Part shown: one piece after another, positions 1 through 64,000 of the stretch
How positions within the stretch are numbered: position 1 is the first letter of the stretch
How the letters are laid out: each line of letters begins with the position of its first letter
From: an uncultured Verrucomicrobiae bacterium
Lineage (GTDB): Bacteria; Verrucomicrobiota; Verrucomicrobiia; Limisphaerales; Palsa-1400
Reading direction: 5' to 3'
DNA length: 64,000 nucleotides
Assembly (NCBI GenBank): GCA_963702845.1
Contig: OY969763.1
Location: 4,352,001 to 4,416,000 of the forward strand
Position numbers and translations under genes: made by a program
The notes under the pieces: model-generated
The model's input: the letters and a program-made list of their open reading frames with translations, nothing else
Databases searched by the model: none
Told to the model about the DNA's origin: nothing

Positions 1-197
1 ACTATGAATGTGCCGGATTTCGTGCAGAGCATGGACGGTTGCAGGCCGCGCGGTATCACCAGCTTTTCTTCGCCGAAGAACAGTCGCAATTTGCCATCTG
101 CTTCGATCATCTCCGGGATATTGGGACGTTGCGCCGTTCCAGCTCCGATAATCTGATGCGCCAGCAGCAGCCCGAAAAGGACGAGGGTTCTTTTCAT
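1..197 (-). CDS. Secreted protein, N-terminal part only (runs off the window edge)
   Basis: ATG at 197 overlaps the upstream stop (ATGA); my translation MKRTLVLFGLLLAHQIIGAGTAQRPNIPEMIEADGKLRLFFGEEK... has a signal-peptide-like start and no stop before base 1. Confidence 0.65.
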   Translation of the reverse strand, partial: MKRTLVLFGLLLAHQIIGAGTAQRPNIPEMIEADGKLRLFFGEEKLVIPRGLQPSMLCTKSGTFI

Positions 198-1120
198 GTT
201 TTGTAACTCCATTGCGGATATTTTTTCTTAATCACGTCTGAAATTCTTCCGAACGTTTCCTCGCTCAAACCGCTGTACGGTGGAAGCAGGCGAAGTGGAA
301 AATCAGGATCGTGGATTTTGCAGAACACTTTATCGAAAGCTCCGTCCATGTGCGCCTCGCTTCGTCCGAGGGCGACGATCTCGTCGATCATCTCGCTAAG
401 TTCACGTTGTTGACGATGCATCCCTTTCAAATCCTGGCGTTGGCCGGCTTCGAAATAACACTTTGCTTGATCGAAATTCACTGAGGCCACCGAAACCAGG
501 AACCCACATTCGCCGAGCTGGCTACCATAGGCGAAACCAGTCTCGGTGAAAAAGTGCTGGAGCTGCGGCGCTTTTGTCATCAGTCCGGAAATCCGCTCGG
601 TCAAATCGGTGCTGTTTTTTGTGGCGACGAGGTTCGCGTGTTTGTCCGCCAAGGCGCCGTATTCTTCCGGTGTTACAAGGCGTTTTGCGCGCAGCAGATT
701 GTAATGAAGAAATGAACAATCGGGAAAACGTCCGCATGTTTCAGCAAAGAACGTTTTCAGTTCGGCATCACTGAGCGCGCCCCAACTTGGCAGCGAAATT
801 TGAAAATGACGGATTCCCATTTGCCGCGCGCGCTCAATTCGCTCAATGATCGTCGGTAATGAAAGACTGATTACACCGACCATCCCCGGAACATTGTGTT
901 GCGTTGTTTCCTCGCGGAAGATGCGAACAATCTGATCGAATTGGCTTTCGGTGACGGCGTAGCCTTCGCCGGCGGTGCCGAACAGGTAGATGTTGTGCGT
1001 GAGGTTTTTGGCGAGATTACGGATTTCGCGACGGAAGATGGGTTCTGCGAGCGTGCCATCCTCGTTCCAGGGAATGCAGCACGTGGCGAGAATGCAGGCT
1101 GGATAACGTTTGACGTTCAC
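194..1120 (-). CDS. Dihydrodipicolinate synthase / N-acetylneuraminate lyase family class I aldolase
   Basis: LFGTAGEG (GxxGE) motif, HYN, Schiff-base lysine region NLVATKNS. Confidence 0.85.
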   Translation of the reverse strand: MNVKRYPACILATCCIPWNEDGTLAEPIFRREIRNLAKNLTHNIYLFGTAGEGYAVTESQFDQIVRIFREETTQHNVPGMVGVISLSLPTIIERIERARQMGIRHFQISLPSWGALSDAELKTFFAETCGRFPDCSFLHYNLLRAKRLVTPEEYGALADKHANLVATKNSTDLTERISGLMTKAPQLQHFFTETGFAYGSQLGECGFLVSVASVNFDQAKCYFEAGQRQDLKGMHRQQRELSEMIDEIVALGRSEAHMDGAFDKVFCKIHDPDFPLRLLPPYSGLSEETFGRISDVIKKKYPQWSYKT

Positions 1121-2236
1121 GGTTTAAGCGAAGGCACGATGGCGCTTTTGGTGGCCTGTCCGGAAGCGGTCATAGCGAGAGCTTCATTGGCTTGTTCGAT
1201 CGAAAAGCGGTGCGACACCATTTCGGCGAATGGAAATTGCTTTTGATTCGCTCGCAAGAAATCGATCGCCATTTTCATGTGACGCGGCTCGCTCGACCAC
1301 GAACCGAAGATGCTTAGCTGTTTGCGCGTCACAACGTGCGGGTTCCAACTCACTGGTCCCGCATCACAATAGTGACCGAGAACCAGATATTTTCCGCCGT
1401 CGCGGCACATCTCCATGCCTTCGACGACCGCGACTGGAATACCGACGCATTCGAGCACGCACGTCCGCGCCATAACCGCGCGTCACGTCTCGAACGGCGG
1501 CGATCCGGTCAGCGGGCGTTGGCACCTGTTCGATATCGATCAGTTGGTCGGCACCAAAACGTCTGGCCATTTCGAGGCGATGCTTCGGCGCGCCGATGAC
1601 AATGACGCAGCTAGCGCCGGCCGTTTTGGCTACGGCGAGAGCCGCAATTCCAACTGGTCCAGCTCCTTGCACAACCACGATGTCGTTTTCGGAAATGCCA
1701 GTGCGTTCGATGCCGTGAATGGCAGTGTTTAAGGCGCAACCAGCACCGATGACAGATTCCGTTGGTAAATCGTCCGGCAGTTTAAAAATCGCGGAGCGCG
1801 GTTTGAGATAATGGAATTCAGCGTAACCACCGAGGAAATGTGGGGCGCAGTCACAAGGCTGACTGATGCCGTAGGCGCGCCGGTTGATGCAGCGGGTTGG
1901 AACTTTCTTTTCGGCGCAATAATAACAGGAACCGCACGTCAATCCTGCGCTCCATGCTATACGATCACCGACGCGCAAAGATTGGCCTGACCAATCCAGT
2001 TCCACGCCATCGCCGAGAGCTTCGATGCGGCCGACCGTCTCGTGACCGAGAATGACCGGCAGCTTGATTGGAAGTTCGCCTTTCCACAAATGCACATCGG
2101 TGCCGCAGGTCCCGGCCATTTCGGTGCGAACGAGAACTGCGCCGGGTTCAGGCCGCGCAGGCAATTCGTAATTCAATAGCGCCAGGGGAGCTTTGAATTT
2201 TTCGAGGACGGAAGCTTTGGCTGTAGCAATCTTCAT
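1117..2236 (-). CDS. Zinc-binding alcohol dehydrogenase, split by a +1 frameshift near 1460
   Basis: ORF 1364-2236 has CGTD, GHE, CxxCxxC and GAGPVG; ORF 1117-1473 continues with VLECVG...; removing one base at ~1459-1462 joins GYGAD to VLECVG. Confidence 0.85.
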
Positions 2237-4866
2237 GGAAACTGGGTTTCGGCCTTTGGATGGCTAGTCAGGTTTTTTTTGTAACGGAGATTGCGCCCGA
2301 GCTCCAACGCCTGCACAAACGCCTCGCCTGATTTTGTCGCGCCTTTTTCCTCGTAAGTACGGCCCGCGAAATGAACTTCGACAATACCGTTGCTGGGCGT
2401 GATCCCGCTGAAAAAAAGATCAATCGCTTTGTTCGGTCCGCCAGCCTTCGCGGAGACATCCATTTCTTCTACGACTTTGTTTCCGTTGATGAAAATATCG
2501 AAACAATTTTGCGTGGTGTCGATTTCGCGGGTGTTGGCAAACGCGAGACGAAGGTCATATTTGCCGGGGCCAACAGTAAGATTGACCCGGAAATCGTGTC
2601 CATGAAGCCCATGACGGTATAATTCCGTATCGCGAGTGCCGGTAACGACGTTTGCGGCATTCGTCCACCAACTGGCGGCTATTGTATCCATACGCTGGCC
2701 GGCTCTGAATACGACTTCCGTGCCCGGACGCCACGAGTTGCCGTGGGTATCGCGGTAATCGTTCCGTTTCGTGTAACCAAAGATCATGCGCTGCGGTTCG
2801 GAAGGACCCGTGTCGCTTGGAAAATGAGACGCTTTATTTTCAGCGGAGAACTGAACGGCATCAACGTAGACCCGTTTGCCCCGTGAATAGGGATTGCCAG
2901 CACCCAGCGCGACAATCTTTAAAGTGTGCTCGGCAGTTTCGAGACCATTTCTGTAATAGAGAGTTTGATTGGTGCGGAGAGATGGATTCCAGAAATCGAT
3001 CGGCACCATTTGTTTTTCGCCGTAGATGAAAACTTCGGCTTGGCCACCAAACTCATCAGCACGACCGATGAGGCGAATTTGATTCCCGTAAAACCTGGCA
3101 GTGACGGCTGCGCCTTTCTCAGTGGTGTAGAACGTGTCCTGTTGCTTTTCCCACGCACCTTCATACTGCAAGGCAGGCGCGCCGACTTGGCTTTGCGGAT
3201 CTTTTCCCGTGATGACAATTTGTCGCGCAGCATCGTGACGGATTCGAACGATAGCATCCCCGTTCGGCAGTTTTTTGACCGCAAAGCCGTTCTTTTTCAG
3301 GTCGCTGCGAGAGCGCAAGCGTTGCCCGTCCGCCGTTATTGCGTCGGGAACAAATGAAAGGCGAAGCACGTCGATGGTTTTGGGCGGCGCATCAAATGTC
3401 GAATAGGTAATTGTCCCCTTCCCGTAATTGATCGAGTTCACAACAGCGGTGGAACGGACCAGATGATTCTCCCGGCACGCGCCGAGTTCCTCCGGGAGCC
3501 AGCCGATAGCGGAAAGCACCCAACGCAGAGGCAATGGATGGGCGATATTCAACCAATTGCCATTAACGATTACTCCACCGTCGATGTTGTCTTCGCTGAC
3601 GCCGGTTTCGTGGACATCGTAGGTCTGCAAAACGAACTGGCGGTAAGCGAGTTCACGCGCCCAGGAATCATTAGCCTCGACAGCGTATTGAGCGGTGACG
3701 CCGCCATCCAACAGTGGTGCATACCAAAGCGAGCGACCGCAGCAACTACTGGATTCCGGATAAGCCCATGCGCCGCTATAGACATCACCGCTGGAAAGAG
3801 GATTGGCGCTGGAGCGGCCCAGGAATTCCGTGAGAATATTGCGCGCGTCACTCCGCCAGTTTGGAAAGCGATCTTTGTTGGAGATCAAATAGGCGGCGAC
3901 GTCGGCAGTGGTGGAACAGTTCTGCACTCCGTTTGGCCAATCCCAAAAATAATAGGCCCAGGTGTCGTCAACATTCCAACGAGGCAACAATTTTTCGTTG
4001 AGATAGCGGTCGCCAGCATCACGTGCTTTGACAATCTCTTGATTTTTTCCGGTGTGACCCATGCGGATCAATTCATCGAGAAACGCCAGGATCATGGTGA
4101 CGCCACCAGTCTGTTTGTTCACGCCTTTCCATCGGCAGCTCACTGGATTTGCATACCGAGGCCAGGGATCGGAACCGGGGGCCAGGTTGCAGTTTTTGGC
4201 CAATAGATCACCCCAATGTTTTATGGCATCAAGCCAGCGAGCGTTGCCAGTCACTTCGTACGCGCGCAGCAAAGCTCGCCCCATGTCGGCGGAAATATCG
4301 AGCTGGATCATTCCTCGAGGATCGGCGTCGCCATAGGGCTTGCCTTTTACTGGCACGCTGATCGGAAATTTCGGCCACGGATGATTAGCGGGCGTGAGGG
4401 CGTGGTCGATCAAGTAGTCGCCCATGTAGGTGAGGTGAGCGATGGCGACCGGATCGCCGGAGTAACGGTAGTAATCGACCATGCCGTTAAGCACGCTGAC
4501 GGAGCGTTGGCCGAGATCGCCGTTCATCCAATCGCCGGGATTTTCGGGAGTGATGACACCGTTCGAAGCGATCTGCCACTTGCTGGTGAACAGATAATCC
4601 GGATAAGCCGCGATGGCTGTGTTGGTCGTGGTCCACGGATAACGTTTCAATGTTTCAGCCGCAATCCGAACACGGAAATCGCACTGACCATTGAGCTGTT
4701 TGTACCACGGAGCAATTACACCGTTCTTATCCGTAACAGCGTCGTGACCGTAATAATGCTTTTGACTGGTGCTTCCCAAAGCCGACGCGCACGAGAGAAA
4801 CAACGTCGCGAAAAGACTGATACCGTCTGCCACCGCGCGGTTAATTTTGCGATTATCTCTTTTCAC
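2233..4866 (-). CDS. Large secreted protein: putative alpha/alpha-barrel glycoside hydrolase-like N-terminus with C-terminal malectin-like domain
   Basis: Signal peptide; Trp/Tyr-rich helical segments (YYRYSGDP, AYEVTGNARWLDA); C-terminal DTELYR...GKYDLRLAFA...FDIFING pattern typical of malectin domains. Confidence 0.65.
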   Translation of the reverse strand: MKRDNRKINRAVADGISLFATLFLSCASALGSTSQKHYYGHDAVTDKNGVIAPWYKQLNGQCDFRVRIAAETLKRYPWTTTNTAIAAYPDYLFTSKWQIASNGVITPENPGDWMNGDLGQRSVSVLNGMVDYYRYSGDPVAIAHLTYMGDYLIDHALTPANHPWPKFPISVPVKGKPYGDADPRGMIQLDISADMGRALLRAYEVTGNARWLDAIKHWGDLLAKNCNLAPGSDPWPRYANPVSCRWKGVNKQTGGVTMILAFLDELIRMGHTGKNQEIVKARDAGDRYLNEKLLPRWNVDDTWAYYFWDWPNGVQNCSTTADVAAYLISNKDRFPNWRSDARNILTEFLGRSSANPLSSGDVYSGAWAYPESSSCCGRSLWYAPLLDGGVTAQYAVEANDSWARELAYRQFVLQTYDVHETGVSEDNIDGGVIVNGNWLNIAHPLPLRWVLSAIGWLPEELGACRENHLVRSTAVVNSINYGKGTITYSTFDAPPKTIDVLRLSFVPDAITADGQRLRSRSDLKKNGFAVKKLPNGDAIVRIRHDAARQIVITGKDPQSQVGAPALQYEGAWEKQQDTFYTTEKGAAVTARFYGNQIRLIGRADEFGGQAEVFIYGEKQMVPIDFWNPSLRTNQTLYYRNGLETAEHTLKIVALGAGNPYSRGKRVYVDAVQFSAENKASHFPSDTGPSEPQRMIFGYTKRNDYRDTHGNSWRPGTEVVFRAGQRMDTIAASWWTNAANVVTGTRDTELYRHGLHGHDFRVNLTVGPGKYDLRLAFANTREIDTTQNCFDIFINGNKVVEEMDVSAKAGGPNKAIDLFFSGITPSNGIVEVHFAGRTYEEKGATKSGEAFVQALELGRNLRYKKNLTSHPKAETQFP

Positions 4867-4904
4867 AAAATGGTTTCAGTTTTCGGCAAATCGCGCGCGA
4901 TGGC

Positions 4905-5708
4905 TCAACTCTCAAGCGTCACCGGATTTGTCAGTTTGCCGATGTTCTCGATTTCGATGGTCACGACGTCGCCGGGCTTCAGCCAACGCGGCGGTTTTTG
5001 TCCCATACCGACTCCGTGTGGTGTGCCGGTCAGAATCACTGTGCCCGCCAATAGCGTTGTGCTGGCGCTGAGAAATTCGATAAGCGCGGGAACATCAAAA
5101 ATCATGTCGTTGGTGTTCCAACTTTGAACCGTGTCTCCGTTCAGGATTGTTTTGATCGCGAGAGAGTTCGGATTCGGAATTTCGTCCGCAGTGACAAGAC
5201 AAGGGCCAAGAGGCGCGAACGTATCGAAAAACTTGCCGCGACTCCATTGGCCGCCGCCGCGCTTGATCTGCCAGTCGCGCGCGCTGACATCGTTGGCGCA
5301 CATATAACCGAGCACATTTTTCAAAGCGTCAGCACGGCTGACGTTCTTGCACTTTTTGCCGATGACAACGGCGAGTTCACATTCGTAATCCACCTCGTCG
5401 CTTTTCATGAACGTCGGAATCTGGATCGGGTCGTCCGGGTTCTGAACGGTGTTGAGTCCTTTTGCGAAGAGCACGGGATACTCTGGAATTTTCGCGCCGC
5501 TTTCTTCAGCGTGTTTCCGGTAGTTCAGGCCGATGCCCAAAATGGAGGTGGGCGCGAGGGGCGCGAGCAACTTCGCAACTTTCGCAGGTTCGTTGGTGAT
5601 TTCGGGCTTGTCGAAGATGTCGCCGCGCAGCTTGAAAACTTTTCCTGCTGCGTCGAGTGCTCCGAATTCGATTTGTTTGGATGGGGTTTCGTAACGTACG
5701 ATTTTCAT
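4905..5708 (-). CDS. Fumarylacetoacetate hydrolase family protein
   Basis: GLNYRKH, VDYECELAVVIGK, NDVSARD, GK.FDTF.PLGP, TGTPHGVG motifs. Confidence 0.93.
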   Translation of the reverse strand: MKIVRYETPSKQIEFGALDAAGKVFKLRGDIFDKPEITNEPAKVAKLLAPLAPTSILGIGLNYRKHAEESGAKIPEYPVLFAKGLNTVQNPDDPIQIPTFMKSDEVDYECELAVVIGKKCKNVSRADALKNVLGYMCANDVSARDWQIKRGGGQWSRGKFFDTFAPLGPCLVTADEIPNPNSLAIKTILNGDTVQSWNTNDMIFDVPALIEFLSASTTLLAGTVILTGTPHGVGMGQKPPRWLKPGDVVTIEIENIGKLTNPVTLES

Positions 5709-5715
5709 AGATGTT

Positions 5716-6441
5716 TTAAATAGCTTTGGCCGCCGCCTTGCCGGTCAACGTTTGATAAATCTTCTCTGCCATAAGATGCGCGCCCTCGATGTTCGGATGA
5801 ACACCATCGGGGAACAGTGCGCTATAATTTTCAAGTGCGACGTAAAGATCGATCAGCGGTAGATGCTTTTGGCGGGCGATTTCGTTGATTTTGGGAATGA
5901 TTTCTTCGGTCAAAATCTTGTCTGTGTCATAACTCTTGCCCCGATCACGAAACAGCGGCACCGGCCGGCAAAGATAAATGCGCGGTTTTGTGTCGAGTTC
6001 CTGAAATTTCCCGATGAGTTCAAGGTAATCGCTGAGGAATTCGGCTTTGTGCAACGTCCAATTTTTCTCGTTGGTGTCGTTTGTGCCGAGCTGGATGACG
6101 ACGACGTTTGGCTTAAATGAAAGTGCACCGTGAAACGCGGGTTGGGTATTGTAAGGACGTGTTGCGTTCTTAAGGGCAGCCGCTCCATTCACGCCGAAAT
6201 TTCGCACATGCCATTTATCACCCAGCAAAACCGCTAATTGAGCGGGATAACTGTTGTGGTCGGGATTTGGGATGCGATGACCAAAGGTAATGCTATCGCC
6301 AATGCACGCAACGCGGATGGGCGTTTGGTAATCGGCTTCGCGGATAGGTTTGTCGTATCGTGCGGTGCTGCATGAAACGAATGCGACAGTCGTAACGACC
6401 AACAGAACGAACTGAATTAAATTTCGCAAGCCTTGTTTCAT
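5716..6441 (-). CDS. GDSL/SGNH hydrolase (esterase), probable lipoprotein
   Basis: GDSIT, LGTND, DGVHP blocks; lipobox-like FVSC. Confidence 0.9.
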   Translation of the reverse strand: MKQGLRNLIQFVLLVVTTVAFVSCSTARYDKPIREADYQTPIRVACIGDSITFGHRIPNPDHNSYPAQLAVLLGDKWHVRNFGVNGAAALKNATRPYNTQPAFHGALSFKPNVVVIQLGTNDTNEKNWTLHKAEFLSDYLELIGKFQELDTKPRIYLCRPVPLFRDRGKSYDTDKILTEEIIPKINEIARQKHLPLIDLYVALENYSALFPDGVHPNIEGAHLMAEKIYQTLTGKAAAKAI

Positions 6442-7529
6442 ATAGGAAGTGTGTTTCTGAAAAATCGCAGCCAGTTGCCGAAAAAGATTTCATCGATGTC
6501 GTTCGCGCTATAGCCGCGTGCGGCGAGGATGGTCTCGAGTTTGTGCAAATCGGAAATCGTATTGAGGTCGCCGGGCGTTTGTTCAGTCCCGAAACCGCCA
6601 TCGAGGTCGCTGCCGATGGCGCAATGATCGGTGTTGCCGGCGAGTTGGCAGATGTGATCGATATGGTTTGCCGCGTCTTCGATTTTCACCAAACGAGGAT
6701 CGGTTTGTCCGCGCTTCCAATTCGGGTAGAGCATCCACGCATCGAACGCGGCTCCGATAATGGCGTTTCGCGCAAGAAGGAGTTTGATCTGTTCGTCTGT
6801 GAGTTGGCGCTCTCCCGGCACTAGAGCGCGACAGTTGTGATGACTCGCGATCATCGGACCGTCATACACGTCCAGCGCGTGAGTGAACGACTCATCTGAA
6901 AGGTGAGTGACATCGAGGACCATGCCAATTCGTTTAAATTCTTTAAGAAGGCGAACACCAGAGTCGCTGAGGGGGCCGTCAGTCGAGGTGCCGCATGCAT
7001 ATTGGCTGCGTCCGTAGTGAGCGGGACCGACGCAGCGCAAACCATCATTGAACCAGGTCTCCGTTTGTTCCGGCTGCAGTATCGGATCGGCGCCCTCCAT
7101 GCCGAGAATGATCCCGAGCGGTGTGGTTGCGGCGTTCTTCTGCCACGCTTGCCAATGAACGGTGAGCTGAGAGCGTGTTTTGATGATGCGAAGAACGCCT
7201 TCGCGTTCAAGTTGGCGATAGTAGGCAAGCTGGCCCTGGGCGTGCGCATAGGCGACGCGCTGTTGGGCGTAGTCGAGGTCTGTTCGTTTGAACGCGGCTT
7301 GCGCCAATTTATCCGGCCCACTTCGTGCCATCAACGTCGCGATGCAAACCGCAACGTTCGCGCAGCGAAGTTCAGGAAACGAAACGATATTGCGCTCGCG
7401 TGCCAGTTCATCAGTCATTCCCGCCTCAGCGCGGCGAATGTCCGAAATGCTTTGCGTCAGGTCGCGATTGAAATACATCGCGCTCCACGCAAGGTCCAAA
7501 TGGGCATCAATGAGCGGTCTCATGGTCAT
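6438..7529 (-). CDS. Membrane dipeptidase (peptidase M19) family metallohydrolase
   Basis: IDAHLD, GMEGAD, DVTHLS, SHHNCR, IGSDLDGG motifs. Confidence 0.88.
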   Translation of the reverse strand: MTMRPLIDAHLDLAWSAMYFNRDLTQSISDIRRAEAGMTDELARERNIVSFPELRCANVAVCIATLMARSGPDKLAQAAFKRTDLDYAQQRVAYAHAQGQLAYYRQLEREGVLRIIKTRSQLTVHWQAWQKNAATTPLGIILGMEGADPILQPEQTETWFNDGLRCVGPAHYGRSQYACGTSTDGPLSDSGVRLLKEFKRIGMVLDVTHLSDESFTHALDVYDGPMIASHHNCRALVPGERQLTDEQIKLLLARNAIIGAAFDAWMLYPNWKRGQTDPRLVKIEDAANHIDHICQLAGNTDHCAIGSDLDGGFGTEQTPGDLNTISDLHKLETILAARGYSANDIDEIFFGNWLRFFRNTLPI

Positions 7530-8863
7530 TTGCCGGCGCGGGACAATTCGCGCAACACGCAGTCGGTGGCTTCCAAAGTTTTTTCAACGTCAGTGTCGCT
7601 GTGAGCGAAACTAATGCTGCCTTGCTTGGCCGCCACGGGAAAATGGTAGATGCCGCGTTCAATCAGCGCGCGGCGATATTTCACGTCAAAATCACCATTA
7701 TGTTTTTCGAGAATGTCCCACCAATCACGCGGCTCTTCGTCCATGAAATAAATACAGCTCGCGCTGCCGATACGGGAAATGGTGATGGGAATTTTGTGCC
7801 GTGCGAAGAGTTCGCGCTGCCCGGCTTCTAGCTTTTGCCCAAGCATCTCGAGTCGCCCGTAAACATCGTTCTTCGCGTCCATTAGTTTTCTCAAGCAAGC
7901 GATCGCAGCGACGACCGGAATCGGATGCGCATTGTAGGTCCCGGCGATCAATACGCGTTTTTTAGGGTCGGTGGAAACGGCCAAATCCATAAAGCCCGAT
8001 TTGCCAGCGAGCGCTGCTATGGGAAATCCGTTCGCGATCGCTTTTCCAAAAGTGGTCAGATCAGCCGTCACGCAAGCTATCGGTTGATAACCCCCGAGAC
8101 TGGCGCGAAAACCGGTTTTCACTTCATCGAAAATGAGTAGAAATCCATAGCGGTCTGCCAGTTCGCGTAATCCTTTCAAGTAACCGGGTTGCGGTTTGAC
8201 GACGCCGATGTTCTGCAAGGCCGGCTCAGTGATCAGCGCAGCGATCGCATATTTTTTCGCGACGCGTTCAACGGCATCGAGGTCGTTGAATGGAACGATG
8301 CGCGTGAGCGGTTGTTCTTCGGGCGGGATTCCTGCCGTGATCGGCACCTGAGGACATTCATCGCCAACGATTCGTTTACCGCCCAGTTGTTCCCGGCCGC
8401 TCATCAGGTTGGTCGCAACAGCGTTGTGATGGCCGTTGTAACCACCTTGCATCTTGATGATATGCGAGCGGCCCGTCCATGCGCGTGCGACGCGAAGCGC
8501 CTGCGCTGTAGCTTCGGAGCCCGTGTTTAAAAACTGCACCTTTTCCGCGTGCGGAACTGCCTTGAGAAATAAACGTGCCAGTTCGCCTTCTTCCGTCGTC
8601 GGTCCGCTGCCATAGTTGGACAAGTTGTCTTGTAACGCCTTGGTGACGGCGGCGTTCAAGTCGTCATCATTGTGGCCTAATATATACGGAGCAAAACCTG
8701 CGTGGTAATCGATGTATTCGTTCCCGTCGATGTCCCAAAGTCGCGAACCTTTAGCCCGCGCGAAAGCAATCACCGGGTCGGCTTTGCGGTTGAGCGATGC
8801 GAGTCCGCCCGGGATCGTTTTGGAATTCTCGGCAAGCAACTGTTCAGATTTCGAATGATTCAT
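7526..8863 (-). CDS. Class III PLP aminotransferase (GSAM-like)
   Basis: WDIDGNEYIDY, NTGSEAT, FDEVKTGFR, TFGKAIANG (PLP lysine). Confidence 0.88.
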   Translation of the reverse strand: MNHSKSEQLLAENSKTIPGGLASLNRKADPVIAFARAKGSRLWDIDGNEYIDYHAGFAPYILGHNDDDLNAAVTKALQDNLSNYGSGPTTEEGELARLFLKAVPHAEKVQFLNTGSEATAQALRVARAWTGRSHIIKMQGGYNGHHNAVATNLMSGREQLGGKRIVGDECPQVPITAGIPPEEQPLTRIVPFNDLDAVERVAKKYAIAALITEPALQNIGVVKPQPGYLKGLRELADRYGFLLIFDEVKTGFRASLGGYQPIACVTADLTTFGKAIANGFPIAALAGKSGFMDLAVSTDPKKRVLIAGTYNAHPIPVVAAIACLRKLMDAKNDVYGRLEMLGQKLEAGQRELFARHKIPITISRIGSASCIYFMDEEPRDWWDILEKHNGDFDVKYRRALIERGIYHFPVAAKQGSISFAHSDTDVEKTLEATDCVLRELSRAGK

Positions 8864-10113
8864 GGAGCGACTTCCTCTCCTTTAACGATGGGAACGCCGA
8901 CGCGATTGGCTGCAATGGGTTTGATCAAAAACAAAAGGGCAGCAGCGGCAGCCAAGCAAATGGCCGAGAACTGAAAGATTCGACTAACATCAATCTGTGC
9001 ATCGCGTAAAGCGCCGCCCGCAAAAATGGTAAGGCCGCCGACAAAACACGCGAACATGTTTAAAATCCCATAGCCCGTCGCGCGATAACGCGCGTCGGCG
9101 ATGAGGCACAGAATAGGCATCATGTTCGTGTCGGCAAACGAACGCATCAGGCCGTAGATCATCAATCCGAGGATCGCTACGGCAAGCAGGCTTGTATTGG
9201 CGGCGAGCAAAATCCCCGGCGCTGCGACAAAAAGACCAATCATGGTAATCGTGATCCTTCGATGTTCTCCCGAGCGGCTCCATCGATCGGTTATTGCGCC
9301 ACCGACTACGACACCGAGCAAAGCGGCCGCTTGCAGAAACCCCGTGGCGGAAAAACCGGCTGAGCCTTGTTTGAGGTTGAACTGTTCCTGAAAATAGGTC
9401 GGCATCCACCCATTGATAGCCCATCCCACGATTCCGAGCAGGCCCCAGAATAGGATCGCAATATAAAATGAACCGCGGCTGAACAGGCTTTTGATCGCTG
9501 GCAGAAACTTCGTTTCCAAATCCACGCTGACTTCCCGATCCGTTGCATCACGCAACAGGAAAACAAGGAGCACGGCATACAAAACGCCAATCACTCCGAA
9601 CAATTTGAATGCATAACCCCATTCATGACGGTCCGCGAGCCAGCCGCCCAATCCGCCCAGGCCAGACCCTACGAACACGCCGCTAACGTGAATTCCATTC
9701 GCCAGCGAACGAGTGGGACCGCGATGATAATCCATGATCAACGCCATTCCTGCCGGGATGTAACACGCTTCGCTGATACCCATCAAAGCTCGAGCACAAA
9801 GCAGTTGATCGAACGTTTTGGCGTGTCCCGTGAGCCACGTGATCGCAGACCAACAAAAGAGGCTGGCAATGATGACGCGGCTTCTCCCAAAACGATCGGC
9901 AAGAAATCCCGCAAAAGGACTGAGCGCCCCATAAACCCAGAGAAATACGGATGTCAGCAACCCAAACTGTTTGTCGGTCATGGGAATCGCCTCGACAATC
10001 GAGCCGTGCATTGTCGTCAGCATGATGCGGTCAAAATAATTCAGGCACGCTACAAACCAGAGCAAGGCTACACAGAGCCATGCCTGCACAGTTGATGGTT
10101 GGGCGCGTGTCAT
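8860..10113 (-). CDS. MFS transporter
   Basis: NYFDR, GFLADRFGR motif A, about 12 hydrophobic segments. Confidence 0.92.
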   Translation of the reverse strand: MTRAQPSTVQAWLCVALLWFVACLNYFDRIMLTTMHGSIVEAIPMTDKQFGLLTSVFLWVYGALSPFAGFLADRFGRSRVIIASLFCWSAITWLTGHAKTFDQLLCARALMGISEACYIPAGMALIMDYHRGPTRSLANGIHVSGVFVGSGLGGLGGWLADRHEWGYAFKLFGVIGVLYAVLLVFLLRDATDREVSVDLETKFLPAIKSLFSRGSFYIAILFWGLLGIVGWAINGWMPTYFQEQFNLKQGSAGFSATGFLQAAALLGVVVGGAITDRWSRSGEHRRITITMIGLFVAAPGILLAANTSLLAVAILGLMIYGLMRSFADTNMMPILCLIADARYRATGYGILNMFACFVGGLTIFAGGALRDAQIDVSRIFQFSAICLAAAAALLFLIKPIAANRVGVPIVKGEEVAP

Positions 10114-11006
10114 TTCAAAAGTCTCAAAATGCCGTTGGCCGCTCCAATGCGCGCGTCGGGTGCAGAACTCTGGAGCAAAGGTTCGAGGAGGGCGATGCTG
10201 TCAGGATTTCCGCGCAATCCCATCACGATTCCGACTTCAAGCTGTTCGTTGGCCTTGCCGTGAAGATAAGGGAGCAATTGATGCTCAAGCTCAGCCATCG
10301 CGGAAGCGCTATTTTCGTGCAGAAGCAGCGCGGTGATCAAATAAACCCGCGCGATGGAGTCAGAAGGCTCAACTTTTAATTGTTCGCGAATTTTCTCGAG
10401 TGATGCCGGTGCAGGTGTTTTCAATCTGCCGAGCGCAAAAGCAGCACGGATCCGAGCTACTGGATCGTTGGAACGCACCAGCGCGGCTAAGGCTACCTCG
10501 TCTTCATGACGTTCGCCAGCGGTGCTCGAAAGGATCAACAACCACCGAGGAAAAGCAGCGGTGGCGTCGTCTGCCGTTTTGAGCCATTGAAAAATAACGG
10601 AACGATCATCACGGTTCGCGGCATTTAGTTTGCCCAGGCTTTCGGCGGCGGAAACACGATCAGTCGCTTGCGGATCATTCATCGCCGCACGGATCATTCT
10701 GGTGTAAAGCCGATGCTCGTCACTGTCTGTGGAGCGAGCCAAGACACGCCAAACGCCGATCCGATAAGGCGCCGTCGCGGATTCCGATTCCTTGCGAAAT
10801 AATTGCGCGACTTTGTCTCGCGATTCTCCGTTGTCCAACAACCCCTCCGCCGCGTGGATGCGCAACCATTGCGTGTTGTTGGCCATCTCGCGTTCAAGTC
10901 CTATAACCAATTGGGCACGATTTAATGTCATTTCATGTCGTGTTACGCAACCCGCGAGCAACGCGAGGCATGTAAAAAATAAAAATGCGGAATGTCTCCA
11001 TGTCAT
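10110..11006 (-). CDS. HEAT-repeat lipoprotein
   Basis: LAGC lipobox; repeated RxxAAxxLG units; start MTWRH at 11006 overlaps the regulator stop (ORF track starts at 11033). Confidence 0.7.
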   Translation of the reverse strand: MTWRHSAFLFFTCLALLAGCVTRHEMTLNRAQLVIGLEREMANNTQWLRIHAAEGLLDNGESRDKVAQLFRKESESATAPYRIGVWRVLARSTDSDEHRLYTRMIRAAMNDPQATDRVSAAESLGKLNAANRDDRSVIFQWLKTADDATAAFPRWLLILSSTAGERHEDEVALAALVRSNDPVARIRAAFALGRLKTPAPASLEKIREQLKVEPSDSIARVYLITALLLHENSASAMAELEHQLLPYLHGKANEQLEVGIVMGLRGNPDSIALLEPLLQSSAPDARIGAANGILRLLK

Positions 11007-12157
11007 GCAGCGATGGCTTCTTTGCGCGAACATGGTCCGAGCGTTTCGCCTTCCGCCCAGCTCAATGGCATGATGATCTCAGTGGCGTCATTCAACGGCT
11101 TTTCGCGTCGGCGCATTTGTTCCAACAATCGCGCGGCGTGGTGGCCTAGCTCTTCTTCATCGACCGTCACCGCCGACAAACGCCTCGTCAAAGCACCTTC
11201 ACGCCATGTTCCGCCAAAGCTGATGATGGAAATGTCATCCGGAACTTTGACGCCCATTTGCGTTAATAGCAGGTAAATCGACTCCGCTTCCGAATCAAAC
11301 GGGGAGAAAATAGCCGTCGGCCGATTTTTGGCGCGAAGGATTTGTTCAAGATTCACTTTCAGGAAATCTTCATGTGCGACCGTCAGTTTCGGTGAATCGT
11401 CATAACGAACGAACTCGGCCGGCAACTTTCCGCCGTCTTCGGACAATCCTTCACGCAATCCGGTTTCATACTGGCTGCCGAGTCCAGCGCGTTGAAATGC
11501 GAAGAACGCCGCACGGCGATGGCCTCGTTCCAACATCGCGCGTCCGGCTCGCCGTCCAACCTCTAGGGCGGAGAAAGCAACCAGCGGTGCATGGATTCCC
11601 TCAACGCGTCGATGACAAAATACAATCGGGATGCCGCGTTCGTGCAAAGGCCGCAATTGATGCGCTGGGGTTGGTGGAACGGTTGTTGGAACGATGGCCA
11701 CGCCGGCGACCTTCGTATCGATCAACTGTAGTAGCGAATCTGCCTGTCGGAAAAGATCATTGCCTGTGTCACAAATGATGACCTGATTGTGACATTTGGC
11801 CGATGCCGAGTGAAATCCACGTTGCAGCGATGGATAAAATCCATTGCGCGCGTCGGGAATGACTAATGCAAATATATCCAAGCCCGACTTCAACCGCTCC
11901 ATCGCCGATTCATGCACGAACGTTCCGCTGCCTCGCACCCGGCGGATAAGTCCACTCCGCTCAAGTTCCGCCAACGCGTGCCGGACTGTATTGCGCGAAA
12001 CCTCCGCCGAATCCGCCAGCGCAACTTCTGTCGGCAAAGCATCACCCGGCTTCAAACGACCGCCGCTCAATTCTTTTAGAAGATAGGCGCGCAGGCGCTC
12101 ATGCTTTGGAATCCCCGCAAGCGAACTGTCGCCATTGGACTTTTGCGAAATTGTCAT
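11003..12157 (-). CDS. GntR-type HTH + LacI-type sugar-binding domain regulator (AraR-like architecture)
   Basis: LPTE..LA....VSRNTVR.AL..L...G..RR..GSGTFV N-terminus; VPDDISIISF C-terminal PBP-like domain. Confidence 0.9.
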   Translation of the reverse strand: MTISQKSNGDSSLAGIPKHERLRAYLLKELSGGRLKPGDALPTEVALADSAEVSRNTVRHALAELERSGLIRRVRGSGTFVHESAMERLKSGLDIFALVIPDARNGFYPSLQRGFHSASAKCHNQVIICDTGNDLFRQADSLLQLIDTKVAGVAIVPTTVPPTPAHQLRPLHERGIPIVFCHRRVEGIHAPLVAFSALEVGRRAGRAMLERGHRRAAFFAFQRAGLGSQYETGLREGLSEDGGKLPAEFVRYDDSPKLTVAHEDFLKVNLEQILRAKNRPTAIFSPFDSEAESIYLLLTQMGVKVPDDISIISFGGTWREGALTRRLSAVTVDEEELGHHAARLLEQMRRREKPLNDATEIIMPLSWAEGETLGPCSRKEAIAA

Positions 12158-12276
12158 TAGTTGGAACTAAATGGAACAACTTAGGCTTAAATGTTAAGGA
12201 ACCCGCCAGCAAGCAAAAACTCACTTTTGCTCCGATTTTATCTTGAAACATAATGTTAGAACTAATTAGGTTCTAA
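12157..12276. promoter_or_regulatory. Divergent promoter region with candidate operator sites
   Basis: Palindromes TTAGTT-GG-AACTAA (12157-12170) and TTAGAAC-N7-GTTCTAA (12256-12276); TTGAAA-N18-TAGGTT candidate promoter at 12243-12272. Confidence 0.55.
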
Positions 12277-12291
12277 GTAATCTTAGTCACG

Positions 12292-13536
12292 ATGCCAAAC
12301 ACCGCGCTCTCATTATCGCAGGAAGTCAGCCCCAAGGTGCGCGGGTTGTTTTTGAAAAATCTCGGCGACTTCCAAACAGAGCTCGCACGGATCCTCGCGG
12401 GGTTTCTACCTTCGCTGGTGATTTGGCAACAACGGAAGGAATTACCGGCCCTCACTTTTCGTTCGCTTCGTCGCGTGCAGGATCTGCGGCAGCGCGGACG
12501 CGAACTTGGCGTTTCGTTCGCGGAGATGCATTGCAGCGGAGCTGTTGCTGGACGTGAGCTGCTCGACAAACTTTGCGACGCTCCCACCGCGGCCGATTTA
12601 TTCCAGGCCGGAATGGTTGTCATCCCTACCGAATTGATCAGGGGCATTGAGGAGTATCTAAAGCGCAACGATGACGTCTACGATTTGCCGAGCGTCGCGC
12701 TGCTCGAAGCAGACCGCGATGAGTTAAAAGCTCAAATGGTCTGGGCACAAAGCGCACTGCGCCACTTGGCTGACGAACAGAGCAATGTTCCCGACGTAAA
12801 GTTTATTCATGCCATCTCGGAAATCTGCGTCAATCTGCCGACCGTATTGACCGAATACAATATCCGCGCGGCAAGTCCTCTCAAAACAGGGCGGCGAATC
12901 GGCAGATTACCATTCGACGATGCGAAGCTCCCATCCGGTTTTCGTCCTCTTGAGTTTGGCCCGGAAGGATTGGCGAAGGATGCCGATTACGCAGCCCGTT
13001 CCCGTTATCACGCAATTAATTTTCTACAGGAAGTGCAGGCGGCCGATTCGTGTGGGTCGATGCTTTTTGAAGCGGCCGATATGCCGTGGGATTTCTATTT
13101 GGATTTGAGCCGGCACACCTGGGACGAATCGCGCCACGCTATGTTCGGTGAAGCGAAGTTGACGGAACTCGGCACCACCGCAGCCGCCGCAGGGCTTTCA
13201 ACGAAAGCCTATGCCATGCGCCAGACACTCACGCCGCTCGATCGGTATGCGGCCTTGTCCACCCAGGAAGCCGATGCGTTCCCCGGCAAACACGTCGGAT
13301 TGAAAGACGCAGTCGCACATAACGACGCGCTAAGCGCCAAGGCGTGGAGTTACGATATCGCGGATGAAACGCAGCATCTTCGTTTCGGGACAAAATGGAT
13401 TCCGGTAATGATCGAGATGGCAGGCGATCCACGCAGTTACGAGCAGGTCAAGGACGACGCGTGCACCTGGCGAGAGAGCGTCCTCGCTGAAGTCTATAAA
13501 CCTGCTGCCGCGACATTCGAGAGGGCGAAAAAGTGA
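12292..13536 (+). CDS. Ferritin-like (DUF455-type) di-iron protein
   Basis: Two DExxH motifs (DESRH, DETQH), each preceded by a helix Glu. Confidence 0.65.
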   Translation: MPNTALSLSQEVSPKVRGLFLKNLGDFQTELARILAGFLPSLVIWQQRKELPALTFRSLRRVQDLRQRGRELGVSFAEMHCSGAVAGRELLDKLCDAPTAADLFQAGMVVIPTELIRGIEEYLKRNDDVYDLPSVALLEADRDELKAQMVWAQSALRHLADEQSNVPDVKFIHAISEICVNLPTVLTEYNIRAASPLKTGRRIGRLPFDDAKLPSGFRPLEFGPEGLAKDADYAARSRYHAINFLQEVQAADSCGSMLFEAADMPWDFYLDLSRHTWDESRHAMFGEAKLTELGTTAAAAGLSTKAYAMRQTLTPLDRYAALSTQEADAFPGKHVGLKDAVAHNDALSAKAWSYDIADETQHLRFGTKWIPVMIEMAGDPRSYEQVKDDACTWRESVLAEVYKPAAATFERAKK

Positions 13537-14645
13537 ACGCTGCCGAACGTGTTGCAACTTTGGAAGACCTTCCGACTCCTGTCTTAGTTATCGATGCTGT
13601 TATCGCGCGAAACAACATTCGCCGTTTGGCCGAATACGCGTCAAAACATCGCATCGGAATGCGCCCGCACACCAAGACACACAAGAACCGTGTCATTGCG
13701 AAATTGCAGATCGACGCGGGCGCAATTGGGCTAACGGTTGCAAAAGTCGGTGAAGCGGAACAGCTCCAAACGGAAACGAACGATCTGTTGATGGCTTATC
13801 CCGCGGTGGATCGCGCGCGCTGCCAACACCTCGCCGAACTCGCGAAAACGCGCACGATGCGCGTTGCCGCTGACAGTGCGGTCGGCGTTGAGGCGCTTGC
13901 TTCCGCCGCACAAAATATCGGCAGCACGATCGGCGTGCTCATCGAAATCGATGTGGGCATGGGGCGGACTGGCGTGGCCACCGCGCAAGAATCTTTGGCA
14001 CTCGCACAACTGGTGAGCAGAACGAAAGGCCTTCGCCTCGATGGAATACTCTGTTATCCGGGGCACATCTGGAATCCTGTCGCGGAACAAGCCGCGCCGC
14101 TCGCGGCGGTTTCTGCAAAGCTTCAGGAAACGATTGATCTCTGGAAACAAACCGGTCTTGAAGCACAAATTGTTTCCGGTGGTTCGACTCCAACCGCGTT
14201 GCGCTCGCATCTCGTGCCGCAATTAACGGAAATTCGGTCCGGCACATACATCTTCAATGACATGAATACATTCCGCGGCGGGTTCTGCGCTTTGGAGGAT
14301 TGTTCCGCGCGGATCTACTGCACGGTCATCAGCACGACCGTAAAAGAACAGATCGTTCTCGATGGCGGCACCAAGACCTTCACCAGCGACCTCTGCATTC
14401 CCGCACGGGACAGTGGACACGGCTATATGGTCGAATATCCCGAAGCAAAAATCACCACGCTGAGCGAAGAACATGGCCAGGTCAATGTTTCGCTATGTGC
14501 AAAACGCCCGAAAGTCGGTGACCGCGTTTCGATCATCCCGAACCACATCTGCCCATGCGTCAATCTGCAGGACGCGATCTGGTGGCGTGAAGCTGATGGT
14601 TCGCTGCAAAAAATCAAAGTCGATGCCCGAGGAAAATTATCATGA
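13533..14645 (+). CDS. D-threonine aldolase / D-serine dehydratase-like PLP enzyme (alanine racemase fold)
   Basis: RPHTKTHK, GGSTPT, EIRSGTYIFND, SEEHG, PNHICP motifs. Confidence 0.9.
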   Translation: MNAAERVATLEDLPTPVLVIDAVIARNNIRRLAEYASKHRIGMRPHTKTHKNRVIAKLQIDAGAIGLTVAKVGEAEQLQTETNDLLMAYPAVDRARCQHLAELAKTRTMRVAADSAVGVEALASAAQNIGSTIGVLIEIDVGMGRTGVATAQESLALAQLVSRTKGLRLDGILCYPGHIWNPVAEQAAPLAAVSAKLQETIDLWKQTGLEAQIVSGGSTPTALRSHLVPQLTEIRSGTYIFNDMNTFRGGFCALEDCSARIYCTVISTTVKEQIVLDGGTKTFTSDLCIPARDSGHGYMVEYPEAKITTLSEEHGQVNVSLCAKRPKVGDRVSIIPNHICPCVNLQDAIWWREADGSLQKIKVDARGKLS

Positions 14646-15493
14646 TTGTCGATGTTCATAGTCACACGTGGCGTTTCCCGGATGATTTCAACGAATCGTT
14701 CATGTCGCAGGCCAAGCGCGCCCGTGCGGGAATGGAAGTCGACCTGCGCGTTCGCTACGAAGATTACCGCGCCTCTGCACCAGCCGATACGAAGACCATT
14801 ATCTTCGGCGGCAAAGCAAAACTCAGCGGACAATGGGTCAATGATCGTTACGTTGCCGATTATGTCGCCGCGCACTCGGACACTTTGATCGGTTTTCTGT
14901 GCGTTGATCCGACGCAAGACGGTTGGCAACGCGAGATGGAGCTCGGCCATAAGGACCTTGGTTTGCGCGGAATCAAGTTACTGCCGATGTATGCCGGCTT
15001 TCGTCCCGACGAACCGCGACTCGATCCGCTCTGGGCCTACGCTTCAAAATACAAATTGCCGGTCCTCTTGCACACCGGGACGACTTTCGTCGCGCAGGCT
15101 CCACTCGAATGCACGTTGCCACGGCATCTCGATCCCGTCGCGATCCGTTTTCCGGAAGTGAAGATCATCATGGCGCATCTCGGCCATCCCTACGAAGGCG
15201 AGTGCATCGTGACGATCCGCAAGCATCCGAACGTCTACGCCGATATCAGCGCGCTGCATTATCGTCCTTTTCAGCTCTACCATAGCCTCATGCTGGTGCA
15301 GGAATACGGGGTTTGGAACAAAGTGCTTTTCGGCACGGATTATCCGTTCACCACGGTCAACGCGACGATCGATGGTCTGCGCAAACTGAACGACATGACA
15401 CGCGGCACCGGCCTGCCAAAACTCAACGAGAAAGCGATCGAGGAAATGATCTATCGCGACAGTCTCACCATCCTCGGACTAAACCAAAAATGA
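14642..15493 (+). CDS. Amidohydrolase family (amidohydro_2) protein
   Basis: VDVHSH, LHTG, AHLGHP, FGTDYP. Confidence 0.9.
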   Translation: MIVDVHSHTWRFPDDFNESFMSQAKRARAGMEVDLRVRYEDYRASAPADTKTIIFGGKAKLSGQWVNDRYVADYVAAHSDTLIGFLCVDPTQDGWQREMELGHKDLGLRGIKLLPMYAGFRPDEPRLDPLWAYASKYKLPVLLHTGTTFVAQAPLECTLPRHLDPVAIRFPEVKIIMAHLGHPYEGECIVTIRKHPNVYADISALHYRPFQLYHSLMLVQEYGVWNKVLFGTDYPFTTVNATIDGLRKLNDMTRGTGLPKLNEKAIEEMIYRDSLTILGLNQK

Positions 15494-16461
15494 GCAAGAG
15501 TTCGAACATCGAATGTGTCGCCGTCGTTGGCCTTGGGTTGTTGGGACGAGGCATCGCGGCATGTTTTCTTGCGCACGGATTTCGGGTTATCGGCATTGAT
15601 CGTAATGCCGGCCAGCATACTGAAGCCCACCAACAACTGCCTTTGATGATGGGTGAACTTATCGAGTTCGGCGGGTTTGATCCTAAGCTTCGCGACGAAT
15701 GGCACGCGCGTTACACCGCCGCCCAGGACTTTGAGGGCGTCAAAGATTGCTCCTTTATTGTCGAAAGCGTGACGGAAGACATCGCTGCAAAAGAAGCAGT
15801 GTTTGACGAACTTGAATCGCGGCTTTCCGCATCCATCGTTATCGCTACAAATACGTCGGCGATTCCCATCAGCCAACTGCAGCAACGGCGAAAGGTGTCG
15901 GGACGGTTTGTCGGCATGCATTGGGCAGAACCCGCGCACGCGACCCGCTTCATGGAACTGGTCCGCGGCGCGCAAACTTCCGATGAAACCTTGCAAGTCA
16001 CCGCCGCGGTGGCACGGCGTCTCGGTAAAGAACCATGCGTTTGCCAGAAAGATATTCCCGGCTTCATCGTCAATCGCATCGGTTACGCAATGTATCGCGA
16101 GGCACTTAATATTTTGCAGTCCGGAGTCGCCGACGCCGCCACTATCGACACCGCCATGCGGAATGCTTTCGGACTTTGGGCGAGCGTTTGCGGACCACTT
16201 CGCTGGATCGACATCACCGGCGGTCCCGCGCTCTACGCCAAAGCGATGGCCCACGTCGTGCCCAGTCTGAGCTCTTCACCGGAAATTCCTAAACCGATGC
16301 AGAAGCTCGCCGCCGAAGGCGCAGGTGGCATCACCAACGGAAAAGGTTTTTACACTTACACTGAAGAAGAAGCGCGTCACTGGGAGGAACTTTATCGAAA
16401 ACACGCGTGGCGCGTCACCAAACTGCAGAACGAATATTTTCCACTGAAACAAACCCAATGA
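15490..16461 (+). CDS. 3-hydroxyacyl-CoA dehydrogenase family protein
   Basis: GLGLLG Rossmann motif, ATNTS, GMHW..P, PGFIVNR; ATG at 15490 overlaps previous stop. Confidence 0.88.
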   Translation: MSKSSNIECVAVVGLGLLGRGIAACFLAHGFRVIGIDRNAGQHTEAHQQLPLMMGELIEFGGFDPKLRDEWHARYTAAQDFEGVKDCSFIVESVTEDIAAKEAVFDELESRLSASIVIATNTSAIPISQLQQRRKVSGRFVGMHWAEPAHATRFMELVRGAQTSDETLQVTAAVARRLGKEPCVCQKDIPGFIVNRIGYAMYREALNILQSGVADAATIDTAMRNAFGLWASVCGPLRWIDITGGPALYAKAMAHVVPSLSSSPEIPKPMQKLAAEGAGGITNGKGFYTYTEEEARHWEELYRKHAWRVTKLQNEYFPLKQTQ

Positions 16462-16922
16462 ACGATCGAGAAAAGAAATTAGAAGCGCTCGGCTATCCGC
16501 TGAGCAAATGCACACCCGAAGGCAAACTGGTCGATCCACTCGCCATCGCCGGAAACATCCTCTACGCCTCCGGCCAGGTGCCGTTCGACGGCGATGTCCT
16601 CGTCAGCAGCGGCAAGGTCCCATCGCAAGTCAGCGTCGAGAACGCGACCCGCGCTGCGGCACTCTGCGCGGCGAATGTGTTGCGCTCGGTCTACGCGCAT
16701 ATCGGCTCGTTAGACAAGATCGAACGCGTCGTTCGCATGACCGGTTACGTCAACGCTGATCCCAATTTCACCGACTGCCATCTCGTCATCAACGGCGCAT
16801 CGAATCTGGTCCGCGACGTTTTTGGTGAAGCCGGACGTCACGCCCGCACCGCGCTTTCCATGGCTCAATTACCCCTCGGCGCGAGTGTCGAAGTGGAAAT
16901 GATTTTCCAATTGAAATCTTAA
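16458..16922 (+). CDS. RidA / YjgF family protein
   Basis: YASGQVP, NGAS, GRHARTA, LPLGASVEVE; ATG at 16458 overlaps previous stop. Confidence 0.9.
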   Translation: MNDREKKLEALGYPLSKCTPEGKLVDPLAIAGNILYASGQVPFDGDVLVSSGKVPSQVSVENATRAAALCAANVLRSVYAHIGSLDKIERVVRMTGYVNADPNFTDCHLVINGASNLVRDVFGEAGRHARTALSMAQLPLGASVEVEMIFQLKS

Positions 16923-16934
16923 GGAAAAACTTTT

Positions 16935-17777
16935 ATGCGATTCAGCCGGATCAAAGCCAAGTTACGCAAGAACGAACCTGCGCTTATCACCTGTCTCCAC
17001 TACACCGATGCCACCCTCTACGAGATGACCAGCCTGATGGGTTTCGACGGCATCTGGATGGATCTGGAGCATCACGCTTACTCCGTTGAAACCGCCGCGA
17101 AACTCATGTGCGCTGCACGAGTTGGCGCCTCCGATATCGTTGCGCGACCGGCCAAAGGAGAATTCATGCGCATGGGGCGGCTCCTCGAAGCCGGCGCGCA
17201 GGCGATTATGTATCCGCGCTGCGAAAGCGCCGAGGAAGCCGCTGAAGTCGTGAAATGGTCAAAGTTCGCTCCGTTGGGCGAGCGCGGAATGGACGCCGCC
17301 AATGCCGACGCGCCGTATTGTTTCATGCCAGTTAAACCTTACTTGCGGACTGCGAACGAAGAGACCGTCGTCATCGTCCAGATTGAATCACCGCGTGCGT
17401 TGGAGAATGTTGAAAGCATCGCCAAAGTCCCGGGCGTGGACATTCTCATGATCGGCCCAGGTGATTTGAGTGTTCTCGCCGGCATGCCCTGCGATTTCGA
17501 AAATCCATACATGCTCGAAGCCCGCAAACGCGTGTCAAAGGCTGCAAAAGCCGCGGGCATTCATTGGGGAATGCCGAGCGGCAGCCCCGAGCACACGCGT
17601 CAGATCATGGATATGGGTGCTCGCTTCATCTGTCACGGTGCCGACATCGTCATGGTCAAACGCGCGTTGGAACAGATTCAGGAATCGTACAAACCGCTCG
17701 GCTTCACCTTCGACAACCGTCTCGCTGTGATGGCGGCTGACCTGGAAAAATCAGCGGCTCATTACACGGAAAAATAA
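16935..17777 (+). CDS. HpcH/HpaI class II aldolase
   Basis: WMDLEH, P.GERG, VQIES, IGPGDLS. Confidence 0.9.
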   Translation: MRFSRIKAKLRKNEPALITCLHYTDATLYEMTSLMGFDGIWMDLEHHAYSVETAAKLMCAARVGASDIVARPAKGEFMRMGRLLEAGAQAIMYPRCESAEEAAEVVKWSKFAPLGERGMDAANADAPYCFMPVKPYLRTANEETVVIVQIESPRALENVESIAKVPGVDILMIGPGDLSVLAGMPCDFENPYMLEARKRVSKAAKAAGIHWGMPSGSPEHTRQIMDMGARFICHGADIVMVKRALEQIQESYKPLGFTFDNRLAVMAADLEKSAAHYTEK

Positions 17778-17782
17778 GTCCT

Positions 17783-18778
17783 GTGTCGCAACGCAAATCC
17801 ATTTTGATCGTTGGCGTTGGCTCGATTGGCGAACGGCACTTGCGCTGTTTTCAATCAACTTCGAGAGCAGATGTTTCATTTTGCGAACTGAATCCGGCTT
17901 TACGAACAACAATCGCTGAGCGTTACAAGGTAAGTAGATCATTCGACGATTTCGGACGTGCGTTGGATGAAGGACCAGATGCGGTTGTTATTTGCACACC
18001 AGCTCACTTGCATATCGAAATGGCCTTGGCTGCAGTGAGAAATGGCATCCACGTTTTTATCGAAAAGCCTTTGAGCACGACGCTGGACGGCATTGATGTT
18101 CTCAGTAAAGAAATTTCCGAACGCAAACTCGTGGCTGCAGTCGCTTATGTGTATCGAGCGCACCCTGCGCTGACGGCGATGCGTGCGGCCATTCGTAGCG
18201 GACGATTCGGCGAGCCAGTGCAAATTGTCGCGACGGCTGGACAGCATTTTCCATTTTATCGCCCGGCATATCGCGACACGTATTATAAAAGTCATCTTAC
18301 CGGCGGCGGTGCCGTGCAAGATGCTTTGACTCACATCGTTAATGCCGCCGAATGGCTTGTTGGACCAGTGACGGAATTGGTCGCCGACGCTGCGCATCAA
18401 GTTCTCGAAGGTGTCGAAGTCGAAGACACCGTTCACCTCATCACTCGCCATAAGAATGTTCTCGGCGCGTTTACGTTGAACCAGCACCAGGCACCGAATG
18501 AATCTTCGTTGACCGTCGTCTGCAAAAACGGAACTGCCCGATTCGAGATGCACAACAATCGCTGGCGCTGGCAAACTCAGCCGGGTGACAACTGGCACGA
18601 CGAACCTGCGGCCACGCTGGAACGCGACATGCTTTTTACGCTCCAAGCCGAATCATTTTTGCAGGCGCTCGACGGAATGCATCAACCGCTTTGCAGTTTG
18701 GAAGACGGTCTCCAAACGTTGCGCGTGAACTTAAGCATTTTGCGTTCGATGGAGACGCGCAGTTGGCAAAAACTTTAA
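17783..18778 (+). CDS. Gfo/Idh/MocA family oxidoreductase
   Basis: GVGSIG, EKPL, GGG...D...H. Confidence 0.9.
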   Translation: MSQRKSILIVGVGSIGERHLRCFQSTSRADVSFCELNPALRTTIAERYKVSRSFDDFGRALDEGPDAVVICTPAHLHIEMALAAVRNGIHVFIEKPLSTTLDGIDVLSKEISERKLVAAVAYVYRAHPALTAMRAAIRSGRFGEPVQIVATAGQHFPFYRPAYRDTYYKSHLTGGGAVQDALTHIVNAAEWLVGPVTELVADAAHQVLEGVEVEDTVHLITRHKNVLGAFTLNQHQAPNESSLTVVCKNGTARFEMHNNRWRWQTQPGDNWHDEPAATLERDMLFTLQAESFLQALDGMHQPLCSLEDGLQTLRVNLSILRSMETRSWQKL

Positions 18779-18784
18779 ACCGCG

Positions 18785-19582
18785 ATGAACAACGAACCAT
18801 CCGTTCAAAAACTTTTTGATCTGTCGGGGCGCACTGCACTCTTGACCGGTGCCAGCGGCCATCTCGGACGTTCCATGGCCGATGCACTCGCTGAAGCAGG
18901 TGCTCGCGTCATCGTCGCCAGTCGCAATGCCAAAACAGGCGCAAAGGTCGCCAGCGCGTTGGCCGGAACGGAACGCGGAAAACACTTCGCTGTGGTCATG
19001 GACCACATGGATGAGAGTTCGATCCATGCTGGTTTCGATAGCGCCGTGCGCGATGCCGGAAAAGTCGATATTGTGGTCTGCAACGGCCATGAAGCCCTCG
19101 GCAAAGATCTGAGCTCCGTTACTGGTGCGGAGTTCAACCGCCAGTTACAAAACGCCACCGGTTATTTTCTTCTGGCCCGAAAATTTCACGGCCAAATCGT
19201 CCGGCAAAAATCTCAGGGCAGTATCATCATGGTCGGCTCGATGTACGGCGTCGTCGGGTCGTACCCGGAAAGTTACGCAGGCATCGGCCCCGCAAATCCT
19301 GTCGCGTATCAGACTCTCAAAGGAGGCATCATTCAGATGGTACGGCATCTCGCCGTTTATTGGGCGCTCGATGGCATTCGGGTCAATTGCTTGAGCCCTG
19401 GGCCATTTCCCTCGTCAGCCGCGTCACCGGAACTGGTTCGCCGACTGAAAAAGCACTCACCGATGCGTCGCATGGGCCGATCGCATGAGCTCAAGGGCGC
19501 CCTAGTTTTTCTCGCCTCGGACGCCAGCAGTTATGTCACAGGCCAAAATCTGCTCGTTGACGGCGGTTGGACAGCCTGGTGA
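18785..19582 (+). CDS. Short-chain dehydrogenase/reductase
   Basis: TGASGHLG, YQTLK (YxxxK), VTGQNLLVDGG. Confidence 0.92.
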   Translation: MNNEPSVQKLFDLSGRTALLTGASGHLGRSMADALAEAGARVIVASRNAKTGAKVASALAGTERGKHFAVVMDHMDESSIHAGFDSAVRDAGKVDIVVCNGHEALGKDLSSVTGAEFNRQLQNATGYFLLARKFHGQIVRQKSQGSIIMVGSMYGVVGSYPESYAGIGPANPVAYQTLKGGIIQMVRHLAVYWALDGIRVNCLSPGPFPSSAASPELVRRLKKHSPMRRMGRSHELKGALVFLASDASSYVTGQNLLVDGGWTAW

Positions 19583-19590
19583 CGTTTTGT

Positions 19591-20871
19591 TTATTGCGCT
19601 TTCGCCGGCGCGTAACGTTCCACTCGCACTTTGGCGGTGATCGCATGCGCCAGCATCCGTTCCACATTGCATTGACGCTCCGTGACCTTTCCCACTTCGA
19701 CACTCGCAGCGGACGTCATCCGCTGGTAGGTGCACGTCTTCAGGAATTTGCCCACCCAAACTCCGCCGGTATATCGCGCTGCGCGGCTGGTCGGTAGAAT
19801 GTGATTCGTCCCGATCGATTTGTCCCCATACGCAACGGTCGTTTCCTCTCCGATAAACAACGAACCGAAATTGGTCAGATGACCAAAGTAATAGTCCGTA
19901 TCCTCAACATGCAGTTCCAGATGTTCCGGTGCATAATCATCGCTCAGTTCGACTGCTTCTTCCGGCGATTCGGCCACGTGCACGATTCCATTGTCGCGCC
20001 ACGATAACGCCGCGATCTCTTGCGTCGGCAACACCGCCAATTGTTTTTCCACTTCAGCCAACGTCTTTTGCGCGAAGGCTTCGCTCAAACAAATCAAATA
20101 ACCGCCACTGTTGGGATCGTGCTCTGCCTGCCCCAACAAATCACACGCGACCAACGCCGGATCCGCCGAATCATCCGCGATGATTGCGATCTCCGTCGGA
20201 CCGGCCAAAAGATCGATGCCGCAACGGCCGAACAATTGTCGCTTGGCTTCCGCGACAAATTTATTGCCAGCGCCACACAGAATATCGACAGGTTTGACCC
20301 CTTCCAATCCAAACGCCATCAACGCTAACGCGGGCACTCCGCCAAGAATAAAGATGCGATCGGCGCCCGCGGTCTTCATCGCATTGATCGTGGCGGGAAA
20401 CCAGCCTTCACCTTTGACCGGTGGAGTGCAGGCAACAACCGTTTTTACGCCGGCAACTTTCGCTGGAATAATACTCATCTGCGCAGAGCCAAACATCGGG
20501 TAGCGGCTGCCCGGAATATAACCGCCGACTGAATTCACCGGGATATGTTTATGTCCCAGCATCACTCCCGGACGGATCTCCACTTCTAGCGGCAGCAGTG
20601 TTTTCAATTGCGCATGGGCGAACCGGCGAACGTTGCCCTGACAAAATTCAGTATCCGTAACCACCTGTTCCGGCAGCGTGTCGATGATGGACGCGACCTG
20701 CTTCGCCGACAGCTCGTAGGATGACGGCGACCATTGATCGAACTGCTGACTGTAGCGCCGGACTGCATCCATCCCGTCGCGCTCCAATTCCCGCAACATT
20801 TCCGAAACCACTCGGGCTGTTTCAGGATCGTTTTCAAACAAACGATGGCGTCCGGCTTTAATCACTTTCAT
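19591..20871 (-). CDS. Histidinol dehydrogenase family protein (probably a catabolic, HpsN-like paralog)
   Basis: GQAEHDP, APEHLEL, GTNHILPT; start MKVIK at 20871 preferred over 21003. Confidence 0.85.
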   Translation of the reverse strand: MKVIKAGRHRLFENDPETARVVSEMLRELERDGMDAVRRYSQQFDQWSPSSYELSAKQVASIIDTLPEQVVTDTEFCQGNVRRFAHAQLKTLLPLEVEIRPGVMLGHKHIPVNSVGGYIPGSRYPMFGSAQMSIIPAKVAGVKTVVACTPPVKGEGWFPATINAMKTAGADRIFILGGVPALALMAFGLEGVKPVDILCGAGNKFVAEAKRQLFGRCGIDLLAGPTEIAIIADDSADPALVACDLLGQAEHDPNSGGYLICLSEAFAQKTLAEVEKQLAVLPTQEIAALSWRDNGIVHVAESPEEAVELSDDYAPEHLELHVEDTDYYFGHLTNFGSLFIGEETTVAYGDKSIGTNHILPTSRAARYTGGVWVGKFLKTCTYQRMTSAASVEVGKVTERQCNVERMLAHAITAKVRVERYAPAKAQ

Positions 20872-21281
20872 GCGAGGAAAAATACAAAGAAAACTGCGAA
20901 TGCCAAACATGTATCCGTCACGTCTCTCTAATGTGATTATATGTAAATACTTAACGCCTTTCGACCGCCTCCACGCTGGCCGTAATTGCAATGGTGGCGA
21001 CATTCAACGTCGAGAGGACCATCACTCATGCCGATCCACCGAGGACCAGGCCCCGCTTAGCAGAATAAACTACGTGAAAACGCTACCGCCAGGGTAGCTA
21101 CACCGAAGACGAAAATCGCTACGGAAACGATTGGGTCATTGGAAAACCGTGCCCAATTTTGGCACTGGTGCTGTTCCAATAACAGCACCAGTGCCAAGGC
21201 GGCCAAGCAGTATACCGTAGGCGGTTGCGTCACCCTTCTGGCGTTGTTTATCGTAACTCAGCCATCGGGTTTTAGAAGGCA

Positions 21282-21814
21282 TTGAGGCCAGCAGGCGCGT
21301 ATCCAAACATTTTTCCCGTGAGGCCACCCCAGCCCTGCTTCCCGGAGAGGGTACACGCGGAAAAAACGCGGTCTGAGGCATTCCATTTTCGCGAGCGCTT
21401 TGGAATGCGGCCCATCTCCTATTTCTCGGCGGAAAGTGAATCGGCCGTGCCGCCTGATTTGCGAACGCAATGCTGACGCAAACCGCATTACAGCCTGCTT
21501 GTCTGTACAACGGGGGAGCTGCCGACGTGTAGCCAGCCGTAATTCACTATTTACTTCCGTGACACGTTTTTGCTGTCACGGCATCAAAGGCAATGGTGCC
21601 CTCGTAAACAAAGGGGTGTCACGCTGTCACGGTTCGAGAGCCCCGTCACGTGATAAGACTCTCACTAGACGACTACGCCACGGTAACACGCGCGGAGCTC
21701 AGGCCAGACCGGATCATTTTTTCAAAATTCTTTGAGGCCAGCAGACGCGTATACGCACATTTTCCGGCGCCCCCCCAACCCCGCTTACCAGGGGGAGGAG
21801 GTGCAACGCGAAAA
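21282..21814. repeat. Two imperfect ~85-bp direct repeats (21282-21366 and 21732-21814)
   Basis: TTGAGGCCAGCAGgCGCGTATcCaaACATTTT versus TTGAGGCCAGCAGaCGCGTATaCgcACATTTT, with similar C-rich/G-rich tails ending CGCG(G)AAAA. Confidence 0.7.
21557..21650. repeat. Cluster of TGTCACG heptamers, direct and inverted
   Basis: CCGTGACA 21557-64, TGTCACGG 21574-81, TGTCACG 21617-23 and 21625-31, CGTCACG 21644-50. Confidence 0.7.
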
Positions 21815-22633
21815 CTGGCCAAACCAGCCGTTTCGCGTTGTTGCATATCCGACTGTGAGGCCGCCAACCGAATATCGGTCGGGCTAAACGAACCGCGATG
21901 AAAGCTCCCCCTCTTCTTTAAAATTATGTTGTTCGTGCGCCGCTTTCTGGCTGCGTCGGTGTAAGTGGGGCGCCTGGCTGACAAAGCTCCCAACCGGAAT
22001 AGACTACGATCCGCGAGGTGTGCGCATCGAAGTCGATAACGGCTAAATCGGCCAAACCCCCGATCACGTTGTCGTCGGCAATGGCGACCGTCGTTAAAAA
22101 GTTCCTGAATCCAGAGCCACCGCGTGATAGCTCTGAGCCTCTCAAATGTCGCATCCGACACAGCAATTCAATCGCCGACAGTGGAAATACACCAAGGTGC
22201 GGCGGAGTGGACACGATAAGACTCACGTTCATCCGGCTAATTCGCAGGCGGAGGTTGCCGGGCCCTCAATTCGCAAATATCAAGAAACCTGATCGCGCTG
22301 ATGAAGGCGCGTAATACACGAACGTTTTCGTAAACGCTCTGGTCAAAGAGACGTGCGAAGTGGCCGCAATGATGGGCAATGAGATTTTAATGAAGCGAGT
22401 TGTGAGCCAATGTCGCGAACGAAAACTCTCCAACGCGGGTTCCTCGGATGGATTTTGCAAAGCGAGGCGCTGCTCTTAGGCGTGTTTTTCCGCGAAGTCG
22501 GCGATACGAGCGCGTTTTTTTGTGGGTGCATTGCCCTGCTTCAGAACCCGAAAAAGGGGACAGGCAAACTTTTTCTCAACCACAACTAAAACACAAACCT
22601 CAACGAAACGCCTGATTTAATTGATTAAAAAAG

Positions 22634-22710
22634 TGGTGCATCCGACAGGACTTGAACCTGTAACCTTCTGATCCGAAGTCAGAAGCTCTATCCAATTGAG
22701 CTACGGATGC
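22634..22710 (-). tRNA. tRNA-Arg, anticodon UCG
   Basis: GCATCCG-TAGCTCAATTGGATAGAGC-T-TCTGA-CTTCGGA-TCAGA-AGGTT-ACAGG-TTCAAGT-CCTGT-CGGATGC-ACCA; 77-nt cloverleaf with encoded CCA. Confidence 0.97.
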
Positions 22711-22744
22711 GTCCTATCTATCAGAACAGAAATCGCAGACTGTG

Positions 22745-24244
22745 TCAAAACGTCAGGGCTGAAATGCACCGATGCTCAATTTCTGACCAGGAGAAATCGG
22801 TTTGCTGCTCTGGTGCTTTTTTGTACTCGCGGTCAATCGGCAACGCCGCGGGCGCAAGTGGGGTTGCGTTACCCTGACAAACAGAGCGCGAACTTAGATG
22901 AAAGTTTTCGCCGGGCCCGTCAACGAACGCAGGGGTTGAATCCAGGACACTCGTCTTTTCACCGCGAATAATCGCGTCCTTTGCTTCGGCCACCTGACGG
23001 AAGCCGGGTTTTAAAAAGTTATTGTTCAGTTGCAAGATGCCTTTGCCATAGCGCATCAACACCAGCGATTTCCCGCCGACTTCGGTGAAAAAGATGTTAT
23101 TGCGCGCATCGCAAATTTCGTCATTGCTCGAAATCCAAAAGAGCTGCGTTCCATCTTTCTTCGTCGAGACAACGGTATTGTTATAAAAATACAGCGTGCC
23201 CTTGCGGTAAGTGCTGGCCTTAGGCCCATCGCCTCCGTAGTGAACGACTTGCGCATGCCCCGGCCCGCCGCGCTTGATGAGCACGTTGCCATAAACGAAA
23301 GTCTGGCGATAACGCGGGTCCTCACGGAGGATCTTGCTGTCCTCAGCATCGACTAAATCGAGCACTTTGTCGCCGCCATCGAACCAATTGTAGCGAATGA
23401 CGCAGGCCGACGAGCGGTCCTTCAGATTGTTGGAAACAGCGCCTTTGCGCAGGGGACCAAACCAATTGTTTTGAAACGTAATCCCTTTCGCTTCGGTGTA
23501 GGCATTATGTTCGTACCCGCTGGGATCACCGTTGTCAAAGATGTGACAGCTTTCGACCAGGATGTCTTCGGCGGCATATTTGTCGTTGGAACTGACGACT
23601 AATCCGTTGCCGGAATTGCGCAGAGTGCAGTTGCGGATGATCAGATGTTCGCAGTGTTCAACCCAAAGCGCGGCAGCATTGCGGACGTATTTTTCCACGT
23701 TCCCTTTGCCGTCAGTGAAGCTGAACGCAGGACGCCCGCTGGTGATGTCGAGGTTCTCGATAACGATCCACTTCGAACCGATTTTGTTGGCATTCCGCGC
23801 GCCGCCGATCTTAACAACCCCGCGCGACTCGCCCCAGTAATCACAATTTTTGCTGGTCGTTGCATCTTCCCCATCAATCACGGGTAATGCTCCGTTCGGG
23901 CCTGCCACGCCACGGATCGTGGTAGGCGCTTTTTCGGTTCCTTCGACAGCAATGACCCATTTATTTTTGTAAGGTTCACTGCGCCAATGAATCAAAACAG
24001 TATCGCCCGCTTGCAGCCTGTCCCATGGAACGTCGTTTGGCGTTTTTAGCTTTGCACTCGGGCCAACTTCGTAGGTCGCCGGCGAATGCGACTTTTCAGC
24101 AGGTGCAACCGGAGCAGCGGCTTGCGTCGGCGCCGCAGCCGCAGAAGTCTCGATTGGTGCATTTACCACCGCTGTGTTGCAAGCGCACACGAACAATGCA
24201 GCTGGCAAAAACTTCCACCAATTGGACTTAAAATTTGAGTTCAT
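22745..24244 (-). CDS. Right-handed parallel beta-helix protein, probable secreted polysaccharide lyase-like lipoprotein
   Basis: VCAC lipobox-like start; LQAGDTVLI, IIRNCTLRNSGNG, FYNNTVV beta-helix repeats; C-terminus probably shifted by an extra base at 22817-22822. Confidence 0.72.
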   Translation of the reverse strand: MNSNFKSNWWKFLPAALFVCACNTAVVNAPIETSAAAAPTQAAAPVAPAEKSHSPATYEVGPSAKLKTPNDVPWDRLQAGDTVLIHWRSEPYKNKWVIAVEGTEKAPTTIRGVAGPNGALPVIDGEDATTSKNCDYWGESRGVVKIGGARNANKIGSKWIVIENLDITSGRPAFSFTDGKGNVEKYVRNAAALWVEHCEHLIIRNCTLRNSGNGLVVSSNDKYAAEDILVESCHIFDNGDPSGYEHNAYTEAKGITFQNNWFGPLRKGAVSNNLKDRSSACVIRYNWFDGGDKVLDLVDAEDSKILREDPRYRQTFVYGNVLIKRGGPGHAQVVHYGGDGPKASTYRKGTLYFYNNTVVSTKKDGTQLFWISSNDEICDARNNIFFTEVGGKSLVLMRYGKGILQLNNNFLKPGFRQVAEAKDAIIRGEKTSVLDSTPAFVDGPGENFHLSSRSVCQGNATPLAPAALPIDREYKKAPEQQTDFSWSEIEHRCISALTF

Positions 24245-24245
24245 A

Positions 24246-25502
24246 TCACGGGAACAGTCCGCGGATTTTCTTGGCTTCATGAACGCGTTTGATGCCTAAC
24301 GTTAATGCCGCGCGACGCATCGGGATTTTTTGTTTCTTGGCCAGCGCCAATGTTTGTGAAAACGCGGTTTCCAAAATGCGGAAGAGCTTGTCCATCACCT
24401 CGGTTTCGCTCCAGAAAAAGCTCTGTAAATCTTGCACCCATTCAAAGTAAGACACCACAACGCCGCCCGCGTTGCAGAGAATGTCAGGAATAACGAAAAT
24501 TTCCGGACGTTGTTCGATGATCCTGTCCGCAGCCGGCGTTGTGGGCCCATTGGCAGCTTCCGCGAGGATGCGGCATTTTATTTTAGCCGCGTTGTCGTGG
24601 GTAATTTGCCGTTCAAGCGCGGCGGGCACGAGAATTTCGCACGGCAGCTCCAACAACTCCTGGTTCGAGACGGCTTGCGCTTCACCGAAACCAGCTACGC
24701 TGCTGGTCTTGGCCACGTGGTCGTCGAGCTTCCACAGATCGATGCCTTTTTCGTTGTAAACACCACCAAACGCGTCACTGACGGCGATCACTTTGACTCC
24801 GTATTTCGCCAATGAAAATGCAGTGACCGAACCGACGTTGCCAAACCCTTGAACAACCGCGCGACAGGCGGTCGGGGCAAGGCCGATTACGTCGAGTGCG
24901 CGATTAATAAGATAACTGACCCCACGACCAGTCGCTTCGCGTCGTCCGAGCGAACCGCCGATGCTGACCGGTTTACCGGTGACAATTCCCGGAACCGTAT
25001 AGCCAGTGTGGACCGAATACGTGTCCATCATCCAAGCCATTATCTGTTCGTTCGTGCCCATATCGGGCGCCATGACATCGACCTTTTCGCCGATGAACGG
25101 GATCATTTCCTGAGTGTAACGACGGGTGAGACGTTCAAGCTCCTGTTGCGAAAGTTTTCGCGGATCACACGTTACCCCGCCCTTGGCACCGCCGTAGGGC
25201 AAACCGGTGAGAGCGCATTTCCAACTCATCCACATGGCCAGGGCCGCGACTTCCCCGAGCGTCACGTCTGGATGATAGCGCAGCCCGCCTTTCGTCGGAC
25301 CGAGCGTGAGGTGATGTTGAACGCGGTAACCAGTGAACATCCGCGTACTGCCGTCGTCGCAGTGAATCGGAAGGGCGACGGTCATCGAGCGCTTTGGATA
25401 CTTTAGCCGGTCGCGATCGTTTGTGGGAATCTGCAGGTGATCGGCAACAAGGTCGAACTGCTCACAAGCCATCCGGAATGTCGGATGATCGTAAATTTCC
25501 AT
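24246..25502 (-). CDS. Glu/Leu/Phe/Val dehydrogenase (probably glutamate dehydrogenase)
   Basis: GPTKGGLRY, GGAKGG, APDMGT, QGFGNVG, EAANGP, NAGGVVVSYFEW. Confidence 0.93.
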   Translation of the reverse strand: MEIYDHPTFRMACEQFDLVADHLQIPTNDRDRLKYPKRSMTVALPIHCDDGSTRMFTGYRVQHHLTLGPTKGGLRYHPDVTLGEVAALAMWMSWKCALTGLPYGGAKGGVTCDPRKLSQQELERLTRRYTQEMIPFIGEKVDVMAPDMGTNEQIMAWMMDTYSVHTGYTVPGIVTGKPVSIGGSLGRREATGRGVSYLINRALDVIGLAPTACRAVVQGFGNVGSVTAFSLAKYGVKVIAVSDAFGGVYNEKGIDLWKLDDHVAKTSSVAGFGEAQAVSNQELLELPCEILVPAALERQITHDNAAKIKCRILAEAANGPTTPAADRIIEQRPEIFVIPDILCNAGGVVVSYFEWVQDLQSFFWSETEVMDKLFRILETAFSQTLALAKKQKIPMRRAALTLGIKRVHEAKKIRGLFP

Positions 25503-25581
25503 GGCACGTCAATGTAAGGTTGGGGCCGCTTGAAAGTCGAGTGCTCGTCTTGCGATTTTCCGAGCGAAATTTGCCCGTCTG

Positions 25582-27093
25582 TCAACGAGATGAATGTTCA
25601 CTCAAGTCATAACACGCCATCTCAACCGCATTACGCACAAAAATTCTGCCATCAGCGATCGCCGGATAATTCCAGGTTTTGCCTTCAATTGCCTGAAATC
25701 GTGCAAGCTCTTCGAATGCGTTCGGGTCCGCTTTGACCAACGCCAACTCACCGGAACCGCTCAACACAATCAGCTGCGCATCGTGACTCTGCGGATTCAC
25801 GGTGAGCAAAACCTGCCCGTAACCGTAGCGCCCGTCCTTCCACTTACGCTCGCCCGTGTTCGCGTCGAGGCAGGTTAAAATGTCTTCGTCCAATCCGTAG
25901 ATAAATCCGTTCCAGTAAATCGAGCTGGTAAATTTATTTTTCAGATTCTTGTTCTTCCATAACATCTGCGGAGCCAATTCGTTCCCGGTTGAAGTGAGTT
26001 CGATCTCCATGCAACCAGTTGCGTAACCTGCGGACATCACGATGCGATTCGTTGCAACGATTATCGGTTGTGCAATGGGAGTTTGCTCGTTTCCGACGTG
26101 CCACGGATATTGCCACAGCAACTTCCCATCGCTCGGGTCAAGACCCATGACGCGGGTGAAACTGACGTTTAGAATCTGACGCTTTCCAGCGAGCGTTGTG
26201 ATCACCGGAGACGTATAGGATTGCTTGTCATCGAGCACGTGCCACAACAGCGCACCAGTCTCTTTGTTGTATGCGATGACCGACTTTTTGTTTGAGCCGC
26301 CGGCAGTGACAATCACCTTGTCATCGACAATGAGCGGTGACGCAGCGATCCCATAGGTCAAAACCTCGCCGCCGTTTTCGACAATGATGTCGTGTTTCCA
26401 AATCGTTTTTCCGCTCGCGGCATCCAGGCATCGGAATTCGCCGCGACCGCCGAGCGCGTAAATCTTACCCTCATCATACGTGGGCGTCGCCCGCGGCCCT
26501 TCCCCACCGATCGGCTCTTCAAATTTCGCCTGCCATTTGTGCGCCCACACTTCACGACCGCTTTGAACATCATACGCCGTGACCACCTCGTCCTCGCGCC
26601 GCTGCTCAATCGTATAAGCGCGCCCCTCGGCCACAGCAAATGACGCGTAGCCTCCACCGACCGGTTGCCGCCAAATTTTTGGCAAACCTTCCTTCGGCCA
26701 ATTCGTGGATATAGCCGACTGCGCATAAACGCCATCACGGTTGGGTCCACGGAAGTTTGTCCAGTAAGGCTTAGGAAAATGATTCGTCGACGCGGCGATT
26801 TTGGGCTGATGCGCGCGGCTGGACTCGAGTCGCGTGTAATCAGGCAATGTTTTGGAAAACGTGATCGCGGGCAAATAACCACCGCGCCACTCGACCACGT
26901 CGATTCCCAACTCGAAGTACAAAAAGCAAACGATCGCCGCAACGTAGAGGATCGAAAAAATCGGAATATAGATTGTGCCCAGGATTTTCCTGCGCAACCG
27001 CACTTCCTTGCTGCGCCACAACAACACCAACGCAAGAGGCGGAAACAAAAACGTTGCAACGCGAATCGCCCTGAGTGATTGGAATTTTTTCAG
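25582..27093 (-). CDS. Membrane-anchored PQQ-like (BamB-type) beta-propeller protein
   Basis: WTNFRGPNRDG, repeated LDA.SGK..W blades, two N-terminal hydrophobic segments; start uncertain (27048 TTG or 27093 CTG). Confidence 0.8.
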   Translation of the reverse strand: MKKFQSLRAIRVATFLFPPLALVLLWRSKEVRLRRKILGTIYIPIFSILYVAAIVCFLYFELGIDVVEWRGGYLPAITFSKTLPDYTRLESSRAHQPKIAASTNHFPKPYWTNFRGPNRDGVYAQSAISTNWPKEGLPKIWRQPVGGGYASFAVAEGRAYTIEQRREDEVVTAYDVQSGREVWAHKWQAKFEEPIGGEGPRATPTYDEGKIYALGGRGEFRCLDAASGKTIWKHDIIVENGGEVLTYGIAASPLIVDDKVIVTAGGSNKKSVIAYNKETGALLWHVLDDKQSYTSPVITTLAGKRQILNVSFTRVMGLDPSDGKLLWQYPWHVGNEQTPIAQPIIVATNRIVMSAGYATGCMEIELTSTGNELAPQMLWKNKNLKNKFTSSIYWNGFIYGLDEDILTCLDANTGERKWKDGRYGYGQVLLTVNPQSHDAQLIVLSGSGELALVKADPNAFEELARFQAIEGKTWNYPAIADGRIFVRNAVEMACYDLSEHSSR

Positions 27094-27187
27094 TGCCCGC
27101 TCCTTTGCGCCATGATTCTCCCAACGCTCTTTAGATGCAACTCCAGAGAGGCTTTCGGTTTTCCCGGCGGCGGGATAGATTTCAATA

Positions 27188-27748
27188 GTGCGCGCGTTTA
27201 TCGCAATTCATCCGAGTGCTAAAGTGGTCGAACGATTGGCCGACTTGCGCGCCAAGTTAGAATCCGATTTACCCACTTCAGCGGTGCGCTGGAGCGATCA
27301 ACTGCACCTCACGACTCAGTTCCTTGGCACGATCGATGATGCGCGCGTGAAAGAATACGGAGCCGCCGTTCAAAAAGCGTGTGCTGGCATAAAACCGTTC
27401 ACCCTCTGTTGCTCTGGTATCGGTTGTTTCCCAACTGCCCACCAACCGCGTGTCATCTGGGCCGGATTAAGCGGCGAGTTAGAACCATTGCGCACACTAA
27501 AAAACGCCCTCGATAAACTGCTCGGTCAACTGGGCTACGTCCCCGAAACGCGCGCCTTCAAACCACACCTGACCATCGCCCGCGTTCGCCAACTCAATGC
27601 CAGGCAACGTCAACGTATGCCGAAAATCGTGGAACAGTTCCACGACACCGCGTTTGGCGAATGGCGCGTAGACCGCATCGAATTGATGCAAAGCCTTCTC
27701 TCACCGAAAGGTGCGCAATACAAAGTTGTCGAATTCGTTGAGCTTTAA
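27188..27748 (+). CDS. thpR: RNA 2',3'-cyclic phosphodiesterase
   Basis: MRAFIAI start and two HxT motifs (LHLT, PHLTIAR). Confidence 0.9.
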   Translation: MRAFIAIHPSAKVVERLADLRAKLESDLPTSAVRWSDQLHLTTQFLGTIDDARVKEYGAAVQKACAGIKPFTLCCSGIGCFPTAHQPRVIWAGLSGELEPLRTLKNALDKLLGQLGYVPETRAFKPHLTIARVRQLNARQRQRMPKIVEQFHDTAFGEWRVDRIELMQSLLSPKGAQYKVVEFVEL

Positions 27749-27853
27749 GAGCGTCCAACGCAAGAAATAGCCGTTCCTGGCAATTGGGGTGTAGCGCATT
27801 GTTCCAGATTCAGTTTCAATTGCGGGACGGTTTAGCTAAACTTTTCGTTTTGG

Positions 27854-29071
27854 ATGAAAAAGGCATTAATATTTTTAATCGTTGTTGCAGTGTTGGGTGG
27901 CGGCGGTTTTTTCGGCTGGAAAAAACTTAAAGCGCAAACACCGACGCACACCGTAGTCCGGGCCACCACCGCGCAGGTGATGCTCCGTGACATTCACCTG
28001 GTGCTGGATTCTGCCGGCGATATCAGCCCGGCTGACCAGGTTTCCGTTCGCCCGGAGGTAAACGGCAAAATTGCGAACCTGCCGGTGGACATCGGCGATC
28101 AGGTCAAGAAAGGACAGGTCCTTTTTACACTCGACGATTCCGATCTGCAGGCGGAGCGATCCTCGAAAGTTTCGGAAATCTCCAGCGCCAAGCTTCAACT
28201 GGAAAAAACGGAGCGCAATTTCGAGCGCGGCGAAAAACTGTTCCGAGACAAATTGATCTCCCGCGAAGTCTACGACGATGCCAAGACCGACTTCGACATG
28301 GCAAAAAATTCGCTGGAAAAACTGAAACAGGAAATGAACCTGATGGACGTTAACATTTCGAAGACGCGCATCCTCGCCCCCTTCGATTGCACCATTCTCA
28401 CTCGTCCAGTTTCCATGGGGCAGGCTGTCTCCGGCTCAGGCGGGTTCAACAGCGGCACCGAAGTGATGACCATCGCCAACCTCGATGACATGATTATTCT
28501 CGCTCACGTCAACCAGGCCGACGTGGCGCATCTGCGTGGCGGCCAGCCGGTCGACGTTCGGGTTGAGTCTGTTCCTGACCTGAAGATGAAAGGCCAGATC
28601 GAACGCATCGCCCCACAAGCCACCATTCGCAATAACCTGAAAGGCTTTGACGTTCGCATCACTATTCATGCTATCGATAAACGGGTCCGCCCAGGTATGA
28701 CGGCGAATCTTTCGATTCCGGTCATCTCCAGCAAAGACACCCTTTCCATTCCCATTAACGCTGTCTTCACAGAGCCGAACAACGATACCAAAGACATGGA
28801 CCGTTTTGTTTACATCAAAAAAGGCGAAGATACTTACGAGCGCCGTCCGATTTCGCTAGGTGTGAGCGACAATAATTTCGCGGAAATTATCGACGGGGTG
28901 ACAACGAACGATGTCGTTACACTCGAAGAACCGCCAGACGGCGCCGAGGTGAAGAGTGTCACGGGCAAACCTCTGAAGAAGAAACGTAGCGGCAAAGGGA
29001 GCCGCGTTGCTGGCGGCGGAGGCGGCAGCAGCACCAACCGCATCAGCGCCGCGAGCCTTGTTCCAAAATAG
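27854..29071 (+). CDS. MacA-like periplasmic adaptor (membrane fusion protein)
   Basis: N-terminal TM, lipoyl motif VDIGDQVKKGQVL, coiled coil, RPGMTA. Confidence 0.9.
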   Translation: MKKALIFLIVVAVLGGGGFFGWKKLKAQTPTHTVVRATTAQVMLRDIHLVLDSAGDISPADQVSVRPEVNGKIANLPVDIGDQVKKGQVLFTLDDSDLQAERSSKVSEISSAKLQLEKTERNFERGEKLFRDKLISREVYDDAKTDFDMAKNSLEKLKQEMNLMDVNISKTRILAPFDCTILTRPVSMGQAVSGSGGFNSGTEVMTIANLDDMIILAHVNQADVAHLRGGQPVDVRVESVPDLKMKGQIERIAPQATIRNNLKGFDVRITIHAIDKRVRPGMTANLSIPVISSKDTLSIPINAVFTEPNNDTKDMDRFVYIKKGEDTYERRPISLGVSDNNFAEIIDGVTTNDVVTLEEPPDGAEVKSVTGKPLKKKRSGKGSRVAGGGGGSSTNRISAASLVPK

Positions 29072-29074
29072 CCT

Positions 29075-29764
29075 ATGGCACTGGTCGAGCTCCGCAACGT
29101 CAGCAAGATTTATCATCTCGGCGGCGAAGAAATTCGCGCTTTGGATGATGTGTCGCTCGACATCGAAGCCGGTGAATTCATTTCCATCATCGGCCCATCT
29201 GGTAGCGGAAAATCCACGTTGATGCACATTCTCGGCTGCCTCGACAAACCAAGTCGCGGCACAATGGTGCTGGACGGCATTGCCATCGAGAACGCTTCAG
29301 CGGCACAACTGGCGAGTGTGCGAAACGCGAAAATCGGTTTCGTATTCCAGTTCTTCAACTTGCTGCCCAAGCTGAACGTTTTGCAAAATGTGGAACTACC
29401 GATGGTTTACAGCGGTAAGAATGCAAAACAACGCCGCGACCACGCCATGGAAGCTCTGAAAATGGTCGGCTTGGAAAATCGCATCAAACATCGGCCCATG
29501 CAGCTTTCCGGTGGTCAACAGCAACGCGTCGCCATCGCCCGAGCGTTGGTTAACAATCCAAAAATTATTTTCGCCGATGAACCGACCGGCAATCTTGATT
29601 CGAAAACGGGCGAAACGATTCTCGCGCTGTTCAAACAACTGAGCGATGAAGGCCGCACGGTCGCTCTGGTCACGCACGACGATGAAATCGCCGCGCGCAC
29701 GCCGCGACGCATTGAAATTCGCGATGGTAAAATCACCAACCTTCAAAACGCTGTCGCCTTTTAA
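29075..29764 (+). CDS. ABC transporter ATP-binding subunit (MacB/LolD-like)
   Basis: GPSGSGKST, LSGGQQQRVAIARAL, ADEPTGNLD. Confidence 0.95.
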   Translation: MALVELRNVSKIYHLGGEEIRALDDVSLDIEAGEFISIIGPSGSGKSTLMHILGCLDKPSRGTMVLDGIAIENASAAQLASVRNAKIGFVFQFFNLLPKLNVLQNVELPMVYSGKNAKQRRDHAMEALKMVGLENRIKHRPMQLSGGQQQRVAIARALVNNPKIIFADEPTGNLDSKTGETILALFKQLSDEGRTVALVTHDDEIAARTPRRIEIRDGKITNLQNAVAF

Positions 29765-29775
29765 GTTTAATCACC

Positions 29776-31143
29776 GTGAACCATATTCTCAACGCGTTCA
29801 TCATCGGCTTTAAAGAAATCTGGGCGCATAAGTTCCGCTCAGCCTTGACGATGCTCGGGATTATTCTCGGTGTGGCCAGCCTTGTCGGCATGTCCGCGTT
29901 GGTCAAAGGAATCGAAAACGGCATGCGCGAGGCGCTGATTGCAGTCGGCGGGTTGGAAAAAGTCCGTATTGAAGAAGACGATATTCCCGCTGACCAACAG
30001 CATCTCGCCGATCAAGCCGTTGGTGTAACGATGGCCGATGTTTATGCGCTCCAGCGCAATGCTGACCTGATTCGTGCGGTCACTCCGGAAATGCGGACGC
30101 GCGACCCGATCATCACACACGGCGCTAAAACATATAGTTCAAGGTATTTCGCCGGAACGTGGCCGAGTGCTTTGGAGATGAACCAGCACACAATCCAGTA
30201 CGGCCGAATGTTTAACGAAATCGACGATGAAAATGCCCGCAACGTATGCGTCATCGGCACAGCCGTTCGCGACGCACTCTTCGGCAGTCCCGAGGAAACC
30301 GGCAAAGAAATCATTCCCGTTGGCGAAAAGGTAAACATCAAAGGCGAAGTGTTTACCATCATTGGAATGTTCCAACATTACGAAAGCGAGCAGGACGCCA
30401 AGAAACGAGAGTTGGCCAAATTGCAACCGCCCACGACGAACACCAACGGACCCGCGCGTCAGCGCAGTATGTTTGGGCGAAAAGGCAGCAGCAGCTATAT
30501 CTTCACCTGGAAAAACTCCACCATCTACATTCCGCTCAACACGATGTGGCTCAAATTCCGGTCGGCTGCGGGCAGTAATAATATTCCCGACCCACGCCTC
30601 ACCAGCTTGTCAGTGAAGGTACGTGACGTGAATCAACTGGACCCGACCATTCGTCAACTGCGCAACGTCCTCATGATTACGCATCACGCGATTGAGGACT
30701 TCGGAATTCAAACGCAGGAAGATTGGGCTCAGAGCATCAATAGCGCCGTGGCAAATGCCCGTATGAGCGGCGGCCTGATTTCGCTCATCAGCCTGCTCGT
30801 CGGTGGCATCGGAATCACGAACATCATGCTGGCCAGCATCACAGAGCGCATTCGGGAAATCGGCATCCGCAAAGCCATTGGCGCGACCTATTCGGATATC
30901 TTCATCCAGATTCTCGTCGAGAGCGTCGTCATCGCCATCATCGGCGGCGCGGCCGGATTGATCGCCTCGCTCGGTTTAGTCGAAGTGCTTACATTAATTT
31001 CGAAGGAAAACACTCCCGTGATCACCTTATCCTCAATGCTACTTGCGTTCTCGTTCAGCGCTGGCGTGGGCGTGTTGGCGGGACTTATCCCCGCACTCAA
31101 AGCTGCGAAACTCGACCCCATTCAAGCGTTGCGCTACGAGTAA
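29776..31143 (+). CDS. MacB-like ABC transporter permease
   Basis: RSALTMLGIILG, VGGIGITNIML, ERIREIGIRKAIGA, DPIQALRYE. Confidence 0.93.
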   Translation: MNHILNAFIIGFKEIWAHKFRSALTMLGIILGVASLVGMSALVKGIENGMREALIAVGGLEKVRIEEDDIPADQQHLADQAVGVTMADVYALQRNADLIRAVTPEMRTRDPIITHGAKTYSSRYFAGTWPSALEMNQHTIQYGRMFNEIDDENARNVCVIGTAVRDALFGSPEETGKEIIPVGEKVNIKGEVFTIIGMFQHYESEQDAKKRELAKLQPPTTNTNGPARQRSMFGRKGSSSYIFTWKNSTIYIPLNTMWLKFRSAAGSNNIPDPRLTSLSVKVRDVNQLDPTIRQLRNVLMITHHAIEDFGIQTQEDWAQSINSAVANARMSGGLISLISLLVGGIGITNIMLASITERIREIGIRKAIGATYSDIFIQILVESVVIAIIGGAAGLIASLGLVEVLTLISKENTPVITLSSMLLAFSFSAGVGVLAGLIPALKAAKLDPIQALRYE

Positions 31144-31193
31144 CACACGTTTTGCTTGGATTGACCAATGCAGCCGTTATCTTTGTCGAACCT

Positions 31194-32102
31194 ATGAAAA
31201 CACGCTCTGTTCTTCGTGCGCTCTCGTACGTCGTTGCTGCCGTCCTGACCACCTCGACGATTTTCGCCGCCGACAAAGCGACCAAGCACGTTTTGTTCTT
31301 CAATAAGTCGTCTGGCTTCGAACACTCCGCCATCAAACACGCTCCGGGCGAACTTGCCGCTGCCGAGCAGGTCCTCAAGGAACTCGGCGCCAAGCACAAC
31401 ATCGAATTCACGTTCACCAAAGACGGCACGATGTTCACACCAGAGAATCTGAAGAAGTTCGATGCCTTCATGTTCTACACCACCGGCGATCTGACCACGG
31501 TCGGCACCGACGGCAATCCCGCGATGAGCAAAGAAGCCAAGGCCATGTTTCTTCAAGCGATCCACAACGGAAAAGGTTTTGTGGGTGTCCACAGTGCCAC
31601 CGACACATTTCACTCTCCTGGCGGCGAAAAGAACAGTCCCGCCCGCTATAAGAACGACGGCGACAATGCCGATCCCTACATCAAAATGATCGGCGGCGAA
31701 TTCATCAAACACGGCCAACAACAACCAGGGCACATGATTTGCGTGGACAAAAAGTTTCCCGGCATGAGCGACGTTCCGGCTGACTTCGCTCCGGTGGAAG
31801 AGTGGTACTCGCTCAAGGATTTCGCGCCGAACATGCACGTGTTGCTCGTTCAGGACACGTCCAAGATGCACGGCAAAATTTACGAACGCCCGAACTATCC
31901 CGCGACCTGGGCGCACATGTACGGCAAAGGCCGCGTATTTTACACCAACATGGGCCATCGCGAAGATGTCTGGACGAACTCAGTGTTCCAATCCGTTTTG
32001 ATGGGCGGTTTCGATTGGACACTGCGCCGGGTCAATGCCGACGTGAAACCCAACATCAAAAAGGTCACGCCCAAAGCCGACGTGATGCCTCCGATGGACT
32101 AG
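31194..32102 (+). CDS. Secreted ThuA-like domain protein
   Basis: Signal peptide; GFEHSAI, GFVGVHSATD, EEWY, GRVFYTNMGH. Confidence 0.85.
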   Translation: MKTRSVLRALSYVVAAVLTTSTIFAADKATKHVLFFNKSSGFEHSAIKHAPGELAAAEQVLKELGAKHNIEFTFTKDGTMFTPENLKKFDAFMFYTTGDLTTVGTDGNPAMSKEAKAMFLQAIHNGKGFVGVHSATDTFHSPGGEKNSPARYKNDGDNADPYIKMIGGEFIKHGQQQPGHMICVDKKFPGMSDVPADFAPVEEWYSLKDFAPNMHVLLVQDTSKMHGKIYERPNYPATWAHMYGKGRVFYTNMGHREDVWTNSVFQSVLMGGFDWTLRRVNADVKPNIKKVTPKADVMPPMD

Positions 32103-32104
32103 TC

Positions 32105-32950
32105 GTGAAACAAATCGCCACTATCACCGTCATCGGTCGCGACAAAACGGGTGTTGTCGCGCGCATTACCAATTTTCTTTTTGAGCAGCACGCCAACATC
32201 GAAGCGCTCGAGGAACAAGTCACTCGTGGCCAATTCAGCATGACGCTGCAGGCTTCCTGGAGCCCAAGCGCCTGCCGCCGGAGCGCGATTGTCGAGGGTT
32301 TGCAGAAGTTCGCGCAAACGCTCGGCATGGAAATCAATATCCGCTTCACCGAGCCCAATCGCCGCCAGCGCATGGCCATGATGGTGACGCGCGAACCGCA
32401 TTGCGCGCAGGCCATCATGTCCGCGCTCAAGCATGGAAAGCTTAAGACAGACGCCGCAGTGATGATTTCCAACCGCCGCGAACTCGCAGCGATGGGCAAG
32501 GATTTCAAAATCCCGTTCGAGTATGTCCCATGGGATGATCGCGGCTCGGCGGAAAAGCAAACGCTCGCTTTGTTGCGAGACTACGAAGTTGATTACGTTG
32601 TGCTCGCGCGGTTCATGAAAATTTTGTCGCCGAACTTCGTTTGGCGTTACAAAAATAAAATCATCAACATTCATCCCTCGCTCTTGCCGAGCTTTCCGGG
32701 CCCGCAACCCTACCGCCAGGCCTACGAACACGGCGTGAAAATCATCGGGGTCACCGCCCATTTTGTCAGCATGCACCTGGACGAAGGTCCGATCATCGCC
32801 CAAGCCAGCGCTCCCATTCAGTCCCACGCTGCACTTAAAGACATCATCGCCATCGGCCAAAAACTCGAATCGAAGGTATTGGTGAAAGGAATTCAACTTT
32901 ATCTCAGCAAGAAATTGGATGTCTATTGGGGCGTGGTGAAGGAAGTGTAA
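32105..32950 (+). CDS. purU: Formyltetrahydrofolate deformylase
   Basis: N-terminal ACT domain (GRDKTGVVARIT), LARFMKILS, INIHPSLLPSFPG, GVTAHFV...LDEGPII; GTG start at 32105. Confidence 0.9.
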   Translation: MKQIATITVIGRDKTGVVARITNFLFEQHANIEALEEQVTRGQFSMTLQASWSPSACRRSAIVEGLQKFAQTLGMEINIRFTEPNRRQRMAMMVTREPHCAQAIMSALKHGKLKTDAAVMISNRRELAAMGKDFKIPFEYVPWDDRGSAEKQTLALLRDYEVDYVVLARFMKILSPNFVWRYKNKIINIHPSLLPSFPGPQPYRQAYEHGVKIIGVTAHFVSMHLDEGPIIAQASAPIQSHAALKDIIAIGQKLESKVLVKGIQLYLSKKLDVYWGVVKEV

Positions 32951-32951
32951 A

Positions 32952-32987
32952 AAGCTCCAGAGAAACTTCCCCTCTTCTCTGGAGTTT
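32952..32987 (+). terminator. Candidate intrinsic terminator after purU
   Basis: CTCCAGAGAA / TTCTCTGGAG 10-bp stem followed by TTT. Confidence 0.5.
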
Positions 32988-33019
32988 GAATTTTGAAGTT
33001 TGCAGTTTAACCTAATCCC

Positions 33020-33982
33020 GTGAGCGATTTACTGACTGGCCTTCTTGCCGCGCTGATTTCCACCAATCCAGCCGCTGGGGTAAGTAACGTCATCCACAAC
33101 ACAACCGGCATCGCACCCAAAATCGAAATCGCCAACCCAAACGATCCTGTCGAGAAGCAATACCTCCAACTCCTCGCTGACGACAATGCAGCCCAGGAAG
33201 AAGTCGATAAATGGATCCGCGACAACGAAGCATTCCGCCAAAAAGGCGCCGCGGCGCCCGAAGGCACCTTGCGCCTGCGCATCGAACAACGCTTCGAGCC
33301 TGTAACAAAAGCCTACGAAAGTTTTCTTCAGGAACATCCGAACCACACCAAGGCGCGGCTCGCGTATGGCAGTTTTCTCAACGATATCCATGACGAGGAG
33401 GGCGCAGTAAAGCAGTGGGAAAAAGCACGCGAACTCGACCCTAAAGATCCGGCGGCGTGGAACAATCTCGCAAATATTTATGCCCATCGCAGTCCGATTA
33501 AAAAAGGTTTTGAGTACTACGAAAAAGCGATCGAACTGAATCCGAAGGAACCAGTCTACATCGAAAATCTGGCTGTGTGCGTCTACATGTTCCGAACCGA
33601 CGCGAAAGAATATTACCATCTCACCGAAGATCAGGTGTTCGACAAGGCACTCGCGCTTTACCGGCAGGCGATGAAACTGGATCCGAGCAATTTTCTGCTC
33701 GCCAGTGACTACGCGCAAAGTTTCTACGGCACGAAACCGCCCCGCTATAAAGATGGGCTCGACGCGTGGAAAAACGTTTTGCCGCTCGCGCGAGATGAGA
33801 TCGAACGCGAAGGCGTTTTCATCCATCTTGCGCGGATTGAAACCAAGCTCGGTGACTTCCCCGACGCTCAAAAACATCTCAGCGTTGTGACCAACGACAT
33901 GTACGCCGGGATCAAGAAAACGCTGACCAGGAACTTAAAAGAAGCGCAGGAAAAGATGACCAATTCGACTCCAATTCGCTAA
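33020..33982 (+). CDS. Tetratricopeptide repeat protein
   Basis: Repeated TPR units (WEKARELDP..AAWNNLA, YEKAIELNP, YRQAMKLDP). Confidence 0.85.
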   Translation: MSDLLTGLLAALISTNPAAGVSNVIHNTTGIAPKIEIANPNDPVEKQYLQLLADDNAAQEEVDKWIRDNEAFRQKGAAAPEGTLRLRIEQRFEPVTKAYESFLQEHPNHTKARLAYGSFLNDIHDEEGAVKQWEKARELDPKDPAAWNNLANIYAHRSPIKKGFEYYEKAIELNPKEPVYIENLAVCVYMFRTDAKEYYHLTEDQVFDKALALYRQAMKLDPSNFLLASDYAQSFYGTKPPRYKDGLDAWKNVLPLARDEIEREGVFIHLARIETKLGDFPDAQKHLSVVTNDMYAGIKKTLTRNLKEAQEKMTNSTPIR

Positions 33983-34019
33983 CCCAGCGCGGCACGATTT
34001 CGGTGTTATTTCGAAAAGC

Positions 34020-34055
34020 AAAAATCCGAACGACGCCCATCGTTCGGATTTTTTT
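34020..34055. terminator. Bidirectional intrinsic terminator
   Basis: AAAAATCCGAACGA-N6-TCGTTCGGATTTTTTT, with T tracts on both strands. Confidence 0.8.
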
Positions 34056-34059
34056 CGAT

Positions 34060-34205
34060 AGTGAGATCGATAGTGGGTGATGAGGGCATTTCCACCGTCA
34101 CCCGCGGCGGCTTATGAAATAATGAGGTTTCCGATCCGTTCCTGTCCGCCTCATTATAAGCGATGTCCTCTCCGCTGTTTCTCTGGACAGAGCGCTATCA
34201 CAACA
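34060..34205. ncRNA. Candidate structured small RNA (unassigned)
   Basis: Closing stem plus three internal stems, 7 GGA motifs on the minus strand, adjacent to the terminator. Confidence 0.35.
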
Positions 34206-34355
34206 GAAAACCTGTTGCGCTGCAAGTACTTTTGATATCAGGTTGCTGTAGGGCAATGCCTCACACCCGCATAGAACAAGACACTACAATCATTAGAATC
34301 ACTTATTTTCAATCCAGTCGCTTTAGTTATTTCGATTCTGTATTTAATCGCTCGG

Positions 34356-35216
34356 TTACAGGTACTTGGCGATGATCGGGCTCAGTTTTTTGATGGTACC
34401 TTTTGGCCAGCAACTGCGTTCGGTCATAATCGCATTACGCAATGCGTTGTGACAAGGCCAGTTCGGCTGCTTCGGAATTTGCGGTAACACGCGCTTGATG
34501 ATCGCTTTGGCTTGCTCCGCGTTTTTGCGCAGGTTGGCCACGACCATATCGACGGTGACGTGCGCTTCGTCAACTTTCCACGCGTCGTAGTCGGTAATCA
34601 TCGCCATCGTGGAATACGCAATTTCAGCTTCGCGGGCGCACTTGGCTTCGCCCAGGTTCGTCATGCCGATGACGTCGTAACCGAGCTTGTGATTCGTAAT
34701 CGATTCCGCGCGCGTGCTGAAGGCCGGGCCTTCCATGTTCACGTAAGCGCCACCGTTATGGACGCGGGCGCGTTCGGCTTTCGCGGCTTTGTAGATCAAC
34801 GAGCGAAGTTCATTGCAAATCGGGTCGGCGAAGGCGATGTGGCCGACGATACCATTTCCGAAAAACGTATGCTCGAATGAACGCTTGGTGCGATCGACGA
34901 ATTGATCGGGCAAGACGATGTCGCACGGTTTGTATTTTGCTTGCAACGAACCGACGGCGCTCACGCTGATAATCCAGGCGACGTTCAGCATTTTCATGCC
35001 GTAGATATTGGCGCGATGGTTCAACTCGCTCGGCAGGACGCGATGACCGCGACCATGGCGTGGGAGGAAGACCACTTCGCGGCCGGCGAGTTCGCCGGTG
35101 AGGTAATCATCCGAGGGCGTGCCAAAGGGAGTTTTGACTTTCACCCATTTTTGTTTGGTGAAGCCTTCGATGTGATACAGGCCGCTGCCGCCGATTAGTC
35201 CGATACGATTGTTCAT
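34356..35216 (-). CDS. mtnP: S-methyl-5'-thioadenosine phosphorylase
   Basis: IGLIGGSGLY, PRHGRGH, MEGPAFSTRAES, IGMT...EA..AREAEI, TDYD. Confidence 0.92.
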   Translation of the reverse strand: MNNRIGLIGGSGLYHIEGFTKQKWVKVKTPFGTPSDDYLTGELAGREVVFLPRHGRGHRVLPSELNHRANIYGMKMLNVAWIISVSAVGSLQAKYKPCDIVLPDQFVDRTKRSFEHTFFGNGIVGHIAFADPICNELRSLIYKAAKAERARVHNGGAYVNMEGPAFSTRAESITNHKLGYDVIGMTNLGEAKCAREAEIAYSTMAMITDYDAWKVDEAHVTVDMVVANLRKNAEQAKAIIKRVLPQIPKQPNWPCHNALRNAIMTERSCWPKGTIKKLSPIIAKYL

Positions 35217-35264
35217 ACAAAAAGTGTTGAGATAAGCTCTCGCTGTGCCCGGGTCAAGCAACGC

Positions 35265-35942
35265 TTACAGCATTCGCGCCACGTAATGCAGCACTTGATG
35301 ATTGCAGTGTACCCATAAACCGAGCGCGTCGACGATGTCCCGATGCGCGACCATCGGAACGCCGATGAGCAACACGAACGCGTTGCCCAAAAAAATCACG
35401 ACGCCCGAAAACAAGTAGCCCTGGCTCGTGATGTCGCTCTGGCGCGTCTTCAAAATGTGCCACGTCAACGTGAGGTGGAACGCATAGGCCGCGCCGAGCA
35501 GCAGATGGAACCACGTGATGTAACGGGTCCAGTGCCAGATAAAATTCCCGATCACAAACAGCAGCACCAACAGCACCGCGTAGAGCGGAAAAAAATACGG
35601 CGCCAGCGCGATGACGAAGTTATTCTTCGTCACGATGACGTGGCCGCCTTCGGAAGTTGCTTTGAACTTCTTTACTTTGCCGCCGAAAAACCAGGTCCAG
35701 ACGGCATGCGTTAATTCGTGACCGACGACGTAAACCCACATCGGTTTCGGCAAGAGCACAAACACCACGACCCAGCAAGCTGCGCCGGCCAGCATCGGCA
35801 ACCAGATTTCATGCGCGCCACCGGAGTGGCTGAACACGGCCCAAAGCGCCTTCGTGGTGCCGATGCAGATCGGCAGCAACAGAACGGCGACAAGGAATTT
35901 TACCCACTTTGGCACTGGCCCGAGCTTCGGAAAAAATCCCAC
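35265..35942 (-). CDS. Membrane protein with HExxH motif (M50-like metalloprotease)
   Basis: HELTH, LAPY, multiple TM segments. Confidence 0.65.
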   Translation of the reverse strand: MGFFPKLGPVPKWVKFLVAVLLLPICIGTTKALWAVFSHSGGAHEIWLPMLAGAACWVVVFVLLPKPMWVYVVGHELTHAVWTWFFGGKVKKFKATSEGGHVIVTKNNFVIALAPYFFPLYAVLLVLLFVIGNFIWHWTRYITWFHLLLGAAYAFHLTLTWHILKTRQSDITSQGYLFSGVVIFLGNAFVLLIGVPMVAHRDIVDALGLWVHCNHQVLHYVARML

Positions 35943-35969
35943 GTCATGCGAGAATTATCTGCATCGGGC

Positions 35970-37172
35970 TTAGTTCGCCAATTCGTAGGCGTAGCCTTTC
36001 AAGTATTCCGTTTCGGCCACCGACGGCAGAACCGGGTGGTCCGGCGACTGGGTGTAGGCGGCGACTCGGCGTAATAAGCGACGCGCGTCGTAGGCAGCGT
36101 CCAAAATCACGGCCTCAAACATCTCTGAATCGACGTGGTGCGAGCAACAGAATGTCGCGAGCGTTCCGCCGGGGCGGAGCAGCTTGAGCGCGCGCAAATG
36201 GATTTCTTTGTAGCCGCGCATGGCGTCGGGAATGGCGGAGCGTGTGCGGGTGAACGACGGCGGGTCGAGGATGATGCCGTCGAATTTCGGGACGACTTTC
36301 TCGTGCGGACGGACCGCGGTTTGGGCTTTCAGGAAATCGAAGACGTTGACGGTCTCGAAGGTGCACTTATTGGCGAGTCCGTTCTTTTGGGCGTGACGTT
36401 GGGCGGCAGCGTTGGCGTCGGCGCTTTGGTCGAGGGCGTGGACTTGGACGGCGCCGGCTCGCGCGCAATGCAGGGCGAATCCGCCCATGAAGCTAAAACA
36501 GTCGAGGACCTGGCCGCGATTGATCAGCTCGGCGACGAGTTGGTAATTGCGCTGTTGGTCGAGGTAGAGGCCGGTTTTGTGGCCACCGGCAATGTCGACG
36601 TCGAATTTGAGACCGTTCAGTTCAATTGGCACCGGGCCTTCGAGGGAACCGACGAGGACACCGTTGGCTTCGGCGAGTCCTTCGAATTTGCGGAAGCTGG
36701 CTTCGCTACGTTCCACGATGGCGCGCGGCGAGAAGACTTCAATCAAGGCGTCGAGGATAAGCGGTTTGCGCTGGTCCATCGCCAACGACGAAATCTGCAC
36801 GACGAGGACGTCGGCATATTTGTCGACGATGAGGCCGCTCAAAAAATCGCTCTCGGCGTTGACGACGCGAAAGGAGTTAGCTTTGGGCAGATGCCGTTTT
36901 CGGATGTCGAGGGCGGCGCGGATGCGACTGACAAAAAAGGCGAGGTCGATCTCGACCTTTTCCGGCGCAATCATGCGGACGCTGATCTTGGACTTGGAAT
37001 TGTAAAAGCCGACGCCAAGGAATCGTTGGCGATGGTCTTTGACCTGGACGAGCACGCCGTCTTCCGCAGGAGCGGTGAGGCGGATGATGGAACCGGAATA
37101 GATCCACGGATGACCGGCAATAACGCGATCGGCTTCGCCTGGACGTAGTAAGACAGTTGATAATGTTTGCAT
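35970..37172 (-). CDS. RlmI-like class I SAM-dependent rRNA methyltransferase
   Basis: GHPWIY PUA domain, GHKTGLYLDQ, ILDPPSF, ETEYLK. Confidence 0.9.
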   Translation of the reverse strand: MQTLSTVLLRPGEADRVIAGHPWIYSGSIIRLTAPAEDGVLVQVKDHRQRFLGVGFYNSKSKISVRMIAPEKVEIDLAFFVSRIRAALDIRKRHLPKANSFRVVNAESDFLSGLIVDKYADVLVVQISSLAMDQRKPLILDALIEVFSPRAIVERSEASFRKFEGLAEANGVLVGSLEGPVPIELNGLKFDVDIAGGHKTGLYLDQQRNYQLVAELINRGQVLDCFSFMGGFALHCARAGAVQVHALDQSADANAAAQRHAQKNGLANKCTFETVNVFDFLKAQTAVRPHEKVVPKFDGIILDPPSFTRTRSAIPDAMRGYKEIHLRALKLLRPGGTLATFCCSHHVDSEMFEAVILDAAYDARRLLRRVAAYTQSPDHPVLPSVAETEYLKGYAYELAN

Positions 37173-37621
37173 GGTTGTAAACAGGACGCAGACAATAGAC
37201 CATCAACACGGCAAGAGACCAAGGGTGAAAAATTTTGTCGCCCCATCCAATGTTCAACGGAATTGCTCGAAGATGTGTCTCGCGAAGGACGCAATGGGTG
37301 CGAAGGTCTGAATGGAACATCGTTGGTTTCAAGTTGTGGCGTTGGTTTCATAGTGGTTTGGTACAAATATTTTTTTGGGTTTAAGTGGACACAGGGGGTC
37401 GTTGTTGGACGAAATTGGATGTTAATGGGCGAAAGTGGGCACCCCCCTCTGGTCGAAAATGGACGAAAGTGGGCAGGCATTGGTAGCAAGCAAGCCGGAG
37501 TCACCATCGACAAAGAATTGTCGTGGCTCGCCCGGTTCGGTGCGGGAATCAAAATCGCCGCGCTGTCTTTATGTTGCATGTATCGCATAACGCGACCGAT
37601 GATGCCATAAAGTCGCTACGC

Positions 37622-37721
37622 GTCAAAAAATGTAGGGAAAGCAGGGAAACCAGGGAAAGAAACAGCACTTTTTCTGCACTAAATCTCACCACCAAGACAC
37701 CAAGGCACAAAGAATGCTAAG
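37622..37721. repeat. Direct repeat, copy 1
   Basis: Shares an identical 25-mer AGGGAAAGAAACAGCACTTTTTCTG (37652-37676) and flanking similarity with 38820-38903. Confidence 0.8.
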
Positions 37722-37897
37722 GGTAAAAAAGTCGAGTCAACGCAAAGGCGCAAAGATAGGAAGACGCGAAGAACGAAGGAAATTAACAGGAACTTCGAAC
37801 GTCCAGCATCGAACGACAGACGGAGCAAAGAGGATTTGGAACTCAGGAAAATAAAACCCGGATGCGGAGAAACTTGTGCAGAGGGATGCGGCGCGAC

Positions 37898-38557
37898 TCA
37901 CAGCTTCACGTTGTAACGTTGCATGATATCGTTGAGTAATTCGAAGTGGAACTCGATGTCGTGATGCGTGGCCAAAGCGCTCACGGCCTCTCGTTTGGGA
38001 TGGCCGTTTTGAAACAGGTCGGCGAGTTCGTTCATGAAGCGCTCGTGTCCTCCGGGAACATAGATTTCCACGCAGCGCGCCTGTCCCGGGCCGGCGTTCC
38101 AGAACGCGTGGATAAGGCCACGGGGGCGTAGATGCCAACCGCCGGCGGGAACAGCAGTCACCTGCTTATCTACCAGGATATGCACCGTCCCCTCTAACAC
38201 GCGGCAGATTTCATCAAACCCACGGTGAAGATGCGGAACCGCGCCGATTGTTCCCGGCTCCAAAACCAATTCTGTGCTTCCCAACAGACCGTCCGTGTCT
38301 TCACTGTTCATCTTGAAGGCGATTTGAGCGAATTTCCCGTGGCGTCGTGCGTTCGGGGCGATGTAGACAGCTTGACGCTGCAGTTTTGCCTCCGAGGCGG
38401 AAGGTTTGGGCAGCGGGGCTTCGTCGGCTGCGCGAGCCGTGCTATAACCCGCGGTCACCGCTGCTGCCGCCAGCCATTTGATCAGATCGCGCCGGTTAAC
38501 AATTTCGGCAGGCGCGCGGCGGTTCGAGGACGCAGCGGAACGATCAAACTTTTGCAT
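37898..38557 (-). CDS. Cupin domain protein with Tat-like signal
   Basis: NRRDLIK twin-arginine signal; PHLH...E...VLEG and PRGLIH cupin motifs; start uncertain. Confidence 0.85.
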   Translation of the reverse strand: MQKFDRSAASSNRRAPAEIVNRRDLIKWLAAAAVTAGYSTARAADEAPLPKPSASEAKLQRQAVYIAPNARRHGKFAQIAFKMNSEDTDGLLGSTELVLEPGTIGAVPHLHRGFDEICRVLEGTVHILVDKQVTAVPAGGWHLRPRGLIHAFWNAGPGQARCVEIYVPGGHERFMNELADLFQNGHPKREAVSALATHHDIEFHFELLNDIMQRYNVKL

Positions 38558-38819
38558 GACAAGATGTTCGCTTGTTCGAAAGGCCAAACCCAGACATATG
38601 ACTGAATTTTTTGCTCCTTCGCTTCGATTGCGGGACTCAGCCGGAAGACGTCGGAACTGATGCCTTTTTCCTTTCCGACTGTACAGGTGCGAGCGCGCTG
38701 GAATGGGTGACGACATTGTATCGCATAGCTGGCCTTTCTTTGTTGCGATGAGCGTTATTGCGCATCAGTCTGAGTTATTTGTCGGAACGAGGGCGAGCCA
38801 TACGTGAAGTAACGCAACT

Positions 38820-38903
38820 GTCAAACAATGTAGGAAAAGGAGGGAAAGAAACAGCACTTTTTCTGGACAAAATTTAACGCAACAAGGCACAAAGATTGCT
38901 GAG
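38820..38903. repeat. Direct repeat, copy 2
   Basis: Identical 25-mer at 38841-38865, then CAAGGCACAAAGA.TGCT.AG as in copy 1. Confidence 0.8.
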
Positions 38904-39042
38904 CGGTTTTCCAGCCACGGGTCAAACACGGATGGGAAAAACCACAGAGCCGAGGGCAAACGACCGAATCAGAAACGCAAACCGAGATCGGCCATTACGC
39001 CCGTATTTGACATCACTCGCACAAGTGGAAACGTAGTTAATT

Positions 39043-40086
39043 ATGATCGAGAACGTAGATACAGTCGTTCCCAGATTCGTTCCGGTTTTGTCAGCCGAGG
39101 AGACGATTGAGCCAGCACTCCAACAAATTCCAGACGATGGTCCCCTGCTCGATGCATACTCATCGACAGTCACCGGTGTTGTGGAAAAAGTTGCGGCATC
39201 TGTGGTGAACATTCGCGTGCGCAGTGGCGAAGGGCAGCGCGGAAACGGCGGAACGGGTTCAGGCGTTGTCATTGCACAAGATGGATTCATTCTGACCAAC
39301 AGCCACGTTGTCCACGGCGCGAACGAAATTCAGGTGACCCTCGCCGATGGACGAAATTTCATCGGCCAGCTCGTTGGTGAAGATCCTTCCAGCGATCTGG
39401 CGGTGGTGCGCATCAATGCGCCGCGATTGTCGCATGCGGAATTTGCTGATTCCAAATCCGTCCGCGTTGGCCAAATTGCGATCGCGATTGGCAGTCCCTA
39501 TGGCTTTCATCAAACCGTGACCGCAGGAATCGTCAGCGCACTTGGTCGTTCGATGCGTTCGCAAGCGGGACGCTTGATCGACGACGTCATTCAAACCGAC
39601 GCGGCCTTGAATCCCGGCAACTCCGGTGGGCCACTTGTGAATTCTCTCGGCGAAATCATCGGCATCAACACGGCCGTGATTCTTCCCGCGCAAGGCATTT
39701 GCTTGGCCATCGCCAGCAACACCGCGGAATTTGTCGCAGCCTGGCTGATCAAAGAAGGTCGCATCCGCCGCGGATGGATTGGTGTAATCGGCCAAAATGT
39801 TCCGATTCACCGTCGCATTGTCCGGTTTTACAAATTGCCAGCCGACAGGGGAGTGCTTGTCGCTGGCATCGAACCGGGCAGCCCCGCGAGCCGCGCCGGC
39901 CTGCAGGATGGGGATGTCATCGTTGGTTTTGACGAGCGGGTCATTGGAGGTATCGATGACCTGCAACGCGCTCTGGTGAGTGACTTCATTGGCATCCCGG
40001 CGCGTCTTGGAATCATCCGGCATACGGAAAAATTGGACCTGACCGTCGTGCCCGAAGAGGCGATGGAAAATGTTTCCCGCAACTAA
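39043..40086 (+). CDS. HtrA/DegS-like trypsin serine protease with one PDZ domain
   Basis: TNSHVV, DLAVV, NPGNSGGPL; GSPASRAGLQDGDVI. Confidence 0.93.
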   Translation: MIENVDTVVPRFVPVLSAEETIEPALQQIPDDGPLLDAYSSTVTGVVEKVAASVVNIRVRSGEGQRGNGGTGSGVVIAQDGFILTNSHVVHGANEIQVTLADGRNFIGQLVGEDPSSDLAVVRINAPRLSHAEFADSKSVRVGQIAIAIGSPYGFHQTVTAGIVSALGRSMRSQAGRLIDDVIQTDAALNPGNSGGPLVNSLGEIIGINTAVILPAQGICLAIASNTAEFVAAWLIKEGRIRRGWIGVIGQNVPIHRRIVRFYKLPADRGVLVAGIEPGSPASRAGLQDGDVIVGFDERVIGGIDDLQRALVSDFIGIPARLGIIRHTEKLDLTVVPEEAMENVSRN

Positions 40087-40448
40087 CGCCGCGGGTCGGT
40101 TGATGGTATTGACATATTTCCTTATCAGCTCGGGTTGTCGAACACTACACAATATTGACACGCCGTTGCTTCACGTTATAATGCCTTTGGCTGCTGGTGC
40201 TTACCAGCTTCGGTTTGCAGTGCGACCCGATATGATCTTTGACAAAAGTAGAAACATTTCCTTCTACTAATTTTCTCCACTTGGCAACTAATTGCCGGAA
40301 GTAGAAGGAAGTTGCCAGAAGTAGAAACATTCCGATGATATTTTTTCGGACGTCGCCGTTGAAGGTCTATTTAGCCACGAGGATCGCATAGAGCGCAAAG
40401 AATAGAACGCTTGCAAAATGGGATTTGGAAGAGGAAGTTTTAGGGCAA

Positions 40449-41942
40449 ATGGCTAGCGATTCTAACCTGTGCCCGGAGGTCTGCCCAAGCGGCGTTCCGG
40501 GGTTGGACATGGTGCTTTGTGGCGGGTTTCCGCGTAATCGCCTGTATCTGATTGAAGGAGATTCGGGCGTGGGTAAAACGACGCTGGCGTTGCAGTTTTT
40601 GCTGGAAGGCGTGCGGATGAACGAACGTTGCCTCTACGTTACTTTATCTGAAACCAAAGATGAACTGTTGCAGGTGGCCAAGTCGCATGGTTGGTCGTTG
40701 GATAAATTGAACCTGCTCGAGTTGTCGGCGATCGAGCAACAACTGAAGTCGGAGACCGAACATACGTTTTTTCATCCGTCGGAAGTGGAGTTGAATAAAA
40801 CGACGAGAATCCTGACGGACGAAATCGAAAGAATTAAACCGAGCCGGATAGTCTTTGATTCACTTTCGGAGATGCGGCTGATGGCGGAAACGGCGTTGCG
40901 TTATCGACGGCAAATCCTGAGCTTAAAACAGTTCCTAGCCGGCAAGAATGCCACAATTCTGTTACTGGACGATAACTCCACGAACGAAAAAGACCAACAG
41001 GTGCGGAGTCTTGCGCACGGAGTTTTGAGCCTGCAAAAAACTTCGCCTGTTTACGGTATCAACCGGCGCAATCTGATTGTGGAAAAGATTCGTGGCGTGA
41101 AATTTCGGGAAGGTTTCCACGAGTACGCGATTGAGAGAGGCGGTATCAATGTTTATCCACGACTGGTTGCGGCGGAGCATCATACTACGTTCAAACGCGA
41201 ATCGGTATCCAGCGGCATCAAGGAGTTCGATCAACTTCTCGGGGGCGGTTTCGATCGTGGCACCAGCTCGATCATTTTGGGACCACCCGGAACGGGCAAA
41301 TCGACTTTGGCAATCCGCCAGGCCTTTTGTGCGGGTAACCGGGGTGAGCAGGTAAATTTTTATTTGTTCGATGAAACATTGGGAACGTTTCTGTCGCGGG
41401 CTGCATTCCTGGGAATGGATTTGGAACCACTGATGAAGAAAGGGCTGGTGATCGTGGATCAGGTGGATCCCGCGGAAATCCTGCCAGGCGAATTAATGAA
41501 CCGGATTCGTCGCGCGGTGAGCATCGACAAGTCGCGCATGATCGTGATCGACAGCATCAATGGCTACCTCAATGCGATGCCCGACGACCGGTATCTGAGC
41601 ATGCAATTGCACGAGTTGCTGGCGTACCTTAATCAGCAGGGAGTCATTTCATTGCTGCTTCTTGCCCAACAAGGCCTGGTCGGAACCATGCAAAGCATCG
41701 TTGATCTGACCTATCTGGCGGATACGGTGGTGTTGCTGCGTTTCTTCGAGGCGATGGGCGAAGTGAAACAGGCGATTTCCGTGATGAAAAAGCGCAGCGG
41801 CGACCACGAGCGGACGATTCGCGAATTCAGGGTGGGCAAGGGTGGTATTTCGGTGGGCGCGCCGCTGAAGGATTTTCACGGTGTATTGACGGGAGTTCCG
41901 ACATTTGTGGGTGGGTCCGAGAAAATGTTAGAGAAAAAGTGA
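40449..41942 (+). CDS. KaiC-like double-domain ATPase
   Basis: Two Walker A motifs (GDSGVGKT, GPPGTGKST), SG..GLD..L.GG in both halves, KIRG and KKRSG. Confidence 0.9.
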   Translation: MASDSNLCPEVCPSGVPGLDMVLCGGFPRNRLYLIEGDSGVGKTTLALQFLLEGVRMNERCLYVTLSETKDELLQVAKSHGWSLDKLNLLELSAIEQQLKSETEHTFFHPSEVELNKTTRILTDEIERIKPSRIVFDSLSEMRLMAETALRYRRQILSLKQFLAGKNATILLLDDNSTNEKDQQVRSLAHGVLSLQKTSPVYGINRRNLIVEKIRGVKFREGFHEYAIERGGINVYPRLVAAEHHTTFKRESVSSGIKEFDQLLGGGFDRGTSSIILGPPGTGKSTLAIRQAFCAGNRGEQVNFYLFDETLGTFLSRAAFLGMDLEPLMKKGLVIVDQVDPAEILPGELMNRIRRAVSIDKSRMIVIDSINGYLNAMPDDRYLSMQLHELLAYLNQQGVISLLLLAQQGLVGTMQSIVDLTYLADTVVLLRFFEAMGEVKQAISVMKKRSGDHERTIREFRVGKGGISVGAPLKDFHGVLTGVPTFVGGSEKMLEKK

Positions 41943-42016
41943 ACGATGCTTCTCGCTCGCCAGCAAATTTCCCATAGCTTACGCGAAAAACTACCTTAGA
42001 GTGCAGCGTTAAAGTC

Positions 42017-43225
42017 GTGGCCGGCTCAATTGTTCATTCAACCGATACGCGTGTCCTGATTCTCGCTCCAACGGGGCGTGACGCAGAATTGAGTTGTGCA
42101 TTCCTCGAGGACTCAGGAATCAAGGCGCATCCCTGCCGCGATATGTCGGACCTGGCGAATGAAGCCGAACAAGGGTGTGGAGCGATTGTGCTTGCCGAGG
42201 AAACGTTGGGCACAAGTTCAGTGCTGGCGTTCAAAGACCTCCTCTCCAAGCAACCGTTTTGGTCTGACCTTCCCATCACCATTATTGCAACAGGCGGCAG
42301 CGGCAACCGGGACACGTCGCGAAGGCTCTCAATTTTCGGGTCGGTCGGAAATGTCAGCATTCTGGAGCGTCCGTTTCGACCGGAGACTTTGGTCAACGCG
42401 CTGCAAGTGGCACTGCGTTCGCGGCGACGGCAATACGAAGTGCGTGACCTGGTGAAGGCTCTGGGTGAGAGCGAGGGTCGATATCGCGACTTGGCCACCT
42501 CTCTGGAAGCGCAGGTTAAAGCACGAACAGCGGCGCTTCAGGAAACGAATAGAGAACTGGAAGCGTTCACCTACACGATTGCCCACGACCTGCGCGCGCC
42601 GCTTCGAGCGCAGCAAAGCTTTGCCGGGGCGTTGCTAAATGATTTTGGAGATGTTTTGGGTGAGACCGGGCGGGATTACGCGCAACGGATCGGCGATTCG
42701 GCGGTTCGCCTGAACGACTTGCTCCAGGACCTGCTCGCATATTCTCGCCTCAGCCGTGCGGAGATGGAGGTTGAACTGGTGGAGTTGAGACCGCTCGTTT
42801 TCCAAATTCGTGACGAGATGGATTTCCAAATCAAAGAATCCGGGGCCAAGGTCAACGTGCGCGATTTTTCGTTCACTGTGTGCGGCAATGAGGCGATGCT
42901 CAGGCTTGCGATCACGAACCTGCTTTCAAACGCGATCAAATTTTGCCGCCCGGGTGTTCCCGCCGAAATTGATATTTTTGCGGACGAACGCGACGGCTGG
43001 ATTCGGCTCTATGTTCGGGATAACGGAATTGGGATTGACCCGGAGCACCATCAGCAGGTGTTTGGGATTTTCAGTCGATTGCACAGGGCCGGAGAATATC
43101 CCGGGACCGGAGTAGGACTGGCAATTGTGCAGAAAGCAGTCGAGCGGATGGAGGGTCGGGTCGGCGTCGAATCGCAGAAGGGTGAGGGCTGCCGGTTCTG
43201 GATAGAGCTGCGCAAGAGCTGCTGA
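42017..43225 (+). CDS. Sensor histidine kinase with degenerate N-terminal receiver-like domain
   Basis: AHDLRAPL, NLLSNAIKF, DNGIGI, GTGVGLAIV; no TM segments. Confidence 0.92.
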   Translation: MAGSIVHSTDTRVLILAPTGRDAELSCAFLEDSGIKAHPCRDMSDLANEAEQGCGAIVLAEETLGTSSVLAFKDLLSKQPFWSDLPITIIATGGSGNRDTSRRLSIFGSVGNVSILERPFRPETLVNALQVALRSRRRQYEVRDLVKALGESEGRYRDLATSLEAQVKARTAALQETNRELEAFTYTIAHDLRAPLRAQQSFAGALLNDFGDVLGETGRDYAQRIGDSAVRLNDLLQDLLAYSRLSRAEMEVELVELRPLVFQIRDEMDFQIKESGAKVNVRDFSFTVCGNEAMLRLAITNLLSNAIKFCRPGVPAEIDIFADERDGWIRLYVRDNGIGIDPEHHQQVFGIFSRLHRAGEYPGTGVGLAIVQKAVERMEGRVGVESQKGEGCRFWIELRKSC

Positions 43226-43630
43226 TCAAGCGGACACGCGCAAATATTGGACGAGTTCCTGAAACGAAGCTGATTTAACGAAATAGGTCGTGGCGCCAAG
43301 GTTGTAGGCGCGTTTCACATCGTTGGGCATATCTGAGGAGCTGAGGATGATAATCGGCAGCGTTTGCAACTCTGGATTGCCGCGCGCCCACTCCAAAACG
43401 TCGAACCCTGTTTTGCGCGGCATCTTCAGATCAAGGATCAAGACATCAGCCATCGGGAATTGATTGCGGTCGTGATATTTTCCTTTTCCTTGAAGCCATT
43501 CGATGGCGGCCTCACCGTCGTCGACCACATACAACTCGTGCGGCAAGGTCGCGCGGTTCAACGCCATTTTGAAGATGACAACGTCGTTGGGGTCGTCTTC
43601 TGCGTATAATATTTTTTTGCCACGGCTCAT
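43226..43630 (-). CDS. Single-domain response regulator
   Basis: AEDD, LDLKMP, LSSS, YFVK. Confidence 0.9.
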   Translation of the reverse strand: MSRGKKILYAEDDPNDVVIFKMALNRATLPHELYVVDDGEAAIEWLQGKGKYHDRNQFPMADVLILDLKMPRKTGFDVLEWARGNPELQTLPIIILSSSDMPNDVKRAYNLGATTYFVKSASFQELVQYLRVSA

Positions 43631-43770
43631 GTTAAGAATGGACGGTGGAAATGATAGCAATCAGTGACGGCGTGTGAAGACCGATTTTTCCCGCAGTCAA
43701 ATATAGGTGAACGCACGAACCGAGGATGACAATGGCGAGCGGCGATGGTATGAATTGAGCCAGTGACTTC

Positions 43771-44184
43771 ATGACAGCGAATGTATTTCGATATTCAAGC
43801 CGGGTAACGTATGCGCAGTGCACCGTGGGCAATCACATTTATTATGCGCGTTATCTCGATATTCTGGAGGCGGCGCGTGGAGAATTTGCGCGGGAGCTTG
43901 GGATGCCGCTGGGGATGTTGCAAGAGCAGGATACGATTTTTCCGGTGATCGGCGTGGAGATTTCTTACAAGTCGGCCGCGCGCTACGATGAAGTGCTGAC
44001 GACGGAGGTCTGGGTGATGGAGTGTGGTGGTGTGCGGGTGAATTTCGGAGCGAGGATTTTGAAGGAGGATGGGACGGTGGTTGTCGAGGCAGTGACAAAA
44101 CACGTTTGCACGACGCGGGATGAGAAACCGAAGAGGTTGCCGAAGGAGATTTTGGAGCGGCTCGAAACGCGAAAGCAGGTTTAA
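43771..44184 (+). CDS. Acyl-CoA thioesterase (4HBT/YbgC family)
   Basis: HIYYARYLDILEAAR, YKSAARYDE hot-dog fold pattern. Confidence 0.85.
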   Translation: MTANVFRYSSRVTYAQCTVGNHIYYARYLDILEAARGEFARELGMPLGMLQEQDTIFPVIGVEISYKSAARYDEVLTTEVWVMECGGVRVNFGARILKEDGTVVVEAVTKHVCTTRDEKPKRLPKEILERLETRKQV

Positions 44185-44185
44185 C

Positions 44186-44199
44186 GATATGCCGCCCCT
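44186..44199. repeat. Left half of an interrupted REP-like palindrome (target left flank + CT core)
   Basis: GATATGCCGCCCCT joins ACGGGG at 45397 to give GCCCC-TAC-GGGGT, paralleling the intact unit GATGTCGCGCC-TAC-GGCGC downstream. Confidence 0.8.
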
Positions 44200-44249
44200 T
44201 GTATGTCTCCTTTTGCCATTTCTTGTAGCTTTAATCAGTGAATAGGAAA

Positions 44250-44440
44250 CTGGCACTACGTTCCGGCCTGCAGGCCGGAATGTAGCGGCGCAGGCGTGAT
44301 CGTTCGCCCCTTGGTCTCCCGATTGGGAAGCCCGTCCCGTAGCAGGATCCGCCTGTGCTTTTGCTCCGAACTCGAACCGTTGTTTGAGCGGCAATCCTTG
44401 AACGCTGCCTGCTCGTATATGCAAGAATGAGTCAGAACAT
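44250..44440 (+). ncRNA. Bridge RNA of the IS110 element (ends approximate)
   Basis: 5' hairpin 44256-44285; target-binding loop 44288-44358; donor-binding loop ~44365-44436; four guide segments match target and donor. Confidence 0.85.
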
Positions 44441-44447
44441 TGCCATT

Positions 44448-45386
44448 ATGAACCATATCCCTGCCGTCGTCTATTGTGGCCTGGACGTTTCCAAAGCCTC
44501 TCTCCAACTGGACTTCAACCACCGGATTCACGAGGATCCAAACACCGCGCCCGGCCACAAAACATTAGTTAAGCGGCTGGCTTCAGCGCCTGGCATTCAT
44601 GTTATCTGTGAAGCCACGGGTGGCTACGAACGCGCCATCGTCGCTGCACTGCAAGAGGCAAACATTCCAGTCTCTGTCCTCAATCCTGCACGCGTCCGCC
44701 ACTTCGCACGGGCACAAGGCAGGTTGGCCAAAACGGATCCCATTGATACCACTGTTCTGACCGCTTACGGAACAGCCTTCAAACCCGCCTCCACCCCTGC
44801 GGCCAGCGCCTCTCAAAAACGATTGGCAGAATTGAGCGCCCGTCGTGCTCAACTCATCGATTTGATCGTCATCGAGAAGAATCGAGCTCCGATGCATTTG
44901 CTTCCCGAAGTTGGAAAATTGGCCCGACAACTACTGCGTCAATTGGAGGCTCAAATCAAACACATCGATAAACTGCTGGCGCATCTTCTCAAAGAAGACG
45001 GCGTTCTAGCGGACCGTGCTCAACGTTTGGATGCTATCGCGGGAGTCGGCCTCCATACTGCGGTTATGGTGCTGGCTGAAATGCCAGAACTAGGCACCCT
45101 CAACCGCCGCCAGGCAGCGGCATTGGCTGGGCTGGCTCCAATCAATCGTGATAGCGGTACCTGGAATGGTCCCCGTTCGATTGGCGGCGGTCGCGCCAGT
45201 ACCCGCAGAACTCTTTACATGGCCGCATTAACTGCCAGTCAATATAACAGACACCTAAAGCTCTTTTATCAACGGCTCAAAGACGCCGGCAAACCATCGA
45301 AAGTGGCCCTAACGGCTGTCATGAGAAAGTTGATCATCCTGATGAACCAAATCTTAAAAAACCCAAACTTCATCCTTGCCAGTTAA
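44448..45386 (+). CDS. IS110-family recombinase/transposase
   Basis: DEDD residues in GLDVSK, CEATGGYE, KTDPID; IAGVG HhH; GLAP...DSG serine motif; ATG 44448 preferred because 44427 lies inside the RNA fold. Confidence 0.96.
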   Translation: MNHIPAVVYCGLDVSKASLQLDFNHRIHEDPNTAPGHKTLVKRLASAPGIHVICEATGGYERAIVAALQEANIPVSVLNPARVRHFARAQGRLAKTDPIDTTVLTAYGTAFKPASTPAASASQKRLAELSARRAQLIDLIVIEKNRAPMHLLPEVGKLARQLLRQLEAQIKHIDKLLAHLLKEDGVLADRAQRLDAIAGVGLHTAVMVLAEMPELGTLNRRQAAALAGLAPINRDSGTWNGPRSIGGGRASTRRTLYMAALTASQYNRHLKLFYQRLKDAGKPSKVALTAVMRKLIILMNQILKNPNFILAS

Positions 45387-45396
45387 CACCGTTGCT

Positions 45397-45438
45397 ACGG
45401 GGTCTGCGATGCTACAAAGATGTCGCGCCTACGGCGCT
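45397..45438. repeat. Right half of the interrupted REP-like unit plus a second intact unit
   Basis: ACGGGGT...GCTACAAAGATGTCGCGCCTACGGCGCT; GTAG on the minus strand; lies between convergent genes. Confidence 0.75.
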
Positions 45439-45440
45439 GT

Positions 45441-46394
45441 CTAACCGAGAGCGGCGAATTGTTCGCGGCCTTCCATCAGATAGTCCAAATAATAGGACAG
45501 GCGCATTTTCATGTCGCCGCGTGGCACGATGGCGTCGATGACGCCGTGTTCCAAAAGAAATTCCGCGGTTTGGAAACCGGGCGGCAGTTCCGCCTGAGTG
45601 GTGTCTTTGATGACACGCGGACCGGCGAAGCCGATCATCGCGCCGGGTTCGGCGATGATTAAATCACCAACGCTGGCATAACTTGCCATAACGCCGGCAT
45701 AGGTTGGATCGGTCAACACACTGATGTAGGGCAACCGGGCCTTCGCGTGATATGCGAGTGCGCCGCAGGTTTTCGCCATTTGCATCAGACTGAACATGCC
45801 TTCATACATGCGTGCGCCGCCGCTGGTGGAAAAAATAATTACGGGCAAACCTTTATCGGTGGCCGCTTCTATCATGCGCGTCAATTTTTCGCCGACGACT
45901 GAGCCCATCGAACCGCCGAGAAATCCAAAATCCATCACGCCAAGGCCGATACGGTGTTTGCCGATGCGACCAATGCCAGTGCAGACGGCGTCCTTGAGGC
46001 TGGTGCTCTTTTTGTAGGCCTCAAGCTTAGCAGTGTAGGGCGCGACGCCGGTGAACTTGAGCATGTCCACGGCTTCCATTTCGGCGTCCATTTCTTCGAA
46101 TGAACATGTTTCGACGAGGGCGTGGATGCGTTCGCGCGCGGCGATTGTGAAATGGTAATTGCACTTGGGACAGACCTTAAGGTGCTCGTCGAGCTCCTTG
46201 TCGTAAATCATGCTGGCGCACTTTTTGCACTTCGTCCACAGGCCTTCGGGAATGTCCCGCTTTTTGGCCTTGGAAGTGGTCAGCTTCGGTTTTTTGACGA
46301 ACTGAGTCGCAGCGGCATCTGTATGCGGCGTGAGTGCTGGGTCGACCGTCTCGAGTCCGAGGGTCTTCTTGTTAGTAAACGAAGATGTGGCCAT
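45441..46394 (-). CDS. accD: Acetyl-CoA carboxylase carboxyltransferase beta subunit
   Basis: GLWTKCKKC...VCPKC zinc finger, GGSMGSVVGEK, SGGARMYEG, FAGPRVI. Confidence 0.97.
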   Translation of the reverse strand: MATSSFTNKKTLGLETVDPALTPHTDAAATQFVKKPKLTTSKAKKRDIPEGLWTKCKKCASMIYDKELDEHLKVCPKCNYHFTIAARERIHALVETCSFEEMDAEMEAVDMLKFTGVAPYTAKLEAYKKSTSLKDAVCTGIGRIGKHRIGLGVMDFGFLGGSMGSVVGEKLTRMIEAATDKGLPVIIFSTSGGARMYEGMFSLMQMAKTCGALAYHAKARLPYISVLTDPTYAGVMASYASVGDLIIAEPGAMIGFAGPRVIKDTTQAELPPGFQTAEFLLEHGVIDAIVPRGDMKMRLSYYLDYLMEGREQFAALG

Positions 46395-46541
46395 GTATGA
46401 TTTTAGACCTGCTGCGACTGCTACTGCAAAGTTAGGCGTTGGTAGCATAATGCATTACGGCGCAAACTCCACCTCTGCGTTTTAAACTTTTTGCAGAAGG
46501 CGTCAATAGCGGAAATTTGACGGCAGTTAAGCGCCACACGT

Positions 46542-47312
46542 TTAGAAGTGCAGATGTTTCACGGTCAGCCCTTTATTTTTCAGCTGGCGCAAGGAGTCGA
46601 TGCCGATGCGCAGGTGGTTTTCGGCATATTCAGTGGTGACTTTTTGGTCGCTGGTTGTTGTTTTGACGCCTTCGGGGACCATGGGTTGGTCGGACACAAG
46701 GAGGAGTGCGCCCGTTGGGATTTCGTTGGCGAAGCCGGTGATGAAAATCGTCGCGGTCTCCATGTCGATGCCCATGCAACGGACACGGCGCAAATAACGT
46801 TTCAAAGCGATGTCATGTTCCCAGACGCGGCGGTTTGTGGTGTAAATTGTGCCCGTCCAATAATCGCGGCCGTAGTTGCGGATGGTGGTCGAAACAGCTT
46901 TTTGCAGGCTGAACGCGGGCAATGCGGGAACTTCGGGTGGAAAGTAGTCGTTGGAAGTTCCTTCGCCTCGAATGGCCGCGATGGGAAGGATAAGGTCGCC
47001 GAGTTTATTTTTTTGTTTGAGTCCACCGCATTTGCCAAGGAAGAGGACGGCTTTGGGTTCGACCGCGCTGACGAGGTCCATGACGGTGGCGGCGCTGGCA
47101 CTGCCCATGCCGAAGTTGATAATGGTGATGCCGCCGGCAGTAGCGTTGGGCATCGGACGATCCATGCCGCGCACTTCGGTTTTGAAGCGCTTGGCGAACA
47201 TGTGGACGTAATTGCTGAAGTTAACGAGGAGAATGTATTTGCCGAACTGGTCGACGGCCGTGCCGGTGTAGCGCGGGAGCCAGTTGTTTACGATTTCCGC
47301 TTTGGTTCTCAT
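46542..47312 (-). CDS. amn: AMP nucleosidase (short type)
   Basis: NWLPRYTG, NFGMGS, FLGKCGGL, IRGEGTS, IDMETAT. Confidence 0.9.
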   Translation of the reverse strand: MRTKAEIVNNWLPRYTGTAVDQFGKYILLVNFSNYVHMFAKRFKTEVRGMDRPMPNATAGGITIINFGMGSASAATVMDLVSAVEPKAVLFLGKCGGLKQKNKLGDLILPIAAIRGEGTSNDYFPPEVPALPAFSLQKAVSTTIRNYGRDYWTGTIYTTNRRVWEHDIALKRYLRRVRCMGIDMETATIFITGFANEIPTGALLLVSDQPMVPEGVKTTTSDQKVTTEYAENHLRIGIDSLRQLKNKGLTVKHLHF

Positions 47313-47359
47313 ACTTTTCCGGAGAGTAACTCCCGGGACCGCTGATTAACAACGGCGTT

Positions 47360-48175
47360 TTAGACCGTGGTCAGCGCGATACGATGCTTCTTGCAGAGGG
47401 CTTCGACTTCTTCGCGGTCAAGCAAGAGAGTCATCCCGGGCTCGAAGGCCAGAACAGCAATGCCAGCTTCGGCGCAGACTTGAATCGTGCGCGCGCCAAG
47501 GCACGGGACGTCGAAACGAGTGTCGTGTCGGTCGCGAGCGACTTTGACAGCGACGGCACAGCGATCGTTACCGGAAAGTTCGCCGCCACGACGAAGGCAG
47601 TTGTCGGTTCCTTCAAAACCTTCGACGGCCAGGACTGCGCCGTCTTTGACAACGACGCTTTGGCCAATTTCCAGACGGCAGATTTCTTTGGCCATTTTGA
47701 GACCGAACGCCACGTCGGCGCGCTGTTCGTCGGAAAGTTTTGGACCGAAATGAAAGCCTTTGCCGGGCATGATCGGCCTGAGCCATGGAAGAGCTTCAAC
47801 GACTTCGATGCCGTCTTTGCGCAATTCGTCGATAAGCGCGCCGAAAACGGTGTGCGCGTTTTTTTCTTTGATCTTCAGCAGCGCGGCCAAGGCGCGGAGG
47901 TCCGGACGGATGTCGAACAAGTTGCGCGGCGCGATCTGACCCAGCATAACGCAGCGGTTGATCTCTCGATCTTTAAAGGCGTCGATCATTTTCGAGAGTT
48001 GGCCGACTTTGAGCCAAACGATGTCGTCGACGAGTTTGGCGAGTTGGGGGTCGGTTTCGTTTTCGAAAGCAAGCGCGACAATGCGTTTGGCGCCCATCGC
48101 ACGCGCCTGGCGCGCAAAGAGAAGAGGCAAACTGCGGTTCCCTGCAATAATCCCAATACTGTCTACAGCGGTCAC
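47360..48175 (-). CDS. lpxI: UDP-2,3-diacylglucosamine diphosphatase LpxI family
   Basis: IGIIAG..SLP, EIGQSVVV, AVEGFEGTD, RFDVP..G..T; GTG start at 48175 inferred. Confidence 0.85.
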   Translation of the reverse strand: MTAVDSIGIIAGNRSLPLLFARQARAMGAKRIVALAFENETDPQLAKLVDDIVWLKVGQLSKMIDAFKDREINRCVMLGQIAPRNLFDIRPDLRALAALLKIKEKNAHTVFGALIDELRKDGIEVVEALPWLRPIMPGKGFHFGPKLSDEQRADVAFGLKMAKEICRLEIGQSVVVKDGAVLAVEGFEGTDNCLRRGGELSGNDRCAVAVKVARDRHDTRFDVPCLGARTIQVCAEAGIAVLAFEPGMTLLLDREEVEALCKKHRIALTTV

Positions 48176-48343
48176 TGTATAATACGCTATCGCGCAAAAC
48201 GGTGTCCGGCAACGGGAAACAATCGGTTTAGTGGCGCGGGCCAGGCGCGGCGCGACACGCCCTACCCAGTGGTCGTCCGTTTGCATATTGACGGCGGGCG
48301 CGTTGAACTTAGTATTTCGCCAGTCAATTACAGTCGAGTCCAC

Positions 48344-49822
48344 GTGTTCAAAATCTCAACAGCTCTGCTTTTCGCCAGCGTTGTCGTCGCCAGTGCCGCT
48401 GCGGGCGAGCGCGAAGTCATCAACGGTCCGGCGTATTCGCATTTTCACCTGACGCTGGAGGATGGCTGGCGCACGGAAGTGGTCGCCCCGTTTTTTTATA
48501 CGCAGAAGGTTGAAACTGAGCACTTGTGGGGCATTCCGCCGTTGTTTGCCCAGTGGAGGGATGATGCGGTAGAGGCTTCGGAAACGGATTATTTGTATCC
48601 GATGCTGACGATTCGTTGGTTTGGGAAGAATTATCGTTGGCAGTTTTTCCAATTATTCAGCTTTGCGGGCGGGCCGACCCAGGAAGATGTGCCGAAGAGA
48701 CGGTTCACGTTGTTCCCGATTTATTTCCAGCAACGGTCGCCGGATACGAACCTGAATTATACCGCCTTCGTGCCTTTTTATGGGCATTTGGTGAACCGGT
48801 TGTTTCGCGATGACATTCGGTTTGTCATGTTCCCATTCTATTCCAAAACGCGGAAGAGGGACATCGTGGTGGAAAATTATCTCTATCCATTCGGTGATGT
48901 GCGCCACGGCAATAACATGCACGGATGGCAGGTCTGGCCGTTCTATGGACACGATGTTAAAGGGCTAACTTATCAAACGAATGCACTTGATGAAGTGGAG
49001 AAAATCGGCGGCTACGATCACAAAGTTATTATGTGGCCGTTTTATTTTCGGGATGAGATGGGAATTGGGACAGATGATCCTGAGCATCGGGTCACGTTTT
49101 TTCCGTTTTACAGTAAGCTGCGCTCGCCGAAGCGCGATTCGACGTCGTGGGGTTGGCCGTTTGGTCACACGCTGACCGATGACCGGGCGGCAGGTTTTCA
49201 GGAAAGTGATTGGTTTTGGCCGCTCTATGTTCGCGCCGATGGCAGCAAAAGAATTCGTCGCGTTTGGCCCATTTACAGTCATGCCTCGAACACGAATGGG
49301 GTGGAAAGCCATTGGTATGGCTTCATCGTTTGGAAAAAAACCCGTATAAAATCTGAACCGCTCGATCGTCAGCGCATGCGTGTGCTCTATTTCCTCTATT
49401 CCGATATCACCGAGAAAAACACAAAAACGGCAGAGGAATATCATCGCGTCGATTTCTGGCCGTTCTACACCTATCGCAGAGACATGGAGGGACGCAGCTA
49501 TTTGCAAGTACTATCGATCATTGAACCGCTGTTGCCGAATAACACGAGCGTGGTGCGCGAGTATTCCCCTGTATACTCGTTGTGGCGCGCGGAGGAAAAT
49601 CCGAAGACGGGCATGAAGACGAAGTCGCTGCTGTGGAACCTATATCGGCGTGAAGTTCAGACAAAGCCGAGTTTGGAAAGTGATTCGAAGCAATTGGTTG
49701 TTTCGAGCAAGGTCTCGTTCTTTTTTGGACTGTTTCAATATCGATCGAACCTGGAGGGCCATAGCACGCGGCTGTTTTACATTCCTATGAGCAAAGAACA
49801 CAAAAACGAAGGTCGAAGATGA
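48344..49822 (+). CDS. Secreted aromatic-rich repeat protein of unknown function
   Basis: GTG start with signal peptide FKISTALLFASVVVASAAA; more than 10 copies of a [WF]P[FLI][YF] motif; the ORF-track extension to 47384 is the antisense shadow of lpxI. Confidence 0.75.
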   Translation: MFKISTALLFASVVVASAAAGEREVINGPAYSHFHLTLEDGWRTEVVAPFFYTQKVETEHLWGIPPLFAQWRDDAVEASETDYLYPMLTIRWFGKNYRWQFFQLFSFAGGPTQEDVPKRRFTLFPIYFQQRSPDTNLNYTAFVPFYGHLVNRLFRDDIRFVMFPFYSKTRKRDIVVENYLYPFGDVRHGNNMHGWQVWPFYGHDVKGLTYQTNALDEVEKIGGYDHKVIMWPFYFRDEMGIGTDDPEHRVTFFPFYSKLRSPKRDSTSWGWPFGHTLTDDRAAGFQESDWFWPLYVRADGSKRIRRVWPIYSHASNTNGVESHWYGFIVWKKTRIKSEPLDRQRMRVLYFLYSDITEKNTKTAEEYHRVDFWPFYTYRRDMEGRSYLQVLSIIEPLLPNNTSVVREYSPVYSLWRAEENPKTGMKTKSLLWNLYRREVQTKPSLESDSKQLVVSSKVSFFFGLFQYRSNLEGHSTRLFYIPMSKEHKNEGRR

Positions 49823-49863
49823 CATTCGAGCTGGTATCTCCTAAGTTTTAGCTTCGAGATTGT

Positions 49864-50607
49864 ATGTTTTACAACATCGGACAAATCATATTGCTTTTCT
49901 GGCGCACGATCCAGGCGCTCCCCAACGCCTGGCTTGAGCGTAAGAAGGTGTATGACCAGCTTTTCGAAATCGGCAATGCGAGCTTGCTGATGGTTTGCAT
50001 TTTGTCCTTGTTCATCGGCGGCGAACTGGCGTTGGAAACCGGGCCTACGTTGGTCGAGCGCGGATTGTCCGGGGTGCTTGGGCGCATGGTCGGTTTGTCC
50101 ATGTGTAAAGAGTTTGGACCGGTGATGATGGCGATTTTGATCGCCGGCCGAATTGGGTCGGCCATGGCGGCGGAAATCGGGTCGATGCGCGTCTACCAGG
50201 AAATCGACGCGTTGCGCACTATGAATATCAGTCCGGTTAACTATCTGGTGATGCCGCGTTTGATTGCGATGGTGATCGCGTTACCGGCACTGGTGATTTT
50301 TTCAATCCCGGTCGGCTGGCTTGGTGGCGCGTTGGTCTCGACGTTCAACTCCAGCATCTCCGTTCCTGTGGAATCGTTCTTCCACGATTTGCGCGAAGGC
50401 ATCGGAGTGTCGGATGTCGTGCACGGATTGGTGAAAGCATTCGTGTTCGCGATTGCGATTGGTCTGATTTCCTGCCATCAGGGATTGGTGACTATCGGCG
50501 GACCGCGAGGGATTGGACGTAGCGTGACCAAAGCGGTCGTAAACTCGATTGTCGTGATACTTATTCTCGACTATTTCGTGACACGATTCCTGATTTATTT
50601 TCAATAG
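49864..50607 (+). CDS. mlaE: MlaE-family lipid ABC permease
   Basis: EFGPVMMAILIAGRIGSAMAAEIGSM...EIDAL, SVTKAVV. Confidence 0.92.
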   Translation: MFYNIGQIILLFWRTIQALPNAWLERKKVYDQLFEIGNASLLMVCILSLFIGGELALETGPTLVERGLSGVLGRMVGLSMCKEFGPVMMAILIAGRIGSAMAAEIGSMRVYQEIDALRTMNISPVNYLVMPRLIAMVIALPALVIFSIPVGWLGGALVSTFNSSISVPVESFFHDLREGIGVSDVVHGLVKAFVFAIAIGLISCHQGLVTIGGPRGIGRSVTKAVVNSIVVILILDYFVTRFLIYFQ

Positions 50608-51362
50608 ATGAGCGTGCTTCAACAGAGCGAAGGAAATGTGAGCGTGGCCGTGCGCGATTTGCGCAAGAGCTTCAATGGGCAGGAAGTGCTCAAAGGGATT
50701 TCGTTCGAAGTGAAGCCCGGTGAAACATTCGTCATCATGGGCCCGAGCGGTAGTGGAAAGAGCGTGCTGCTCAAACATATTATCGGCCTGGAAGACCCAA
50801 ATTCGGGCGAGATTTTGATTGCGGGCCAGTCGGTGCATGGGTCCGAGGTTTTGAACCATTACCGGGTCGCGATGGTTTTCCAATCGGGCGCTTTGCTCAA
50901 ATCATTGACTGTCGGCGAAAACGTCGGCCTTTATCTGGCGGAACATCGGCTGAAGGAACCAGATGAAATTGCGCGGATTGTCGCGGAGAAACTCGAGGCC
51001 GTTGGATTGAAAGGGCTGGAAGATCGTTCGCCGAGTGAGCTCTCTGGCGGCATGCAAAAGCGCGTCGCAATTGCGCGCGCCTTGGTCGTCGATCCGCAAC
51101 TGGTGCTCTTTGACGAACCGACTTCTGAACTGGATCCCTTAATGTCCGTGAACGTTGGCGAACAAATCATGTTGATGCGTGAGCGTTTGCATCCGACGAT
51201 TCTGGTCGTGACGCACGACCGTGATTCGCCTTTGGCGTCGCCGACCGAATTGCGATGATTGACGAAGGGAAGATCCGATTTATCGGCACGCCAGACGAGG
51301 TGAAACACTCGCGCGATCCGATGTTGCAAAAATTTATTCACGCTGAATTGACCAATACTTAA
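50608..51362 (+). CDS. mlaF: MlaF-family ABC ATP-binding protein, -1 frameshift near 51226
   Basis: GPSGSGKS, LSGGMQKRVAIARAL, DEPT, VTHD; adding one base after GAT (51225) gives AFGVADRIAMIDEGKIRFIGTPDEVKHSRDPMLQKFI...stop at 51362. Confidence 0.88.
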
Positions 51363-51375
51363 CCAAAGCAGAACC

Positions 51376-52380
51376 ATGAAAGAATCACTCGAAACACGGA
51401 TAGGCGTATTTGTCGCCTTCGCGTTGGTCGTCATTCTGATTATCCTCGAGTCCGTCGGCGGATTCGCGTTTTTCAAGCAAGGCTACAAGCTGCACGCCCT
51501 CTTCAAAAACGTGCAGGAACTCAAGCCCGGCGCCGAAGTGCGCATGGCCGGCGTGCGCGTCGGCAATGTGCAAAGCATATTGCTTACGAACTCTGAAGTG
51601 CTCGTGACCATGAACCTGAACAAGGAATTGGAAAAGAATGGGCAGGTTAAGACAGACAGCAAAGCGGCGGTGAAATTCGCCGGCTTGCTCGGTCAAAATT
51701 TTGTATCGATCGATTTCGGAACTCCTGGCGGTGTGCCTGCGGCGAACAACGCCTATTTACAGGTGCAGGAACAAGCCGACTTGAGCCAGTTGATGAACAA
51801 GTTGGATGACGTGGCCACCGGCGTGCAGAACCTGACAAAGAGTTTCAGTGGTGAAAGTATTGAGAAACTCATTGGACCGCTAACCGATTTCGTCAAACAC
51901 AACGACGCCACGCTGACCGCGACCATCGGCAACATGAAAACTGTTTCCGATCGTATCGCGCGGGGCGAAGGCACTATCGGCAAATTGATTAATGAAGACG
52001 CGCTCTACAACACATCGTTGAACACCATCAGCAACTTCCAAAACACCGCCACCGATGTTCGCGACGGCGTTCAACAAGCGCGCTTGTTATTAACCAACGC
52101 GAACGAAGTCGTCGCCACCGTCAATAGTGGCCAGGGCACGGTCGGCAAGTTCATCAAGGACGACAAAGTTTATCGGGAAGCGGAAGGTTCACTGACGAAC
52201 CTGCACCAGATTCTTCTCAAGATTAACCATGGCCAAGGCTCGGTCGGAAAATTATTGAACGACGAAAGTTTGCTGAAGAACGTGAAGCTGTCGTTGCAGA
52301 AGCTCGACAAAGCGACCGAGTCTCTCGAAGACACTGGTCCGCTCAGCGTGATCGGGACGATGGTTAACAGCCTGTTCTAA
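51376..52380 (+). CDS. mlaD: MlaD/MCE-domain protein with long helical extension
   Basis: ETRIGVFV TM anchor, V.MAGVRVG.V, GLLGQNFVSI, three G.G[TS][IV]GK repeats. Confidence 0.88.
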   Translation: MKESLETRIGVFVAFALVVILIILESVGGFAFFKQGYKLHALFKNVQELKPGAEVRMAGVRVGNVQSILLTNSEVLVTMNLNKELEKNGQVKTDSKAAVKFAGLLGQNFVSIDFGTPGGVPAANNAYLQVQEQADLSQLMNKLDDVATGVQNLTKSFSGESIEKLIGPLTDFVKHNDATLTATIGNMKTVSDRIARGEGTIGKLINEDALYNTSLNTISNFQNTATDVRDGVQQARLLLTNANEVVATVNSGQGTVGKFIKDDKVYREAEGSLTNLHQILLKINHGQGSVGKLLNDESLLKNVKLSLQKLDKATESLEDTGPLSVIGTMVNSLF

Positions 52381-52474
52381 GAATTTGTTTAGCCGAAGAT
52401 CGAACGCTGAGGAAACACAGACTCGTTTTTTATATCCGTGTTTGATCCGTGCAATCGATGACCCTAAAGCGGCG

Positions 52475-55297
52475 CTATACTCGTTCTGCTTTAGATTTCT
52501 CTGCCGCCATCCCCGCAGCATTCGGAGACTGATCGTTCTGGCGATTCGTTGCAATAACAAATCCGGCGATCAGAATCAAAGCCCCCCACCCTGCTAAGGT
52601 CACATATAAGCTGCCTTCCGGCGGACGGAACTTCCATTCCACGGTGTGTTGGCCTTTCTCGAGGTAAACGCCCTTCATCAGATAATTGCATTGCAGGAGT
52701 GGCATTTGTTTATTGTCGACCCATACCTGCCAATGCGGGCTCCAACGTTCGTTAAGCAGCAGGACTGACCCCACATTGGCGTTCGCCTGCATTTTGATGT
52801 ACTTGGGGTGATAATCCTCGATCTTGACCGTGCCAGCATCGATCTGAGCGGATGGCTTGGCCGCAACAGGCGTTTCTTTTGCAACGATTACCGTCTTTTG
52901 CGGGTCGAAACCTGGCGACTTCAGGGTTGCCAAAGTTGACTCAGTCGTATCGCCGCTTTGCCAATTGGAAAAGAGCTTCACGCGCGGCAAGGTGTTGGTG
53001 TATTCAACGAGCGCGAATTCACCGTCATCGGCGATTTCCATGCTCAAATCGGCTGAAGTCGTCGGAAAAGTAACACCCGGCCCCGGCACAACATTCAAGC
53101 GCGCGCGCACCTGGAATGCATTTCCTGACGGATCAAGGCCTTGAAGAGATGGGCCGCCTTGATAAAGCGATTGCTTCAAAAAACCACCCCAGCAAAAGAT
53201 GTAGCGAGTATTCGTGAGCTGCCATAAACGCGCGCAGACTTGCAACTCAGCGGACGTCCTGGGCATGAACGCCTGCGCCATGTTGTTGTCCATTTCCGCC
53301 GTGCGCGGGGCCTGGATGATATCTATCGCCTGGATGTTGTAATAAGGGAATTGGTTCTGCAGCCATTCATTGCAAACCGCGTAAAAATTGTTGTCATACG
53401 GTTTGCGCGGAGCCGGACATGACGTGATGTCGTAATGCCCAAACGGCATCAATTTCGCCGTCGATTTCTTTTCGTATGCGTCTTTGCGCAAGAAATCCAG
53501 CACCGGATTCAACGCGTATTTCTCTTTGTAATTGTAATACTTTAACCAGTAGCGGTCGGCGCGACCGACGTCACAGAGAAGTAAAACGCCCATTGCAATC
53601 CACGCCCATTTCGCCTGTTTGCCCGTCCAAATGCCCCGAATGATGAGCGCCAGGATACCGACCGACGCGCTTAGGAAGAACACAAACCAAATCACTTCGC
53701 CAACACAGAAGGACGCCAACTGCGACTCCGATCCGGAAACAACGCCACTCAACGTGAGATAATGCACCAAGTCGTCCTTTTTCGACACAAGGACGAACAA
53801 ACCGAAGATCGAAATGATCACCGTACCAACCCAGAAATAGAGCCAGCGCTTTTCAAATTGACCAAATGCACGCACCGGTCCGCGCAAATAATTGCGCCAA
53901 ATCGCTTCTGCTCCGTAAGCATTAAGAATCAGCACACAGACGAAAAATGGATGCAGAAACTTGATCGGATTACGGGTGGTTGAGAAGTAGGGCAACTCGA
54001 ACACAAAACTGTAGAGAAAAGCGTGTCGTCCGAATGCCAAAATCAGCGATAGCAAAGCAGCCCCCGTCCAGAACCAAACAAGTCGTTTCTCCACCTGAGA
54101 GAATGGCCCGCCGGATCGACGGAACGAGTTTACCGCGGCGAAGCCAGCCAGCATCATGACCAGCAATCCCGCGTAATCTCCTGAGCCGATATGCCTGCGA
54201 TAACCGCCAAAACTGCGCATCTCCTCGTCTGCTTGCCGACGGAGCCCCGGGTCCGGACTGCCGCGCAATTCGCGAATTGCCGTTAAACCGAAATCCTCGC
54301 CAATTCGTCCCCAATAAGCGCTCGACTTGTCCGGTCCATCGACATTTTCATACATGTGATAGCCCATTAAACCAGGGATAAAGAGCCGGAGCGTTTCAAG
54401 TTTCGGAAAACTCCATTGGGTGCAAAATGACCAACGACGCGCTTTCTCTTGTTTGGCTTGTTCAACTTCCTCGGGCGTTTGTGCTTTCGAACTTTGTTGT
54501 TTGGCTCCAGTGACGCCTTGAATTTGCGTGCCAATTAGAGTGCTAATCGTAAAGAACGAAAGCAGCGCTGAAAAGCCAACCACGAGTGCGGCGGTAATTC
54601 CAATCTTAACAATCCGTCGCGGTGGTGCCTCATCGCTCGAAAACCAGCCCGAGAAAACAATAAATACCCCAATGTAAATACTTAGGATAGCACCGCTGTC
54701 GAACCCTTCCATGATAACAATGCCGACGGCCCCCCCCGCCAATAAAGCTCGAGCCCAAAACTGCCGTATAGCACCCGTTGTTAATGCAGCCAATGCCAGG
54801 AAAGCGCAGCCAGCAGCGATATTCCAGACATTCAACCCCCAGGCGGCCAGTGAGAAGAAGTGCATGTTCAGGCCAACCGCAAACGCGCCGAAAATGCAAA
54901 CTGCTGGATTGAATTTCAGCTGTCGAAAATAAACCCATGCGCAGAACCCCAGGAACAAGAGTGATAAGAATGGAACATACTTCACATATAATTCGGGCCC
55001 GAGAATCGCCAGGCTCAACGTGCTGATGCGGGGCGCTTCACCAACTCCTTCCGCCCCGACCCAGTTTAAATCACTCCACTGCCCCGCCATTGTGTCCGGA
55101 ACCCTGTTCTGATCGGCCTTGTAATACCCAAGCGGAGCGTCGTTATCAAAAATCATCTGCGACGGATTGAAAAACGGCAGCGCCGCGTGATTGCCCGCAG
55201 GCATAAACGCCGGCAAATTGAAAACAATCGCCAGAGCCGCACCTATAACGAGCAGGAGTAGCAACCATTGCTTCTTAAATCCATCAGGTAGATTCAT
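52475..55297 (-). CDS. YfhO-like multi-pass membrane protein (possible GT-C glycosyltransferase)
   Basis: More than 10 TM segments; C-terminal LLLNERWSPHWQVWVD...NYLMKGVYL..G.HTVEWKF pattern. Confidence 0.72.
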   Translation of the reverse strand: MNLPDGFKKQWLLLLLVIGAALAIVFNLPAFMPAGNHAALPFFNPSQMIFDNDAPLGYYKADQNRVPDTMAGQWSDLNWVGAEGVGEAPRISTLSLAILGPELYVKYVPFLSLLFLGFCAWVYFRQLKFNPAVCIFGAFAVGLNMHFFSLAAWGLNVWNIAAGCAFLALAALTTGAIRQFWARALLAGGAVGIVIMEGFDSGAILSIYIGVFIVFSGWFSSDEAPPRRIVKIGITAALVVGFSALLSFFTISTLIGTQIQGVTGAKQQSSKAQTPEEVEQAKQEKARRWSFCTQWSFPKLETLRLFIPGLMGYHMYENVDGPDKSSAYWGRIGEDFGLTAIRELRGSPDPGLRRQADEEMRSFGGYRRHIGSGDYAGLLVMMLAGFAAVNSFRRSGGPFSQVEKRLVWFWTGAALLSLILAFGRHAFLYSFVFELPYFSTTRNPIKFLHPFFVCVLILNAYGAEAIWRNYLRGPVRAFGQFEKRWLYFWVGTVIISIFGLFVLVSKKDDLVHYLTLSGVVSGSESQLASFCVGEVIWFVFFLSASVGILALIIRGIWTGKQAKWAWIAMGVLLLCDVGRADRYWLKYYNYKEKYALNPVLDFLRKDAYEKKSTAKLMPFGHYDITSCPAPRKPYDNNFYAVCNEWLQNQFPYYNIQAIDIIQAPRTAEMDNNMAQAFMPRTSAELQVCARLWQLTNTRYIFCWGGFLKQSLYQGGPSLQGLDPSGNAFQVRARLNVVPGPGVTFPTTSADLSMEIADDGEFALVEYTNTLPRVKLFSNWQSGDTTESTLATLKSPGFDPQKTVIVAKETPVAAKPSAQIDAGTVKIEDYHPKYIKMQANANVGSVLLLNERWSPHWQVWVDNKQMPLLQCNYLMKGVYLEKGQHTVEWKFRPPEGSLYVTLAGWGALILIAGFVIATNRQNDQSPNAAGMAAEKSKAERV

Positions 55298-55470
55298 GGG
55301 CTTTAAAGATAGGTAGGTAGACACAGAAACCAATAGAGAAGTTCAAACAAGCCGCAACTTTGGGATCGCCTGCGTAGACGACTTCGGTAGCAGCCTCGCG
55401 TTAAGCGCGCTACAATGGTGCCCCAGTCCGCCTGCCCGGAAGCGTCGCCTTTGTCTCTGCTCGGGAGCGG

Positions 55471-56259
55471 CTATTTCGGCCCGGACGCCAATGGCTGAAA
55501 GCAAAACGTGTTAACTCCGATTGGCACAAGTTGATAACCCAACCCGGCAATCTTCTCGGTCACTTCCGATCGTTCCGGTTGCGTCATCAGGCTATGCTCG
55601 AACACGATGATCTTTGGCTTAACCTTTGCCAAAAATGGCATCGCATTCTTCAGCACTTCGTAATCCATCTTCTCCACGTCGATGACGAACACGTCGAACC
55701 GATCGCCCTCTTTGAACAAACTCCAAAGCGTGTCCAGAGTGTAGCAGGGCACATCAATCGTGTTGACCTTGCCTTTAAACCCAAACCCGCTTTGCGTGAG
55801 GTTGTCTTTGTATTTGGAAGAAATTAGAGACGCATGCTCCTCTTCGTCATTGTCGAAAACTGCCAATTTCAAAGTGCCATTTTCTGTCCCCACTGCACAA
55901 TTCATAGTCTTGAAACTTTTCACGCCGGCGTCGCGGTAATTTTTTTCGAGACTCGCCATGCATTGCGGCAACGGTTCGACCAAAAACATGCGGCAATTCG
56001 CCCGCCCCATCACTGACGGTCTGACAAAGTCGTGCAAAAGCCCGTCGTTTGCTCCCAGCTGCAGGAACTTGAACTCCTCGCCGGCCTTGAACTGTGCGTC
56101 CAGCAACAATCTCATGAGCGCGGTTTCAGATGGAGTATCCATCGTCAGCGCCTGCTCCAATCGAATAACCGCAAGCCCCATTTTTTTGAAGATTGGCGAG
56201 ACCATACGAGGTATTTGGAGCGTCCTCAAAACTTTAATGGCCAAATCCTGACTGTTCAT
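55471..56259 (-). CDS. FkbM family methyltransferase
   Basis: LQLGANDG, LVEP, NCAV, IDVE. Confidence 0.85.
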   Translation of the reverse strand: MNSQDLAIKVLRTLQIPRMVSPIFKKMGLAVIRLEQALTMDTPSETALMRLLLDAQFKAGEEFKFLQLGANDGLLHDFVRPSVMGRANCRMFLVEPLPQCMASLEKNYRDAGVKSFKTMNCAVGTENGTLKLAVFDNDEEEHASLISSKYKDNLTQSGFGFKGKVNTIDVPCYTLDTLWSLFKEGDRFDVFVIDVEKMDYEVLKNAMPFLAKVKPKIIVFEHSLMTQPERSEVTEKIAGLGYQLVPIGVNTFCFQPLASGPK

Positions 56260-56311
56260 TTTTTATTTTTTTGTGGGAAGCGTTTACGCCCGTTCTACTC
56301 GGTCACCATGC

Positions 56312-57031
56312 TCAGGCGGCTCGTTCAAAAAGGATATCGTAACAAGATCCAACCCCCGGTTTTGATGCAAAACAATCCTTCCGTCGGACCACAAAACCCC
56401 AATCGCGCATTGCCACCACAAGCGTTTCCGCAGTGCATGATCCCTTGTAAATTTCGAAGTCGGCAGCCTCGGTTTGAACGAACCGCATTCCCTTAAGCAC
56501 AGAGGCGGATCCTTTGAGAACAACCAGTTCGGCACCTTGGACATCCAAAATGAGAGCGTCAAATTCCGACGGCGAAAGCTTCAGTTCAGATAAAACCGAG
56601 ACAAGAGTCTTGCTTTTAAGCCGAATCGTTTCAGACATCTTCACTTCAGGCCAGAACTCTTTATGATCTTTGAAATCATAGATAGAACTGGAAGCACCGT
56701 TGTTTGAAACTTTGAAATCGTAAAATTCCCCATCTTTGTCGGTCAACAGGGCATTGGTCGCGATTTGATTTTTATAACCGCGGATATTTTGCTGCAACGT
56801 TTCAAAAACTCGAGGCATCGCCTCAATCCATAACACCCGGAGACCTCGTCGCGAATAGAGCATTCGCTCCTCACCAGTGTGCCCTCCAATATGAATCACC
56901 CCTTTGCAACTCTTAAGGAAATCATCGGCGGCTCCCCCAAAATACGCCTTTTTCAAGGGGAGAGCGGACTGGAGCAGCCCCAATTTTCCCAAAGTAGTTT
57001 CCCCCATTCTCCTTATTGTATTAACAATCAT
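56312..57031 (-). CDS. FkbM family methyltransferase
   Basis: IHIGGHTGEE, WIEA, SSS, LDVQGAELVVLKG. Confidence 0.88.
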   Translation of the reverse strand: MIVNTIRRMGETTLGKLGLLQSALPLKKAYFGGAADDFLKSCKGVIHIGGHTGEERMLYSRRGLRVLWIEAMPRVFETLQQNIRGYKNQIATNALLTDKDGEFYDFKVSNNGASSSIYDFKDHKEFWPEVKMSETIRLKSKTLVSVLSELKLSPSEFDALILDVQGAELVVLKGSASVLKGMRFVQTEAADFEIYKGSCTAETLVVAMRDWGFVVRRKDCFASKPGVGSCYDILFERAA

Positions 57032-57190
57032 ATCGGTTATTTCGACCGGCCGTAAGGGGAAATCTTATACTCGGAAGAGGGTTCTTTCCAGTTTTTTGTT
57101 CGACGCTCCACCTCCTGCCACGAGTGTATGGGTGTCTCCAGCAAACTGTCTTGCCGAACAAACGAAACAAAGCCATTCTTGCCGCTCTTT

Positions 57191-58468
57191 ATGAGTATTG
57201 AAAAATTGGCGATTGACGGTGGTTCCAAAGCCGTCGTCGATAAACTTCCCCACTGGCCTTCCTTCGATGAAAAGGCCATCAAATCCGTCGAAGAAACTCT
57301 CCGATCCGGCAAAGTGAATTATTGGACGGGCAAAAAGGGTATGGAGTTCGAGAAGCGCTTCGCCGAATGGCAAGGCAGCAAATACGCCATCAGCGTGGCC
57401 ACCGGCACGGCTGCGTTACACGTCGGATTGAGCGTGCTCGGCATTGGACCCGGCGACGAAGTCATCGTCCCCAGCTACACATTCATTGCGAGTAGCTTTT
57501 CAATTGTCCAATCCGGCGCTATCCCCCGTTTCGCCGACGTCAATCTCGAAGACCATTGCATCAGCATCGAATCGGCTGAGAAGTTGGTCAACGAACGGAC
57601 CCGCGCCATCATGCCAGTGCACCTCTACGGTAACGTCGCTGACATGGATAAAGTCCGAGCCTTCGCCAAGAAGCACAATCTTTTCGTCATCGAAGACAAT
57701 GCCGAAGCCTTCGGCGGCGTCTACAAAGGCAAGAAAACCGGCTCGCTCGGTGACATCGCCGGCTGCAGCTTTTGCCAAAGCAAAACCTTCACCACTGGCG
57801 GTGAAGGCGGCATGGTCACCACCGATAATGAAGACCTCGCGTGGCAGGCCCGCAGCTTCCGCGATCACGGTTACGACGTCAAAGACCGTCTCAACCTGCT
57901 CGAGATGGAGCAGAAACTTTCCTACATCCACAACCGCATCGGCTGGAATTATCGCATGACCGAAATGCAATCCGCCATCGGCCTCGCCGAAATGGATCGC
58001 ATGGACAACTGGAACATGCCGCGCCGCCGCAAGAACGCGCACATCATCATCGATGCGATCAAAGATTTGCCGCAGGTGAAGATTAAACCAATCGACACGC
58101 CCGATCGTCAGAACGGCTGGTTCGTCATGGCCTTCTCGCTCGATATCGAGAACATGAAGTGCGATATCAATCACTTCGTCAAAGCCGCCGGTGCAGAAGG
58201 CGCGCCCTGCTGGAAAGTGTTCTGGCCCCAATGCCACACCGAACGCGCATTCAAAGAAAAGAACGCCTTCGGCCGCTCCGGTTTTCCCTTCAAATCAAAG
58301 GAATACACAAATCCAAAGAGCGTCGCCTACGATGATGTCGAAATCCCGAACGCCTTGTGGCACCAGGACCACACTTTCACGTGCTTCGCCTACCCAACTT
58401 ACGAACCCCATCACTGCGAACAAATCGGCGCAGCGTTGCGCAAAGTCATTCAAGCGTACGCAAAGTGA
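57191..58468 (+). CDS. DegT/DnrJ/EryC1/StrS sugar aminotransferase
   Basis: GTAALH, GDEVIVP, PVHLYG, IEDNAEA, SFCQSKTFTTGGEGG. Confidence 0.93.
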   Translation: MSIEKLAIDGGSKAVVDKLPHWPSFDEKAIKSVEETLRSGKVNYWTGKKGMEFEKRFAEWQGSKYAISVATGTAALHVGLSVLGIGPGDEVIVPSYTFIASSFSIVQSGAIPRFADVNLEDHCISIESAEKLVNERTRAIMPVHLYGNVADMDKVRAFAKKHNLFVIEDNAEAFGGVYKGKKTGSLGDIAGCSFCQSKTFTTGGEGGMVTTDNEDLAWQARSFRDHGYDVKDRLNLLEMEQKLSYIHNRIGWNYRMTEMQSAIGLAEMDRMDNWNMPRRRKNAHIIIDAIKDLPQVKIKPIDTPDRQNGWFVMAFSLDIENMKCDINHFVKAAGAEGAPCWKVFWPQCHTERAFKEKNAFGRSGFPFKSKEYTNPKSVAYDDVEIPNALWHQDHTFTCFAYPTYEPHHCEQIGAALRKVIQAYAK

Positions 58469-59484
58469 TGAGCGCAAAAATCAAATGGGGCGTCATCGGT
58501 TCCGCCGGCATCGCTCGTCGTCGAACGATTCCTGAAGGCATCGTGCGCGCGGAAAACGCGACGCTCACGGCGGTCTATAATCCAACCCAAAGCAAAAACG
58601 CAGAAGTCGCAACGCAATTCAATGCCCGCGCCTGCAAGTCGATCAAACAGCTTTTGAGCGGCGATGTTGATGCGGTGTATATCGCCTCGCCACCGGACGT
58701 TCACCTGAAACAAGTCATCGCCTGCGCGAAAGCCGGCAAGCATGTGCTTTGCGAAAAGCCACTCGGCATGAACGTTAAACAAGTCGAGAAGATGATTAAC
58801 GTTTGCAAAGAGGCCAACGTCCGACTCGGCACAGCGTTGATGATGCGTTTCCATTCGCAGCACCAAGCCGCGCTGCAATTGATCAAAGACGGCAAGCTGG
58901 GCAAACCGGTTCACGGTCGCGCACAACTTGCCTTCTGGTACCCACCAATCGAAAACGCCTGGCGTCAGGATCCAAAACGCGGCGGCGGTGGCGCGCTAAT
59001 GGATGTGGGCGGTCATTGCATTGATTTGTTGGAAATGTTTTTTGGCCCGGTGCGCTCGGTGAGTTGTTACATCAACAACACCGTTCACAATTACGCCAGC
59101 GAAGATGCGGCTGTCACAAACTTGATGTTCGAAAATGGCGCGATGGGAATGGTCGATACATTTTTCTGCATTCCCGACGAAGCGAGCAAGAACGCTTTGG
59201 AACTCTACGGCTCACTCGGCGCGATCCACGCCACCGGCACCCTCGGCCAGGGCGAAGCTGGCGACATGACGGCAACGCTGAAGAATGAAGCTTCCGGTTG
59301 TGAAACGCTCAAAATCGCTCCAGAACCCGTAAACACGTACCGCGCCGAGATCGAAGAGTTCAGCAATGCGATTCTGCAAAACCGCGAACCTTCGTGCAGC
59401 GCCGAAATCGGCCTGCGCAGCCAAAAGATTTTGGCCGCCTGCTACAAGTCGGCCAAAACCGGCAAGTCGATCACGATCGCGTAA
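58468..59484 (+). CDS. Gfo/Idh/MocA family oxidoreductase
   Basis: KWGVIGSAGIA, CEKPL, GGGALMDVGGH; ATG overlaps previous stop. Confidence 0.92.
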   Translation: MSAKIKWGVIGSAGIARRRTIPEGIVRAENATLTAVYNPTQSKNAEVATQFNARACKSIKQLLSGDVDAVYIASPPDVHLKQVIACAKAGKHVLCEKPLGMNVKQVEKMINVCKEANVRLGTALMMRFHSQHQAALQLIKDGKLGKPVHGRAQLAFWYPPIENAWRQDPKRGGGGALMDVGGHCIDLLEMFFGPVRSVSCYINNTVHNYASEDAAVTNLMFENGAMGMVDTFFCIPDEASKNALELYGSLGAIHATGTLGQGEAGDMTATLKNEASGCETLKIAPEPVNTYRAEIEEFSNAILQNREPSCSAEIGLRSQKILAACYKSAKTGKSITIA

Positions 59485-59529
59485 AAGTCTGAATTTGCCG
59501 AGCGCCCCCCTGCCCCATACATTGTCGCC

Positions 59530-60873
59530 ATGTTCGACACATTAAGCTCCAAGCTGCAGAACGCGTTTCGCAATCTGCGCGGCCTGGGAAAAATTTCGGA
59601 AGACAACGTCGCCGATGCCTTGCGCGACGTGCGCATGGCGCTGCTTGAAGCCGACGTGAATTTCAAGGTCGCCCGCGATTTCATCGAGCGCGTCAAAGGC
59701 AAATCGCTTGGCGCTGAAGTCGTGCAGAGCGTCCAACCGGGACAACAGATCGTCAAAATCATCCACGACGAACTGGTTGACCTGCTCGGCTCGCAGAACG
59801 CCGGCGCCAATCTAGCTGGAAATCCGGCCTGTGTGATGATGGTCGGTTTGCACGGTGCCGGTAAAACAACATCGAGCGCGAAACTGGCCCGCTTGCTTCT
59901 AAAGCAAGGTCGCACTCCGTTACTCGTCGCCGCAGACGTTTATCGTCCAGCGGCTATGGACCAGCTGGAGACACTCGGCAAGCAAATCGACATCCCGGTG
60001 TTCGTTCGTCAGGGGGAGAAGGATGTTCTAAAAATTGCTCGTGAAGCTCTCGAACTCGCGCGTTCAACCAATCGCAACACACTGATTTTCGATACCGCGG
60101 GACGTTTGCAAATTGACGAACCACTCGTGCAAGAGCTCGTTCGTTTGCGCGATCTGGTCAAGCCACAGGAAATCCTGCTCGTGCTCGACGCTGCCACCGG
60201 TCAGGAAGCTGTCAACGTCGCCACCCATTTCGATCAAGCCCTCAACATCACCGGATCGATTCTGACAAAACTCGACGGCGACGCCCGTGGCGGCGCGGCG
60301 TTGAGCATGAAATCCGTTACCGGCAAGCCGATCAAATTCGCCGGTGTTGGTGAAAAGCTCGATGAGTTCGAACCGTTTCATCCTGAGCGCATGGCCTCGC
60401 GCATTCTCGGCATGGGCGACGTTGTCAGCCTGGTCGAACGCGCGGCTGAAGCCGTGGACATCGACGATGCCAAGCGCATGGAAGAAAAGATGCGCAAGGG
60501 CCAGTTCACGCTCGAAGACTTTTTGGACAACTTGCGCCAGATGAAAAAGCTTGGGCCGCTTGAATCAATCGTCGGTATGTTGCCCGGCGGATCGGAAATG
60601 ATCAAAGGCCAGGACATGGGCAAAGAAGAAAAGAAATTTCGCCGCATGGAAGGGATCATTTGCGGCATGACGTTGAAGGAGCGTCGCAATCCACAAATCC
60701 TCAATGCCAAACGCCGCATCCGCATCGCCAAAGGCAGCGGCGTGACTGTCGCCGAAGTCAACAACCTGCTTAATCAATTTGGCCAAATGCAGCAGATGAT
60801 GAAAAAGATGGGCAAGATGCAGAAGATGATGGCCAAGATGGGCGGCGGTATTCCCGGGATGTTTAAAGGCTGA
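59530..60873 (+). CDS. ffh: Signal recognition particle protein
   Basis: ALLEADV, GLHGAGKTT, DTAGR, TKLDGDARGG, RILGMGD, Met-rich M domain. Confidence 0.98.
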   Translation: MFDTLSSKLQNAFRNLRGLGKISEDNVADALRDVRMALLEADVNFKVARDFIERVKGKSLGAEVVQSVQPGQQIVKIIHDELVDLLGSQNAGANLAGNPACVMMVGLHGAGKTTSSAKLARLLLKQGRTPLLVAADVYRPAAMDQLETLGKQIDIPVFVRQGEKDVLKIAREALELARSTNRNTLIFDTAGRLQIDEPLVQELVRLRDLVKPQEILLVLDAATGQEAVNVATHFDQALNITGSILTKLDGDARGGAALSMKSVTGKPIKFAGVGEKLDEFEPFHPERMASRILGMGDVVSLVERAAEAVDIDDAKRMEEKMRKGQFTLEDFLDNLRQMKKLGPLESIVGMLPGGSEMIKGQDMGKEEKKFRRMEGIICGMTLKERRNPQILNAKRRIRIAKGSGVTVAEVNNLLNQFGQMQQMMKKMGKMQKMMAKMGGGIPGMFKG

Positions 60874-60921
60874 TGTACATAGTCAGCGCTTCGGCAGAAC
60901 TGCACCCTAACGCGACAAACC

Positions 60922-61761
60922 TCAAGCAGCTTTTCGGCGCTTGGAGTGTGCGTGTGCGTGTTCCTTCTTCGCGCTCGGTTTTTTGTTCGCCTGGTTCAAG
61001 CTCTGTTGCAATACAGACACGAGATCGATGACTTTAGTCGGCTTCGGACGAGCGCCTTTTTCAACCGGCAACTCTTTCCCACCCGCGGCAACCTTCTCCT
61101 CAATCAATTTCAGGAGCGCCTGTTTATATTCATCGTGATACTTCCCCGGCTCCCATTTGTCGCTCATGCCTTCGATCAAGCTGCCCGCCATTGTCATTTC
61201 CTTTTTGCCGACCTGCACCTTATCAGGAATCGGCAATTCCTTGACCTCCGCCAATTCATCTGGAAAATGCATCAACTCAAGAACCAGCGTCTGTCCATTC
61301 GGCTTCACCGCCGCCAAATGTTCACGCGTGCGGATAGAAACTTTCGCGATGCCCACCTTGCCTGACTCCTTCAAAGCATCCCGCAACAACGCATACCCTT
61401 TCTCGCCGCCTTTTTCGGGCGCGAGATAATAAGGCTCGTCGAAAAACATCGGATCAATTTCATCCAAGTCCACAAATTCCCGGATATCTACCATCTGGTT
61501 GCTCTTGATATTCACGCGTTCGAAATCTTTATCGTCGAGCACCACGTATTGGCCCTTTTCGTATTCGTAACCTTTAACGATGTGTTCCCACGGAACTTCC
61601 TTTTGATCCACCTCCGCGATGCGCTTGTAACGGATCGGACTCTGGTCGCTGTCGCGCAGCATGTGAAATTTTATTTCGTTGCGTCCGCGCGTGGCGGTGT
61701 AGAGCCCTACGGGAATGTTAACGAGCCCAAAGCTGATTGCACCCTTCCAGATTGCACGCAT
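60922..61761 (-). CDS. ku: Ku protein (non-homologous end joining)
   Basis: MRAIWKGAISFGLVNIPV, IVKGYEY, YYLAP, basic C-tail. Confidence 0.95.
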   Translation of the reverse strand: MRAIWKGAISFGLVNIPVGLYTATRGRNEIKFHMLRDSDQSPIRYKRIAEVDQKEVPWEHIVKGYEYEKGQYVVLDDKDFERVNIKSNQMVDIREFVDLDEIDPMFFDEPYYLAPEKGGEKGYALLRDALKESGKVGIAKVSIRTREHLAAVKPNGQTLVLELMHFPDELAEVKELPIPDKVQVGKKEMTMAGSLIEGMSDKWEPGKYHDEYKQALLKLIEEKVAAGGKELPVEKGARPKPTKVIDLVSVLQQSLNQANKKPSAKKEHAHAHSKRRKAA

Positions 61762-61869
61762 GTTACCGTAATTTCTGTCGCATCAGCGTGTGGTGCAGCC
61801 TGAAACATTTACCGGCAAATCACCTGACGCGGAATTGACACAGTTCGCAGAACCAATGAACATCGCCAA

Positions 61870-63951
61870 ATGTTCCTAGCCTCGAGCAAACTTCTCTTTC
61901 GTTCTTCCGTGTGCGCTTTGGTCACGTTGTGCGCCACCGTCGCCAGCGCCCACAATACCCTTCTGCCGCAACCACAGCAGGTGCAATTCGATGACGGCAC
62001 AATTTCCGTCAGCAAACTATCTATCCGTTACGCGATGAAACCGGATGCAGAGGATAAGTTCGCCGCGGACGAATTGGCGACGCGCTTGGGTAAAATTACA
62101 GGAACGGAATTTCCCTCGAAGAACCATGGCGCGCAAACGATCACATTACGTCGCACAGGCCAGGGCTCACCAGTTCCAATAAACAACGAATCGGTCGGCC
62201 CGAACTCACGCGAGGCCTACACGCTCAGTGTCAGCAAGAACGGCGCTGAAATTACCGCAGCAACGTCGGCCGGGCTTTATTACGGCGTTCAAACGTTAGT
62301 CCAACTCGTGGAGGACGCGGGTGGCAATGCCGTTTTACCATTTGTGCAGATTCATGATTGGCCGACTCTCGCTTACCGCGGGATGATGGGCGATTTCAGC
62401 GAAGGCGAATTGCTACGCGTTTCCGAGGTGGAGCGCCAGCTCGACACCCTCGCCCGATTCAAGGCCAACCAATATTACTTTTATTCTGAAGCCAGCATCG
62501 AGTTCGATGGCTATGAAGCGGTCAATCCTCTTGGCCGCTACTCCAAGGAAGACGTCCGCCACGTCATCGAATACGCGCGAAAACGCCACATCGACGTCAT
62601 TCCTTGCATGGAACTCTACGGGCACATGCACAACTTGTTCCGTTACGAGAAATTTGCCGATCTCGGTCTGCCGCGTTACGGCGGCGAGTTCGACCCGCGC
62701 AACCCGAAGATCTACGCCGTGATCGACAACTGGATCGAGCAGACGGCAAAACTCTTTCCGAGCGAATGGTATCACGTCGGGTTCGATGAGCCGTGGTCGC
62801 TCGGAAAAATCGGCGTCGTTCCCGGCAAAGATCCCTTCAAAACCTTTATGGACGTGCTGAACCACGTTTCTGAGAAGGCCCAGTCACACGGCAAGCGCGT
62901 CCTGTTTTGGGCCGACATCAACGAAGGCGCGAGCACTTTGTCGAAACATCCCGAGCTGATTAAAGCCATCCCGAACGGTGTCATCGCCTGCCCGTGGGTC
63001 TATGATCCGCACGACGATTATACACCTTGGGTCGAGCCACTGGCCAAAGTCAACGCGCCGACCATGGTCGCACCCGGCGTTTGGGCGTGGAACGAAATCT
63101 TTCCCGACTTCCACAAATCCTTTTTCAATATCAACGAGCTGATCGCGACGGGCCGTAAATTCCACACCCTCGGCGTCATCAATACGACGTGGACCGACAG
63201 CCGCCAGACTATTTACCGCCTGCAATTGCCGGGAATTGCTTTCGGCGCAGCAGCGTCGTGGCAAGCAGAGCGCGTAAACACCAACACGTTCTTTGCAGTC
63301 TATTGCTCCAACACCTATCCACCATCTGTTGCAGGCGAGGTTGCTCCAGCGCTCGAACAACTCTCCACCGTCGAAGAAATTTTCGAGAAAGTTTTGGCGA
63401 CCACATCGCAATCCGCTTTTTGGGCGGATCCACTCGCCCCAGGCCAACTCAAGAAGATCAAGGCGGGGGAACGAGAGTTGCGTCGTGCCCGCTTGCTCGC
63501 TGAAGCTGCCCAGAAACACCTGCAGCGCGCCATGGCGGCCTCAAACGATCCGACGCTCCACTCCTATCTCGTTTCCGCGCACATGTGTGATTACCTCGGC
63601 ATGAAATGCCTGTATGCGCTCGAATGGTCCGATTACTTCCAGCAGTTAAAGGAAAATCCGACGAAGGAACTGGTCTCGCTTTACATCGGTAACCAGATGA
63701 ATTCGACCACCTATGGGATGATCGGCGACCTGCAGGAATTCATCAGCGAGACTCGCGGCCAATATCGCGATGCCTGGCTCGATGAAGCCACGCCCTTCCG
63801 GCTGCAAAGCGCGCTCTATCGTTGGGACAACGAATGGCAATACTGGAACAGCGTGCGTCGCCTCGTTATCGAGAAGGTCCTGCATAGTTGGAAACCTGGC
63901 GAACCTTTCCCGCCACTTGAAACAATCCACCCCAAGCACGACAAGGAATAA
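61870..63951 (+). CDS. GH20 beta-N-acetylhexosaminidase family protein, secreted
   Basis: Signal peptide, EAYTL, GLYYGVQTL.QL, I.DWP...YRG, HVGFDE catalytic pair. Confidence 0.88.
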   Translation: MFLASSKLLFRSSVCALVTLCATVASAHNTLLPQPQQVQFDDGTISVSKLSIRYAMKPDAEDKFAADELATRLGKITGTEFPSKNHGAQTITLRRTGQGSPVPINNESVGPNSREAYTLSVSKNGAEITAATSAGLYYGVQTLVQLVEDAGGNAVLPFVQIHDWPTLAYRGMMGDFSEGELLRVSEVERQLDTLARFKANQYYFYSEASIEFDGYEAVNPLGRYSKEDVRHVIEYARKRHIDVIPCMELYGHMHNLFRYEKFADLGLPRYGGEFDPRNPKIYAVIDNWIEQTAKLFPSEWYHVGFDEPWSLGKIGVVPGKDPFKTFMDVLNHVSEKAQSHGKRVLFWADINEGASTLSKHPELIKAIPNGVIACPWVYDPHDDYTPWVEPLAKVNAPTMVAPGVWAWNEIFPDFHKSFFNINELIATGRKFHTLGVINTTWTDSRQTIYRLQLPGIAFGAAASWQAERVNTNTFFAVYCSNTYPPSVAGEVAPALEQLSTVEEIFEKVLATTSQSAFWADPLAPGQLKKIKAGERELRRARLLAEAAQKHLQRAMAASNDPTLHSYLVSAHMCDYLGMKCLYALEWSDYFQQLKENPTKELVSLYIGNQMNSTTYGMIGDLQEFISETRGQYRDAWLDEATPFRLQSALYRWDNEWQYWNSVRRLVIEKVLHSWKPGEPFPPLETIHPKHDKE

Positions 63952-64000
63952 GTGGTCGCGCAGCTTACGTCAAAAATATCACGGGAAAGTTGCATCTTCC

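Follow-up and report, generated by a model that had tools for sequence, protein, structure and literature searches.

This locus raises the question of where exactly an apparent insertion sequence begins and ends, and what sets those ends. The window, by which we mean the whole stretch of 64,000 nucleotides that was analysed, carries the element between a thioesterase gene (43771-44184, +) and a convergent accD gene (45441-46448, -), in + orientation and 14 nt beyond the thioesterase stop codon. Further upstream lie a histidine-kinase-like ORF (42017-43225, +) and a receiver-domain-like ORF (43226-43660, -), recognised from their translations only. The host genome is one contig of 6.03 Mb, in which no second copy of the element was found by DNA or protein search. 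Due to this single-copy state, the ends had to be defined without a check against sister copies. Instead, the crossover at CT in the window is placed by covariation between guide segments and flanking DNA, which is independent of any sister copy. Taken as a whole, mechanism included, the data are very probably best explained by 44200-45396 being an intact, single-copy IS110-group element of the IS621-like, bridge-RNA kind.

An earlier note on this DNA had read the left junction as GCCGCCC-CT-TGTAT at 44191-44204 and the right junction as ACCGTTG-CT-ACGGG at 45388-45401, and both are correct to the base. The parts of the two junctions are as follows.

44191..44197 (+), left target half (LT), GCCGCCC; guide pairing backs 44193-44197 (CGCCC) only
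44198..44199 (+), left copy of the CT core dinucleotide, assignable to target or element
44200..44204 (+), right donor half (RD), TGTAT, at the left end of the element; CTTGTAT stands unchanged in all 26 aligned left ends
44200..45396 (+), IS110-family element, 1197 bp with one CT counted; the span can equally be given as 44198-45394
45388..45394 (+), left donor half (LD), ACCGTTG, at the right end of the element; the guide segment LDG has the same 7 nt
45395..45396 (+), right copy of the CT core
45397..45401 (+), right target half (RT), ACGGG; the guide segment RTG, reverse-complemented, reads CTACGGG, 7/7

As the bases beside the two CT copies differ (C and G before, T and A after), exactly 2 bp are common to both junctions. 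A repeat search of 44150-45450 returned nine inverted and ten direct pairs, none of which links the two ends. Terminal inverted repeats and any longer duplication are therefore absent, in agreement with what had been claimed from the letters.

The coding part of the element identifies its family.

44427..45386 (+), transposase/recombinase ORF, 319 aa

The N-terminal DEDD (RuvC-like) domain is present (PF01548 at 2.2e-19, residues 18-158), as is the C-terminal Tnp domain with its catalytic serine (PF02371 at 4e-16, residues 199-282), and the protein passes the NCBIfam model NF033542 'IS110 family RNA-guided transposase' with 189.6 bits against a cut-off of 140. The best solved relatives found with phmmer are ISCro4 (9t56, 1.5e-34) and IS621 (8wt6, 2.1e-34). 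In the phmmer alignment to 8wt6_A, residues D20, E62, D104, D107 and S243, the last within the motif RDSG, stand opposite IS621 D11, E60, D102, D105 and S241, the catalytic residues listed for IS621 (PMC11208158); our numbers count from the ATG at 44427, and an offset of +2 applies to the chain numbering of 8wt6_A. The set of five IS621 catalytic residues is thus conserved in full, which bears out the earlier reading that the DEDD residues and the DSG serine are intact. The ATG at 44427 falls within the donor loop of the bridge RNA described below (GAGUC stem arm, 44429-44433). In several relatives this upstream ATG is replaced (AAG in L034, AGG in L055), and L069, L088, L094 and L105 have GGAG-type words in its place with a later ATG after. 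Since 44427-44433 lies inside the bridge RNA and the upstream ATG is absent from several relatives, the true start of the ORF may be the ATG at 44448.

Relatives were collected by a scan of one genome per species, in which 560 were confirmed; of these, the best 80 were retained, representing 79 distinct loci. These are mostly in Verrucomicrobiota, Limisphaerales or Pedosphaera records, and the closest shares 63% protein identity. We see the strict right-end word AC[AC]CCG[TC]TG[CT]T, followed by unrelated sequence, at 31 of the 79 loci from these best 80 of 560, among which is one locus (L097) where the word is not at the right end. A relaxed form of the word is present in 13 of the 17 left-end-bearing loci that lack the strict one, and CTTGTA lies 155-190 nt ahead of the conserved LDG word at 37 loci, the window included. 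For the left-end alignment, 26 of 28 distinct ends were used; L094 and L105 were dropped because their 5' parts were too divergent. Two copies in one relative genome (L005 and L019) agree from CT-TGTAT to ...GTTG-CT, and their flanks are common only up to ...GGCGTCC-CT and from CT-ACCT, so that outside the element only the target words are shared. Together, the invariant CTTGTAT, the right-end words and the agreement between L005 and L019 point to CT ends as a property of the whole family. The claim that the element ends at a CT core therefore stands: ...AACACCGTTG-CT and CT-TGTAT are kept in the relatives with divergence beyond them, and the guides of the window element match its own flanks and ends.

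These guides belong to an IS621-type bridge RNA encoded in the 5' non-coding end of the element, from 44200 to about 44433. The single-sequence fold of the left end gave z = -4.55, and RNAalifold on the 26 aligned sequences predicted 42 pairs, 29 of them with compensatory changes. Rfam cmscan of 43500-46000 returned no match at E up to 1. The parts of the RNA are as follows.

44256..44285 (+), bridge-RNA 5' stem-loop, a 15-bp palindromic hairpin (alignment columns 62-95, many compensatory changes)
44287..44359 (+), target-binding loop, with basal stem 44287-44301 paired to 44346-44359 (columns 96-110 with 161-174, compensatory changes)
44303..44311 (+), guide segment LTG
44313..44332 (+), distal stem-loop of the target loop
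44336..44342 (+), guide segment RTG
44343..44344 (+), handshake dinucleotide CA
44370..44433 (+), donor-binding loop, with ACUCG (44370-44374) paired to GAGUC (44429-44433)
44376..44383 (+), guide segment LDG, ACCGUUGU
44386..44414 (+), distal stem-loop of the donor loop
44417..44425 (+), guide segment RDG, AU-AU-GCAAG
44426..44427 (+), AA following RDG

The donor loop was drawn from alignment columns 203-233, with columns 1-5 paired to 241-245, after the scheme published for IS621 (PMC11208158). In the guide scheme of the same paper, the bottom strand of each left half is the pairing partner of LTG or LDG, and the top strand of each right half that of RTG or RDG. The target loop here carries CGCCCCU, which equals the left flank plus CT, and CCCGUAG, which equals the reverse complement of CT plus the right flank. 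LTG (TTCGCCCCT) matches LT plus core (GCCGCCCCT) at 7/9 positions, its positions 1-2 having no match to the flank, and RTG (CCCGTAG in DNA letters) is the exact complement of CTACGGG, 7/7. Of the 14-bp target that had been proposed, guide pairing thus backs the 12 bp CGCCC-CT-ACGGG, while the first two bases have no match in LTG.

In the donor loop, LDG and RDG match the two ends of the element. LDG (ACCGTTGT) is set against the donor ACCGTTGC, with a U at the position of the core C that would give a G-U pair with the bottom strand. RDG (AT-AT-GCAAG) is set against CTTGTAT with G opposite T12 and two extra bases. For the donor guides the evidence is complementarity and not covariation, the donor being almost invariant within the clade. 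The bases after the guides can be compared with the 'handshake', a term and scheme taken from PMC11208158: the CA after RTG in the target loop complements donor positions 7-6 (G, T), while the AA after RDG in the donor loop has no complement in target positions 7-6 (C, C).

For the target guides, covariation across the relatives can be counted. Cognate LT/LTG pairs match at 4.54 of 7 non-core bases (28 unique pairs), compared to 2.29 for non-cognate pairs (736 pairs), and cognate RT/RTG pairs at 4.17 of 5 non-core bases (23 unique pairs), compared to 1.46 (484 pairs). These counts retain the low scorers L069 and L088, which are misaligned by one column, and L094 and L105. It might be argued that the match of flanks and guides is a coincidence or a by-product of a GC-rich repeat, with the real ends elsewhere, since the target is low-complexity and GC-rich (CGCCCCT, CCCGTAG) and LTG matches only 7/9. 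However, in relatives with quite different targets it is again these two columns of the alignment that follow the flanks; CTGCGTT, CTGAAGG, CTGGGCT and CTTCGGA are examples, each matched 7/7 by its own RTG, and non-cognate pairings are near random. We regard coincidence as extremely improbable. In the window, LTG at 7/9 and RTG at 7/7 exceed chance when set against the low scores of non-cognate pairs among the relatives. In short, the bridge-RNA reading places the crossover at CT from target-side data.

We then turn to the site into which the element was inserted. Joined with one CT, the flanks read ...ATATGCCGCCCCTACGGGG..., in which a CCCC-TAC-GGGG hairpin is followed by a second hairpin.

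45412..45439 (+), second hairpin of the REP-like unit (CTACAAAGATGTCGCGCCTACGGCGCTG)

The landing site was ...ATATGCCGCCC-CT-ACGGGG..., within hairpin 1 of a two-hairpin REP-like repeat. The same two-hairpin unit stands uninterrupted in the relative genome G016. The 19-mer that results from fusing the flanks at a single CT is present there as well, and in more than 121 metagenome contigs; among the 45 contexts examined in these, CTACAAAGATG.CGC.CCTACGG.GC often comes some 20-25 nt later. The second-hairpin word was found in at least 13 of 40 relative genomes. As a repeat, the unit can be written as ATATGCCGCCCCTACGGGGCT, about 10-25 nt, then CTACAAAGATG.CGC.CCTACGG.GC; its sites include the window (44186-44199 plus 45397-45439), L140, L145, L151, L173 and others. 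It is widespread in relatives and metagenome contigs and almost a singleton in this genome. Tandem 19-mers at a spacing of about 50 nt, forming arrays of hairpin units, are seen in the metagenome contigs L183 (3 copies), L153, L213, L204 and L202.

The same hairpin offers a different view of the extent of the element. Its two halves, CCCC and GGGG, flank the insertion as complementary sequences and could be mistaken for short inverted termini, in which case the true element would be larger and include the REP-like hairpins; it could then be a composite unit, for instance, or resemble IS1111 in having subterminal repeats and a guide RNA at its 3' end. We consider this highly improbable. Conservation among the relatives ends exactly at CT on both sides and the flanks vary by locus; the hairpin stands uninterrupted, without any IS, in the more than 121 contigs mentioned above; no subterminal inverted repeats were found in 44150-45450; and the right end lies 10 nt past the stop codon, which leaves no 3' non-coding region for a seekRNA. 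The element is therefore taken to end at CT, with the hairpins as target DNA.

Two expectations about the abundance of targets were rejected. Relatives are not full of exact targets, as the 12-mer gave 22 matches in 16 of 40 relatives compared to 75 for a backwards control, and the REP-like unit is not abundant in the host genome, where exact motif variants number 1-5 and short blast matches at most about 15. The host genome has no other copy of the 11- to 14-mer target, and the 10-mer GCCCCTACGG occurs only three times. One perfect target, now occupied, fits with a single copy of the element. In both congeners (accD 84-85% identical) the thioesterase-accD synteny is kept and the element is absent. 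An empty site at base level was not found in these congeners, as the spacers are unrelated (G002) or much shorter (G001), and none of 80 metagenome loci bearing the 19-mer has the flanking genes of the window.

Based on the anatomy of the locus, a mechanism of the IS621 type can be proposed. Transcription of the 5' non-coding end would yield a bridge RNA made up of a 5' hairpin and two internal loops. In the target loop, LTG (left flank plus CT) would pair with the bottom strand and RTG (the complement of CT plus the right flank) with the top strand, and the donor loop would do likewise for the joined ends of the element, ACCGTTG-CT-TGTAT. A tetramer of the DEDD/serine recombinase, guided by the RNA, would exchange strands at the CT common to donor and target, and such an exchange would give insertion without any duplication other than CT.

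How the RNA would be expressed can be considered for two states. In the integrated left end, no sigma-70-like promoter was found on the + strand; transcription by read-through from the thioesterase gene, which runs in the same direction 14 nt upstream, is possible. In a putative circular intermediate the ends would be joined, and a hexamer in the right end may then come into play.

45376..45381 (+), TTGCCA, a candidate -35-like hexamer in the right end

With the ends joined, TTGCCA would stand 17 nt from TATGTC (44202-44207), a -10-like hexamer that is partly formed by RD and lacks the final T. Among 24 distinct relatives, TTGNNN at the 17-nt spacing is seen in 11, TAT in 22 and the final T in 11. 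A junction promoter TTGCCA-17 nt-TATGTC, formed after circularisation, is plausible but weak. For IS621, weak bRNA expression from the integrated element has been described, along with excision that is less efficient than insertion (PMC13626964). A 2026 preprint argues for single-strand, copy-type excision and disputes cut-and-paste for IS621; the earlier statement that excision gives the empty target assumes that disputed mode. Neither a circle junction nor a true empty allele was seen; that the element may be active, as the note had suggested, is inferred.

The opposite case, of the same anatomy in a stranded or decaying copy that is no longer mobile, is possible, though we think it the less likely condition. 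It fits with the single-copy state of the element, with a genome that holds no further 11- to 14-mer target and so few 10-mers, with the weak -10-like hexamer and the lack of a promoter found in the integrated state, and with the misfit of the donor-loop handshake bases to the target. In the contigs of four runs (X1-X4, all Logan contigs) that were compared with the element, no joint was seen and none bridged either end, although contigs of this sort could not have revealed a joint. On the other hand, the recombinase gene is not truncated and retains the five catalytic residues, no RNA helix is broken and all four guides fit their DNA partners. There is also evidence from outside this genome. 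In the soil metagenome run X2, a 603-nt contig aligns to 44199-44801, the left part of the element, at 97% identity, which indicates that close variants exist elsewhere. Its left end differs at 11 positions, none of them in guide segments, and the differences at 44276 and 44281 preserve pairs of the 5' hairpin; this fits a family under selection. The contig stops exactly at 44199 without a loose end, a weak hint at most. Among the sequencing runs searched, none held half or more of the query words, the best share being 0.23.

Several consequences follow from the bridge-RNA reading. An exact annotation becomes possible, covering the ends of the element, its core, bridge RNA and four guide segments, and a natural 12-bp target and 14-bp donor. 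The related loci, with one donor in common and many different target loops, amount to a modest natural collection of 'reprogrammed' bridge RNAs in a phylum other than the well-studied Proteobacteria. In addition, a widespread two-hairpin REP-like repeat is flagged as a landing site.

We also offer a broader reading, tentatively and as something we would not bet on, in which the right donor is fixed by a factor other than RNA pairing and REP-like hairpins serve as landing pads by structure as well as sequence. Between the Verrucomicrobiota clade and E. coli IS621, the recombinases are distantly alike and both targets and left donors differ, while the right donor word is the same in the published IS621 sequences. 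Since CT-TGTAT and the bulged RDG are both kept between the clade and IS621, the right donor may be constrained beyond RNA pairing; candidates would be a second role as the -10 element of a junction promoter, or direct contacts with the protein. In the window, the target lies at the loop edge of a repeated hairpin that is spread through many environmental metagenome contigs; such hairpins may act as landing pads, and if this is true, REP-like hairpins would be IS110 landing sites well beyond Proteobacteria. Literature word searches on the repeat motifs gave only primer matches in unrelated contexts, and no paper treating IS110, REP and Verrucomicrobia together was found among the matches listed.

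Finally, the element can be compared to known systems. IS1111 members have a non-coding region after the transposase gene. In the window element, the non-coding region lies ahead of the gene and only 10 nt separate the stop codon (45384-45386) from the element end (45396). The IS1111 group (seekRNA) is described as having subterminal inverted repeats (Siddiquee et al. 2024, PMC11187229), and the window element has none. A DEDD transposase and RNA-guided site choice are common to both (PMC11187229), but on the grounds of the missing repeats and the short 3' end, membership of the IS1111 group was rejected.

Closer parallels in target choice are ISPpu9 and ISPpu10 of Pseudomonas putida, IS110-family elements for which REP or stem-loop targets are described (PMC12288879; 10.64898/2026.03.19.712850). 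Like these, the window element is an IS110-family insertion into repetitive extragenic palindromes, with target DNA that can form a stem-loop. Compared by description, the two differ in that the stem-loop of ISPpu10 is a 5' extension of its target (10.64898/2026.03.19.712850), whereas in the window the CT core lies at the junction of 5' stem arm and loop (CCCC-TAC-GGGG) and insertion splits the hairpin. Among the relatives, genome G012 carries related IS at two or more sites (L005, L019 and L053). Insertions there lie directly after a hairpin with a 10-bp stem (GGACGCCTCG..CGAGGCGTCC) at ...GTCC-CT-ACCT, and resemble the 5' stem-loop target described for ISPpu10 (10.64898/2026.03.19.712850).

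The nearest system as a whole is IS621, for which donor and target are used as printed in papers and not from a genome record. Its wild-type target is given as ATCAGGCCTAC (PMC11208160) and its donor as ACAGTAT-CT-TGTAT, the dDNA oligo containing ACAGTATCTTGTAT (PMC13396178); pairs to dC8, dG11, dT12, dA13 and dT14 are described, and in its RDG A157-U158 is followed by flipped-out U159-U160, G161 with dT12, and C162-G165 (PMC11208158). The comparison with IS621 made in the note, of a CT core followed by TGTAT in the donor, agrees with this oligo and these pairs. Its further suggestion, of a conserved donor with a diverged target, is right for the core and the right donor half TGTAT, which are the same, and for the target, which differs apart from CCTACG; it does not extend to the left donor half, where ACCGTTG and ACAGTAT are identical at 4/7 positions.

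The window element is not an isoform of IS621. When the complete element was compared with 20,395 E. coli records by blastn at its 'distant' setting, no match was returned, and the protein is only distantly similar (phmmer 2.1e-34). The window target is CGCCC-CT-ACGGG compared to ATCAGGC-CT-AC, LTG pairs over 7 nt compared to 9, U stands in LDG in place of the core C, the handshake bases of the donor loop misfit the target, and the window element is single-copy in a host from Verrucomicrobiota while IS621 is from E. coli. The two have the same domain pair and the same D-E-D-D plus Ser catalytic set, and a guide RNA at the left end with 5' hairpin, target loop and donor loop (PMC11208160, PMC11208158). 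In both, LTG and LDG read as the top strand and RTG and RDG are complementary to it, the CT core and the right donor TGTAT are identical, RDG has a two-base bulge with G opposite T12, the handshake bases of the target loop are complementary to donor positions 7-6, and the target is a REP-type repeat containing CCTACG (PMC11208160). We see no new principle beyond those set out in Durrant et al. 2024 (PMC11208160) and Hiraizumi et al. 2024 (PMC11208158), and the element of the window is a canonical bridge-RNA element of the IS110 group, an addition to a kind already known.

Follow-up and report, generated by a model that had tools for sequence, protein, structure and literature searches.

The DNA between positions 44200 and 45396 (+ strand) of the window, the whole stretch of 64,000 nucleotides that was analysed, is best read as an insertion sequence of the IS110 group, intact and present in one copy, whose non-coding left end encodes a bridge RNA, with a probability of roughly 0.9. 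It appears to be an ordinary new member of a known family of RNA-guided recombinases, in agreement with the first-pass annotation of this DNA, which had considered the mechanism class as known and the member as possibly new. The element comprises 1197 bp if a single CT core, the right copy at 45395-45396, is included, and has its insertion point between two convergent genes, a thioesterase-family gene on the left (43771-44184, + strand) and accD on the right (45441-46448, - strand). Its left end measures 227 nt to the first ATG of the recombinase gene and 248 nt to the second, while only 10 nt (45387-45396) separate the stop codon from the right junction. A long non-coding left end, a very short right end, and the lack of long terminal inverted repeats are the features by which the IS110 group is recognized. 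Searches by DNA, by protein, and with an RNA model found one copy of the element in the 6.03-Mb genome.

The CT core is present at both junctions (44198-44199 and 45395-45396) and is common to all right ends read among relatives but one, which has CC instead (L036). Homologs also keep both termini of the element (left, TGTAT; right, ACCGTTGCT), and of 29 right ends that were read, 27 have the right one. In addition, metagenome contigs that are 95-99% alike stop at 44199 and 45398 (runs X1-X4 against window positions 43900-45700): a 603-nt contig begins exactly at 44199 and a 188-nt contig finishes at 45398. The contigs that carry pieces of the element at this identity come from soil and freshwater metagenomes. 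Such contig ends weakly support the boundaries and hint at copies in other contexts. With regard to an empty site, the element is absent between the two genes in two genomes of the same genus, where the intergenic DNA is not alignable and yields no exact empty site, and exact 22-nt scans of the metagenome contigs gave 0 matches for the left flank and 0 for the right flank. Since no empty site was recovered, the boundaries rest on the conserved termini and the contig ends.

The recombinase gene occupies 44448-45386 on the + strand and encodes 312 amino acids (aa) from the ATG at 44448, or 319 aa from an in-frame ATG at 44427. Its product is matched by the Pfam models DEDD_Tnp_IS110 (2.2e-19) and Transposase_20 (4e-16), the pair PF01548 and PF02371, and by the NCBIfam model NF033542, "IS110 family RNA-guided transposase", with 189.8 bits against a cut-off of 140. 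The best match among solved structures is the ISCro4 transposase (PDB 9t56, E 1.5e-34, query 16-312), and the IS621 transposase (PDB 8wt6) is matched with an E value of 2.1e-34 (query 15-312 on chain 8-314). Residues D20, E62, D104, D107, and S243-G244 (319-aa numbering) are all present and align with identical residues of ISCro4; judged from their positions, they would be equivalent to D11, E60, D102, D105, S241, and G242, which are described as the catalytic residues of IS621 (PMC11208158). The assignment of the protein as an IS110 DEDD/Ser recombinase is supported by these matches. As to the translation start, the first ATG (44427) is absent in several homologs and sits in the closing helix of the donor loop, while the second is conserved in position in the relatives read and is followed by an N terminus that can be aligned with IS621 residue for residue, so that the 312-aa form is the likelier one. 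This is the length given in the first-pass annotation, but the adjective "compact" that came with it does not hold, since the IS621 chain in the PDB has 328 residues and the present protein is not unusually short.

Elements of the IS1111 group belong to the same protein family and likewise recognize target and donor by means of an RNA, but carry their RNA, the seekRNA, in a long right end and possess long subterminal inverted repeats. Membership of the present element in that group, with a seekRNA downstream of the recombinase gene, shares with the IS110-group reading only the protein family and has a negligible probability: the right end has 10 nt, and it is the 227-nt left end that holds the structured, co-varying RNA. 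Left-end RNAs are assigned by Durrant 2024 to the IS110 group and right-end RNAs to IS1111 (PMC11208160). The IS110-group reading is retained here.

The predicted bridge RNA consists of several stem-loops, all on the + strand. The 5' stem-loop (SL1, 44256-44285) has 13 pairs, one of which is G-T, and the loop TGCA. It is followed by the stem-loop that contains the target-binding loop (44288-44358), with a closing stem formed by 44288-44301 and 44346-44358 and an inner hairpin, TCCC-GATT-GGGA, at 44317-44328. The stem-loop with the donor-binding loop (44370-44432) is closed by the helix ACTC (44370-44373)/GAGT (44429-44432), which becomes GATC/GATC in a few sequences (4 distinct rows of the alignment), and has an inner stem in which GAGCGGCA (44386-44393) pairs with TGCCTGCTC (44406-44414). 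Every hairpin, stem, and guide that the first-pass annotation had described was found again, base for base. RNAfold, applied to 44199-44450, gave -94.6 kcal/mol (z = -4.3), with none of 200 shuffles as stable, and recovered the 5' hairpin and the target-loop stem. The span of 44250-44440 that had been assigned to the RNA does contain the bridge RNA features just listed, but is probably too short at the 5' side, where an additional hairpin (SL0) is located at 44214-44255. The RNA thus probably extends from about 44214 to at least 44432 and comprises SL0, SL1, and the target-binding and donor-binding stem-loops. A scan of Rfam 15 over 43500-46000 with E values up to 10 gave no match in the left end; it returned only three weak, chance-level matches, one of which is a partial Acido-Lenti-1 at 45420-45437.

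A terminator-like signal was also flagged in the 3' strand of the target-loop stem (44342-44366), which is followed by CTTTTG; it is the sole such site in a scan of 44100-45500. The U-run after this stem is found in one subgroup of relatives (GCTTTTGCG), and the others are without it.

The same architecture is present in relatives of the element. With one genome scanned per species, 79 loci were found to have a homologous recombinase (47-63% identity), most of them in records labelled Verrucomicrobiota, and their upstream regions align with the same stems, the first loop being variable and the second nearly invariant; the invariant columns of the alignment lie mainly in the donor loop. RNAalifold on these left ends predicted 34 pairs, 27 of them with compensatory changes. 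A covariance model (R1) was then built from 29 homologous left ends. Eight of 37 aligned rows were omitted from it, namely, the window itself, five rows that were deleted or poorly aligned (L039, L042, L073, L078, and L089), and two near-duplicates (L044 and L075). R1, which contains nothing of the window, matches window positions 44248-44435 over its full length with 152.2 bits (E 2.6e-42). This is the one match of R1 in the genome, and its score falls within the range of the full-length matches in relatives (72-180 bits). In 78 of the 79 related loci the R1 match lies directly upstream of the recombinase gene, and the 79th has no upstream DNA. Across 69 distinct aligned rows, 96.2% of the cells pair, as compared with 71.2% after shuffling and 35-43% with slid partners, although the alignment was fitted to the R1 structure and these counts therefore favour it. 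Compensatory changes occur in 36 of 44 base pairs, including 14 of 14 in helix 1 (SL1) and 12 of 14 in helix 2 (the target-loop stem), and the frequent G-U pairs are consistent with the + strand only.

Several minor observations concern the same RNA. In a 97% identical metagenome variant, the 5' stem-loop carries the changes 44276 C>T and 44281 T>C, both of which keep the pairing. Two relatives have a damaged RNA, one lacking the right target guide and part of the target-loop stem (L039, 227-397) and the other matching R1 with its donor-loop half only (L073, 1374-1500); they are probably decaying copies. A weak second R1 match on the - strand of the window (21709-21808; 12.2 bits, E 0.031) is probably noise; the genome has no further IS110 gene.

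The four guides of the window RNA can be compared with the DNA that they would recognize. The left target guide (LTG, TTCGCCCCT, 44303-44311) is identical in positions 3-9, that is, 7 of 9, to the left target half plus core at 44191-44199 (GCCGCCC + CT, GCCGCCCCT), which is host DNA 7 nt past the thioesterase stop codon; position 2 could form U:G with the bottom strand, and position 1 is a true mismatch. For the right target guide (RTG, CCCGTAG, 44336-44342), all seven positions are the reverse complement of core plus right flank, CTACGGG (45395-45401), of which ACGGG (45397-45401) is the right target half in host DNA. On the donor side, the left donor guide (LDG, ACCGTTGTT, 44376-44384) agrees in 8 of 9 positions with the right terminus of the element (45388-45396), the left donor (LD) ACCGTTG plus the core CT, and its lone difference allows U:G. 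The right donor guide (RDG, ATGCAAG, 44419-44425) pairs with the core plus the right donor (RD, TGTAT, 44200-44204) at the left terminus: against CTTGTAT (44198-44204) there are six Watson-Crick pairs of seven, the seventh being G:T. All of these guides and sites are read on the + strand, and the relation of the donor guides to the element's own ends is also seen in the relatives listed. A variant contig (run X2) differs from the window at 11 left-end positions, none of them in the guides; since about 1.5 would be expected there by chance, this is not significant.

A chance control was made with 100,000 mononucleotide shuffles of the 227-nt left end at the observed match thresholds. Single guides were matched in 41,423 (LTG), 1669 (RTG), 3412 (LDG), and 11,116 (RDG) shuffles, all four together in 4, and all four in the observed order in none. 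The LTG match, attained in 41% of shuffles, is therefore not remarkable alone, but the set of four guides is, and the pairing of the four guides with the element's own target and donor, as claimed in the first-pass annotation, is borne out. These figures bear on a different reading of the left end, namely, that its structure is a mere leader of the transposase mRNA with a role in translation or stability, the matches to flanks and ends being due to chance or a by-product of terminal repeats. The frequency of the LTG match would suit such a leader, and the 3' strand of the donor-loop closing helix does overlap the first in-frame ATG and is situated 16 nt before the second, so that folding could affect translation. 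Against it stand the four ordered matches, which none of the 100,000 shuffles reproduced, the architecture itself, which is reported as experimentally established for IS621 (PMC11208160, PMC11208158), and the behaviour of the variable loop in relatives.

Because the termini are conserved, the insertion site of each relative can be read independently of its target guides. In a hand-checked set of 37 aligned elements, the left flank was readable in 24 and the right flank in 29. Over its seven non-core positions, the LTG agrees with its own flank at a mean of 5.00 positions and with the flanks of others at 2.64 (n = 24); for the five non-core positions of the RTG, the corresponding means are 4.17 and 1.39 (n = 29). 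The observed sums were reached by 0 of 20,000 flank shuffles, and the same was found when one element per distinct guide was retained (19 and 22 elements). Automated ends for all model matches, a set that retains some mis-called ends (e.g., L027, L026, L033, and L020), gave 51 and 48 distinct events with 35 and 29 distinct guides, and again 0 of 20,000 shuffles. Target guides in homologs thus track their own flanks, as the annotation had predicted for guides and insertion sites of a genuine bridge RNA. A pure leader would have no reason to do so, and this covariation over 24-51 independent insertions makes the leader reading highly improbable. By position, the LTG signal in the clade is carried by positions 4-7, is weaker at position 3, and is almost nil at positions 1-2, so that the two mismatches in the window fall where the clade is indifferent. 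The guide set of the window, being that of a single-copy element, is read against one insertion.

The published description of the IS110 group provides a close parallel. In it, the RNA of the left end has a 5' stem-loop and then two more stem-loops, each with an internal loop that is variable in the first and conserved in the second; in each loop, the 5' side is paired to 8-9 nt of the bottom strand and the 3' side to 4-7 nt of the top strand, and the core is included in all four pairings (PMC11208160). All of these points of layout, as given by Durrant 2024, hold in the window element. The claim that the element has the bispecific bridge RNA layout of IS621 is thus sustained, and is strengthened by structural as well as guide covariation in relatives. 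With IS621 of Escherichia coli, the element shares a DEDD RuvC-like domain, a Tnp domain with Ser-Gly, a long left end, a short right end, and a CT core; in the RNA, it shares a 9-nt LTG on the 5' side, an RTG on the 3' side with a maximum of 7 nt, and a putative handshake base following the RTG. From SL1 through the donor closing helix (44256-44432) there are 177 nt, which equals the length reported for the IS621 RNA. This likeness of the RNAs is one of layout, and there are differences as well. The two proteins are only distantly related (the PDB match, at an E value of about 1e-34, is remote); the window has the extra hairpin at 44214-44255, whereas the Durrant consensus of 103 left ends names one 5' stem-loop; the donor-loop handshake of the window does not fit its natural target; and only LTG positions 3-9 track the target in its clade. 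The likeness to ISCro4 (PDB 9t56) concerns the protein level only.

By analogy with IS621, the DEDD/Ser recombinase, probably in its 312-aa form, would bind the left-end RNA. The LDG and RDG of the donor loop would engage the joined ends of the excised circle, ACCGTTG-CT-TGTAT, and strand exchange would then take place beside the CT core. The outcome would be an element placed, as observed here, in a hairpin-like CCCC-TAC-GGGG site between convergent genes. The first-pass annotation had further called the element "naturally retargeted", which describes nothing special, since a guide set of its own is present in every IS110 element.

The target site, CCCC-TAC-GGGG, is small and hairpin-like. 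A second hairpin, GCGCC-TAC-GGCGC, is found just to the right of the insertion within CTACAAAGATGTCGCGCCTACGGCGCTG (window 45412-45444). In one search, five sites matched it exactly over 15 nt and three over 13 nt, and about a dozen further places in the genome carry short exact copies of this repeat (13-15 nt). The 45412-45444 region also has matches of 26-42 nt in many genomes of the same family, and the Acido-Lenti-1 match on the repeat is partial and sub-threshold (14.5 bits; gathering score, 37). The repeat has the look of a small REP-like family that is related to the element's target. With regard to the target, the element resembles two IS110-family elements of Pseudomonas putida, ISPpu9 and ISPpu10, which are reported to insert into repetitive extragenic palindromes (PMC12288879, 10.64898/2026.03.19.712850), in that the target is small, palindromic, and intergenic; it differs from them in that one insertion only is represented and the neighbouring repeat family is small. 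Landing harmlessly in small intergenic hairpins, a usual habit of the family, would be the biological aspect of this insertion. A genome search found no other perfect 12-nt target and ten sites with one mismatch. The lack of a second perfect target fits the single copy, yet at this genome size fewer than one occurrence of a random 12-mer would be expected.

How the RNA might be expressed is suggested by the two ends of the element taken together. A candidate -35 hexamer, TTGCCA (45376-45381, + strand), lies at the right end and a candidate -10 hexamer, TATGTC (44202-44207, + strand), at the left end, the latter weak, agreeing with TATAAT at 3 of 6 positions; joining of the ends places the two hexamers 17 nt apart. 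We infer from these hexamers a putative sigma-70-like promoter that would be complete only when the right end is joined to the left. A -35 with at least 4 of 6 matches is present at the junction in 13 of 30 related elements, compared with 2 of 29 host flanks in the same register. RNA initiated at such a junction promoter would start at about 44214, at the foot of SL0. A sigma-70 consensus scan of 44100-45500 in the integrated copy gave no promoter on the + strand. A promoter that is rebuilt on excision is a published idea for IS110 elements (Durrant 2024, PMC11208160), and weak expression from integrated copies is described as the normal state for IS621 (PMC13626964); the candidate junction promoter fits both.

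Another feature with a possible bearing on efficiency is the handshake guides, in which bases 3' of the RTG and RDG pair with positions 6-7 of the other DNA (Hiraizumi 2024, PMC11208158); for IS621, this pairing is reported to raise efficiency (PMC11208158). In the window, the dinucleotide CA in the target loop (44343-44344, + strand) is complementary to donor positions 6-7 (TG). The corresponding AA in the donor loop (44426-44427, + strand) does not pair with target positions 6-7 (CC). Of the 52 guide sets of the clade, all 52 have donor position 7 paired with the base that directly follows the RTG. The base that directly follows the RDG is paired with target position 7 in 29 of them, a number that 3 of 5000 shuffles attained.

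The element could be a real IS110 element with a bridge RNA gene that has nevertheless become a silent relic and no longer moves, either because the RNA is not made or because guides and handshake are suboptimal. Such a loss of mobility is rather unlikely. It would fit the single copy in 6.03 Mb, the lack of a + strand promoter for the integrated copy in the consensus scan, the weak -10 at the junction, the unpaired donor-loop handshake, and a genome that offers no other perfect 12-nt target but ten one-mismatch sites. On the other hand, the reading frame is open with all five catalytic residues present, all helices and the four guides are intact, the 152 bits of the RNA are within the 72-180 bits of full-length matches in relatives, and weak integrated expression is, as reported, normal for IS621 (PMC13626964). 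The contigs of 95-99% identity that stop at the ends of the element, as assemblers do at repeats with several contexts, point weakly in the same direction. An intact insertion sequence remains the preferred description, and "intact", as used in the first-pass annotation, is justified for the features of the sequence and for nothing beyond them. It is at this level that the production of the RNA, its ends, the split promoter, and the continuing activity of the element are to be taken as predictions, the last of them being suggested only by its intactness.

The extra hairpin SL0 (44214-44255, + strand) lies between the left terminus and the 5' stem-loop. RNAalifold gave no consensus for this region, as the SL0 sequences of relatives cannot be aligned; each relative was therefore folded singly, and a hairpin was predicted at the SL0 position in 32 of 32 distinct left ends, 26 of them with z below -2. 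A tentative reading, more probably wrong than right, is that the bridge RNA of this clade is a longer form of about 219 nt with four stem-loops, in which SL0 is a functional module and the donor helix switches the transcript between guide RNA and transposase mRNA. SL0 may then serve, for example, in recombinase loading, in RNA stability, or in shielding from read-through. SL0 and the overlap of the donor helix with the translation start are the only features of this element that might repay experiment.

With regard to the wider meaning, the known mechanism is unchanged, and the NCBI family model already calls the protein an RNA-guided transposase. What is added is a well-documented natural bridge RNA with about 50 relatives, whose guides are readable straight from the genome. 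Judged by the labels of the closest records, the host lineage is mostly Verrucomicrobiota from soil and freshwater, far from E. coli, and such distant orthologues are candidate recombinases that could be used in engineering beside IS621 without cross-talk.

Some of the relatives occur in several copies. Three copies of one related element are present at different sites of one chromosome (OY760937.1; L016, L017, and L038). Two of their left flanks fit the LTG well (CCTCCTTCT), and the third, TTCCTTCCT, has a weaker fit with 4 of 7 non-core positions, and may represent an off-target insertion. Another related element, in which all copies have the same guides, occurs at least 16 times in one metagenome-assembled genome (CAWFPN01; L055-L071 and L080) and constitutes a natural test of the guide rule: the right flanks of its copies nearly all begin with ACCAAC or ACCAAG, in keeping with an RTG whose reverse complement is CTACCA.
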